Below are positions 1 to 44,410 of a DNA stretch of 44,410 nucleotides, one piece after another; the first letter of the stretch is position 1; every line of letters starts with the position of its first letter. The notes below the pieces were generated by a model. It was not told where the DNA came from and did not search any database. It saw only the letters and a list, made by a program, of their open reading frames with translations. Made by a program: the position numbers and the translations under genes. The DNA is taken from the NCBI GenBank assembly GCA_964516705.1, contig CAZEYV010000050.1:1-44410 (forward strand), written 5' to 3'. The DNA is from an uncultured Chthoniobacter sp. GTDB taxonomy: Bacteria; Verrucomicrobiota; Verrucomicrobiia; Chthoniobacterales; JACTMZ01.

Positions 1-2059
1 CGTCGACGGCGATCACCTTGACCCGCAGCACGTCGCCTACCCGGCAGACGTCGCCCACGCTGGAGACATACTCCTCGGAGAGCTCGCTGATGTGGCAGAG
101 GCCGTCCTTGCCGGGCACGAGTTCGACGAACGCCCCAAACTCCTTGACGCTCGTGACCTTGCCCTCGTAGATCCGTCCGATCTGGATCGAGGCGGTGAGC
201 GCCTCCACCTGGGCCATGGCCGCCATCGCTCCTTCGGCGTCGTGGCTGGCGACGGTCACCGTGCCATCGTCCTCGACCTCGATGCTGGCTCCGGTGTTCT
301 CCTGGATCGCCCGGATCGTCTTGCCGCCGGGGCCGATGAGGAGGCCGATTTTGTCGACGGGGATCTTGAGCGTTTCGATGCGCGGGGCATACGGGCTCAT
401 TTCCGTGCGGTGCGAGGCGAGGGACGCGTTCATGACCTGCAGGATTTTGCCGCGGGCCTCGGTCGCTTCGTCGATGGCCAGCTTGAGGATGTCGAGGCTG
501 ATGCCCGGCAGCTTGAGATCGAGCTGGAATCCGGTGACGCCTTTTTCCGTGCCGCACAATTTGAAGTCCATGTCGCCGAAGTGGTCCTCGGAGCCGAGGA
601 TGTCGGTGAGCGTGGTGTAGCGCTTGAGCGCGCCGCTCTCGTCGAATTCGCTGACCAATCCGACGGAGATGCCGGCCACGGGTCGCTTGATCGGCACACC
701 GGCATCCATGAGGGCGAGCACGCCCGAGCAAACGCTGGCCATCGAGGTGGAACCGTTCGACTCCATGACTTCGCTGGTCACGCGGATGGCGTAGGGGAAT
801 TCGTTTTCCGGCGGGATGACCGGGAGGACGGAGCGCTCGGCGAGCGCGCCGTGTCCGATTTCGCGGCGGTTCATGCCGCCGAAGCGGCCGGTTTCACCGA
901 CGCTGAACGGCGGGAAGTTGTAGTGCAGGATGAAGCGTTTGGTCGCCTCGCCGCCGGTGTAGTTGTCGAGGTTCTGCGCTTCGTCGGCCGGGGCGAGGGT
1001 GGCGAGGGCCATGGCCTGCGTCTCGCCGCGGGCGAAGATGGCGGAACCGTGGGCGCGCGGGAGCACGCCGACTTCGGCTTCGAGTTTGCGCAGGTCGTGC
1101 AGTCCGCGTCCGTCGCAACGCTCTTTGCGGTCGAGGATGCTGATGCGGAAGGCTTTTTTCTGCAGGTAATCGAAGGCCTGGCCGATGGTGAACGGCGTGG
1201 CTTCGGGAAACTTCGCTTTGATCGCGGCTTCCACTTCCTGGCGCAGGGCGCCGACCGCTTTGGCGCGGTTGACTTTGCCGCTGGTGTAGAGGGCGGCTTC
1301 GATGCGGTCGCCGGCCACGGCGTAAGCGATCTCGAGGAGCGCGTCGTCGACCTTGAGCGGGGTGTAGTCGCGTTTCGGTTTGCCGGCTTTCTGCGCGAGT
1401 TCGCGCTGCATGGCGATGAGCTTGGCCACCGGTTCCTGGGCGAAATCGAGGGCGGCTTTGAAATCAGCCTCGGGCAATTCGTCGCAGGCCCCTTCGATCA
1501 TGATGACTTCGTTTTCCTTGCCGACGTAGACAAGGTCGAGGTCGCTGTGCTCGCGCTGGGCGTGGGTGGGATTGATGACGAACTCGCCGTTGACCCGTCC
1601 GATGCGCACCGCGCCGATCGGGCCGGCGAAGGGAATGTCGGAAACGGTGAGCGCGGCGGAGGCGCCGTTGATGCTCAGGATGTCGGCGTCATTCTCGCCG
1701 TCCGCGCTGAGCAGGAGGCTGATGATCTGCGTCTCGAAGAAGTAGTCCTTCGGGAAGAGCGGGCGCAGCGGACGGTCGGTCATGCGCGCGGTGAGGGTTT
1801 CTTTTTCGGTCGGGCGTCCTTCGCGTTTGAAGTATCCGCCGGGGAATTTGCCGGCCGCGGCCGCCTTTTCCTTGTAGTCGACGGTCAGCGGGAAGAAGTC
1901 CTGCCCCTCGCGCAGTTTGGTCGCGGAGACGGCGCTGGCCAGGATGATGGTGTCGCCGGTGCGGACCATGACGGCGCCGTCGGCGAGTTTGGCAATTTTG
2001 CCGGTTTCGATGGTGATCTCATTCTGGCCGATGCGGCCGGAGACGATGGTGTGTGACAT
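1..2059 (-). CDS. pnp: Polyribonucleotide nucleotidyltransferase (PNPase), 3' end runs off the window
   Basis: Not in the ORF track; translated by hand from ATG at 2059: MSHTIVSGRIGQNEITIETGKIAKLADGAV...DFFPLTVDYKEK...GKFPGGYFKREGRP; S1 domain (GLCHISELS...VGDVLRVKVIAVD) at the window edge; directly downstream of rpsO. Confidence 0.97.
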   Translation of the reverse strand, partial: MSHTIVSGRIGQNEITIETGKIAKLADGAVMVRTGDTIILASAVSATKLREGQDFFPLTVDYKEKAAAAGKFPGGYFKREGRPTEKETLTARMTDRPLRPLFPKDYFFETQIISLLLSADGENDADILSINGASAALTVSDIPFAGPIGAVRIGRVNGEFVINPTHAQREHSDLDLVYVGKENEVIMIEGACDELPEADFKAALDFAQEPVAKLIAMQRELAQKAGKPKRDYTPLKVDDALLEIAYAVAGDRIEAALYTSGKVNRAKAVGALRQEVEAAIKAKFPEATPFTIGQAFDYLQKKAFRISILDRKERCDGRGLHDLRKLEAEVGVLPRAHGSAIFARGETQAMALATLAPADEAQNLDNYTGGEATKRFILHYNFPPFSVGETGRFGGMNRREIGHGALAERSVLPVIPPENEFPYAIRVTSEVMESNGSTSMASVCSGVLALMDAGVPIKRPVAGISVGLVSEFDESGALKRYTTLTDILGSEDHFGDMDFKLCGTEKGVTGFQLDLKLPGISLDILKLAIDEATEARGKILQVMNASLASHRTEMSPYAPRIETLKIPVDKIGLLIGPGGKTIRAIQENTGASIEVEDDGTVTVASHDAEGAMAAMAQVEALTASIQIGRIYEGKVTSVKEFGAFVELVPGKDGLCHISELSEEYVSSVGDVCRVGDVLRVKVIAVD

Positions 2060-2196
2060 GTGGTTTCCTTACGGGTTGTGGTTGGTGAACACCGGCCCCG
2101 CATCATCCCAAAGCACAGGATCCAAGGCTCCGCGCGGGAGACCTGAAGCCCAGGCTGGGGGCATGAATGACGGGGTCGTTGGTTCTGATGGCTGGC

Positions 2197-2223
2197 AAAA
2201 AACCGCCGCGAGAGCGGCGGTTT
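2197..2223 (-). terminator. Intrinsic terminator after rpsO
   Basis: AAACCGCCGC-GAGA-GCGGCGGTTT perfect hairpin; the A-run at 2197-2202 gives a U-tail on the minus strand. Confidence 0.85.
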
Positions 2224-2226
2224 GGT

Positions 2227-2478
2227 TTATTTGCGAAGATTGAGACTCTCGAGGAGTTTGCTGTAGCGCTCCTCGGCGGTGTCTTTCAAATAGTCGAGAA
2301 GGCTGCGACGGCGGGCCACCATTTTGAGGAGGCCGCGGCGGGAAGAATGGTCTTTGGCGTGCCCTTTGAGGTGCTCGGTCAGCTCGTTGATGCGCTCGGT
2401 CAGGCGCGCGACTTGCACGTCCGCGCTTCCGGTGTCTTTCTCATGCAGCGCCACGCTGCTTACGGCGGTCTTGGTCAT
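2227..2478 (-). CDS. rpsO: 30S ribosomal protein S15
   Basis: [54 protein letters not shown]; start trimmed to ATG 2478. Confidence 0.98.
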
Positions 2479-2492
2479 ATCGGGAACCGCGG

Positions 2493-2520
2493 ATATTAGC
2501 CGGTTGGCGCCGCGGGGCAA
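2493..2520 (-). promoter_or_regulatory. Putative sigma70 promoter of rpsO-pnp
   Basis: TTGCCC-N16-TAATAT on the minus strand, 14 nt before the ATG. Confidence 0.5.
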
Positions 2521-2676
2521 GGGCGAAGTTGGGAAAAGGGGGCGGACGGCGGAAACTCGAGGGCTGAATCGCTGCGGCGGCCGGGTCTTTCGGCCCGGCG
2601 CAGGCGGAAGGGTTCTAACAGATCACCGGAGCGCCCGGGCGCTCGGGGCAGATGGCCACAGGCCACCGCAAGTGCG

Positions 2677-3297
2677 GTGACCATCCAAAACGGCGGCACA
2701 CTGGGGGGCGGTGGCACCGTGGGAGCGGTGACCGTCCAGAGCGGCGGCACGCTGGCCCCGGGTAATTCCCCCGGCACGCTGAACATCAACGGCGACATCG
2801 ATTGGCTCGGCGGCGGCAACTACAACTGGCAGATCGCGGGTGTGACCGGCACCGCAGGCACCGTCTCCACATGGGACTTGGTCTCCGCCACGGGCGTCCT
2901 CGACCTGAGTGCGTTGAACATCGGCAGCAAGTTCAACATCAACCTCTGGTCGCTCTCGTCCTCCGCTCCCGATGTGAACGGCGCCGTGACCGGATTCGAC
3001 AACACGCAGAACTACACGTGGAAGATCGCCACCGCGTTGGGTGGAATCACCGGCTTCAACAGCAGCTACTTCAACTTGAACACCGGAACAATCAACGGCA
3101 CGGGAGGCTTTGCCAACGGGCTGGGCGGTGGCAGTTTCTCCCTCGCGCAAAGCCTCGACGGCAAGGATCTCAACATCGTCTTCACTCCGGCCAGTGCCCC
3201 CATTCCCGAGCCCGGCACTTGGGCCGCGGCGGTGTTGCTCGCCAGTGGCGCGGCCTTCATGCGCTGGCGCAAACGTAAGGATTCGAACAGAAGCTAA
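2677..3297 (+). pseudogene. 5'-truncated PEP-CTERM surface protein (autotransporter-like beta-helix C-terminal region)
   Basis: Begins mid-repeat (GGTLGGGGTVGAVTVQSGGTLAPGNSPGTL) with no signal peptide; ends IPEPGTWAAAVLLASGAAFMRWRKRK (PEP motif, TM helix, basic tail). Confidence 0.7.
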
Positions 3298-3313
3298 CGA
3301 AGGAAACGAAGGT
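3286..3313. repeat. Short degenerate ~9-mer tandem array over the PEP-CTERM stop codon
   Basis: aacagaagct aacgaagga aacgaaggt. Confidence 0.45.
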
Positions 3314-3377
3314 TTCTGCCGCCCGTCCCGCCGGTCGCGGGGTTGCCAGCGCGCCGGGCCGAGCCTACGGTGCCTTC

Positions 3378-3596
3378 ATGCACCCGGTGGTGAACATCGA
3401 CGAAAAAATCGGCAAGACTGTGGGTCGGCGAAAGATCAAGGATTCTCTGGTTTACGGGCTCGGCCTCCAGAAGTCGCTGGCCCGGATCCGCGAAGAGGCC
3501 GGTTTTCCCCGGTTTCCCAAGGGTGTTTTCAAGTTCCGTTCCTTCGAGGAGGCCGATGCATGGATGATGCACCACATGACGAAGCCCCGGAGCTGA
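3378..3596 (+). CDS. Small basic hypothetical protein, partner of the downstream nucleotidyltransferase (antitoxin-like)
   Basis: 72 aa, PKGVFKFRSFEEADAW; overlaps the next gene by 37 bp. Confidence 0.7.
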   Translation: MHPVVNIDEKIGKTVGRRKIKDSLVYGLGLQKSLARIREEAGFPRFPKGVFKFRSFEEADAWMMHHMTKPRS

Positions 3597-4081
3597 TCCC
3601 GCGGCCTCCGCAACAAGAGGACGTGGTCAGTCTTTGCCGCGAGTTGAATCGTTTGGGTGCCAAATATGTCGTGGTCGGTGGATTTGCCGTTATTGAAGCT
3701 GGGTATTCCCGCACTACCGGCGACATCGACTTGCTCGTTGACTCTGCGGCCGACAACGAAGTGAAAGTTTTTGAGGCACTGGCCACGCTTCCCGATGGCG
3801 CGGTGCGGGAACTCGACGCAGGTGATGTCGAAAAGTTCACGGTTGTTCGTGTTGCCGATGAAGTTCTGGTCGATCTCATGGCCAAAGCCAGCGGCATCAG
3901 CTACGAGGAAGCCAAGGGTCACGTCCATGTGCGCGAACTCGATGGTGTGAAAATTCCCTTCGCCAACCCCGACCTCCTTTGGCGCATGAAAAGTCGCTCG
4001 ATGCGCCCCAAGGATCAGGGGGATTTGTTTTTTCTGCGCGAGTTGTTCGCGGCCGAGGGGCGGAAACCGCCGGACGAGTAG
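3560..4081 (+). CDS. Pol-beta superfamily nucleotidyltransferase (AbiEii/DUF6036-like)
   Basis: YVVVGGFAV...GYSRTTGDIDLLV and C-terminal RPKDQGDL motifs; GAGGAGG Shine-Dalgarno upstream of ATG 3560. Confidence 0.85.
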   Translation: MDDAPHDEAPELIPRPPQQEDVVSLCRELNRLGAKYVVVGGFAVIEAGYSRTTGDIDLLVDSAADNEVKVFEALATLPDGAVRELDAGDVEKFTVVRVADEVLVDLMAKASGISYEEAKGHVHVRELDGVKIPFANPDLLWRMKSRSMRPKDQGDLFFLRELFAAEGRKPPDE

Positions 4082-4114
4082 CCCGCACTCGGCAGACCGC
4101 CTGGAGCGAACGGC

Positions 4115-4687
4115 TTATCTGAAGAAATTGGTGTCGCCGTAGGCGCAAAAGCTGAAAACGTCGTCGGCCGTCTTGAGGCGGGGGTTGTCCTGCTTCCGGT
4201 TCTTGCCCAGGCTCACCACGATGAACGTGCTCGTGATATTTTCGCGGTTTCCTTTGTCATAATACTCCAGCTTGCCGCTGTTATCGATATCCCACTTCAT
4301 CGAATACTGGTTGCCCCAGGGGTCCTTGAAAGTGCCGTCCTCCTTGATCTCGCCTTCGCCGTAGTAAGGACGCAGGTTGACCATGACTTTTTTCCCGTCG
4401 TTCAGTTTGGTCGGGGGTCCATACCACGAGTTGAACTCGCCGTTGGTGGCCTTGCTCGCGGGCCAGCGGTTCATGTTGTCCGCCCTGTATAAGGACATGG
4501 CCGCGGTCAATCCCCTCATGTGCTGGTTCTGCACCTTGGAAATGGTGATGCGGTCCATGATACTGCGGTAGGAACCGACGGATAAGGCGGCCAGGACGGC
4601 GATGATGGCTATCACCACCAAGAGTTCGATCAAAGTGAAGGCGCGGCCCACCGCGGATGAGATTTTTGTTGGGCGGGGGGAGACCAT
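4115..4687 (-). CDS. Prepilin-type N-terminal cleavage/methylation domain protein (GspG-like)
   Basis: RAFTLIELLVVIAIIAVLAAL N-terminus; DPWGNQY motif. Confidence 0.9.
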   Translation of the reverse strand: MVSPRPTKISSAVGRAFTLIELLVVIAIIAVLAALSVGSYRSIMDRITISKVQNQHMRGLTAAMSLYRADNMNRWPASKATNGEFNSWYGPPTKLNDGKKVMVNLRPYYGEGEIKEDGTFKDPWGNQYSMKWDIDNSGKLEYYDKGNRENITSTFIVVSLGKNRKQDNPRLKTADDVFSFCAYGDTNFFR

Positions 4688-4824
4688 AATCCCGGAAATA
4701 TTGTTGACAAACCGCGTCGATCAACACAAATCAGCGTCCTGGCATTATTTTTGTTCAACTCGGAGGAGCGGCACGGGCGCGGGGCCCGGCGAGTCGGACG
4801 GAGCAGCGCGGGGCGCGGGTCCGG

Positions 4825-6006
4825 TCAAGGACCCGTCCGGTTTTTGAAGTCGGGGAGCCTTGGGCGGGGGTCGTAATACTGGTGGAAAACCGGCGAGGTG
4901 GCACCGGAGACCGGCGGGACGAGCCACGACCAATCGCCGGGCACGGTCCGTCCCGCGGCTTTCTCGCCGGCCAGATGCTCCATGAATTGGCGCGAGGCCG
5001 CGTGGTGGTCCACGATGGTGACACCGTCCCTCCGGAAGGAATAGAGCACGGCCGTGCAGAGCTCGAGCACCGCGCGGTCCCGCCAAAGGGGGTCCTTGCC
5101 ACGCAGCGCCGGGTCGAGGCGGTCGGCCACCACGGGCAGAAGATGGTAGCGGCCGGGATCGGCAAGGTTGCGCGCGGCGATTTCGGTTTCCATGTAATAT
5201 CCGCTGAAAGGGGCCGCCGGATACGTCACCCCGCCCGCATCGAGTGTCATATTCGACACCGCCGGCAGGGCATGCCAGCGCAGGCCCAGCTCCGCGAACC
5301 ACGGGAAGTCCGGATGTTCCAGCCTCACTTCCAGCACGGCGTCGCGCGGGAGTTCGAAGACCCGGGCTTGGCCCGGCTTTTCCTCGATGATCAAGGGCAG
5401 GAGGTCGAAAGGGGTGCGCCGCGCCGGCGGCTTCCAGCCGAGCGTCATGGCCCGCTCCGTGAAGGCAACCTCGGCGGGATCGCCCGTCACGGTTCCGCCC
5501 GGTCCGCGGTAGCCCGCGTAGCGTGCGAGTTGGTAGTTGGCGATGCGCGGTCCGGGGCGCCCGATTTCGTCCGGGGCGAAGACAGTGATCAAGGGACGGA
5601 TGCGTCCGCCGTTGGTCGACCAGCGCAGGTGCTCGACGCAGGCCTCGAAAATGTCGCCGGCCGATCGCATCCCGCGACGGTCATGCACCGCGAGCGATTC
5701 CCAAAACCGCCGCCCGATGCACCGGCGGTTGTGACGCCACGCCACGCGGCAGGCGTGTTCGAGTTCCTCGCGGGTCTGGGCATAGCAACCCGACCGCGCG
5801 ATTTCGTCCTCCGCCTCCGCCCAGCGCGCGGCATCGGGGACCCGACCGTGCTCCGCGGCGAAAAGTCCGAGGAATTCCTTGGCGGCTTTCCGCCGCGCGG
5901 CCGCATTTTCCGGGGCTCCGCTGTCCGTCTCCTGCCCGGTGGCCGGCCACGTCCGTCCGCTGAAAGGACAGACGGTCCCGGCGGGCGCGGCATCGGGGCG
6001 GGTCAT
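4825..6006 (-). CDS. nos: Nitric oxide synthase oxygenase domain (stand-alone bacterial NOS)
   Basis: AWRHNRRCIGRRFW heme-thiolate motif, STNGGRIRPLITVF, WHALPAVSNM, APFSGYYMETEIAARNLAD, TIVDHH, GDWSWLVPP, SPVFH; start trimmed to ATG 6006. Confidence 0.93.
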   Translation of the reverse strand: MTRPDAAPAGTVCPFSGRTWPATGQETDSGAPENAAARRKAAKEFLGLFAAEHGRVPDAARWAEAEDEIARSGCYAQTREELEHACRVAWRHNRRCIGRRFWESLAVHDRRGMRSAGDIFEACVEHLRWSTNGGRIRPLITVFAPDEIGRPGPRIANYQLARYAGYRGPGGTVTGDPAEVAFTERAMTLGWKPPARRTPFDLLPLIIEEKPGQARVFELPRDAVLEVRLEHPDFPWFAELGLRWHALPAVSNMTLDAGGVTYPAAPFSGYYMETEIAARNLADPGRYHLLPVVADRLDPALRGKDPLWRDRAVLELCTAVLYSFRRDGVTIVDHHAASRQFMEHLAGEKAAGRTVPGDWSWLVPPVSGATSPVFHQYYDPRPRLPDFKNRTGP

Positions 6007-6171
6007 GGCGAACTTCCGCCCGGGTGGCCTACACCATCGGCGCGCGGGCGGAGGGGATATAGTATGGAGGCGCAGTTGTGCTGTCCAACGCGCAATGCCA
6101 AACCGCAAAACCCCGGTCCTTTGGCCTCGCCAAAACTCGCTCGTGTGGATTAACACTATCCTTTCACGGAT

Positions 6172-7413
6172 ATGAGCGAGCGTCGTGTGGTCATTTCAGG
6201 AATGGGGGTTATTTCCCCGGTCGGCAATGATCTGGAGTCCTTTTGGGAAAGCCTGAAAGCCGGTCGCAGCGGCATCACGCGCTACAAGGCGTTCGATTCG
6301 GAAAAGTTCGACAGCAAGATCGCGGGCGAGGTGCGCGATTTCGAGCCCGCCCGGTATTTCAAGACGCCGAAGGACGTCAAACGCACCGACCGCTACACGC
6401 AGCTCGCGGTGGCGGCCGCGAGGATGGGCCTCGACGACTCCGGGCTCGATCTCGCCTCGACCGACCTCGACCGGGCCGGCGTGATGATCGGCAGCGGGGT
6501 GGGCGGTCTGCAGACCATGGAGGACCAGGTGACGAAGATGGCGCTGAAGGGGCCGGACCGCACGTCGCCCTTCATGATCCCGATGATGATCAGCAACATG
6601 GCGAGCGGTTTCATCTCGATGGAGCACGGCCTGCGCGGACCGAACATGGCCATCGTCACCGCCTGCGCCACGGCCAACCACTGCATGGGCGAGGCCTGGC
6701 GCATCATCAAGTTCGGCGATGCCGATGTCATGGTGACCGGCGGCAGCGAGGCCTGCATCGTGCCCGTGGGCATCGCGGGATTCTGCGCCATGCGGGCCTT
6801 GAGCACGCGCAACGACGAACCGGAGCGCGCTTCGCGTCCGTTCGACAAGGACCGCGACGGCTTCGTCATGGGCGAGGGGGCGGGCGTCATCATTCTCGAG
6901 GAATACGAGCATGCGAAAAAGCGCGGCGCGAAAATTTATTGCGAGCTGGCCGGTTACGGTCTGACCGCCGATGCCTACCACATGAGCGCCCCGCTGCCGG
7001 GCGGGGAAGGGGCCTCCCGTTGCATGGGCATGGCCATGAAGCACGCCAAGGTCAACCCGGGGGACATCGACTACATCAATGCGCACGGCACTTCCACGCC
7101 GGTGGGCGACATCTGCGAGACCAAGGCGGTGAAGCACGCGTTCGGGGAACACGCCAAGGGCCTGCTCGTCAGTTCGACCAAATCGATGACCGGCCACCTG
7201 CTCGGTGCGGCCGGTGCGGTGGAGATGGCCGCCTCCGTGCTGGCTATGCGCGACGGCATCGTTCCTCCGACGATCAACCTCGACAATCCGGACCCCGAGT
7301 GCGACCTCGACTACGTGCCGCATCGGGCGCGGGAGAAAAAAGTCAAGGTGGCGATCAGCAATTCCTTCGGTTTCGGCGGGCACAATTCGTCGGTGGTGAT
7401 CAAGGCGGTCTGA
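6172..7413 (+). CDS. fabF: 3-oxoacyl-ACP synthase II
   Basis: RRVVISGMG, TACATANH, YINAHGTST, STKSMTGHLLGAAG, SNSFGFGGHN. Confidence 0.97.
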   Translation: MSERRVVISGMGVISPVGNDLESFWESLKAGRSGITRYKAFDSEKFDSKIAGEVRDFEPARYFKTPKDVKRTDRYTQLAVAAARMGLDDSGLDLASTDLDRAGVMIGSGVGGLQTMEDQVTKMALKGPDRTSPFMIPMMISNMASGFISMEHGLRGPNMAIVTACATANHCMGEAWRIIKFGDADVMVTGGSEACIVPVGIAGFCAMRALSTRNDEPERASRPFDKDRDGFVMGEGAGVIILEEYEHAKKRGAKIYCELAGYGLTADAYHMSAPLPGGEGASRCMGMAMKHAKVNPGDIDYINAHGTSTPVGDICETKAVKHAFGEHAKGLLVSSTKSMTGHLLGAAGAVEMAASVLAMRDGIVPPTINLDNPDPECDLDYVPHRAREKKVKVAISNSFGFGGHNSSVVIKAV

Positions 7414-7423
7414 GGTTTCCCGC

Positions 7424-8236
7424 ATGACGTCGGCACGCCCCGGTCCGGACGAATTTTCCGGCGTTCCCGCGGTGCTGTCCGCGTTCCGTCCGCAAGCGGC
7501 GCTGGTGCTGGGCTCCGGTCTCGGCGGCTTTGCCGACGACTGCCACCGGCTCTTCGAAGTGTCCTACGCCGAGGTCCCGGGTTTGCCCGAATCGAAAGTC
7601 CCGGGCCACGCGGGCAAATTCATCGGGGCCGAACTGGGCGGGGTGCCTTTGCTCCTGGCCATGGGGCGGGTGCATTATTACGAGGGGCACAGCGCGCGGC
7701 AGGTGGCTGCCCATGTGCGGTTGATGGCTTCGCTGGGACCGGAGGTGCTGTTTTTGACCAACGCGGCGGGGACCTTGAACCGCGATTTCGCGCCGGGCGG
7801 ATGGATGATGTTGAGCGACCACCTCAATCTCACCGCGGTGTCGCCGCTGGCGGGCGGTCCGAATTTTCATGACATGTCGGAAGTCTACGACGCGCGGTTG
7901 CGCGGGGTCTTCCGCGGACTGGCCGCGGAGTCCGGGATGCATCTCCACGAGGGGGTGTATGCCTCGGTGCCGGGGCCGCAATACGAGACGCCGGCGGAAG
8001 TGCGGATGTTGCGCACGCTCGGGGCCGATGCGGTGGGCATGTCGACTGTCTTCGAGGCCATCCAGGCGCGCGCGCTCGGCTTGCGGGTCGCGGCCTTCTC
8101 CTGCCTGACCAACTGGGCGGCGGGGGTCACCGACCGTCCGCTCTCGCACGACGAAGTGATGGAAACCGGCCGCACGGCGGCTGCCGCGCTCAGTCCCTTG
8201 CTGGAGACGGCCTTGCGGCAAGGTTGGGCAAGGTAG
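7424..8236 (+). CDS. punA: Purine-nucleoside phosphorylase (trimeric PNP/XapA type)
   Basis: LVLGSGLG, VPGHAG, GRVHYYEG, TNAAG, GPQYETPAE, DAVGMSTVFE. Confidence 0.92.
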   Translation: MTSARPGPDEFSGVPAVLSAFRPQAALVLGSGLGGFADDCHRLFEVSYAEVPGLPESKVPGHAGKFIGAELGGVPLLLAMGRVHYYEGHSARQVAAHVRLMASLGPEVLFLTNAAGTLNRDFAPGGWMMLSDHLNLTAVSPLAGGPNFHDMSEVYDARLRGVFRGLAAESGMHLHEGVYASVPGPQYETPAEVRMLRTLGADAVGMSTVFEAIQARALGLRVAAFSCLTNWAAGVTDRPLSHDEVMETGRTAAAALSPLLETALRQGWAR

Positions 8237-8306
8237 GGCCGCCCCGGGGCCCGGCAGCATCCTGCTTCCCCCTGCGGCGGCGGGTCTGATAGTGTCGGCA
8301 ACCCTC

Positions 8307-8903
8307 ATGGCTGAAGTCGCCGAAGAACAAGAGATCAATGACGCCGATCTCGTGGCCCGCACGCAGGACGGCGACCCGCGGGCCTTCGACGACTTGGTGC
8401 GCAAATACAGTCCGCGCCTTTACGGTTTGGTCTACAACATGACGTCCAACCACGAGGACACCAACGACCTGTTGCAGGACATTTTCTCCAAGGCCTACCG
8501 GTCGATCCGCGGTTTCAAGGGCAAGTCGAGCTTCTACACCTGGCTGCACACCATCGCCACGAACATGACGATCAACTTCCTGAAAAAGCGGTCCCGCACC
8601 CGCGGCCTGAGTCTGGATGATGTGGACAACGGGATCCATCACGACCCGGATTTCATCGAAATGACCTCGGGGCCGGATGCAAGGCGAGAGGTCAATCTCA
8701 AAGAACTGCAGACAAGATTGAACGAGGCGATGATGAAGCTGTCGAATGAACACAGAGCCGTGGTCACCATGTTCGACATCCAAGGCATGCCGCATGCCGA
8801 AATCGGAAAAATCCTGGGGATTTCCGAAGGGACGGTGCGTTCCCGTCTCTTTTACGCCCACCGCCAGCTGCAAAACCACCTGCAGGAGTTTTTGGTCCCT
8901 TAG
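8307..8903 (+). CDS. ECF RNA polymerase sigma factor (RpoE-like)
   Basis: DADLVARTQDGDPRAFDDLV, DLLQDIFSKAY, FKGKSSFYTWLHTIATN, EIGKILGISEGTVRSRLFYA. Confidence 0.93.
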   Translation: MAEVAEEQEINDADLVARTQDGDPRAFDDLVRKYSPRLYGLVYNMTSNHEDTNDLLQDIFSKAYRSIRGFKGKSSFYTWLHTIATNMTINFLKKRSRTRGLSLDDVDNGIHHDPDFIEMTSGPDARREVNLKELQTRLNEAMMKLSNEHRAVVTMFDIQGMPHAEIGKILGISEGTVRSRLFYAHRQLQNHLQEFLVP

Positions 8904-8906
8904 CCT

Positions 8907-9329
8907 ATGAATAGCGACGTCCACAAATTGCTGCGCCTCAAGCGCTACGAGCATCCCACTCCCGATTATTTCGAGCGCTTCATCGACGAATTCCACGACC
9001 GCCAGCGGTCCGAATTGCTCCGCCAACCGGCTTGGAAACTTGCGTGGGAAAGGCTCGTCGATTCCCTGCCCGACATCCGGGTTCCGCGTCTGGCCTACGC
9101 CGCGGTCGGCGTGGCCGCCGTTGCGGTTTCCGCCGTCATTCTCGTCAGCCAACAGGACCAAGGTCTGCCCGGCACGGCGCTCGCGCTCAACGACCCGCGT
9201 CCGATGGTCAATGTCCTGCCGCCCGGTCGCGGCGATGTTCGCCTGCCTGTTTCCTCGCGTTCCGATTTCCCGCCGCATTACGTTCTCGAGGCCCGGCCGG
9301 TGAGCTATGAGTCGCCTTACAGTTTTTAG
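8907..9329 (+). CDS. Putative single-pass membrane anti-sigma factor
   Basis: Starts 3 nt after the ECF gene; charged N-terminal domain, one TM helix (LAYAAVGVAAVAVSAVILV), C-terminal tail ending YSF; the role is inferred from context. Confidence 0.7.
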   Translation: MNSDVHKLLRLKRYEHPTPDYFERFIDEFHDRQRSELLRQPAWKLAWERLVDSLPDIRVPRLAYAAVGVAAVAVSAVILVSQQDQGLPGTALALNDPRPMVNVLPPGRGDVRLPVSSRSDFPPHYVLEARPVSYESPYSF

Positions 9330-10350
9330 TCTTTGCGCCGCGCTGGCTGGCGCGGTGCAGGTGAGTCCCGCCGGAGCCAATCCGGCGGGACTGCCGCAGT
9401 CACCCGTTCTCGATGGGGACACGATGGGCGATGCCATCGAGACGACGGTGGGCAAAGTGTTCCGCGGCAGCACGGACGCCGTGGTCCGGGTCGAGTCCGG
9501 CGACGAGCTGGGCAAGGTGGCCGGCACCGGATTTTTCATCGACGCCACCGGGCATCTCTACACGCTTTCTTCGGTCGTCGGGGACGGATTGAGCATCAAC
9601 GTCACGCAAGGCGGCCGGTCGATGTCCGCCCGCCTGCTGGCCAAAGATCCGCGCAGCGGCATCGCCCTGCTCAAGGTCGATGACGCCGGCGGCGCCACAC
9701 CTTACCTGGCCACGGGCGATTGCCGGTCGCTCCGGGCGGCCTCACCGCTGGTCGTCGTCGGGTTCCCCTTCGACCACGAGGTCACCCCGAGTTTCGGCCT
9801 GGTCGGCGGTTTCGACCGCCAGTCGAAAGGAAGATTTTTCACCACCACGCACATCCGTGCGAACATCCCCGTGCAGCGCGGACAGGCCGGCAGCCCCGCG
9901 CTCAATCTCGACGGCGAAGTGGTCGGCGTGCTGGTCAGCGGTTTTGAAGAAGGTTCCGGCTGCTACGTCTTGCCCATCCGCGCCGCCGAGAAGGTGCGTG
10001 CCGACCATGCGCGTTTCGGCGAGGTACGCCACGGGTGGGCCGGTGTGACCGTGCAGGAAATTCCCGAACCGGTGCAGGGCTCGCGCATGGCCATCGACAT
10101 GGTCGACCCCTCGGGCCCGGCCGCCGCGCAGTTCCGTCCGGGGGATGTCATACTGCAGGTCGGCGATATCGCCGTGCGCGAACCCGAGGACGCCCTCGAT
10201 GCCTCCTTTTTCCTCACCGCAGGCGATCCCGTGGATGTGAAAGTGTCGCGCGCGGGCGAAGTGCTCACCCTGCCGTTCGTCGCGGGCGAACACCCCGCCG
10301 GCCGCAAGCCGAACTTCCAGGCTCTCGGACCCGGCAGTCTCGCGCCGTAG
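9307..10350 (+). CDS. HtrA/DegP-like trypsin + PDZ protein, predicted catalytically inactive
   Basis: Signal-like N-terminus, AGTGFFID, YTLSSVV, DPRSGIALLK, VQRGQAGSPALNLDGEVVGV, PDZ RHGWAGVTV...GPAAAQFRPGDVILQV. Confidence 0.88.
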   Translation: MSRLTVFSLCAALAGAVQVSPAGANPAGLPQSPVLDGDTMGDAIETTVGKVFRGSTDAVVRVESGDELGKVAGTGFFIDATGHLYTLSSVVGDGLSINVTQGGRSMSARLLAKDPRSGIALLKVDDAGGATPYLATGDCRSLRAASPLVVVGFPFDHEVTPSFGLVGGFDRQSKGRFFTTTHIRANIPVQRGQAGSPALNLDGEVVGVLVSGFEEGSGCYVLPIRAAEKVRADHARFGEVRHGWAGVTVQEIPEPVQGSRMAIDMVDPSGPAAAQFRPGDVILQVGDIAVREPEDALDASFFLTAGDPVDVKVSRAGEVLTLPFVAGEHPAGRKPNFQALGPGSLAP

Positions 10351-10431
10351 GCGCGAAGCGAATCGGGGGAACGGGCGTATCCCTGCCTGCCGGGCAGTAT
10401 TCGTGAGTCGAGAGCCTTCCGAGGCTTGGCC

Positions 10432-11391
10432 TTATTCCCCGCCGAAGACGCCCATACGCCGGAATTTTTCGTAGCGGGCGGAGAGCAATTTGGCGGTCGG
10501 TTCCTTGGCCAGGGCATCGAGATTCTGCACGAGGGATTGTTTGAGCAGTCCGGCCGCCGTCGCCATGTCATGGTGCGCGCCGCCCTGCGGTTCGGGCACG
10601 ACACCGTCGACCAGGCCGAGTTCTTTGAGGTTGCCGGCGGTGAGTTTGAGCGCCTCGGCCGCTTCGGGGGCGTGGCTGCGGTGTTTCCACAGGATCGCGG
10701 CGCAGCCTTCCGGGCTGATGACCGAATAGTAGGCGTTTTCCATGATGAGCACGCGGTCGGCCACGCCGATGCCGAGCGCGCCGCCCGATCCGCCCTCGCC
10801 GATGACCACGGCGACAATGGGGGTCTCGAGCAGCATCATTTCGCGCAGGTTGACCGCGATGGATTCCGCGATGTGCCGTTCCTCGGCACCGATGCCGGGA
10901 AAGGCGCCGGGGGTGTCGATGAGGGTGACGACGGGCAGTCGGAATTTTTCGGCCAGCCGCATGACGCGCAGCGCCTTGCGGTATCCTTCGGGGTGCGCGC
11001 TGCCGAAGTTGCGTTTGATGTTCTCCTTGGTATCCCGGCCCTTCTGGTTCGTCACCACCGCTACCGGGCGTCCGTCGATCTTGGCCAGCCCGCAGGGCAT
11101 GGAGGCGTCGTCGCCGAAAAGCCGGTCGCCGTGCAACTCGGTGAAGTCCTCGAAGCACAGGCCGAGATAATCGAGGGCGAACGGTCGGGCGGTGTGGCGC
11201 GCGATCTGCACGCGCTGCCAGGCGGTCAGGTTCCCGTAGATCTCCTTCTTCAGCGCGCCGATCTTTTTCTCGATCTTGCCGACCTCGGAGTCGACGCCGA
11301 GCTGCGTGCCGTTCGCTTTGTCGCGCAACCGGGCGACCTGCTCCTCCAGTTCGGCGATGGGTTTTTCGAAATCCAGCGGTTGGACTTTCAT
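10432..11391 (-). CDS. accA: Acetyl-CoA carboxylase carboxyltransferase alpha
   Basis: LDFEKPIAELE, ELHGDRLFGDD, PEGYRKALR, IDTPGAFPG, GEGGSGGALG, YSVISPEGCAAILW. Confidence 0.97.
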   Translation of the reverse strand: MKVQPLDFEKPIAELEEQVARLRDKANGTQLGVDSEVGKIEKKIGALKKEIYGNLTAWQRVQIARHTARPFALDYLGLCFEDFTELHGDRLFGDDASMPCGLAKIDGRPVAVVTNQKGRDTKENIKRNFGSAHPEGYRKALRVMRLAEKFRLPVVTLIDTPGAFPGIGAEERHIAESIAVNLREMMLLETPIVAVVIGEGGSGGALGIGVADRVLIMENAYYSVISPEGCAAILWKHRSHAPEAAEALKLTAGNLKELGLVDGVVPEPQGGAHHDMATAAGLLKQSLVQNLDALAKEPTAKLLSARYEKFRRMGVFGGE

Positions 11392-11452
11392 GAACGGGTA
11401 TTTTGGCCGGACCGCGGCCTTCTGGGCAGCACAAAAAACGGGACCGGGGGAC

Positions 11453-11974
11453 TCAAAGGAGCCCGCGTTTTTTCCATTCCCCGACATTTTCCCCGGCCGA
11501 GCGCCGGGCAGTGTCGAAAGCCAGCTTGAGCAGGGACACTTCCCAGGCGTCGTCCACGCTCTCGATGACGGCCTGCCGCGTGTCTCCCGTGTCGCGTGCC
11601 CGGCGCACGGCGTCGGCGATGACGCCGTCGAGGCGGCCGCTGACCACATCCTCGCGCAGGTTGCTCTTGGTGAACTGGAAACCGTAGCGCAGGAATTTGA
11701 GATCGTCTCCGTGCTGCTCGAGCCAGTCGGCGAATTCGCGCGCTTTTTCCCCGAAGCCGTCGAGCATGATCTTCGCGTAATGCTCCGGGGTGACGAGGCG
11801 CGGACGCTCCGCCTGCATGGTACCGCGGCGCAGGCGCACGCGGTCGACTTCGTCCATCAGCTCGCTGATCAGGGTGAAATCGAAGACCGTCGAGCCGAAC
11901 GTCTCGATCAACCCCGAGGGTTCGAGGTGCGTGCGCGTGTTTTCCAGCGCGTAGTGGAAGCTGTCGCGGTCCAT
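11453..11974 (-). CDS. Hypothetical protein
   Basis: 173 aa with natural composition; upstream of accA on the same strand; promoter-like TTGCAT-N16-TATCGT upstream. Confidence 0.8.
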   Translation of the reverse strand: MDRDSFHYALENTRTHLEPSGLIETFGSTVFDFTLISELMDEVDRVRLRRGTMQAERPRLVTPEHYAKIMLDGFGEKAREFADWLEQHGDDLKFLRYGFQFTKSNLREDVVSGRLDGVIADAVRRARDTGDTRQAVIESVDDAWEVSLLKLAFDTARRSAGENVGEWKKRGLL

Positions 11975-12070
11975 GGCGAAGGGCAAACGATAAGCGGGCG
12001 GCGGACGGATGCAAGCGGCGGGTCAGGTTGGCGTTGGACGACGGGGGCGCCCGCGCTACATTCGGATTCC

Positions 12071-13279
12071 ATGCCCGCGGCCGCCGCACCCAAGCGAGTC
12101 AACCTCCGCACCCCGGAGGTCATGGAGGAGGTGCAGGCCGCCGTCGAATCGCACTACCACAGCCCGATGGTCGAGCGTCTCAAGGCCGCGGGCGGGGTGG
12201 CCACCTTCGGCGACGTGACCGTGCGCCTGGCCAAGCAATTCGGCTTTTGCTACGGCGTCGAACGCGCCATCGATCTCGCCTACGCGGCGCGCAAGGTTTT
12301 CGCCGACCGCAACCTCTTCCTCGTCGGCGAAATCATCCACAATCCGGACGTCAACGCGCAGCTCGCGGCCATGGGGATCCGCACGCTGACCGGTCCGTGC
12401 AAGCTCGCCGAAATCGACCGGCTTTCCCCGGAGGATGTGGTCATCATCCCGGCTTTCGGCGCGGAAGTCGCCGTGCAGGAGCGCATCAAGGCGCGCGGTT
12501 GCCAGATTGTCGACACGACGTGCGGCGACGTGATGAGCGTCTGGAAACGCGTCCGGCAATACGCCGACGACGGCGTGACTTCCATCATCCACGGCAAGGC
12601 CGGCCACGAGGAAACGCGGGCCACGAGTTCCCGCGCCCGCGCGGCCGGCGGCGGCCGCGGGCATTTCGTGGTGGTCTACGATCTGGCCGAGGCGGACCTG
12701 GTTTGCGACTACATCCGAGGCCGCGGCGAGCGCACGGCCTTCCTCGACAAGTTCCGCCATTCCGTGTCGGACGGCTTCGATCCCGATCTTCATCTCGGCA
12801 AAGTCGGCGTGGCCAACCAGACCACGATGCTGCGTTCGGAGACCGAGGAGGTGCAGCGTCGCATCCGCGAAGCCGTCATGGCACGCGACGGGTCGGCGGG
12901 GAACTTCCGTGTCTTCGACACCATCTGCGGCGCGACGCAGGAGCGCCAGGACGCGCTCAAGGAACTGCTCGCGCAACCGCCCGACCTCATGCTGGTGGTC
13001 GGCGGTTACAACAGCTCGAACACCACGCACCTCGCCGACATGGGCAAGGAAAAGGTGCCGACTTATTTCATCCTCAATGCGGCGTGCCTGGAGTCATCCG
13101 ACCGTATCCGGCATTTCGACACGCACCGGCAGGTCGAGACCGTGGACCGCGATTGGCTGCCGTCCGGCCCGGTGAACGTGGGCATCACCGCCGGGGCTTC
13201 TTGCCCGAGCAATCTGATCGAAGACGTGCTCCGCCGACTCCTGGAGTTGCGCGGGATCGCGCCCGACGAGGCCGTCTGA
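12071..13279 (+). CDS. ispH: 4-hydroxy-3-methylbut-2-enyl diphosphate reductase
   Basis: FGFCYGVERAI, GEIIHNP, IVDTTC, HGKAGHEET, ANQTT, DTICGATQERQ, VGGYNSSNT, GITAGASCP. Confidence 0.96.
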   Translation: MPAAAAPKRVNLRTPEVMEEVQAAVESHYHSPMVERLKAAGGVATFGDVTVRLAKQFGFCYGVERAIDLAYAARKVFADRNLFLVGEIIHNPDVNAQLAAMGIRTLTGPCKLAEIDRLSPEDVVIIPAFGAEVAVQERIKARGCQIVDTTCGDVMSVWKRVRQYADDGVTSIIHGKAGHEETRATSSRARAAGGGRGHFVVVYDLAEADLVCDYIRGRGERTAFLDKFRHSVSDGFDPDLHLGKVGVANQTTMLRSETEEVQRRIREAVMARDGSAGNFRVFDTICGATQERQDALKELLAQPPDLMLVVGGYNSSNTTHLADMGKEKVPTYFILNAACLESSDRIRHFDTHRQVETVDRDWLPSGPVNVGITAGASCPSNLIEDVLRRLLELRGIAPDEAV

Positions 13280-13286
13280 TCCGCCC

Positions 13287-13757
13287 TCAAGGCAGCCCGC
13301 GACGCAAAATCTCGACCGTCGCGCCCCGCAGGGAAGCGCGCTCCAACAGTATGAAGCCGTGTTGCCGGAAGAGTCCGCCGGCCGATTCGCTGAACACATG
13401 CAGTTCTCTCTGCGCGGCCTCCGCCGCGTGGCGGACGGCCGCCGCGATCAAGCGGTGGGCGTGTCCCCGTCCGCGGAATTCGGGAAAGACATAAAGACTG
13501 GCCAGCCACGGATCGAGGTCTGGCCGCGCCTCGCAATCCCCGTGGATCAAGCTGACCGAGCCGGCCGGTCGTCCGCCCTCGCGCAGCAAAAGCGTGGCGG
13601 GCAGCGAGCCATCGGTTTTGTGCGCGGCGAACTCGGCCCGCGCCACCGTGCTGTCCCAACTGCTGTAAAGATGCCTCCACTCCGCGCCGTGCCGGTCGGC
13701 CAATTCGCCGGCCAGGGGGTCCGCTCCGTCGAGCATGGTCACCGCGATTTCAGCCAT
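13287..13757 (-). CDS. GNAT family N-acetyltransferase
   Basis: PWLASLYVFPEFRGRGHAHRLI acetyl-CoA-binding motif A. Confidence 0.87.
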   Translation of the reverse strand: MAEIAVTMLDGADPLAGELADRHGAEWRHLYSSWDSTVARAEFAAHKTDGSLPATLLLREGGRPAGSVSLIHGDCEARPDLDPWLASLYVFPEFRGRGHAHRLIAAAVRHAAEAAQRELHVFSESAGGLFRQHGFILLERASLRGATVEILRRGLP

Positions 13758-13768
13758 GCGAGCGCGGC

Positions 13769-14701
13769 TCAAGGAATGGTTGTGACCAGAACCGCGCAGC
13801 GGTCGGTCGCGGGGGAAACCGCCGGGGCGGCCGAGGCGGGCAGCAGGAAAAAGTCGCCGGTGGCAAAACGGGATTCTCCGCAGGAGACGGCGCCGCCCAC
13901 CACGGTGACCAGGGCGAAGTCGCCGGGCGGCCCGAGGACTTCCGGCGCGTCGAGGATTTTTCTCTCCACGCGGAAATGCCCGCACTCGGCGACAACACCG
14001 GATTCGACGTGCGCGAGGGGCGGGGCAAAGTCGGCAAAATCCGTCGAAAGCATCGACTCTTCGAGGTGAAGATCGCGCGGCTTGCCGTCCAAGCCGGCCC
14101 GGTTCCAGTCGAACACGCGGTAGGTGGTGTCGCTATTCTGCTGGATCTCGACGATCAGATTGCCTTCGCCGATGGCGTGGAGCCGTCCGCTCGGGATGAA
14201 AATGCTGTCCCCCGCGTGCGTGGCCAGCACGTGCAGGCACTCCTCGACCCCGCCCGCGGCCAGCTTGTCCGCGAAGTCCGCCCGCGTGACACCGTTTTTC
14301 AGACCGGCGTAAATCCGGCTCTCCGGATCACAGGCCAGGAAATACCAGACCTCCGTCTTGGGTTCCCCGCCGAGTTGCGGCGCGATGGCCGCGGGAGGGT
14401 GGACCTGCACGGACAAACGGTCGCGGGCGTCGAGCAGTTTGCAGAGCAAGGGGAAGCGCGGGCCGGCGTCCGCATGGCGCGGACCGAAGATTTCCGCGCG
14501 GTGCCGCGTCCACAATTCATGCAGCGTCTTCCCGGCCAGCGGACCGCCGGCCACCACACTCTGGGCTTCGGCCCGGTCGACGACTTCCCACGCTTCGCCG
14601 ATGGGTTGCGCGCCGGGCAAGTCGCGTCCGAGTCGCGTCGCGAATTCGCGTCCGCCCCAGACGCGTTCCATGTAGAGCGGACGGAAAGTGATCGGGTTCA
14701 T
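13769..14701 (-). CDS. manA: Mannose-6-phosphate isomerase, class I
   Basis: ERVWGG, IGEAWE, FPLLCKLLDA, LSVQVHP, KTEVWY, HAIG, EIQQNSDTTYRVFDW. Confidence 0.93.
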   Translation of the reverse strand: MNPITFRPLYMERVWGGREFATRLGRDLPGAQPIGEAWEVVDRAEAQSVVAGGPLAGKTLHELWTRHRAEIFGPRHADAGPRFPLLCKLLDARDRLSVQVHPPAAIAPQLGGEPKTEVWYFLACDPESRIYAGLKNGVTRADFADKLAAGGVEECLHVLATHAGDSIFIPSGRLHAIGEGNLIVEIQQNSDTTYRVFDWNRAGLDGKPRDLHLEESMLSTDFADFAPPLAHVESGVVAECGHFRVERKILDAPEVLGPPGDFALVTVVGGAVSCGESRFATGDFFLLPASAAPAVSPATDRCAVLVTTIP

Positions 14702-15369
14702 TTCCGGGCAGTATAAATCGACACGATGCCCGCGGCGAGAGGCCGGGTGCCCGCGTTCCGCAGATTATTTTGTTGCATCAGGTCGCACATGGCGCGGCCC
14801 GAGGGGAAGGCCTCGATCGAGGCGCCGAGGTATTCGTAGCCCGCACGGTTGCCGGTGATCATGCCGGCCACGCGCGGCAGCACGCGGTGGAGATAGAAGC
14901 GGTAAGCGGAGGCGAGGGGCGGACGCGGCAGGGAAAAGTCGAGGACGAGCAAGTGTCCGCCCGGACCTAGGACGCGCGACATTTCGCGCAGCGCGCCGGG
15001 CCATGATTCCATGTTGCGCAGGCCGAAGGCGACGGTCACGGCGTCGAACGAGCCGTCGGCGAACGGCAACCGCGTGCCGTCGGCCACGACGAGCGGGTGC
15101 AGACCCTTGCGGGCCGCGACTTGCAGCATGGGCTGGCAGAAATCCGCGCCGACGATGCGTGCCTCCGGCAAGGCCTTCCGCAAGGCCAGCGCGAGATCGC
15201 CGCTGCCGGTGGCGAGGTCGAGGATGGTCCGCGGCCGCCATGCCTTGACCATCTGCACGGCGCGCGCCCGCCAGAGGAAGTCGAGACCGCCGGACAACAC
15301 GTGGTTGGCGAGGTCGTAGCGCGCGGCGATGGCGGTGAAAATGCCGCGGACCTTGGCGGGGTTTTGCAT
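14698..15369 (-). CDS. ubiE: Ubiquinone/menaquinone biosynthesis C-methyltransferase (UbiE/MenG)
   Basis: VRGIFTAIAARYDLANHVLSGG, ILDLATGSGDLA, FDAVTVAFGLRN, YEYLGASIEAFP. Confidence 0.92.
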   Translation of the reverse strand: MQNPAKVRGIFTAIAARYDLANHVLSGGLDFLWRARAVQMVKAWRPRTILDLATGSGDLALALRKALPEARIVGADFCQPMLQVAARKGLHPLVVADGTRLPFADGSFDAVTVAFGLRNMESWPGALREMSRVLGPGGHLLVLDFSLPRPPLASAYRFYLHRVLPRVAGMITGNRAGYEYLGASIEAFPSGRAMCDLMQQNNLRNAGTRPLAAGIVSIYTARK

Positions 15370-15377
15370 CGGGTAAA

Positions 15378-15459
15378 TGCTCACGAGAGGACTCGAACCT
15401 CCACGGGTCACCCCATGCGCTTCTGAGACGCACGCGTCTGCCAGTTCCGCCACGTGAGC
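15378..15459 (-). tRNA. tRNA-Leu(CAG)
   Basis: GCTCACGTGGCGGAACTGGCAGACGCGTGCGT-CTCAGAA-GCGCATGGGGTGACCCGTGGAGGTTCGAGTCCTCTCGTGAGCA: cloverleaf with long variable arm, anticodon CAG, CCA not encoded. Confidence 0.97.
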
Positions 15460-15549
15460 AGCAGGAGCGGTTAAGTTGCACCGCCGCCGCCCCGGTGTCC
15501 ACCGGGAAAACATCGGGGCCGGACAACTTGGGTTGCGCGGCTTTGGCCT

Positions 15550-16038
15550 TTGCCGTTAGCTAAAGCCATCGCCCTGCAACACTACATCAACGCGGCCCAA
15601 GGCTACCTTGAACTGGGCATGACCGACGAGGCGCTCGCCGAACTGGAGCGTGTGCCGGTGGAGGAACGTGCCCACGAGGATGTGGCGCAGTTGCGGGTTT
15701 ACATCCTGATGCGCGGGCGCCGCTGGCCGGAGGCGCTGGCCGCCTGCGGGGCGCTGCGGGCCGAGCGTCCGGACCTCAGCCTCGGATACATCCACGGCGC
15801 TTTTTGCCTGCACGAGCTCGGCCGGACCGCGGAGGCCATGGAACTCCTGCAGCAGGGGCCGCCATCGCTGCTGCGCGAGCCGGTGTATTTTTACAACCTC
15901 GGTTGCTACCACGCGGTGCTCGGCAATCCGGAGGAGGCGCGGAGTTACCTCCAGACGAGTTTCAACATGGACGGGAAATTCCGCGAGATCGCGCGTTACG
16001 ATCCGGATTTGGAAGACGTCATCGGCAAGCTGGCATGA
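15550..16038 (+). CDS. Tetratricopeptide repeat protein
   Basis: AAQGYLELGM..EALAEL, AFCLHELGRTAEA, YNLGCYHAVLGNPEEA, ARYDPDL; TTG start uncertain. Confidence 0.85.
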   Translation: MPLAKAIALQHYINAAQGYLELGMTDEALAELERVPVEERAHEDVAQLRVYILMRGRRWPEALAACGALRAERPDLSLGYIHGAFCLHELGRTAEAMELLQQGPPSLLREPVYFYNLGCYHAVLGNPEEARSYLQTSFNMDGKFREIARYDPDLEDVIGKLA

Positions 16039-17183
16039 TCCGCGTCGACGAAGCCGCCGTGACGCGCGCGCGAACGGCGTTCGAGGACAACTTTGCCCGC
16101 GGCGGGGAAATCGGCGCCGAGGTTTGCGTCTGGCAGGACGGACGCGAAGTGCTGCGTTTCGGCGGAGGTTGGCGCGACGCGGCCGCGACGCAACCTTGGA
16201 CCGAAGACACGCTCGTCTTTTGCTGGTCGGCGACCAAAGGCCCGGCGGCGGCCTGCGCGCTGCATGCGCTGCAGGAGGCGGGCGTTCCACTCGAGGCGAC
16301 GGTCGCCTCGGTGTGGCCGGAATTCGGCGCGGCGGGCAAAGACCGGATCACTCTGGCCGAACTGCTCGCCCACCGCGCCGGCCTCTCCGCGCTCGGTCGG
16401 TCGGGGCCCGACGTTTTCGACCTCGAGGGCGTGGCCTCCGCACTGGCCGCGCAGGCTCCGGATTGGGAACCGGGTACGGCGCACGGCTACGCCCCGCGGA
16501 CTTTCGGCTATCTGCTCGACGCCCTCGTGCGTCGCACCGCGGGCAGGCCGCTCGGCGAATACTGGCGGGAAGTTTTCGGCGATCCGCTGGCCCTGGCGTT
16601 CTGGATCGGTCTGCCCCCGGAGCTGGACCATCATGTGGCGCGCATGCACGCGGCGCGCGCGGAGGATCTTCCGGAACCGGGACCGTTCGAAAACGCGCTC
16701 CGCGATCCCGCCACGCTGACCGCCCGGTCCTTCGCGCAACCGCAGGGTCTGGCCGGCGCCGCGGCGACCAACCGGCCGGAAGTCTGGCGCGCGTCCATCC
16801 CGTCTTTCGGCGGCATCGGCAACGCCCGATCGCTCGCGCGGTTTTACCAGCGTCTGGCCGCCGGGGAATTTTTCCGCGGTTCGTGGCGCGAGGCGCTCAC
16901 CCGGCGCGCGAGCAACGGACCCGATCTCGTGCTGCAACAACCGACGGCGTTTTCCGCCGGCTTCATGATGGATCCCCTCGATCCATCCGGTGCGAAACAG
17001 CGCGCGACCTTCGGTCCGTCGGCCGATGCCTTCGGCCACCCGGGAGCCGGCGGCAGTCTCGCCTTCGCCGACCCGGAAAACCGCATCGGTTTCGCCTATG
17101 TGATGAACCGCATGGAAGGTGGCGTCCTGCGCGAGACGCGCCCCGCATGGCTGGTGCGGGCGCTTTATGGAGTTGAGGGTTGA
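16035..17183 (+). CDS. Serine hydrolase, beta-lactamase class C / EstA-like
   Basis: WSATK (SxxK), LLAHRAGL, PGTAHGY, FGHPGAGGS; ATGA overlap with the TPR gene. Confidence 0.9.
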   Translation: MIRVDEAAVTRARTAFEDNFARGGEIGAEVCVWQDGREVLRFGGGWRDAAATQPWTEDTLVFCWSATKGPAAACALHALQEAGVPLEATVASVWPEFGAAGKDRITLAELLAHRAGLSALGRSGPDVFDLEGVASALAAQAPDWEPGTAHGYAPRTFGYLLDALVRRTAGRPLGEYWREVFGDPLALAFWIGLPPELDHHVARMHAARAEDLPEPGPFENALRDPATLTARSFAQPQGLAGAAATNRPEVWRASIPSFGGIGNARSLARFYQRLAAGEFFRGSWREALTRRASNGPDLVLQQPTAFSAGFMMDPLDPSGAKQRATFGPSADAFGHPGAGGSLAFADPENRIGFAYVMNRMEGGVLRETRPAWLVRALYGVEG

Positions 17184-17200
17184 GGGATGAGGGTCGAGAG
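17173..17200. repeat. Four-unit degenerate heptamer tandem array
   Basis: ttgaggg ttgaggg atgaggg tcgagag, spanning the serine hydrolase stop codon. Confidence 0.7.
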
Positions 17201-17209
17201 TTTTCGCCG

Positions 17210-17635
17210 ATGATCGCGAAGTCCGGGAGTTTTGCCATCCGCACCCGCGGCCGCGGGAGTTACGAGATCACCGGGGAGGTCGCGCGCCTCCTCGAGTCCT
17301 CCGGATTGCAGGAAGGGATCGTCACCGTGTTCGTCCGGCATACCAGCGCCAGTCTCGTCATCTTCGAAAACGCCGACCCCTCGGCCCGCGCCGACCTGCA
17401 CGAGTTCCTCGACCGCCTCGCGCCCGACGGTGAGCCTTGGCATGTGCACACCATGGAGGGTCCGGACGACACGGCGAGCCACCTGCGCATGACCGTGACC
17501 CGCACGAGCGAAACCATCCCGGTGACGTCCGGCCGCATGGCGCTCGGCACGTGGCAGGGAATTTTTCTCCTCGAACACCGCCATGCGCCGCACCGGCGGG
17601 AAATCGTCGTGTCGATCCTCGGGGCCGGGGCCTGA
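17210..17635 (+). CDS. yjbQ: YjbQ / UPF0047 family protein
   Basis: HTSASLVIFENADP, HTMEGPDD..SH, LGTWQGIFLLEH. Confidence 0.92.
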   Translation: MIAKSGSFAIRTRGRGSYEITGEVARLLESSGLQEGIVTVFVRHTSASLVIFENADPSARADLHEFLDRLAPDGEPWHVHTMEGPDDTASHLRMTVTRTSETIPVTSGRMALGTWQGIFLLEHRHAPHRREIVVSILGAGA

Positions 17636-17701
17636 AGGCCCCGGCTTGGAGTCACGCGCACCATTGACCTCGGCGCGCCGGTTCTGGGATGCTCGGCGCT
17701 T

Positions 17702-18478
17702 ATGAGCAAAGGAATTCTCGAAGGCAAAACAGGGGTGGTTTTCGGCGTGGCCAACAAACGCAGCATCGCGTGGGCCATCGCCAAAGCCTGGAAGGAGGCG
17801 GGGGCGGATCTCATCTTCAACTACCAGGGCGAGAGGGTGAAGGAAAACGTCGAGGAATTGGTCGCGGAATTCGGCGCGGACGTCCCGGTTTACCCCTGCG
17901 ATGTTTCCCAGGACGGGGAAATCGCCGCGTTCTTCGACCAAGTGAAAGAGCGCACCGGCCGACTTGACTTGCTGCTCCATTCCGTGGCCTTCGCCCCCAA
18001 GGAGGCTCTGGAGGGTGACTTTGTTTCGACCTCGCGCTCCGCGTTTTCCACCGCGCTGGACATCAGCGCCTACTCGCTGGTCGCGCTCTCGCGCGCGGCG
18101 GCACCGATGATGACCTCCGGCGGCAGCATCGTGGCCATGAGCTACCTCGGCAGTGTGAAAGTCGTGCCCCATTACAACGTGATGGGCGTGGCCAAAGCGG
18201 CGCTCGAATCGTCGACCCGCTATCTCGCCTACGACCTCGGTGCGAAAAAAATCCGCGTGAATTGCATCAGTGCCGGCCCCGTGCAGACGCTCGCGGCCCG
18301 CGGCATCGCCGGATTTTCGTCCATGATGAAAGTCTACGAGGAACACGCCCCGCTCAAACGCAGTTGCGAGACGTCCGAACTCGGGGCAACCGGCGTTTTT
18401 CTCGCCAGCGACGGCGCGGCGTCCATCACCGGCCAGGTGCTTTACGTGGACGGCGGCTACGAGATCATGGGAATGTAA
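17702..18478 (+). CDS. fabI: Enoyl-ACP reductase
   Basis: GVANKRSIAWAIA, HSVAFAP, ISAYSL, YNVMGVAKAALE, ISAGPVQTLAA. Confidence 0.97.
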   Translation: MSKGILEGKTGVVFGVANKRSIAWAIAKAWKEAGADLIFNYQGERVKENVEELVAEFGADVPVYPCDVSQDGEIAAFFDQVKERTGRLDLLLHSVAFAPKEALEGDFVSTSRSAFSTALDISAYSLVALSRAAAPMMTSGGSIVAMSYLGSVKVVPHYNVMGVAKAALESSTRYLAYDLGAKKIRVNCISAGPVQTLAARGIAGFSSMMKVYEEHAPLKRSCETSELGATGVFLASDGAASITGQVLYVDGGYEIMGM

Positions 18479-18482
18479 GCGC

Positions 18483-19865
18483 GTGAACGCGCGGACCATC
18501 GACGAACTGCGCCGGATCGCCGGCATCGACGGCGTGCGGACCGACGATGCTTCCCTCGCCGCGGCGGCGGGGGACAAGTGGTTCGCCCGGAATACGCCGG
18601 AAGCCGTGGTTTTCGCGCGATCGACGGCGTCCGCCGCCGGCGTGATGAAGGTCGCGGCCCGGGAGAAAATTCCCGTGACCACCCGCGGGTCGGGATACGG
18701 TTATGTCGGCGGATGCGTGCCGGTGCGCGGCGGGATCGTGCTTTCGACCGCGCGCATGGACCGCATCAAGGAAGTGAGCGCGGAGGATTTCGTCGCGGTG
18801 GTCGAGCCGGGGGTGATCACCGGGCATTTGCAGGAGGCGGCGCGGAGCAAGGGACTTTTTTATCCGCCCGATCCGGCCAGCCTCAAAGACTGCAGCATCG
18901 GCGGGAACATCGCGACCAATGCGGGCGGTCCGCGTTGCCTGAAATACGGGGTGACGCGCCATTACGTTCTCGGGCTCGAGGTGGTGCTGGCCGACGGCAC
19001 GGTGGCGCGCGTCGGGGGGCGGACTCACAAGAACAAGACCGGTTTCGATCTGGTCGGGCTGTTCACCGGATCCGAAGGGATGCTCGGGATCGTGACCGAA
19101 GCCACGCTGCGTCTGCTGCCGTGGCCTCCGTCGCGCGCGGTGCTTTCGGCCAGTTTTCCCGATATGCGGTCGGCGGCCGCCGCGGTGCAAGCGATCTTCG
19201 CGCGGGGTCATTTGCCGTCCGCGGTCGAAATCGCCGACCGTTTCACGCTCGAGGCGGCGCGTCGGCACGCGGCCGCGGAAACGGCCATTCCGCCGGGGGA
19301 GGCGCATTTGCTCCTCGAGATCGACGGGCAAGAAGTGAGCGTGCAGGCGGAGGTGTCCGCGCTGACCGCCCTGCTCAAGGAGGCGCGCGCGGTTTCGGTC
19401 GAGAGCGCGATGACGGTGGAGGGATGCGACCGCTTGTGGGCCTTGCGCCGGGGATTTTCCGAATCGTTGAAAGCGACCGGACTGAAAAAGCTCAACGAGG
19501 ACATCGTGGTGCCGCGGGGGAAGCTGGTCGAGCTGGTCGAATTCGGCGCGCAACTCGGGCGGGACTATGACGTTCCTGTCGCGTGCTTCGGGCATGCGGG
19601 CGACGGGAATATCCATGTCAATCTGATGGTGGAAAACCCCGATGATCCGGCGACGAAAGAGCGTATGGACCGTGCGCTCGATGCGCTTTTCCGGGGTGTG
19701 CTGTCCATGGGCGGGAGCATCACCGGCGAGCACGGGGTGGGTCTGGCCAAGAAGCATTGGTGGAAGGATGCGGTCGAGGCGGGCGCGGACGGGTTGCACC
19801 GGCGGATCAAGCGCGCGCTGGACCCGGAGGACCTGCTGAACCCCGGGAAGTTCCTCGACAGGTAG
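18483..19865 (+). CDS. FAD-linked oxidase, GlcD / D-lactate dehydrogenase family
   Basis: YPPDPAS, IGGNIATNAGGPRCLKYGVTR, GSEGMLG, FGHAGDGNIH, TGEHGVG, LNPGK. Confidence 0.92.
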   Translation: MNARTIDELRRIAGIDGVRTDDASLAAAAGDKWFARNTPEAVVFARSTASAAGVMKVAAREKIPVTTRGSGYGYVGGCVPVRGGIVLSTARMDRIKEVSAEDFVAVVEPGVITGHLQEAARSKGLFYPPDPASLKDCSIGGNIATNAGGPRCLKYGVTRHYVLGLEVVLADGTVARVGGRTHKNKTGFDLVGLFTGSEGMLGIVTEATLRLLPWPPSRAVLSASFPDMRSAAAAVQAIFARGHLPSAVEIADRFTLEAARRHAAAETAIPPGEAHLLLEIDGQEVSVQAEVSALTALLKEARAVSVESAMTVEGCDRLWALRRGFSESLKATGLKKLNEDIVVPRGKLVELVEFGAQLGRDYDVPVACFGHAGDGNIHVNLMVENPDDPATKERMDRALDALFRGVLSMGGSITGEHGVGLAKKHWWKDAVEAGADGLHRRIKRALDPEDLLNPGKFLDR

Positions 19866-19896
19866 AGGCAGCGGGGAGGCCGCTCCTCTTCCCCGT

Positions 19897-21609
19897 CTAC
19901 ATCCGCTCCGGCACCTCGACCCCGAGGAGATCGAGGCCCTGTTTGAGCACGCGGGCGGTGGCTTGGCAAAGGACGAGGCGGGAATGCCGGGTGATCCCTT
20001 CGGATTTCAGGACCGGGCAGGCTTCGTAAAAGGTGTGGAAGGCATTGGCGGTCTCGAAAAGGTGGTTGGCCAGCAGGTTGGGACGGAATTCGTGGAGCAC
20101 GAGGGGCACGGCTTCGCCGAATTGGAGGAGTTTTTTGGCCAGGGCCAGCTCGGCGGGTTCGGTCAGGACGACCTCCTGCGCCGTGCCGAGTTCCGCGCCG
20201 AGTTTGCGGAAGATGGAACGCACCCGGACGTAGGCGTTCTGCAGATACGGTGCGGTGTTGCCCTGCAGGCTGAGCATTTTCGACCAGGAAAAGACGTAGT
20301 CGGTCATGCGGTGCTGGGAGAGTTCGGCGTATTTGACCGCGCCGAGTCCGACGATGCGCGCGATGTGGTCCTTCTCCTCCGCGGGCAGTTCGGAATTCTT
20401 TTCCTCGATCATGGCGCGGGCACGGGCCACGGCCTCGTCGATCAGGTCGCGCAACGGGACATTGTCGCCCGAACGCGTCTTCATCAGCTTGTGGTCCTCG
20501 CCGAGGATGCTGCCGAAAGCGATGTGCTCCAGCCTGGTCGCCACGCCCATGCGTTGCGCCGCGGCGAAGACCTGCTGGAAATGGAGTTGCTGCGGCGCGC
20601 CGGTCACATACCAGACGGCGTGCGGGTCCCAGCGTTCGACGCGGTATTCGATGGTGGCGAGGTCGGTCGTCGCGTAGAGGAAACCCCCGTCGCTTTTGCG
20701 GATGAGGCAGGGTTTGTCGGCCAGGGCCGGAATGCCGGGGAAGAAAATGCAGGCGGCACCCTCGCTGATCTGCGCGACGCCGTTGCCGAGCAGCTTGTCG
20801 ACCAGCGCGGCCAGCGCCGGATCGTAGAAGCTTTCGCCAAGCCGCTCGTCGAAGCGGACGCCGAGTTTCCCGTAGATGTCCTCGAATTCGGCCCACGAGA
20901 GATCGACGAGATGCTGCCAGATGGCGCGGTTCTCCGCATCGCCCTGCTGGAGTTTGACCAATTCCTCGCGCGCGGCCTTGTGCACGGCGGGGTCGGTCTG
21001 CTCGAGCGCGTTGACTTCGCGGTAAAGCCGGGTCATTTCGGCGATCGGATCGCGCTCCAGCGCGGCGCGATCAAGCAGGTGCTTCCACCCGTAGAGGACT
21101 TTCCCGAATTGCGTGCCCCAGTCACCGAGATGGTTGTCGGTCACCACTTCGTGTCCGAGGAACCGGGCGATACGCGCCAGCGCATCGCCGAGGATGGTGC
21201 TGCGGATGTGTCCGACATGCATCGGCTTGGCGATGTTGGGCGAGCTGAAGTCGATGACGACGCGCTGCGGGCGGTCCGTTTCCGGAACGCCGCAGCGCGC
21301 ATCTCCGGAGAGGTCGCGCAACCGGCGGGAGATCCACTGCGGTTTGAGGCGGAAGTTGAGGAAGCCGGGGCCGGCGATTTCCGGTTTTTCGCAGACGTCG
21401 CCGGTTTCGAAGTAATCGGCGATCTTCGCGGCCAGTTCGCGCGGGTTGGCTTTGGCCTGCTTGGCCAGAACCATGGCCGCGTTGGCCTGGTAGTCGCCGA
21501 AGCGGGTGTCGGCGGCGGCGGTTACTTCACCGCGCTCGGGGGGCAATCCGCACGCGACCATGGCCGCGTGCAGCCGCCCGGTCAGCACGGCCTGCGGCGA
21601 GGCGCTCAT
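19897..21609 (-). CDS. argS: Arginine--tRNA ligase
   Basis: FGDYQANAAM, AGPGFLN, DFSSPNIAKPMHVGHIRSTILGD, GDWGTQFG, KTRSG, GNTAPYLQNAYVR. Confidence 0.98.
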   Translation of the reverse strand: MSASPQAVLTGRLHAAMVACGLPPERGEVTAAADTRFGDYQANAAMVLAKQAKANPRELAAKIADYFETGDVCEKPEIAGPGFLNFRLKPQWISRRLRDLSGDARCGVPETDRPQRVVIDFSSPNIAKPMHVGHIRSTILGDALARIARFLGHEVVTDNHLGDWGTQFGKVLYGWKHLLDRAALERDPIAEMTRLYREVNALEQTDPAVHKAAREELVKLQQGDAENRAIWQHLVDLSWAEFEDIYGKLGVRFDERLGESFYDPALAALVDKLLGNGVAQISEGAACIFFPGIPALADKPCLIRKSDGGFLYATTDLATIEYRVERWDPHAVWYVTGAPQQLHFQQVFAAAQRMGVATRLEHIAFGSILGEDHKLMKTRSGDNVPLRDLIDEAVARARAMIEEKNSELPAEEKDHIARIVGLGAVKYAELSQHRMTDYVFSWSKMLSLQGNTAPYLQNAYVRVRSIFRKLGAELGTAQEVVLTEPAELALAKKLLQFGEAVPLVLHEFRPNLLANHLFETANAFHTFYEACPVLKSEGITRHSRLVLCQATARVLKQGLDLLGVEVPERM

Positions 21610-22077
21610 TCAGCGCGGGCCGCCGCGGCTGGCGAAGACTTGCAGGATGGCTTCCGCATCGGGCGCGGACGCCAGTTGCTCGCGCACCGTGCGGTCGTTG
21701 AGGAACTTGGCAATGGCGGCGAGGGTGCGCAGATGGACCTGGAACTGGTCGCGCGGGACGACGAAGAGGACGATGAAATGGACCAGTTCGTTGTCCAGCG
21801 AGTCGAACTCGATGCCCGCGGTGGAGCGTCCGAAAGCGGCCACCACTTCGCCGACGTGTTCCGAGGAGGCGTGCGGGATGGCGATGCCGAAGCCGATGCC
21901 GGTGCTCATCGTTTCCTCGCGCTGTTTGAGGGCCGCCAGCACGCTCTCGCGGTCTTGCGGTCCAATACGTTGGGTCGCCACGAGCAGGTCCACGATCTCG
22001 GTGATCGCCGGCCAACGCTCCGTCGCTTTCATTTCGGGTATGATCTGCCCGACTGTGAGCAAACTCGACAGGGTCAT
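21610..22077 (-). CDS. PTS EIIA component (fructose/nitrogen-regulatory type)
   Basis: REETMSTGIGFGIAIPHA, GIEFDSLD, HLRTLAAIA. Confidence 0.92.
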   Translation of the reverse strand: MTLSSLLTVGQIIPEMKATERWPAITEIVDLLVATQRIGPQDRESVLAALKQREETMSTGIGFGIAIPHASSEHVGEVVAAFGRSTAGIEFDSLDNELVHFIVLFVVPRDQFQVHLRTLAAIAKFLNDRTVREQLASAPDAEAILQVFASRGGPR

Positions 22078-22208
22078 GCGCCTTAAACCATGCCATCGTT
22101 ATCAACGTGCGCAGGCAAGGCAAGATGATTTGCCCGCGGCGAGGCCGTGCCTGACAGGCCGGGCGGTCGCTGCTAGAGCTTTGGGCGTGAAAGATTTGCC
22201 TTCCGCGC

Positions 22209-23579
22209 ATGCTGCCTGAACTGCGCACCGAAATTCCCGGGCCGCGCTCGCGCGCGTTGGCGGTCCGCCTGCGCCGTGCCGAGTCGCGCAATGTGACCAT
22301 GGTGGGCGATCACTGGCCGGTCTTTTGGGAGCGTGCGGACGGCGTGAATGTCTGGGATGCGGACGGCAACCGGTTCCTCGATTTCACCGCGGGCTTCGGG
22401 GTGGCGGGTTTGGGTCACGCGGCGCAGCCCGTGCGCGAAGCGCTCGTCGGACAATCCTCGCGACTGCTCCACGCCATGGGCGACGTCCACCCCGCGGAGA
22501 GCAAAGTCGAGCTCTGCGAAATGCTCTCCGAAATGACCTTCGGTCGCTGGGGCGCGGGCCGCGGCAAAGTGATCCTCGGAAACTCCGGCTCGGATGCGAT
22601 CGAAGCCGCGTTGAAAACCGCGGTGCTGCACATCGGCAAGCCCGGCGTGCTGGTTTTCGAAGGCGCGTATCACGGGCTGGGTTACGGCGCCCTCGAGGCG
22701 TCGGCCCTGGAATTTTTCCGTCGGCCTTTTGCCGCGCAGCTCGGACGCTTCGCGGTCCGCGTGCCCTATCCGTATTGCTACCGCTGTCCGTTCGGCCACG
22801 GCGGCGGCTTTGCCCTGGAGGGCGGCGAGTTTCCCAATTGCTGTTCCGCCTGCCTTGGCGATCTGCAAAACCGTCTGCACGGCGAAATCCGCCGCCGCGA
22901 AATCGGCGCGGTTCTGGTCGAGCCCGTGCAGGGACGGGGCGGGGAAGTGGTGCCGCCGCGCGATTTCCTGCGCCTGCTCCGGCGGGTCTGCGACGAGGAA
23001 AAAATCCTTCTCGTGGCCGACGAGATCTACACCGGCTTCAACCGCACCGGGCGTCTCTTCGCCTGCGACCACTCGGACGTCGTGCCGGACATCATTTGTC
23101 TGGGCAAGGCGCTGACCTCGGGTTTTCCGCTCTCGGCCTGCGTGGGCCGTGCCGATGTGATGGACGCCTGGCCGGAGTCGGAGGGCGAAGCGCTGCACAC
23201 CAGCACGTTTCTCGGCAACCCGCTCGGCTGCGCCATGGCGCTGGCCGCCTTGCGGGAACACGGCAAGCCGGAGACGGCGGAGCAGGTGCGGACCGCCGGA
23301 CGCCACCTGCGCGGCGCGCTGCGCCAAATCGCGTCCCCGCGCATCGGGGAGGTGCGCGGAACAGGCTTGCTGGTTGGCGTCGAGATGGTCCGGGCCGACG
23401 GCTCACCCGACGCGGAGACAGCGGGCCGGTGCGTGACCGGCGCCTTGCGCGAAGGACTCCTGTTGCTGGCTGGGGGACGCCACGGCAATGTGCTCTCGCT
23501 TTCCCCGCCGTTTGCCATCACTCCGGAAGAGTCGGATTTTCTGGCCGGGAGGCTGGCGGGAATTCTCCAAGAAATCTGA
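22209..23579 (+). CDS. Class III PLP aminotransferase (GabT-like)
   Basis: WDADGNRFLDF, NSGSDAIEAALK, GAYHG, EPVQGRGG, DEIYTGFNRTG, LGKALTSG, STFLGNP. Confidence 0.92.
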   Translation: MLPELRTEIPGPRSRALAVRLRRAESRNVTMVGDHWPVFWERADGVNVWDADGNRFLDFTAGFGVAGLGHAAQPVREALVGQSSRLLHAMGDVHPAESKVELCEMLSEMTFGRWGAGRGKVILGNSGSDAIEAALKTAVLHIGKPGVLVFEGAYHGLGYGALEASALEFFRRPFAAQLGRFAVRVPYPYCYRCPFGHGGGFALEGGEFPNCCSACLGDLQNRLHGEIRRREIGAVLVEPVQGRGGEVVPPRDFLRLLRRVCDEEKILLVADEIYTGFNRTGRLFACDHSDVVPDIICLGKALTSGFPLSACVGRADVMDAWPESEGEALHTSTFLGNPLGCAMALAALREHGKPETAEQVRTAGRHLRGALRQIASPRIGEVRGTGLLVGVEMVRADGSPDAETAGRCVTGALREGLLLLAGGRHGNVLSLSPPFAITPEESDFLAGRLAGILQEI

Positions 23580-23608
23580 CCGAGCAACGCCCCCGCGGCG
23601 TCCGGTCT

Positions 23609-23986
23609 TCAGTTCCGCCAGTCGAGCGCGCCTTTTTTGACCGCGTAGACGTAGCCGATGGTCAGCACGGTGACAAAACCCGCCATGCTCCAGAAGATGA
23701 CGCTCCCGTGCTGCGCCAGAAAGTCGCGGTAAACCACGGCCCACGGATACATGAAGACAACCTCGATATCGAAGAGGATGAAGAGCATGGCCACGAGGTA
23801 AAATTTCACACTGAAGCGCGGCGCGGCGGCCTCGCGCACCGGCATGCCGCACTCGTAGGCCATGTCTTTGTCCGGCGTGCGCTTGCCGGCCCTCCCGAGC
23901 AGGAGGCTGGCGGCGAAGATGGAAACAGCCAAGCCCACCGCGACCACGATGTGCAGGGCCAGCGGCAGGTATTGCCCGGTGAGCAT
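23609..23986 (-). CDS. nuoA: NADH-quinone oxidoreductase subunit A
   Basis: YECG, RFSVKFYLVAMLFILFDIEVVFMYPWAV, KKGALDW. Confidence 0.96.
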   Translation of the reverse strand: MLTGQYLPLALHIVVAVGLAVSIFAASLLLGRAGKRTPDKDMAYECGMPVREAAAPRFSVKFYLVAMLFILFDIEVVFMYPWAVVYRDFLAQHGSVIFWSMAGFVTVLTIGYVYAVKKGALDWRN

Positions 23987-24006
23987 GAAAGGCGGAGCGC
24001 GGAGGA

Positions 24007-24306
24007 TCAGCGGGCCGGCACGTCGGCGGGCTCCAGAGCGTTGGCCAGAGAAGCCAGGCCGCGGTATTTCTTGCCCGTCTTCTTGACCATGCCGCGGGAA
24101 ACGAGATTCTGCAGCTTTTCGTAGGCCCTCAGACGGAGCATTTCCTCGCCCCCGCTGGCCGCGTTGCGCTTGCGCAATTTCTCGTGGACCAAATCGAAGA
24201 GCTGTTTGAATTCAAAGGAGCTTTTCTTGGAAAGCACACTGACCAATTCCTCGGTCACCAAGTCCGGCAACCGGCGCGAAAAGGCACTTTTTCTCTGGAT
24301 CGACAT
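24007..24306 (-). CDS. Small basic hypothetical protein (possibly winged-helix)
   Basis: 99 aa, SGGEEMLRLRAYEKLQNLVSRGMVKKTGKKY; extended -10-like TGnTATGGT 9 nt before the ATG. Confidence 0.75.
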   Translation of the reverse strand: MSIQRKSAFSRRLPDLVTEELVSVLSKKSSFEFKQLFDLVHEKLRKRNAASGGEEMLRLRAYEKLQNLVSRGMVKKTGKKYRGLASLANALEPADVPAR

Positions 24307-24375
24307 AAGTGCTGAACCATAGCACAGGGTCGCCAAGCTGGCCAGTGAAAAATCCCCGGACGCAGTCAGTTACGA

Positions 24376-24939
24376 TTATACGTTCTCTTTTTTGTGGCTG
24401 TCCCCGGACTTCAATTCCTCGACCAAGGCCTTGATGGCCAGGGCGATATGCTCTGTTCCGCTCCTCGCTGGTTGGCTGGGTGACCGGTGCCCGCCGCCGA
24501 GCAATCGCACAATAGCCGGCGGGCGGCCCGGAATATCGTAAACATGCCAGTAGCGGAGGCGTCCGGTTTTATGCATGGCCTTGGCCACGGCGAGGAACTT
24601 TTGCTCGACCATGCTTTTGTGCTCTTCGCGGCACATCCCGACGACCAGATCCGATCCGGTCAGGTCCTCAATGTCGGCCACCAGCGGATCGCGGGGCTCT
24701 TCCGCCAGGAGTCTGTCCAAACCGGCCACCTTGAGGTAGCTCGCGGCGTGCTCCGACATGCCTTTCAGTTCGCCGGCCGCCAGCATTCCGCGCGAGTCCG
24801 CAACCCAAGGGATCCCGGCCGCGGCGGCCTCGTGGTTGAACAAAATTTCGGCCAACCGGCTGCGATAGTAATTACCGCTGCAGAGGAAAAGGACGCGCTT
24901 GTGCTGCGCCGCCGGCGTCGTGTCGGACTGCTTTTTCAT
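24376..24939 (-). CDS. Low-molecular-weight protein-tyrosine phosphatase family protein
   Basis: VLFLCSGNYYRSRLAEILF P-loop (CX5R), DSRG, SDLVVGMCREEH. Confidence 0.85.
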   Translation of the reverse strand: MKKQSDTTPAAQHKRVLFLCSGNYYRSRLAEILFNHEAAAAGIPWVADSRGMLAAGELKGMSEHAASYLKVAGLDRLLAEEPRDPLVADIEDLTGSDLVVGMCREEHKSMVEQKFLAVAKAMHKTGRLRYWHVYDIPGRPPAIVRLLGGGHRSPSQPARSGTEHIALAIKALVEELKSGDSHKKENV

Positions 24940-25388
24940 CCCGCGCGAAGTTGCCTGCAAGCTTCGTAAAGCACAATCCCAACCGAAGTGGCCAAGTTCA
25001 GACTGCGCGCCCCCGCCGCCATCGGAATGGTCGAGAGATGCGCGCTCTCCGCGGCCAGCAGGCTCTCCGGCAATCCGCGCGTCTCGCGCCCGAAGACCAG
25101 GTAGTCACCATCGGCGAACCCCGCGTCCCAGTAGGGACGGGTCGCTTTGGTGGTCAGGAAATGGAAACGCGCAGCCCCGGCTTCGCGCCGCAAATCCTCG
25201 AGAGACTCCCACCGTCGCACGTCGCACTGCTCCCAGTAATCCATCCCGGCGCGCCGCAAAGCGGCGGCGTCGATGACGAAACCGAGGGGTCCGACCAGAT
25301 GCAGGCGCGCTCCCGCCGCGAGACAGGTCCGCGCGATGTTGCCCGTGTTTTGCGGGATCTCGGGCTCGACAAGGACGACGTGCAGCAT
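24936..25388 (-). CDS. trmL: tRNA (cytidine/uridine34-2'-O)-methyltransferase
   Basis: EPEIPQNTGNIARTC, LRRAGMDYW, FGRETRGLP, RSLNLATSV. Confidence 0.95.
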   Translation of the reverse strand: MLHVVLVEPEIPQNTGNIARTCLAAGARLHLVGPLGFVIDAAALRRAGMDYWEQCDVRRWESLEDLRREAGAARFHFLTTKATRPYWDAGFADGDYLVFGRETRGLPESLLAAESAHLSTIPMAAGARSLNLATSVGIVLYEACRQLRAG

Positions 25389-25394
25389 GCGCGG

Positions 25395-26825
25395 TCAGAG
25401 CCCGCGTTCGTTGATGACCAGCGACTTGAGTTCCGTCATGTCTTCCATGGCGTAGCGGACGCCCTCGCGTCCGAACCCGCTGTCCTTGACCCCGCCGTAG
25501 GGCATGTTTTCCGTGCGGAACGTCGGGACCTGGTTGATCAGGACGCCGCCGACGTCAAGAATGTCATAAGCACGGTAGGCCTTGCCCAGATCGCCGGTGA
25601 AGACGCCGGCCTGCAGTCCGAACTTCGAATCGTTGACCGCGGCCAATCCGTCCTCGTAGGTGCGGTAGCTCTCCAACACGACGACAGGCGCGAAGGCCTC
25701 CTCGCAAGCGACGGCCGCGTCGCGCGGGACATTTTCCAGCACGACCGGATGCAGGACTTGTCCGTCGACCTTGAGCGGCGTGAGCAACTTCGCCCCGCGC
25801 TTTTCCGCGTCCTTGATCCAGCCGGCCACATTGTCCAGCGCCGCCTTGGTGATCATCGGTCCGACCAGCGTCTTTGCGTCGCGCGGGTCGCCGGCCACCG
25901 CTTTCTCGCGGACCGCCGCGAGGAACGCGTCTTTGAATTCTTCGTAGATCTCCGCCTGCGCGAAAATCCTCTGCACGCTGATGCACGACTGACCGGCGTA
26001 GGCGAACGCGCCCACCGCCATCTTGGCGGCGTGCCTCCGCCAATCGGAGTCCGGTTCGACCACGCAGGCCGCGTTGCCACCCAGTTCGAGGGTGATCTTT
26101 TGTTTGACCGCCTTTGCTTTGAGCTGCCACCCGACGTCCACGCCGCCGGTGAAAGAGAGCATCTTGACCCGGGGGTCGCGCAGCAGGGTGTCGACGTGCT
26201 GGTGCGAGAAAGGCAGGAACGCGACCTGGCCGGACGGCGCGCCGCACTCCGCGAGGATCTCGCCGAGCAGCAGGGCGCAGAGCGGCGTTTTCATGGCCGG
26301 CTTGAGGATCATGGTGTTGCCGGTGGCCAGACAGGGCGCCACTTTGTGGGCGACCAGATTGAGCGGGAAATTAAAGGGCGTGATGCCGAGGATGATGCCG
26401 AGGGGGAAGCGCCGTGCGAGGCCGGCATGGCCGGCACCGGCCGGCGTCGCGCCCATCTCGATGGGATGGCCGTTCGGTTCGAGCGCGCCGGCTGCGGCCA
26501 GTTCGAACGTCGATTGCGCGCGCTGCACTTCGATCTTGGCCAGCGTGACCGGTTTGCCGGCTTCGTTCACGAGCAACTCGACGAATTCGTCGGACCGCTT
26601 TGCGATGGTGGCGGCGATTTTGTTCAGCAGGTGCGCGCGGTCGATCGGCGCCTGATGCCGCGTTTCTTCGAAGGTCGCCGCCGCCAAATCCAGTGCCCGG
26701 GCGATTTCCTCCGTGCCGGCCACGCAGACTTCCGCCACCAAGTCCCCGTTGTAGGGATTGCGCACCCCGGCCGTCTCGTCCGTGGTCACGGCGCGGCCTC
26801 CGAGGAGGAACGGCTCGGGCTTCAT
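25395..26825 (-). CDS. Aldehyde dehydrogenase
   Basis: ITPFNFPLNL, SFTGG, LELGGNA, AGQSCIS, PYGGVKDSGFGREG. Confidence 0.95.
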   Translation of the reverse strand: MKPEPFLLGGRAVTTDETAGVRNPYNGDLVAEVCVAGTEEIARALDLAAATFEETRHQAPIDRAHLLNKIAATIAKRSDEFVELLVNEAGKPVTLAKIEVQRAQSTFELAAAGALEPNGHPIEMGATPAGAGHAGLARRFPLGIILGITPFNFPLNLVAHKVAPCLATGNTMILKPAMKTPLCALLLGEILAECGAPSGQVAFLPFSHQHVDTLLRDPRVKMLSFTGGVDVGWQLKAKAVKQKITLELGGNAACVVEPDSDWRRHAAKMAVGAFAYAGQSCISVQRIFAQAEIYEEFKDAFLAAVREKAVAGDPRDAKTLVGPMITKAALDNVAGWIKDAEKRGAKLLTPLKVDGQVLHPVVLENVPRDAAVACEEAFAPVVVLESYRTYEDGLAAVNDSKFGLQAGVFTGDLGKAYRAYDILDVGGVLINQVPTFRTENMPYGGVKDSGFGREGVRYAMEDMTELKSLVINERGL

Positions 26826-28048
26826 ACGCGTTCGGTCTCGCGCTTCTCGACGAAGATGGGCAGACCCTCGTGGCTGAAATGCGTCATCAATTCATTCGGG
26901 TCGAGCGCCTCGGGCATCATGACGCCGCGTTCCTTGATCTTGCCCTCGACGAGCAGCCGCGCGGTCAAGGCCGGCGGGATGCCCGTCTGCACGAGGGTGA
27001 GCGAATACCCGTGCTTCTCGTAGCAGTCGCGGTGGCTGTCCATCGTGTAGATGAAATATTCCACCCGGCGGCGTCCGAGCGTGCCGCGCACCTCGGTGCC
27101 GACGCACGAATAGCCGTCGACTGTCGGACCCAGTTGCGCGGGCTTGGGCAGCGCGTGCGTGGCCACGCGCACCGGCGACACCTCGGCCCCGTCGACTTTC
27201 ACTTTTTTCCAGGTGTCGAGATCGAGCAGGGCAAGCGATTTGCTCAGGTGCTTCACCTTGTCGCTCACGCTGTATTTGAAGACCGAGTAGCGGACACCTT
27301 TCTGCACGAAGGGCGGGTAGATCCCGAGGCTCACGCCTTCTTCGTGGGCCACGGCGTAAGTCGGTTGCAGCCCGATCGGTTCGGGGAAACGGATCCACTC
27401 GAACTCCGCCTCGAGCGGTTTGCCCGAGGTGACCTTGCCGTTTTTGACGAAATACGGCGTGGCCCCCAGCTCCTCGAAGAACGTCTCCGGGGAAAAGAGC
27501 ACGGCGAAGCGGTAGCCTTTCACCTCGGCATTGTCCGCATCGAGCACGCGGATGCTCGTCGCCGTGTCGAGGCGGTCCATGGCCCATCGGGCGAAGACAT
27601 TCACCGCACCCGGATCCATGCCCATGCAGAGAATGCCGGCCAGATTCTTTTCGCGGAAGGTCTCGTCGAACGCCTCGATCTCGGTGTCGAAGGAATTCTT
27701 CGAGGTCCGTCGCGCCCCCGGCGGCGCGTAAATGTCCGCCGCCATGTCGAGGTAATGCGAACCCGCCTCGGCGCATGCGGTGAGGACCGAGTGGTTGGTC
27801 GCGCAGATGGCCGCGTTGCAGGTCACCTTGACCTTGTGCTCTTTCATCAGCGCGGTGGTCGCTTTGACATCCATCGCGTCGGCTTTGACCACGACAAAGC
27901 GGTTGTTGGGGATGCGTTTGGCCAGCTGCTCGGCGAAAACCGTGTCGCGGTCGGCGCAGATGATTCGGTCGATGCAGTCGTATTCGTGCAGTTTCTGGGC
28001 GATCACCGACCCCACGCCGCCCATTCCGATCACCATTGCATTGGCCAT
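26822..28048 (-). CDS. Saccharopine dehydrogenase / carboxynorspermidine dehydrogenase family protein
   Basis: VIGMGGVGS Rossmann motif, HYLDMA, GMDPGAVN, VAHEE, QTGIP; start trimmed to ATG 28048. Confidence 0.85.
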   Translation of the reverse strand: MANAMVIGMGGVGSVIAQKLHEYDCIDRIICADRDTVFAEQLAKRIPNNRFVVVKADAMDVKATTALMKEHKVKVTCNAAICATNHSVLTACAEAGSHYLDMAADIYAPPGARRTSKNSFDTEIEAFDETFREKNLAGILCMGMDPGAVNVFARWAMDRLDTATSIRVLDADNAEVKGYRFAVLFSPETFFEELGATPYFVKNGKVTSGKPLEAEFEWIRFPEPIGLQPTYAVAHEEGVSLGIYPPFVQKGVRYSVFKYSVSDKVKHLSKSLALLDLDTWKKVKVDGAEVSPVRVATHALPKPAQLGPTVDGYSCVGTEVRGTLGRRRVEYFIYTMDSHRDCYEKHGYSLTLVQTGIPPALTARLLVEGKIKERGVMMPEALDPNELMTHFSHEGLPIFVEKRETERV

Positions 28049-28146
28049 AAAATTGTTCGCCGCGGTGCTGCCTTGAAGGTGCCGCCGGCTGGCTTGAATG
28101 TAGTCCGCTCCGTCGCGGCGGCAAGCCCAATCGCCCCGCAAGGCCC

Positions 28147-28890
28147 TTATTTGCTGGCTTCGCGGGCGGCGAGGTCGCCGAGAACACTGATGCCCTTCAG
28201 GGTCCAAAGGGGATCGACCGTGATTTTCAGGCCCGTCAATTTCGCGACCAACCGGGCGTCGCCACCGGTGAAAACAACATGTCCGGCCGGCAAAGAACGT
28301 AGTAAATGCTGCACGGTTCCTGCGTATCCGCCGACCACGCCCGCCCGCAAAGCCTCGCGCGTATTGCGTCCGGCGGCGCGGCGCGGTGGGGCAAATTCGG
28401 TGACCGGCAACTGCGCGGTCGCGTCGGACAAAGCTTTGGCCAGCACGCGCAGACCCGGCGCGATGGCACCGCCGGCAAAACGCCCGCGCGCGTCGAGCCA
28501 ATCGAAAGTCGCCGCCGTCCCGAAGTCGGCCACGACCGCGTCTTTTCCGAATCGCCGCACCGCTTCGGCCATGTTGGCCAAGCGATCGGCCCCCACCGTG
28601 CGGCGATCGACGAGCGTGGAAAAATTCAGCGGCGATGATTGTCCGACGAGCACAGTCGAACGACATCCCGCGCGCAAAACTTTGCCCACCGCGGGCACAA
28701 CGCACGACGCCACGGCCGACGCGCATCCGTTGCGGCGCATGATTGATTTGATGCGCGCCGACGTGAGGCGGTCGGTGGGAACCTGCGCCACGACACGCGG
28801 CACCGCGTGACGCCGCGCAACTTTGGCGAATTTCACGGACGTGTTGCCCGCGTCGATGACCAGCATCGGGTAAAGTTGTTTCAGGCCCAC
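28147..28890 (-). CDS. coaX: Type III pantothenate kinase
   Basis: IDAGNTSVK, VGADRLAN, ADFGTAATFD, GGAIAPG, FTGGD; GTG at 28890 (alternative ATG at 28866). Confidence 0.93.
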   Translation of the reverse strand: MGLKQLYPMLVIDAGNTSVKFAKVARRHAVPRVVAQVPTDRLTSARIKSIMRRNGCASAVASCVVPAVGKVLRAGCRSTVLVGQSSPLNFSTLVDRRTVGADRLANMAEAVRRFGKDAVVADFGTAATFDWLDARGRFAGGAIAPGLRVLAKALSDATAQLPVTEFAPPRRAAGRNTREALRAGVVGGYAGTVQHLLRSLPAGHVVFTGGDARLVAKLTGLKITVDPLWTLKGISVLGDLAAREASK

Positions 28891-28948
28891 GCTTTCCTTG
28901 TAGCGCGCCCCGCGCCCCGGCGCCAACCAACTGTAGCGGCGGCGCTAC

Positions 28949-28984
28949 CTCTGAACCTCTGCGTTCTCCGTGCCCTCTGCGGTT
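28949..28984. repeat. Short degenerate 9-mer tandem array right after the UDG stop codon
   Basis: ctctgaac ctctgcgtt ctccgtgcc ctctgcggt. Confidence 0.55.
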
Positions 28985-29601
28985 CACTTCCCCGCTGCGA
29001 TGGCCCGCAACGCCGGATCTTCAGAGAGCAACCCGAGCGCCCGGCGCAGCAGCGTCTTGCCCGGCTCGGTGCGGTGCCACGTCGAGGCGCCGGAGGGATG
29101 GGGGAGCGCGATCAGGTCGAATTTCACCCCGCCGCGCTCGAGCGGAATGCGCCGACCGATCACTTCGCTCAGTTTTTCCGCGGCGACAAATTGCGCGATG
29201 GCCAGCTTGCCCACGGGAATGACGAGCTTGGGGCGGAGCAGGGCGATCTCCCGCTCCATCCAAGGCGCACAGTTGGCGATCTCCTCGTCATTGGGCACGC
29301 GGTCACCGCTTCCCTTGGGATGCTTGCCGGGAAAGCAGCGGCAGACCGCCGCCATGTAGATGCCCGCGCGGAAGACATCCTCGCCGAACCCGCAGGCCTC
29401 CTCGAACCAGCGGAAAAGCGTTTTTCCCGCGGTCCAGGCGAAGGGACGTCCGAGTTGCGGTTCGCGCACGCCGGGGGCTTGTCCGACCAGCATCACCTTG
29501 CTCCGCACCGGTCCGCCCGAGACCGGCGCTGATTCCATGCGCGCGCACTTGCGGCACGCGTGGAGCGCTTCGACGTGGGTCCGCAGCGCGCGGTCGTTCA
29601 T
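28984..29601 (-). CDS. Uracil-DNA glycosylase family protein
   Basis: CRKC, MLVGQAPG, RPFAWTAGKTL, CRCFPG, LPHPSGAS. Confidence 0.9.
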   Translation of the reverse strand: MNDRALRTHVEALHACRKCARMESAPVSGGPVRSKVMLVGQAPGVREPQLGRPFAWTAGKTLFRWFEEACGFGEDVFRAGIYMAAVCRCFPGKHPKGSGDRVPNDEEIANCAPWMEREIALLRPKLVIPVGKLAIAQFVAAEKLSEVIGRRIPLERGGVKFDLIALPHPSGASTWHRTEPGKTLLRRALGLLSEDPALRAIAAGK

Positions 29602-30377
29602 CGCCCTTGGAACCGCGGTGGGCGTTTTTCTTTGAAGGCGCGGATGCCTTCCGCGTAGTCCTCGCTGTCATAGACCTTGCGGCGGATGGCTTGGATTTCC
29701 TCGGCGGTCTCCGCGTCGATGTGATGACCGCGACTGAGCAGGCGGAATTCGGCTTTGAGTGATTGCACGGCCAGCGGCGCATTGCTGGCGATGGTCTCCG
29801 CCATTTTCATGGTGAAGGACTCCAACTCCGCCGCCTCGACCACATGGTTGACGAAACCGTTGTTCCACGCGTCGTCCGCCCCGACCGGTTGCGCGGTGAA
29901 AAACATTTCTTTGGCTTTGTTCACCCCGATGAGGTTGGTGAAGTGGATGAGGCCGGACGCGTTGTAAGGAATGCCGATCTTGGCCGGCGTCATGGCAAAG
30001 GAGGAACCTTGCGCGGCAATGATCAGATCGCACGCGGCGCAGAGGTCGCACGCGCCGCCCCAGACCGAACCTTCGACCATGGCCATGACCGGCACGGGGC
30101 AGTCCTGGACCTTGCGCAAGAGTGTTTCCAGCGCGTCGAAATAACCGAGCGGGTCGCGGCGCGGTTCGGGGATCTCGTTGATGTCGTGTCCGGCCGACCA
30201 GACTTTCACGCCGGGTGCGGCGCGGATGACGATGACATGCACGCCGTCGGCCACCAATTCGTCGAGCGCGGTCGTCAGTTCGCGCATCAAATCGCCGTTC
30301 AGGCTGTTGTGCTTTTCCGTGCGGTTGAGCTGCAGGACACCGGTCTTGCCGGTCAGGGATTTTTCGACCAAGGCCAT
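29598..30377 (-). CDS. scpB: Methylmalonyl-CoA decarboxylase (crotonase fold)
   Basis: KVWSAGHDINEIP..RRDPLGY, MVEGSVWGGA, FAMTP..IGIPYN, RRKVYDSEDYAEG closely follow E. coli ScpB as recalled from memory. Confidence 0.85.
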   Translation of the reverse strand: MALVEKSLTGKTGVLQLNRTEKHNSLNGDLMRELTTALDELVADGVHVIVIRAAPGVKVWSAGHDINEIPEPRRDPLGYFDALETLLRKVQDCPVPVMAMVEGSVWGGACDLCAACDLIIAAQGSSFAMTPAKIGIPYNASGLIHFTNLIGVNKAKEMFFTAQPVGADDAWNNGFVNHVVEAAELESFTMKMAETIASNAPLAVQSLKAEFRLLSRGHHIDAETAEEIQAIRRKVYDSEDYAEGIRAFKEKRPPRFQGR

Positions 30378-30427
30378 GAAGCCTTGTTGCTACGCGAGGC
30401 GCGGCGGCGAGTAAAGAGCGGCGGGGG

Positions 30428-32008
30428 TCAGGGGGCGGGTTGCGCGTCCAGTTCCTGCCACAGGCGCAGAGCCTCGTCGCGCGCGGCAGTGTTGCCGAGT
30501 TGTTCCTCCATCACGGCGAGATTGCGCGCCGTGCCCGGCGTGGCGCGGATGACCAACGATTGCCGCATCAAAGCGGCACCTTCGTTATACCGTCCGAGTT
30601 TCCACACCATGACGGCCAGGTCGTTGAACGCTTCCGCGTTGTCGGGCCGGCGTGCGATGACCCCGCGCATCAATTGTTCGCCTTCCGCGGTGCGTCCGCG
30701 GTCGTCGAGGGCGGACGCGTAGTTGTGCATCGCTTTCCAGCTGCGCGGGTTGGTTTCGAGCGTGGCGGCGAAGAGTTTGAGGTCCTCGGACCACAACGGC
30801 AGCCGCTGCACGGTCAACCAGGTCAACCCCGCGACCCCGGCCGCCGCCAGCGCTATGACCCATCCGCGCGCCGCCTGCGCGACGATCATGGCCACGGCCA
30901 AGGCCGGCCCGAGCAGCGCGAAGTAGGCGTAACGATCGGCCACCGTGCTGACCAATTGGAAGTTGAACGGGACCAGACCGAGCGTGGGCAAAAGCGCCGT
31001 GGCAAAGACAAGGAAGGGCACGAGATACCAACGGAGGGGTTTGAGCCAAAGCAGCGCGGCTGCGAGCACCGCGGGTCCGAGCCACGTCCACCACAACGAC
31101 CCCGCGGCCAGCACCATGTCGGGCGAGCGCCCGTAATCGGCCGACAGCCCGGCTGGAACCAGGGTCTTGGCCAGATAAAAGGCCAGCGCATCGCCGGCCA
31201 CGAGCGGACGCATCCACGCCGGCACCAATCCTTCGGCCAGCTGCGCGGCCCATTGCGCATTGCTGGTCAGCACCACCCAGAGCGCGCCGATGAGCAGCCA
31301 GGGCCCGAGCGACCACGCGATCCGCCGCCGCTCCCAACGGAACGGCATCACGGCGAGCACGGCGGCCACGAAAGGCAAGGCAACGCCCGCGGGTTTGGCG
31401 GCAAGGGAGGCCGTGAAAAGCAAGGTGGCCGCGATCCAACGCGCTTTGGCCCGGTGCCCGCCGCCGAACAAGACGGCAAGCGCGGCGAGACCGAGGCATC
31501 CGCCGAGCGCGTCGCGCAATCCCGAAATCCACGCCACCGATTCCACCTGCAGCGGATGCAGCGCGAAGAAAAGCGCCCCGAGAGCCGCGGCTATCCCGGC
31601 TTTGCCGCGCGCCACCCGCGGGAAAAACTTTCCGACCGCGCGATGCAGCAAGACGAAAGCCAGCACGGCCGACAGGGTGTGCACGACAACATTTGCCCCG
31701 TGGAACCACGACGCATCGAGCGCCCCGTCCGCCACCGGCAGTCCGGCCATCCGCCGCGACAGCACGGCCAGCCCGGCCCACACCGTGTAAGTGAGGGGAA
31801 TGTAAAGCTGCTGCCACGGCCCGGCCCACAGCGCGCCGATGCTTGACCAGGAAAGATCGGCAAGGTGCGGGTTGGCGTGCACATGGATGTCGTCGTCCCA
31901 GAAAGGCAGAAAAGGAAACCGCACCGCCGGCAGGAAGACGAGGCAGGTGATCGCCGCGACGATCGCCGCGGCGGCCCGGGCCGTTATCTTGCGGTTCTGC
32001 TCATTCAC
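30428..32008 (-). CDS. TMTC-like GT-C membrane glycosyltransferase with C-terminal TPRs
   Basis: FWDDDIHVHAN, YIPLT, LFFALHPLQVESVAWISG, VADRYAY, many TM segments, TPRs; AAGGAG followed by GTG start. Confidence 0.85.
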   Translation of the reverse strand: MNEQNRKITARAAAAIVAAITCLVFLPAVRFPFLPFWDDDIHVHANPHLADLSWSSIGALWAGPWQQLYIPLTYTVWAGLAVLSRRMAGLPVADGALDASWFHGANVVVHTLSAVLAFVLLHRAVGKFFPRVARGKAGIAAALGALFFALHPLQVESVAWISGLRDALGGCLGLAALAVLFGGGHRAKARWIAATLLFTASLAAKPAGVALPFVAAVLAVMPFRWERRRIAWSLGPWLLIGALWVVLTSNAQWAAQLAEGLVPAWMRPLVAGDALAFYLAKTLVPAGLSADYGRSPDMVLAAGSLWWTWLGPAVLAAALLWLKPLRWYLVPFLVFATALLPTLGLVPFNFQLVSTVADRYAYFALLGPALAVAMIVAQAARGWVIALAAAGVAGLTWLTVQRLPLWSEDLKLFAATLETNPRSWKAMHNYASALDDRGRTAEGEQLMRGVIARRPDNAEAFNDLAVMVWKLGRYNEGAALMRQSLVIRATPGTARNLAVMEEQLGNTAARDEALRLWQELDAQPAP

Positions 32009-32038
32009 GGCTCCTTGCACCCTGACGGGGAATGCTGC

Positions 32039-32797
32039 TCAGCGCAATTCGAGCACGACCGGGCAGTGGTCCGAACCCGCAACGTGCGGCAGGATGCGCG
32101 CGGCTTTGACCCGCGGGACCAGCGCCGGCGAAACGAGGAAGTAATCGATGCGCCATCCGATGTTGCGCGGACGCGCATTGTTCATGTAGCTCCACCACGT
32201 GTAGTGGCCGTTGCCCTGCGTGAAGAGGCGGAAGGTGTCGACGAAGCCTGCGTCGATCAGGGCCTGGAATTCGCCGCGTTCCTCGTCGGTGAATCCGGCG
32301 TTTTTGCGGTTGGTCTTGGGGTTGGCCAGATCGTCCTCGGTATGCGCGACATTGAGGTCGCCGCAGACAACGACCGGCTTTTTCTTCTCCAGTTTCCCGA
32401 GGTAAGCACGGAAAGCCGGTTCCCAATGCTTTGTGCGGTAATCGAGGCGCGTCAATTCGCGCTGCGAATTCGGCGTATACACGTTGACCAAAAAGAAATC
32501 TTCGTATTCCAGCGTGACAACACGTCCTTCGCGGTCGTGCTCCTCCGCCCCGAGCCCGGTCGTATGGCCCGCGGGCTTGTTTTTGGCGAAGGTGGCGGTG
32601 CCGGCGTAGCCGGGTTTCTCGGCGGAATTCCAATGCGGGGCGAAGCCGCGCGGCCAGGTGACCCCGGCGACTTGTTCGGGTTTGGCTTTGGTTTCCTGCA
32701 AGCAGAACACATCGGGTTTCTCGGCGGTCCAAAAATCGAGGAGGCCTTTGCCGAGGATCGAGCGCAGGCCGTTGACGTTCCAGGAGATGAGTTTCAT
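32039..32797 (-). CDS. xth: Exodeoxyribonuclease III / AP endonuclease
   Basis: SWNVNGLR, CLQETK, NVYTPNS, CGDLNVAH, YTWWSY, GWRIDYF, GSDHCP. Confidence 0.97.
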   Translation of the reverse strand: MKLISWNVNGLRSILGKGLLDFWTAEKPDVFCLQETKAKPEQVAGVTWPRGFAPHWNSAEKPGYAGTATFAKNKPAGHTTGLGAEEHDREGRVVTLEYEDFFLVNVYTPNSQRELTRLDYRTKHWEPAFRAYLGKLEKKKPVVVCGDLNVAHTEDDLANPKTNRKNAGFTDEERGEFQALIDAGFVDTFRLFTQGNGHYTWWSYMNNARPRNIGWRIDYFLVSPALVPRVKAARILPHVAGSDHCPVVLELR

Positions 32798-33411
32798 GAG
32801 TTTTTGCGGTGGGACTTATAGGTCCCATGGGACCCATAGGACCTATGAGTCCCATCTTCCTTGGCCCGTTGCTCAAGCCGCGCGCGCGTCATGCGCTCGC
32901 GGAGGCCGCCTTGCTCGAGAAAATCTTTCTCGAGGCGCGCGATCTGGCGGTCGATGAGGTAGTTGGCCTGGTTGATCAGGCAGATCGCGATATTGGCGAC
33001 CACTTCAGGTGGGCGGGTCTCGAAGATTTCGCGGTAGAGTTCGTAGGTCTGCGGTTGCTTCGTGCCGAGGCGGCGCGCGTAAAGCGCCTCCCTGGAGTCC
33101 TTGGGCCAGATTGAAAGATCCCGGCTGCGCAGGTAGTCGAGGTAGTCGTCGAGCGCTTCCTCCAGACTGGCGCGGGCCACATTGGTGAGTTTGATCTCCA
33201 TCTCCTTGGAAGTCTTCGAGGCCTTGCTTCCCTCGAGCAGGTTCTTTTTGCCGGAGCGCGCCGCCTGCACCATTTGGTCGACCGTGCGGTCGCCGCGCCC
33301 GAGATACTTGCGCGCAAAGCGCACCGTAAGATCGTAAACCACCTCGGCTTTCTGGAACGCTTTCAGCTCTTGGTAGTTGCCATGCTTGGGGAGGAAGCTG
33401 GAGCCGGAATT

Positions 33412-33414
<3 letters not shown>
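32794..33414 (-). CDS. Four helix bundle protein with suffix domain (TIGR02436/TIGR04258-like; 23S IVP/Avd fold)
   Basis: YQELKAFQKA..VYD, DRTVDQMVQAARSGKKNLLEG, EIKLTNVARASLEE..DY.DYLR, QIARLEKDFLEQGGLRERMTRAR. Confidence 0.9.
32810..32855. repeat. Five-unit 9-mer tandem array (RGWCYYATR), downstream flank of the four-helix gene
   Basis: ggacttata ggtcccatg ggacccata ggacctatg agtcccat. Confidence 0.9.
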
Positions 33415-35820
<2,406 letters not shown>

Positions 35821-35940
35821 CGCGTTACGGAACACGGCCGGCCAGCAGTGCTCAAGCAAGGATGTGGGATTGGTGAAAATTGTCCCATAGGCGCGTGTCC
35901 CTGCGGAGCCATCAGAGAAGAAAGCCGGGTTCGTCGCACT

Positions 35941-35956
35941 TGGCACGCGGGTTGCT
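35941..35956 (+). promoter_or_regulatory. Sigma54 (-24/-12) promoter
   Basis: TGGCACG-CGGG-TTGCT matches the consensus TGGCACG-N4-TTGCW exactly. Confidence 0.75.
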
Positions 35957-35966
35957 ACTCTTCCTT

Positions 35967-36063
35967 GTATCCCGCTTCACCGCGGGCCACAGCCTGGTTG
36001 ATCCATCAGCATTGCGAGTCCGGGGGGAACTCAATGGCAGGATCAATCAGGCTGTTTCTTTTC
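35967..36063 (+). ncRNA. Candidate sigma54-dependent small RNA (~95 nt)
   Basis: Follows the sigma54 site; small hairpin 35971-35986, 16-bp stem 35989-36004/36040-36055, then TTCTTTTC; no credible plus-strand CDS. Confidence 0.55.
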
Positions 36064-36775
36064 GGGGCAGGACAATAAAGCCGGTGCGGAGGTCTCCGAG
36101 GATTTCCAGCGAGCGCGGCCCGTGCCCGGCCGCTTGCCAGCCGACAAGGGCACAAAGCAGGGCGTCGGTCATGTCCTCGGTATCCTTGGTCCATGCGGTG
36201 CGAAGCAGGGCACCGGTTGCGGGATCCTCCGCGAGGGCGGGCGCGTGTTCCACCATCCAAGCCCGTAGCAGGCGTTGCAAGCGGGCGAACTCACGGCGGC
36301 GGGCGGCGACCGGGCCGCGTTTGTATTTGATGGTGCGATCCAGATGGAACCAACGCACGGTCGCGGGGTGGGGGAAGACCTCGATGAGGGCGCGCGGCGT
36401 GGCGGGCCAGTCGGTGGATATGACAAAGCCGGCGCGGCGCAGGCGGCGGACCACGCGCAGCGGTCGCGCGGCCAGGGTACGGTTGGCCGGATGGGCGGCT
36501 GCCTGGACGCGGTGGAAAAGCCGATGGGTCAAACGGTCGACCGGCCGGGCCCCGGTGCGGTTCGGGCAAACCACGGGGGCGTCAAGGCAGAGCAGTGCCG
36601 TTTCCCCAGGCGCGATGGACGCGAGCAGGTGGGCGAGGAGGTCCGCATCGCCGCGGGTCAGGTTGTATGACACTCTCGAGATGCGGCGTCCCGCACCGTG
36701 CAGCACGCAGACCCCGTCCGGGCGGCGTTCGCCCCATGCGAGGTCGATCCCGGCGACCGCCCAGCGGCACGGCAT
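36047..36775 (-). CDS. DUF429 family protein (RNase H-like predicted nuclease)
   Basis: AGIDLAW, CLDAPVVCPNRTGARPVD, LIEVFPHPA, IKYK, DALLCA. Confidence 0.87.
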   Translation of the reverse strand: MPCRWAVAGIDLAWGERRPDGVCVLHGAGRRISRVSYNLTRGDADLLAHLLASIAPGETALLCLDAPVVCPNRTGARPVDRLTHRLFHRVQAAAHPANRTLAARPLRVVRRLRRAGFVISTDWPATPRALIEVFPHPATVRWFHLDRTIKYKRGPVAARRREFARLQRLLRAWMVEHAPALAEDPATGALLRTAWTKDTEDMTDALLCALVGWQAAGHGPRSLEILGDLRTGFIVLPRKETA

Positions 36776-36779
36776 GGGT

Positions 36780-37424
36780 TCAGAGCTCCCGCGGCGCGTC
36801 CGGCGGATCGCCGGCCAGCATGGTGGGCGGCGGTGCATCCGGGGCTGCGGCTGCGACGGCTGGCGGTTCGGACGGCACGAGCTTGGGCAGGCGCTGGGCG
36901 AGCGGCTCGCGGAAGATGTCGACCCGCGCGCCGGGGCCGACGCGGTCGAAGAGGGCGATGACGTCGCGCGAGCGCATGCGGACGCAACCGTAGCTGACCG
37001 GCAGGCCGATATTGCGTTCCTCGGGCGTGCCGTGGATGTAGATGAAGCGGCCGAAGCTGTTGCGGTTATGACTTTCTTTGCCGTCCAGCCAGAGAATGCG
37101 CGTGACGATCGGGTCGCGTCCGGGCGCGTCGACCGGAAGCACCTCGCCGGTCGGACGGCGGGATTTGAAAACGGCGCCCGGGGGAAGTCCGTGACCGATT
37201 TTTTTCACCACCCGGTGCTTGCCCAAGGGAGTGCCGTAACTGCCGGGCGCGGAACTCAGGCCGAACTTCGAGGTCGAAACCGGGTAAGACGCCACGGGTT
37301 GCCCCGCCTCGGTCACGAGCATTTTCTGGTCGGCCACGCTGATGTGCATGACGTGGCGGTTGTCCATCTGCGCGCAACCGGCCAGCACGATGGGCGTAAG
37401 GAGAAAAAGCGCACGGAATCGCAT
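36780..37424 (-). CDS. L,D-transpeptidase family lipoprotein
   Basis: Lipobox VLAGC, YPVSTS, TPLG, IYIHGT, SYGCVRM. Confidence 0.92.
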   Translation of the reverse strand: MRFRALFLLTPIVLAGCAQMDNRHVMHISVADQKMLVTEAGQPVASYPVSTSKFGLSSAPGSYGTPLGKHRVVKKIGHGLPPGAVFKSRRPTGEVLPVDAPGRDPIVTRILWLDGKESHNRNSFGRFIYIHGTPEERNIGLPVSYGCVRMRSRDVIALFDRVGPGARVDIFREPLAQRLPKLVPSEPPAVAAAAPDAPPPTMLAGDPPDAPREL

Positions 37425-37527
37425 TCTTTTCCAGAGTAGCACAGCTGGCCCCAAGGTCGAGCGACGGCCCGGATGGATCGGGAATAAATTATCGAATCAG
37501 GGTCTTTTCCGCCTTCGGGAAATTTTT

Positions 37528-37555
37528 TGAACGTCCGTCGCCCGGCGTGGTCGAA
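37528..37555 (+). promoter_or_regulatory. Putative ECF/sigmaE-type promoter
   Basis: TGAACGT-N16-TCGAA preceded by an AT tract; compare E. coli sigmaE GGAACTT-N16-TCAAA. Confidence 0.4.
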
Positions 37556-37578
37556 ATAACCGGTTTGGTTTGCGCCAA

Positions 37579-37642
37579 GAGCCGCCGGGCCGGTCAGTTT
37601 TCTTGTTTTCTGACTGGAATCACCGGCGGCTCACTTTTTTTT
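37579..37642 (+). terminator. Long hairpin with U8 tail; probable 3' end of a small RNA
   Basis: GAGCCGCCGG/CCGGCGGCTC 10-bp stem, inner CCGGTCAG/CTGACTGG stem, then ACTTTTTTTT. Confidence 0.7.
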
Positions 37643-37681
37643 GCCTTTGAGGTGGGGTGATGTCTTCCTAGCGTCCGAGTC

Positions 37682-38392
37682 GTGAAACCCGAACCAGCCG
37701 CTCCGGATACGGTTCTTGTCATCGAGGACGAGGCCGATGTGCTGGAGTTGCTCCGTTACAATCTCGACCGGTCCGGGTTCCGGGTGCTTCTGGCCGGTGA
37801 CGGCCGCTCCGGCCTCGATGAGGCGCGCGCAGCGCGGCCCGATGTCATCGTCCTCGATCTCATGCTCCCGGAGATGCGCGGCGAGGAAGTCTGCCGCCAA
37901 CTCAAGTCGTCCGGGGAAACCGCGTCGATCCCCGTCATCATGCTGACCGCCAAAGCCCAGGTCGATGAACGCGTGGCCGGACTCGAACTCGGGGCCGACG
38001 ATTACGTGGCCAAGCCTTTCAGTCCGCGCGAGCTGGTCTTGCGCGTCCAGGCCGTGCTCCGCCGGATGCGCGCCGCCGGTCCGGGCGGTTCGCTCGTTCT
38101 CGGGCCGTTCGAGCTCGACCGCGGCACGTTCGAAGTGCGCCTCGAGGGCACCAAGCTCGATCTGACCGCGATCGAATTCAAGCTGGCTGCCGCGCTCATG
38201 GAAAAACGCGGCGCACCGATCTCGCGGGAGACGCTGTTGCGCGACGTGTGGGGCTACCGCAATCCGATCGACAGCCGCACGGTCGACACGCACATGCGGC
38301 GCCTGCGCGCCAAGCTCGGACCCCACGCCGGCTGTTTTACCACGGTGCGCGGCGCGGGTTACCGGTTCGACGCGGGAGGGACGGAAGATTGA
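37682..38392 (+). CDS. OmpR/PhoB family response regulator (PhoB-like)
   Basis: VIEDE, VLDLMLP, MLTAK, LELGADDYVAKPFSPREL, RTVDTHMRRLRAKL, TVRGAGY. Confidence 0.95.
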   Translation: MKPEPAAPDTVLVIEDEADVLELLRYNLDRSGFRVLLAGDGRSGLDEARAARPDVIVLDLMLPEMRGEEVCRQLKSSGETASIPVIMLTAKAQVDERVAGLELGADDYVAKPFSPRELVLRVQAVLRRMRAAGPGGSLVLGPFELDRGTFEVRLEGTKLDLTAIEFKLAAALMEKRGAPISRETLLRDVWGYRNPIDSRTVDTHMRRLRAKLGPHAGCFTTVRGAGYRFDAGGTED

Positions 38393-39735
38393 GCGGGTGG
38401 TGGTGGGCGGCCGCTTGGTTGGGCGCTATGGCGGCGCTTCTTCTCGTGGGGCGTTACCTCGTCGGACTCCGCCGCCTGTACGCGGCGCTGCGTCGCGTCG
38501 CCCACGGCGATCTCGCCCGGCCGCTGGCCCTCGATTTGCCGCGCGGTTTGCGCGCCGCGCAGCACGATCTTGAAGTCATCGCGCGCCAGGCCCGCGACCT
38601 CGACCTGGCCGCCCACCGCGAGCGCGCCGAACTTGACGCCATCCTGGCCAGCATTCCCGAGGGGATTTTCACCGTCGACCGCCGCCTTTGCCTGCGGCAG
38701 GCCAACCGCGGCGTGCAGGCCATGTTCCGGCTGTCCGCCTCGCCGGCCGGCCGCACCGTGGTCGAGGCCTTCGGGCACGCCGCCATGCACCGTCTGGTCC
38801 AGGAAGGCCTGCAGGGCGGCCAGCCGCACCGCGGGGAGATCACCGTCGAGCAGGACGGCACGCGCCGGGTTTTCGAGCTGAGTATTTCCCCGCTCGAGCT
38901 GGATGCGGACGGACCCGGTGCCGTCGTGGTGGTGCACAACATCACGCGCATCAAGGGCCTCGAGCAGGTGCGCCGCGATTTCGTGGCCAATGTCTCGCAC
39001 GAACTGCGCACGCCGTTGACCATCATCAACGGCTACCTCGAGACACTCGTCGACGGCGGTCTGGAGGACCGCGCCATGACGGAGAAAGCGCTGCGCGTGA
39101 TGTTCAAGCACGGCGACCGCCTCGGCCGTCTGGTCGACGACCTGCTGACCATCTCGCGCGCCGAGTCGCGCGACGTGCCCCTGGAGACGCAGCGGCTCGA
39201 CCTGCCCGATCTCCTGCGCCGCGTGGTCGAGCAGTTCGACGAACCGATCCGCCGCCAGGATGCCGTCGTGCGCATCACGACCGCCGAAGGCGACCTCTCG
39301 CTCGAGGCCGATGCCGGCCGTCTCGAGCAGGTTTTTTTGAACCTGCTGGAGAATGCGCTCAAATACGGCAACCGTCCGGGCTTGGTCGTCGGGCTTTACG
39401 CCGAGCGGGTCGGACCGAACATCCACGTGCAGGTCACGGACAACGGCCCCGGCATACCGCACGAGGACCAGGAGCATATTTTCGAGCGCTTTTACCGCGT
39501 GCACAAAGACCGCTCGCGCGAGACGGGCGGCACGGGCCTCGGCTTGTCGATCGTCAAAAATGTCGTGCAGGCCCACGGCGGGAGCGTGGCCCTGCGCAGC
39601 CTTCCGGGCGCGGGTTCAACCTTCACCGTGGCCCTGCCGGTCCGCCAGGCCAAGCCGGTCGCGCCCCCGCCATGGTCCGCCGCGAAAAAAACCGCAACTG
39701 CCGGGCCGGGTCCGGGGTTGGATCCGGTGTTATGA
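38389..39735 (+). CDS. PhoR-like PAS sensor histidine kinase
   Basis: RRDFVANVSHELRTPLT, NLLENALKY, DNGPGI, IFERFYRV, GGTGLGLSIVK; TTG start overlaps the regulator stop. Confidence 0.93.
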   Translation: MSGWWWAAAWLGAMAALLLVGRYLVGLRRLYAALRRVAHGDLARPLALDLPRGLRAAQHDLEVIARQARDLDLAAHRERAELDAILASIPEGIFTVDRRLCLRQANRGVQAMFRLSASPAGRTVVEAFGHAAMHRLVQEGLQGGQPHRGEITVEQDGTRRVFELSISPLELDADGPGAVVVVHNITRIKGLEQVRRDFVANVSHELRTPLTIINGYLETLVDGGLEDRAMTEKALRVMFKHGDRLGRLVDDLLTISRAESRDVPLETQRLDLPDLLRRVVEQFDEPIRRQDAVVRITTAEGDLSLEADAGRLEQVFLNLLENALKYGNRPGLVVGLYAERVGPNIHVQVTDNGPGIPHEDQEHIFERFYRVHKDRSRETGGTGLGLSIVKNVVQAHGGSVALRSLPGAGSTFTVALPVRQAKPVAPPPWSAAKKTATAGPGPGLDPVL

Positions 39736-40391
39736 AAAGATTCACCACCCTATCCGTTGCCTTGATCGCGGCCACCGCGCCGCTCTTGGCTCAGGACAAT
39801 CCGTCCATGCCCGGCGGGGCAGAGCAACCCGGTTCCCGCCTCAAGCAGCCGCCCAGGAAACAAGCCGCGGCGCAGATGCTCCCTGCCGATGAACGCAAGC
39901 GTCTCGCGGCGGCTCAGGAAAAAGCGAAGAACGACCCGACGGTCCGTTCGCTGCGGGAAGCCAAAGAAAGCATCGAAGAGCAACTGGCCAATGCCATGCG
40001 CGCCGCCATGGTCGCGGCCGATCCGACGTTGGCGCCGACCTTGGACAAAATCCGCGACGCGCGCGGCCGGGCCAAAGGCGTGCGCGACCGCTACGAGTCG
40101 CTCACACCCGAGCAGCGCGAGCAATTCAAGTCTGCCCGCACCGCCGCCAAAGACGACCCCGCCGTTGTCGCGGCGCGCGAGGCGATGAAAAGCGCCGACT
40201 CTCCCGAGGCGCGCCGCGCCGCGGGCAAAGCCATGCACGAGGCGATGAAGGCCGCCATGACCAAGCAAGATCCGGGCCTGGCCGCCCTGCTCGAGAAACT
40301 CGGCCCGCCTCCGGGTGGGCCCGGACGCCCCGGTGGCCCGGCAGGTGGTCCGATGGGACCTCCTCCCGGCATGGACGACGGTCTGGAATAA
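39732..40391 (+). CDS. Secreted alpha-helical protein with internal duplication (Spy/CpxP-like LTxxQ motif)
   Basis: Signal peptide MKRFTTLSVALIAATAPLLA; two AKxDPxV...AMxAAM..xDPxLA..LxK units; SLTPEQ; Gly/Pro tail; ATGA overlap with the kinase. Confidence 0.8.
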   Translation: MKRFTTLSVALIAATAPLLAQDNPSMPGGAEQPGSRLKQPPRKQAAAQMLPADERKRLAAAQEKAKNDPTVRSLREAKESIEEQLANAMRAAMVAADPTLAPTLDKIRDARGRAKGVRDRYESLTPEQREQFKSARTAAKDDPAVVAAREAMKSADSPEARRAAGKAMHEAMKAAMTKQDPGLAALLEKLGPPPGGPGRPGGPAGGPMGPPPGMDDGLE

Positions 40392-40812
40392 ACTTTGCGC
40401 CGCTTGCCCGCCACGATGGCGGGCCCGCGTTCTTTTCCGGTCGCGGACCGACCGGTCTCCGATTTCGTCATTGCAAATCCGCGCACGGCTCTTATGGTAA
40501 CGAAGTCTTTTTCGGACACGACAGCCATGATTGTTGTTACGTCTTGTCTGCGGGCAACTTATGCGACCGGGCGGCTTCTGCCCGATCTGCTGGCCATCCT
40601 GCTGAGCTTGCCGGTTTTCCGGCGGCTCGGGCGCGGCATTCCTGCTGTCCACGAAAATCACACGGAAAGGCCACCCGGCCGCGGACCCCAATCCGCCCGG
40701 GCAGCCGGCGCCACGTCGGTGCCGTTTCCGTTCCACCTCCGCGGGAAGCATCCCCGGCGCGAAGAGCGCGCCCCGCGGTCCAACTGCCATCCATCAACTA
40801 CCGATCGTTCCA

Positions 40813-41454
40813 ATGAACTCAAATCAATCTGGTCCGCGTCGCCGCCGTCGTGGCGGACGTTCGCGCGGCTCTTCCCCGTCATCCCATCCGCGTTCGAGCG
40901 ACCACTACAAGGTCACCCGCGAACCCCGCAAGCCGGCCGGCTTCTGGGATAAAGTCAAAGCGTTCTTCGGCCTCGCGCCGCAGCCCGCCGCATCGTCCGC
41001 CAACGGCTCCGCCCGCCGCGAACGCCCCCGTGGCGAGTCCCGCGATCGCGAGGTGCGTCCGCCCCGCGAACCCCGCGAACCGCGCGAATCCCGTGCGCCC
41101 CGCGAGTCGCACAAACCCGAAGCCATCGAGGTCACCACGCCGCGTCTTTACGTCGGCAACCTCTCCTATGACGCCGCCGAGAGCGACCTCCTCGAGTTGT
41201 TCTCCGGGGTCGGCACCGTGGCCAATGTGGAAGTCATCACCAACAAACACACCCAGCGCTCCAAAGGTTTCGGGTTCGTGCAGATGAACAGCGTGAGCGA
41301 AGCCAAGCGCGCCGTCGATGAACTGCACGACAAGGACTACATGGGCCGCAAGCTGGTGGTCAGCGGGGCCAAACTCCCGCCCGATCGCTCCATCGGCCGC
41401 GATGACACCGCGTCGCCGTCAGACCACGCCGAGGAACCCGCCTCGCAGGTCTGA
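40813..41454 (+). CDS. RRM RNA-binding protein with Arg-rich disordered N-terminus
   Basis: RNP2 LYVGNLSY, RNP1 KGFGFVQM; REP/RES repeats at the N-terminus. Confidence 0.93.
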   Translation: MNSNQSGPRRRRRGGRSRGSSPSSHPRSSDHYKVTREPRKPAGFWDKVKAFFGLAPQPAASSANGSARRERPRGESRDREVRPPREPREPRESRAPRESHKPEAIEVTTPRLYVGNLSYDAAESDLLELFSGVGTVANVEVITNKHTQRSKGFGFVQMNSVSEAKRAVDELHDKDYMGRKLVVSGAKLPPDRSIGRDDTASPSDHAEEPASQV

Positions 41455-41476
41455 TCTCACCGACATTCGAAACAAG

Positions 41477-41502
41477 CACGGGCCGGCCCACGCCGGCCCG
41501 TG
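41477..41502. terminator. Hairpin between the convergent RRM and FIST genes
   Basis: CACGGGCCGGC-CCAC-GCCGGCCCGTG 11-bp stem, weak U-tails on both sides. Confidence 0.65.
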
Positions 41503-41533
41503 GTATTTCCAGCGCGCGCCCCGCTTCCGCTCC

Positions 41534-42688
41534 TCAATAGATCAGCCCGATCGATGCGGTGTAGCCGTGGAGGAAGTTGGAGCCGCCGACGGGACCGATC
41601 TCGCCGTTGCAGAAAAATCCGGCGGACGGATGCGGTCCGAGCATTCCGGCGATCGCCTTGGCATCGTGGTCGGGGGCGCCGAAGAGATGCCTGCCGCGTC
41701 CGTTGCAACTGAAGAGCAACGAGGCCACGGGTTTGTCCGCCCGGGCGGCCAGGGGCGCGAGCAAGGTTCGCAGTTCCTCGTCCGCCGTGGCGGCATCGCG
41801 CAACTGGTATTGCAGCGTCTGCCCGGTGCGCGGGTATGCGCCGACCACAACGGCTCCGGTGGCGGGATCGGCGCCGAGGATGTTGCGGACGAGAAAATCC
41901 CCGCGTCCGAATTGCTCCTTGTATTCATCGACGGCCAAACCGGCGAAGAGGTTGCCGCGGGCGCGCTGCTTTTCCGCGTCGGCCAGCGTGTTGAACGCTT
42001 GCTCGAGCACCTGGTAAGCGGGGCGGGAGCCGAGTTCCAGGAGGAGGTGTTCGTCGGCGCGCGTGACGGGAAGGGCTTCGCCGATCGGACGGCAGCCTTG
42101 GCTGACGACGGTCTCGAGACGCACGCCGTCGAGGGCGAGAACGAGGGCGTCGGAGGTGTCGCCGATGCCCGGACCGAAGACGGTGACGTCCTCGTCGCCG
42201 CGTGGTCCGCCGGCCAAACCGCCCAGAACCGGAGCATCGGGGAACGTGGTGTTCCATTCGCGCAACCAAGTATCGGCGTCGAAGCGGAAGGGGTTGGCGA
42301 ACGCGAGCCAAGCGTCTGCCGCGCCGCCGGCGGCATCGCGCCAGAAGGTGTTGCCGTCCGAAGTCTCGACTTGCGCCTGCGCAAGCGGCACCGCGCGGAT
42401 TTTGGCTTCGGGGAGATGGAGGAAGAGGAGGGAAAATCCTTCGATCATCTCCGCCTCGCGCGCGGTGCCGATGAGGCCGGAGCCGGTGCATCCGGCGAGG
42501 ACCGCGGCGTGGCCATGGACGGCGACGACTTCTTGGAAGTCCGCGAGATGATCCACGTAGCCGGTGGAAATGAAAGCCAGAGCGAGTGTGGGATCGGCGC
42601 CGAGTTCGGCCCGCAATTCCTCGGCGGTGGCGCGCAACTGGCCCTCATCATATTTGGCCAAGACGAGGCGGGAGGCAGCGCGGTTCAT
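41534..42688 (-). CDS. FIST N/C domain protein (NosP-like sensor)
   Basis: LAGCTGSGLIG, VLGGLA, VSQGCRPIG, LFSCNGRG, GFFCNGEIGP, FLHGYT. Confidence 0.92.
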   Translation of the reverse strand: MNRAASRLVLAKYDEGQLRATAEELRAELGADPTLALAFISTGYVDHLADFQEVVAVHGHAAVLAGCTGSGLIGTAREAEMIEGFSLLFLHLPEAKIRAVPLAQAQVETSDGNTFWRDAAGGAADAWLAFANPFRFDADTWLREWNTTFPDAPVLGGLAGGPRGDEDVTVFGPGIGDTSDALVLALDGVRLETVVSQGCRPIGEALPVTRADEHLLLELGSRPAYQVLEQAFNTLADAEKQRARGNLFAGLAVDEYKEQFGRGDFLVRNILGADPATGAVVVGAYPRTGQTLQYQLRDAATADEELRTLLAPLAARADKPVASLLFSCNGRGRHLFGAPDHDAKAIAGMLGPHPSAGFFCNGEIGPVGGSNFLHGYTASIGLIY

Positions 42689-42736
42689 TGGTTGAGGATG
42701 GAGCCGCGTGGCAGAGGCGTCAACCGGCGCGAGCCA

Positions 42737-42764
42737 TGGCGGCGCCAGCGGGAGTCGAGCCTGC
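42737..42764 (-). other. Degenerate tRNA/tmRNA 3'-end fragment (possible att remnant)
   Basis: Minus strand GCAGGCTCGACTCCCGCTGGCGCCGCCA resembles a T-arm plus acceptor 3' strand plus CCA; no 5' half present. Confidence 0.45.
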
Positions 42765-42935
42765 GCTCCGTTGCGAACGCCGATCGTGCCGGAAAATCTG
42801 AAAACTTTTCGGGCTCAAGATAAAACGTCCGTTTCAACGAACGAACCGGGGCTTGCGCGGTCAGATATTTATGTGTATTTTTTGACGCTCGCGGTCGGGT
42901 TGTTTTCTACCGCCTTTAAGTATAACCCCCTAAAA

Positions 42936-44410
42936 ATGAATTCGATACGCCGTTCTTTGTTGGTCCTCATTTCCCTTGTTCTCATTGCGGCCCCGGCCTT
43001 GGCCGGAATCGGCGACCCGAACCTGAAATTAGACCCGACTTACGGCCTCTTTCCGCGCCCAGCGGGGCATACGTATTTTCCGTCTCCCGAGGACTGGCGG
43101 GACGTCAATATGTATCAGATCTTCACCGACCGGTTCGCGGACGGTGACTCGGCCAACAACACCACCAGTGCGATGGGGATCAACCGTTCGTCGTGGTTTG
43201 TCGATAACAGCGGCCGTTCTTTCCCGCACAACCGCAACTTCCACCACGGTGGTGACTGGAAAGGGCTCAAGGACAACCTTGATTACCTCACCGGCATGGG
43301 AGTCAACGCCGTCTGGATTTCTGGTGTGCAGATGAATGCCCAGGGCCGCGACCTGCGCTACACGCCCTACCACCAATACCACCCCACGGACTTCTTCAAT
43401 GTCGATCCGGCGCAGGGAACCTTTCAGGAACTCAAGGACCTCATCGACGCCTGCCACGCTCGCGGCATCTACGTCATTCTCGACGTGGTGATCAACCACA
43501 CCGCCGACTTGAACGGGTTGTTCGGCAATAACACCAACGACGATAAACAATACTGGCCGAACGGCAACGGCACCCATGGCTGGTGGGACAGTCGCCGTCA
43601 TGCGTATCCGTTCAACGAACTTTTCCACTTCCACAACAACGGCACGATCAACAACTGGGATGCCTTCCCCGAGACCCTGCGCGGCCAGTTCCGCGGCACC
43701 GACGATTTGGCCACCGACACGCCGCACGTCACTTACTGGATCACCGAGGCCTTCAGGAATCTCATCGACGCCACCGACTGCGACGGCTTCCGCGTCGATG
43801 CGATCAAGCATGTCGAATACAACTGGGTGAAGAAATGGGCTGACGACATCCGCAAGCACGCCGAGACCAAGGGCAAAAACGACTTCCTGCTCTTTGGCGA
43901 ATTGTTTGTTTATGACAACAATGCGCTGGCCCGCTACTGCAAAGAGCCCGGATTTTCCTTCAACTCCGCGCTCTTCTTCCCGATGAGCCAGACGATCAAG
44001 AGCGTCTTCATCGACGGCGGCGGCACGGGCCAGCTGACCGGCCAACTCAACAATGTCCCCGGCTACGGCGAGGGGGCCAATCGTCTGGTTACCTTCATCG
44101 ACAACCACGACGTCAACCGCATCAGCATCCAGAATGGCGGAGACACCGGTAATGACATCTGGAAGTTGCGCCCCGCGCTTTCCTTCCTCTATCTCGCCAC
44201 TCCGGTGCCTTGCCTCTACTACGGCACGGAGCACGCCTTCAACCAAGGCAACCACTTCAATGGTCAGGACGCTTGGCAGCAATACGAAGGCCAGCCTTAT
44301 GACGATGCCGACTGGCAGCGCGAGTGCATGTTCGACCGCGGTTTCCAGCCCGGTCCGGCGCAAGGCAACAAACTGGCCGCGACCAACGCCCCGCTCTACC
44401 AGCACATCAA
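42936..44410 (+). CDS. Secreted GH13 alpha-amylase family protein, 3' end runs off the window
   Basis: Not in the ORF track; translated by hand: signal peptide MNSIRRSLLVLISLVLIAAPALA, YQIFTDRFADGD, GGDWKGL, LDVVINH, DGFRVDAIKH, FGE, FIDNHD. Confidence 0.93.
   Translation, partial: MNSIRRSLLVLISLVLIAAPALAGIGDPNLKLDPTYGLFPRPAGHTYFPSPEDWRDVNMYQIFTDRFADGDSANNTTSAMGINRSSWFVDNSGRSFPHNRNFHHGGDWKGLKDNLDYLTGMGVNAVWISGVQMNAQGRDLRYTPYHQYHPTDFFNVDPAQGTFQELKDLIDACHARGIYVILDVVINHTADLNGLFGNNTNDDKQYWPNGNGTHGWWDSRRHAYPFNELFHFHNNGTINNWDAFPETLRGQFRGTDDLATDTPHVTYWITEAFRNLIDATDCDGFRVDAIKHVEYNWVKKWADDIRKHAETKGKNDFLLFGELFVYDNNALARYCKEPGFSFNSALFFPMSQTIKSVFIDGGGTGQLTGQLNNVPGYGEGANRLVTFIDNHDVNRISIQNGGDTGNDIWKLRPALSFLYLATPVPCLYYGTEHAFNQGNHFNGQDAWQQYEGQPYDDADWQRECMFDRGFQPGPAQGNKLAATNAPLYQHI

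Follow-up and report, generated by a model that had tools for sequence, protein, structure and literature searches.

Most of what is known about how ECF sigma factors signal envelope stress comes from Proteobacteria, in which outer-membrane proteins are recognised by their C-termini through catalytically active HtrA proteases (DegS, AlgW), and the anti-sigma factor is shielded by RseB or MucB, proteins unrelated to HtrA. The sigma operon of Pseudomonas aeruginosa includes an HtrA gene, mucD, and the MucD proteins of Xanthomonas and Stenotrophomonas are active proteases with two PDZ domains. Clients of DegP and DegQ are reportedly bound both at the active site and at PDZ1, as in the two-degron model of Kim, Grant and Sauer from 2011. 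To our knowledge, almost no stress signalling has been characterised in Verrucomicrobiota. Here we describe a three-gene stress-signalling operon from a freshwater verrucomicrobium in which parts of the proteobacterial pathway appear to have been rewired, with a dead HtrA kept under purifying selection and a matching neighbour tail across the phylum. With the E. coli sigma-E/RseA/RseB/DegS/RseP pathway, as outlined in the available part of PMC8103513, it shares an RpoE-like ECF sigma factor, a single-pass anti-sigma factor (here a presumed one), an HtrA-family PDZ protein that reads, here by prediction, a C-terminal aromatic-x-Phe and an RseP-type site-2 protease. Our literature search found no description of a sigma factor combined with a membrane inhibitor and a triad-less HtrA protein holding its tail.

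The operon occupies positions 8307-10350 of the window (the whole 44,410-nt stretch of DNA that was analysed) and encodes, on the + strand, an ECF sigma factor, a membrane protein and an HtrA-like pseudo-protease. The sigma frame (8292-8903) is open from a GTG at 8292; the alignment with orthologues begins at the ATG at 8307, which gives a protein of 198 aa. After a gap of 3 nt follows the gene of a presumed single-pass anti-sigma factor (8907-9329, +; 140 aa, C-terminus ...SYESPYSF), which overlaps by 23 nt the gene of a secreted HtrA-like pseudo-protease (9307-10350, +; 347 aa) with a trypsin-like domain and one PDZ. The original prediction had named these three genes, their overlap and the -Y-S-F ending, all of which are present in the sequence, and had proposed synteny and dN/dS among orthologues as checks. 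Both turned out in its favour: the gene order is conserved in 53/55 Chthoniobacterales loci, the other two being L035, which lies at a contig end, and L042, where the sigma factor was not matched, and dN/dS is 0.07-0.21 across the three genes (0.044 for the C-terminal tail of the membrane protein), indicating purifying selection on all three. The tight coupling with the 23-nt overlap is kept throughout the genus, and several other families have it too. Both gene junctions are bridged by contigs from RNA libraries, evidence at the level of contigs in which DNA carry-over is possible.

The sigma factor (8307..8903, +; dN/dS 0.073) is an RpoE/AlgU-like member of ECF group 4 by its Pfam, NCBIfam and PDB matches. 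Pfam recognises Sigma70_r2 (E 2.7e-18), Sigma70_r4_2 (E 2.5e-13) and also Sigma70_ECF, with no match to region 3, so that sigma-2 and sigma-4 are the only regions found, as in ECF group 4. With 112 bits the protein clears the NCBIfam sigma70-ECF model (cut-off 42.9); the RpoE equivalog TIGR02939 (RpoE_Sigma70) is not reached (123.9 against 236.15), and the protein falls below the cut-off of every remaining NCBIfam equivalog. Among solved chains it comes closest to 6in7_B (E 2.3e-27), which the database labels as RNA polymerase sigma-H factor and which we take as AlgU in complex with MucA, followed by sigma-E 1or7_A (E 2.2e-24). Upstream lies a conserved candidate promoter-like motif, CTTCCC-N15-CTGATAG (8265..8292, +), which ends 14 nt before the ATG, and a related motif (TTYCC, 14-17 nt, YTGNTA) recurs 5' of the sigma gene in the genus and several other families. 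Genome-wide, the motif is not enriched (13 matches against 17-28 in shuffles) and the promoter search found no sigma-70-type site; neither search linked the sigma factor to envelope genes.

The 140-aa membrane protein most likely acts as an anti-sigma factor, as judged from its position and topology. In an AF2 model of moderate quality (pLDDT 69.6, pTM 0.25) three N-terminal helices (residues 3-13, 21-39 and 42-53) precede the membrane helix, residues 61-83 (9087..9155, +; also a hydrophobic segment in the alignment), with coil beyond; the periplasmic part consists of a disordered linker of about 37 residues and a conserved 20-residue tail. It has 659 homologues, 138-143 aa long among the matches listed. 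Were the protein not an anti-sigma factor, the three genes might be mere neighbours, a reading in line with the absence of any Pfam or NCBIfam family match and of any PDB-profile match (best E 1.4), and hence of any anti-sigma domain known to these resources; across 38 members, no such family was common to more than 3. We nevertheless consider this very improbable, given that the sigma gene and the membrane-protein gene are paired in 53/55 loci of the order and in 74/83 related loci, that only 3 nt separate them here, that a short cytoplasmic N-terminal helical domain followed by one membrane helix is the topology typical of membrane-bound anti-sigma factors, and that the most widely conserved part of the protein is an N-terminal block, KLLRLKRYExP...F..FHRRQR, present in 118/401 genomes of the phylum. 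Separately, the Atlas likeness of the protein to a zf-HC2 anti-sigma cluster is 0.88, which we regard as a lead only.

The third protein is an HtrA homologue by fold and PDZ whose catalytic triad has been replaced. Pfam assigns residues 73-208 to Trypsin_2 (E 4.8e-19) and residues 260-322 to PDZ_2 (E 3.8e-09), and the AF2 model (pLDDT 88.5, pTM 0.82) is matched best by DegQ and DegP structures in Foldseek, including client-bound DegP 8f0a (TMq 0.72-0.74, E 1e-24 to 1e-25), and less well by DegS (TMq 0.61-0.65). By eye, the N-terminus resembles a cleavable signal peptide and not an anchor (pLDDT is low for residues 1-23). The trypsin-like domain (residues 59-237; 9481..10017, +) was aligned by phmmer to a DegP-like solved chain, 22kg_A (E 2.1e-29), with the pairs 'ytlssvv'/'ltnnhvv', 'prsgiallk'/'prsdvavlk' and 'rgqagsp'/'pgnaggp'; from this alignment the His, Asp and Ser columns are occupied by Ser89 (9571-9573, +), Gly118 (9658-9660, +) and Ala194 (9886-9888, +), and at the identical alignment columns three paralogues from the same genome carry TN[AV]HV, D-L-A and GNSGG. 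The substitution of all three triad positions that had been predicted is thus confirmed as His to Ser, Asp to Gly and Ser to Ala. The PDZ domain (residues 241-325; 10027..10281, +; Pfam PDZ_2) retains its carboxylate-binding loop, likewise as predicted: RHGWAGV (241-247) aligns with 'srGWlGV' of 22kg_A, and W244 and G246 are invariant in 38/38 sequences. Orthologues, to which the original prediction had looked for conserved loss of the triad, tell the same story, the complete His-Asp-Ser set being kept in 0/55 loci of the order (His in 0/55, Ser in 2/55, and Gly in place of Asp in 55/55) and in none of the 44 loci outside it, among 83 related ones, where an HtrA-like gene lies directly downstream; all 44, Akkermansia included, are triad-less. 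Among cluster representatives from the top 150 matches, 104/128 align without a full triad. We rejected the assignments of the protein as an active S1C member, the triad being replaced, and as a DegS/AlgW-type site-1 protease, the triad being absent; it also remains below the NCBIfam cut-offs of degP_htrA_DO (108.6 against 416.2) and DegS TIGR02038 (63.7 against 422.95). Gene decay was rejected too, because the loss of the triad, the terminal Phe of the neighbouring protein and the gene order are conserved within the order and dN/dS is low (0.208 for the gene, 0.175 for the protease-like domain and 0.149 for the PDZ), in keeping with purifying selection.

The periplasmic tail of the membrane protein, residues 121-140 (DFPPHYVLEARPVSYESPYSF; 9267..9326, +), is coil in the AF2 model when free and is predicted to be bound by the pseudo-protease. 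Its dN/dS of 0.044 compares with 0.36 in the linker, P122-F140 is invariant in 10/10 sequences examined from 120 listed relatives, and a block about 13 residues before the C-terminus, YVL[DE]xRP, equals the last three residues in conservation. The conserved aromatic end on which the original prediction depended is found throughout the order, with Phe terminal in 54/54 loci. Overlap with the downstream gene is not the reason for this, because Phe is also kept in L044, L050, L051 and L060, where the two genes are separate or share no more than 4-5 nt. Outside the order, 43/44 membrane proteins with an adjacent pseudo-HtrA gene end in F, Y or M. However, of the 39 related loci that have no HtrA-like gene alongside, 26 still encode a membrane protein ending in F or Y, among them G042 from the same order, so that another reader of the C-terminus is possible. 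These loci lend some weight to the view that the triad-less HtrA is a chaperone only, that is, a regulon member acting as a periplasmic holdase on unfolded envelope proteins and making no contact with the anti-sigma factor, whose tail would be read by a different PDZ protein such as an active HtrA, RseP or an S41 protease. Other PDZ proteases are indeed encoded in the genome, HtrA variants without proteolytic activity still protect cells (PMC11642142, in the part available), and the accessible text of PMC4229105 presents the HtrA gene of the rpoE-rseA-mucD operons of Xanthomonas and Stenotrophomonas as lying in the sigma operon and not as a partner of the anti-sigma factor. We still hold this view to be unlikely: it does not account for the F, Y or M that ends nearly every membrane protein adjoining a pseudo-HtrA, for the 23-nt overlap kept in the genus and several other families, for a YVL[DE]xRP block conserved like the C-terminal end, which fits a two-site grip of HtrA type, or for the placement of the tail in cleft and PDZ by the co-fold described below.

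When the membrane protein and the pseudo-protease were co-folded from unpaired, self-built alignments, the score was 0.67 (runs 0.63, 0.70 and 0.67), and the best of 3 controls scored 0.00; the mark that this passes is reached by 58/80 solved complexes and 2/110 mismatched pairs. The runs share at least 60% of their contacts, with low pLDDT for the partner (47-57), and all confident contacts on the partner side fall within residues 121-140. On the pseudo-protease they line the dead cleft (87-90, 115-118, 189-195 and 210-214) and the PDZ groove (244-250 and 293-300), and the lowest-error pairs set L127 against 189-194 and 210-212. A modelled tail that spans both cleft and groove would explain the equal conservation of YVL[DE]xRP and of the last three residues. 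Predicted interface residues are slightly more conserved than the others (mean entropy 1.47 against 1.69; 758/10000 random sets are as low), and no covariation between tail and PDZ was separable from phylogeny. Since many HtrA-peptide complexes have been solved (8f0a, 3otp, 3gdv, 7co7 and 6ew9), the pass may reflect likeness to these and not the particular pair. According to the model, the pseudo-protease would probably hold the anti-sigma tail across the dead cleft and the PDZ groove, in the manner of a DegP client. The binding of the tail by the PDZ, as first proposed, is thus supported by the co-fold, but the idea of a cap formed by the PDZ alone is not, the cleft being used as well. The same score would serve a positive adaptor, in which the pseudo-protease binds the tail in order to present the anti-sigma factor to an active HtrA, for example in mixed trimers, or to another protease, and so activates the sigma factor. 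Active HtrA paralogues occur in the same genome, and HtrA proteins, including degenerate ones, assemble through their protease domains, according to the available portion of PMC3194040. But the analysis gave no sign of mixed oligomers, the contacts imply that the candidate P1 site, L127, would be hidden in the dead cleft from an active subunit, and those periplasmic partners of sigma operons that have been studied and are treated in the accessible part of PMC8103513, such as RseB, act negatively; we regard an adaptor as quite improbable.

Building on the observed gene content, triad loss, conservation and purifying selection, and on the predicted contact, we infer a direction for the shield, a competing signal and candidate proteases, and propose an envelope-signalling module in which a pseudo-protease clamp on the anti-sigma tail controls proteolysis of the anti-sigma factor, a mechanism to which we lend about as much belief as disbelief. 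Three proteins would be made from one transcript: an RpoE/AlgU-like ECF sigma factor, a single-pass anti-sigma factor and a secreted HtrA homologue that does not cut. The dead catalytic cleft is predicted to take up the YVL(E/D) block and the PDZ groove the P-(F/Y)-S-F at the C-terminus, and because it is held in a dead cleft the clamped tail would never be cleaved. The clamp would make a small unfolded periplasmic segment bulky, bury its hydrophobic C-terminus and put it out of reach of active proteases. Candidates for these are present in the genome, namely active two-PDZ HtrA paralogues, three S41 C-terminal proteases and an RseP-type M50 site-2 protease with two PDZ, and no match to MucB_RseB (PF03888) was found in it at 90% completeness. 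Other clients of HtrA, for example outer-membrane proteins that have failed to assemble and expose their aromatic C-termini, might then compete for the clamp and free the tail, much as the original prediction had envisaged, after which the anti-sigma factor would be degraded and the sigma factor released. The clamp might instead be permanent, with the pseudo-protease serving as the sensor domain of a two-chain anti-sigma factor for a ligand other than protein C-termini, for example a lipid. The short, disordered linker leaves the membrane protein without a sensor domain of its own, release of RseB from RseA has been proposed to proceed through LPS and not peptides (PMC8103513, in its available part), and AlgW responds both to lipid and to peptide (the accessible text of PMC8545111). 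On the other hand, the sequence gives no indication of a lipid site, and a grip that, from the co-fold contacts, would occupy the client-binding sites of HtrA makes competition by clients the simplest form of release; we rate a permanent clamp as distinctly improbable.

If the predicted clamp operates, it would offer a clear example from nature of a pseudo-enzyme that retains its substrate grip for signalling, it would provide a testable model for the sensing of envelope damage in Verrucomicrobiota, including the gut commensal Akkermansia, and it would flag as non-catalytic a large family annotated 'serine protease' or 'PDZ domain-containing protein'. A broader reading, which we advance tentatively and think rather doubtful, is that pseudo-HtrA substrate traps are a widespread sensing element of ECF pathways in Verrucomicrobiota, Akkermansia included. 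The anti-sigma factor would have a built-in HtrA degron, in which the P1-like site is aliphatic and lies about 13 residues before a hydrophobic C-terminus; the dead protease would keep this degron uncut until unassembled outer-membrane proteins outcompete the tail, and the freed periplasmic stub, small and unfolded, could pass into RseP or become a substrate of active HtrA or S41 proteases. In that case this would be the first known instance in which a pseudo-protease gates the regulated intramembrane proteolysis that removes an anti-sigma factor, and the pathway would gauge free chaperone or protease capacity and not a peptide activator.

Set against the described systems, the operon recombines familiar parts. 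Its HtrA protein cannot be a DegS, because the catalytic triad is absent, and the YxF-type C-terminus is the anti-sigma factor's own, whereas in E. coli it belongs to outer-membrane proteins. In contrast to E. coli, no RseB homologue was found in the 90%-complete genome, and the membrane protein matches no RseA family; the fold of the pseudo-protease is unrelated to that of RseB, so that any likeness to the RseB/MucB shield would be functional only. Within the AlgU/MucA/MucB system of P. aeruginosa, to whose structure 6in7_B the sigma factor is closest, AlgW and MucD are active proteases, whereas the operon protein lacks the triad. MucE, a separate small activator unlike the anti-sigma tail here, is recognised at its C-terminus by the PDZ of AlgW. 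Outer-membrane proteins that are mislocalised are bound by it in the same way (PMC8545111, from its available part). The rpoE-rseA-mucD operons of Xanthomonas and Stenotrophomonas have the identical order of sigma, anti-sigma and HtrA-family genes, as far as the accessible part of PMC4229105 describes them; here there is one PDZ and all three triad residues are replaced, and we found no tail-clamp described for those operons. MamO of magnetotactic bacteria is also an HtrA-family protein repurposed without protease activity (PMC4794232, in its available text). It serves biomineralisation by binding metal and is not known to be linked to a sigma factor, and the HtrA-like protein of the operon does not reach the NCBIfam MamO cut-off (28.9 bits against 800). 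In cell-surface signalling, as set out in the available portion of PMC11637429, a TonB-dependent transducer shields the periplasmic part of an anti-sigma factor from proteolysis until a signal arrives; there the shield is an outer-membrane receptor domain acting on a FecR-type anti-sigma factor, and here it would be a pseudo-protease. Client binding by DegP and DegQ shares with the predicted contact the use of catalytic cleft and PDZ groove on one peptide, but the enzyme here is dead and the client would be one dedicated, co-encoded signalling protein.

The region 8307-10350 carries the operon that the original prediction described there, an ECF sigma factor, a membrane protein, and an HtrA-like protein without a catalytic triad, all on the forward strand. 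The genome that holds it is a 2.27-Mb metagenome-assembled genome (199 contigs, 90% complete, ~64% G+C), with the window as contig C50; the sources class its relatives as Chthoniobacterales or Verrucomicrobiota. The sigma factor gene (ORF 8292-8903, +) is read from the ATG at 8307, from which its orthologues align; its product has sigma-70 regions 2 and 4, passes the NCBIfam ECF superfamily model, and scores below every NCBIfam equivalog cut-off (123.9 vs 236.15 for the RpoE model), with 6in7_B, E. coli sigma-E, M. tuberculosis SigE, and SigW as its closest solved chains. Three nucleotides past the sigma stop begins the gene for the membrane protein (8907-9329, +; 140 aa), a presumed anti-sigma factor for which we found no match in Pfam (also over all 38 members), NCBIfam, or a PDB profile search, and in the Atlas only verrucomicrobial hypothetical clusters and one zf-HC2 anti-sigma cluster (0.88). 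Judged by these profile comparisons, it lies outside all described anti-sigma families. Its AlphaFold model, built with 38 orthologues, begins with three short helices, continues with a membrane helix (residues 61-83), and from there is coil only, down to the C-terminus ...PPHYVLEARPVSYESPYSF. The HtrA-like gene (9307-10350, +) overlaps it by 23 nt and encodes 347 residues: a hydrophobic N-terminus, a Trypsin_2 domain, and one PDZ domain (Pfam). The neighbors are unrelated housekeeping genes, a fabF-like gene and a PNP-family phosphorylase upstream and a convergent accA downstream. About 2 kb upstream of the operon there is also a full-length bacterial nitric-oxide synthase oxygenase-domain gene (4825-6006, -; Pfam NO_synthase, E 6.7e-134).

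When the HtrA-like protein is aligned to solved HtrA chains, Ser89, Gly118, and Ala194 stand where the triad has His, Asp, and Ser, which upholds the original claim that all three triad residues are substituted, and RHGWAGV falls on the carboxylate-binding loop of the PDZ domain, which had likewise been called intact. With its triad lost, the protein does not, by its sequence, count among the active HtrA proteases. Three HtrA paralogues in the same genome retain TN[AV]HV, D-L-A, and GNSGG at the triad columns, and two of them are 475-506 aa long with two PDZ domains, so ordinary HtrA proteases are also present in this organism.

The loss of the triad is shared across Chthoniobacterales. We searched 60 related genomes, 30 of the same genus and 30 from other families of the order. 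Within the genus, full-length orthologues of the HtrA-like protein occur in 27 of 30 genomes (63-97% identity); two of the remaining three have copies cut at contig ends, and the third, a 60%-complete genome, has paralogue-level matches only. In the other families, orthologues at 38-49% identity occur in 25 of 30 genomes, with one further copy at 31%; of the four genomes left without one, two measure 0.9 Mb and the other two 1.7-1.8 Mb. These small genomes without the pseudo-protease (G039, G042, G053, and G056) differ in what they keep: G042 (1.8 Mb; locus L075) retains the sigma factor and a membrane protein ending in ...KTF with no adjoining HtrA-like gene, and G039 and G053 (0.9 Mb) have no match whatever to the membrane-protein profile. 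The order sigma factor, membrane protein, HtrA-like protein is kept in 53 of 55 loci of the order, the exceptions being one that ends at a contig end (L035) and one without a sigma match (L042). At the triad columns, His and Asp are found in none of the 55 loci, Gly replaces Asp in all 55, and Ser is retained in just two, both of one genus. Phe is the last residue of the membrane protein in 54 of 54 loci, at the close of a tail (residues 121-140 here) with the consensus PPxYVL[DE]xRPVSY[DE]xP[FY][SR]F, and the linker ahead of this tail varies freely in length and sequence.

Median dN/dS among 14 loci of the genus is 0.073 for the sigma factor, 0.165 for the whole membrane protein (0.044 in the tail and 0.36 in the linker), and 0.208 for the whole HtrA-like protein (0.175 in the protease-like domain, 0.149 in the PDZ domain, and 0.61 in the signal peptide). 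Loss of all three catalytic residues might be read as decay toward a pseudogene, an explanation ruled out because reading frames are intact in 55 of 55 loci and dN/dS is 0.1-0.3. Conservation of the tail could also be a by-product of the overlap between the two genes. At four loci (L044, L050, L051, and L060), the overlap is absent or only 4-5 nt and the terminal Phe is still kept; constraint from the overlap is therefore not the explanation. That the operon is a conserved genetic design, and not a product of decay, is well supported by these comparisons.

A physical complex between the pseudo-protease and the tail is predicted by co-folding. The HtrA-like protein entered the co-fold as residues 36-347 and the membrane protein as residues 84-140, with a separate, unpaired 38-row alignment for each chain. 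The median score was 0.67 (runs 0.63, 0.70, and 0.67; top of three controls, 0.00), passing a mark that 58 of the 80 solved complexes attain, as do 2 of the 110 mismatched pairs. The runs share at least 60% of their contacts, and the partner's pLDDT is at least 47, its own fold being uncertain. All confident contacts of the membrane protein lie within residues 121-140, and they reach both the dead catalytic cleft (residues 87, 89-90, 115-118, 172-179, 189-195, and 210-214) and the PDZ groove (244-250 and 293-300). The pairs of lowest error set Leu127 against 189-194 and 210-212, so that Leu127 would sit where the P1 residue of an active HtrA does. The original proposal that the PDZ domain caps the YxF tail thus stands in part: the tail is predicted to enter the PDZ groove, and the cap becomes a grip by cleft and PDZ domain together, an arrangement that would account for both conserved blocks of the tail and for their fixed spacing. 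Modeled alone (pLDDT 88.5), the HtrA-like protein is nearest to client-bound DegP and DegQ (TMq 0.72-0.74), with DegS at 0.61-0.65. DegP is reported to bind clients at two sites (Kim, Grant and Sauer 2011), and the predicted grip on the tail agrees with this. The passing score may partly reflect memory of the HtrA family, because many HtrA-peptide complexes have been solved. Conservation of the interface is barely above background, with 758 of 10000 random sets equally low, and we do not count it as support. Mutual information computed for tail positions -1 to -3 against the columns of the HtrA-like protein mainly reflects how the genus differs from all other loci and does not single out the PDZ domain; with 38 rows it is uninformative, and covariation was rejected as evidence.

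The module is not confined to the order. In a phylum-wide sample of 401 genomes, 118 have a match to the membrane-protein profile, most matches outside the order spanning the N-terminal block and the membrane helix. Among 83 matched loci examined (82 outside the order and that of G042 inside it, with the 28 weakest matches left out), an ECF sigma factor lies upstream of the membrane-protein gene in 74 and an HtrA-like gene directly downstream in 44, none of which encodes the full triad, as none of the 55 in the order does. In the 44 loci with an adjoining HtrA-like gene, the last residue of the membrane protein is F in 19, Y in 13, M in 11, and N in 1; in the 39 without, it is F in 21, Y in 5, R in 8, E in 2, and Q, N, or H in 1 each. 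Because of the kinship between these genomes, the counts are not independent. Akkermansia, as named in the sources, makes up one large group, in which the partner carries only the annotation 'PDZ domain-containing protein', its trypsin-like half having degenerated too far for Pfam to recognize. In the Akkermansia-type module (L078:1395-2823; similar in L079, L083, L087, L088, L094, L096, L099, L101, and L112), a membrane protein of about 180 aa ending in VLIEM is followed by this 291-aa protein, whose N-terminal half is weakly alignable to the trypsin-like domain and has lost its motifs. A second type within the same membrane-protein family, of about 300 aa and ending in ...(L/I)KF, lies downstream of an ECF sigma factor with no adjoining HtrA-like gene (L084, L090, L100, L104, L113, L114, L124, L126, L129, L132, L135, L141, L143, L144, L147, and L153).

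Against 1.84 billion cluster representatives, the HtrA-like profile matches 7251 proteins at E up to 1e-30. Among the best 150 of these 7251, we aligned the 128 of up to 520 aa: the triad is incomplete in 104, of which 93 lack all three residues; another 18 are fragments gapped at a triad column, and 6 have His-Asp-Ser, the earliest at rank 115. These counts indicate that the triad-less HtrA clade is large. Proteins longer than 520 aa fell outside this count, and seven of them (P0232, P0242, P0256, P0262, P0266, P0271, and P0273; 849-2393 aa) have 3 to 10 separate pseudo-HtrA profile matches each, which suggests tandem arrays of HtrA-like or PDZ modules.

The predicted clamp would hide the hydrophobic C-terminus of the membrane protein and bulk up its small unfolded periplasmic stub, and proteases would thereby be kept off. 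For the cleavage steps, the genome offers as candidates a two-PDZ M50 protease of the RseP type, the active HtrAs, also with two PDZ domains, and three S41 C-terminal proteases. A bulky periplasmic domain bars a substrate from RseP, which favors a new C-terminus that is hydrophobic. If these rules apply to this protein, opening the clamp might by itself be enough to permit cleavage. The module would report a build-up of unassembled outer-membrane proteins, since such proteins would be natural competitors for an HtrA client site. A BamA-like Omp85 protein on another contig of this genome (C20:24680-25588, -) ends in ...IGYQF, of the same aromatic-x-Phe type as the tail. It is the only one of four outer-membrane-type frames checked in the genome to end in YQF, and no TonB-dependent receptor was matched there; with so few frames, we do not argue that the tail mimics outer-membrane proteins.

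A conserved candidate promoter-like motif (8265-8292, +) ends only 14 nt ahead of the sigma ATG; the sigma leader is unusually short, with no visible Shine-Dalgarno-like sequence. Scanned across the genome, the motif derived from upstream regions has 2 matches in strict form (0-5 in shuffles) and 13 in loose form (17-28 in shuffles), and with no enrichment no regulon can be named. A consensus scan found no sigma-70-type promoter and three terminator-like sites (1.9 expected), all within the sigma gene. Contigs of four metatranscriptome libraries from three studies (95-100% identity) span the junctions between sigma factor and membrane protein (8767-8930 and 8847-8928) and between membrane protein and HtrA-like protein (9254-9404 and 9270-9372) and extend over the 3' portion of the HtrA-like gene (9848-10425). 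The lack of cover at 8258-8494 and 9601-9758 in the four runs is uninformative, as only contigs were available. The junction-spanning contigs are consistent with transcription of the operon, and DNA carry-over may also give such contigs.

Our literature searches turned up no account of an anti-sigma factor paired with a triad-less HtrA, nor of the present system in Verrucomicrobiota. The paper that re-classified ECF sigma factors (PMC7826278) does not mention Verrucomicrobia, trypsin, HtrA, PDZ, DegP, or serine protease in its main text; its supplements, which hold the group descriptions, may list an ECF group with these neighboring genes. MamO, in the account of PMC4794232, is a repurposed HtrA pseudo-protease with a role unrelated to that of the protein described here. 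RseB is not a homologue of the pseudo-protease, and no RseB homologue was found in this 90%-complete genome. The operon may be best understood as a variant of an envelope-stress switch, its design well supported and its clamp complex predicted. As those systems are outlined in their sources, its logic is similar to that of sigma-E/RseA/RseB/DegS/RseP (PMC8103513) and AlgU/MucA/AlgW/MucE (PMC8545111), and its gene order is identical to the rpoE-rseA-mucD order of Xanthomonas and Stenotrophomonas (PMC4229105).
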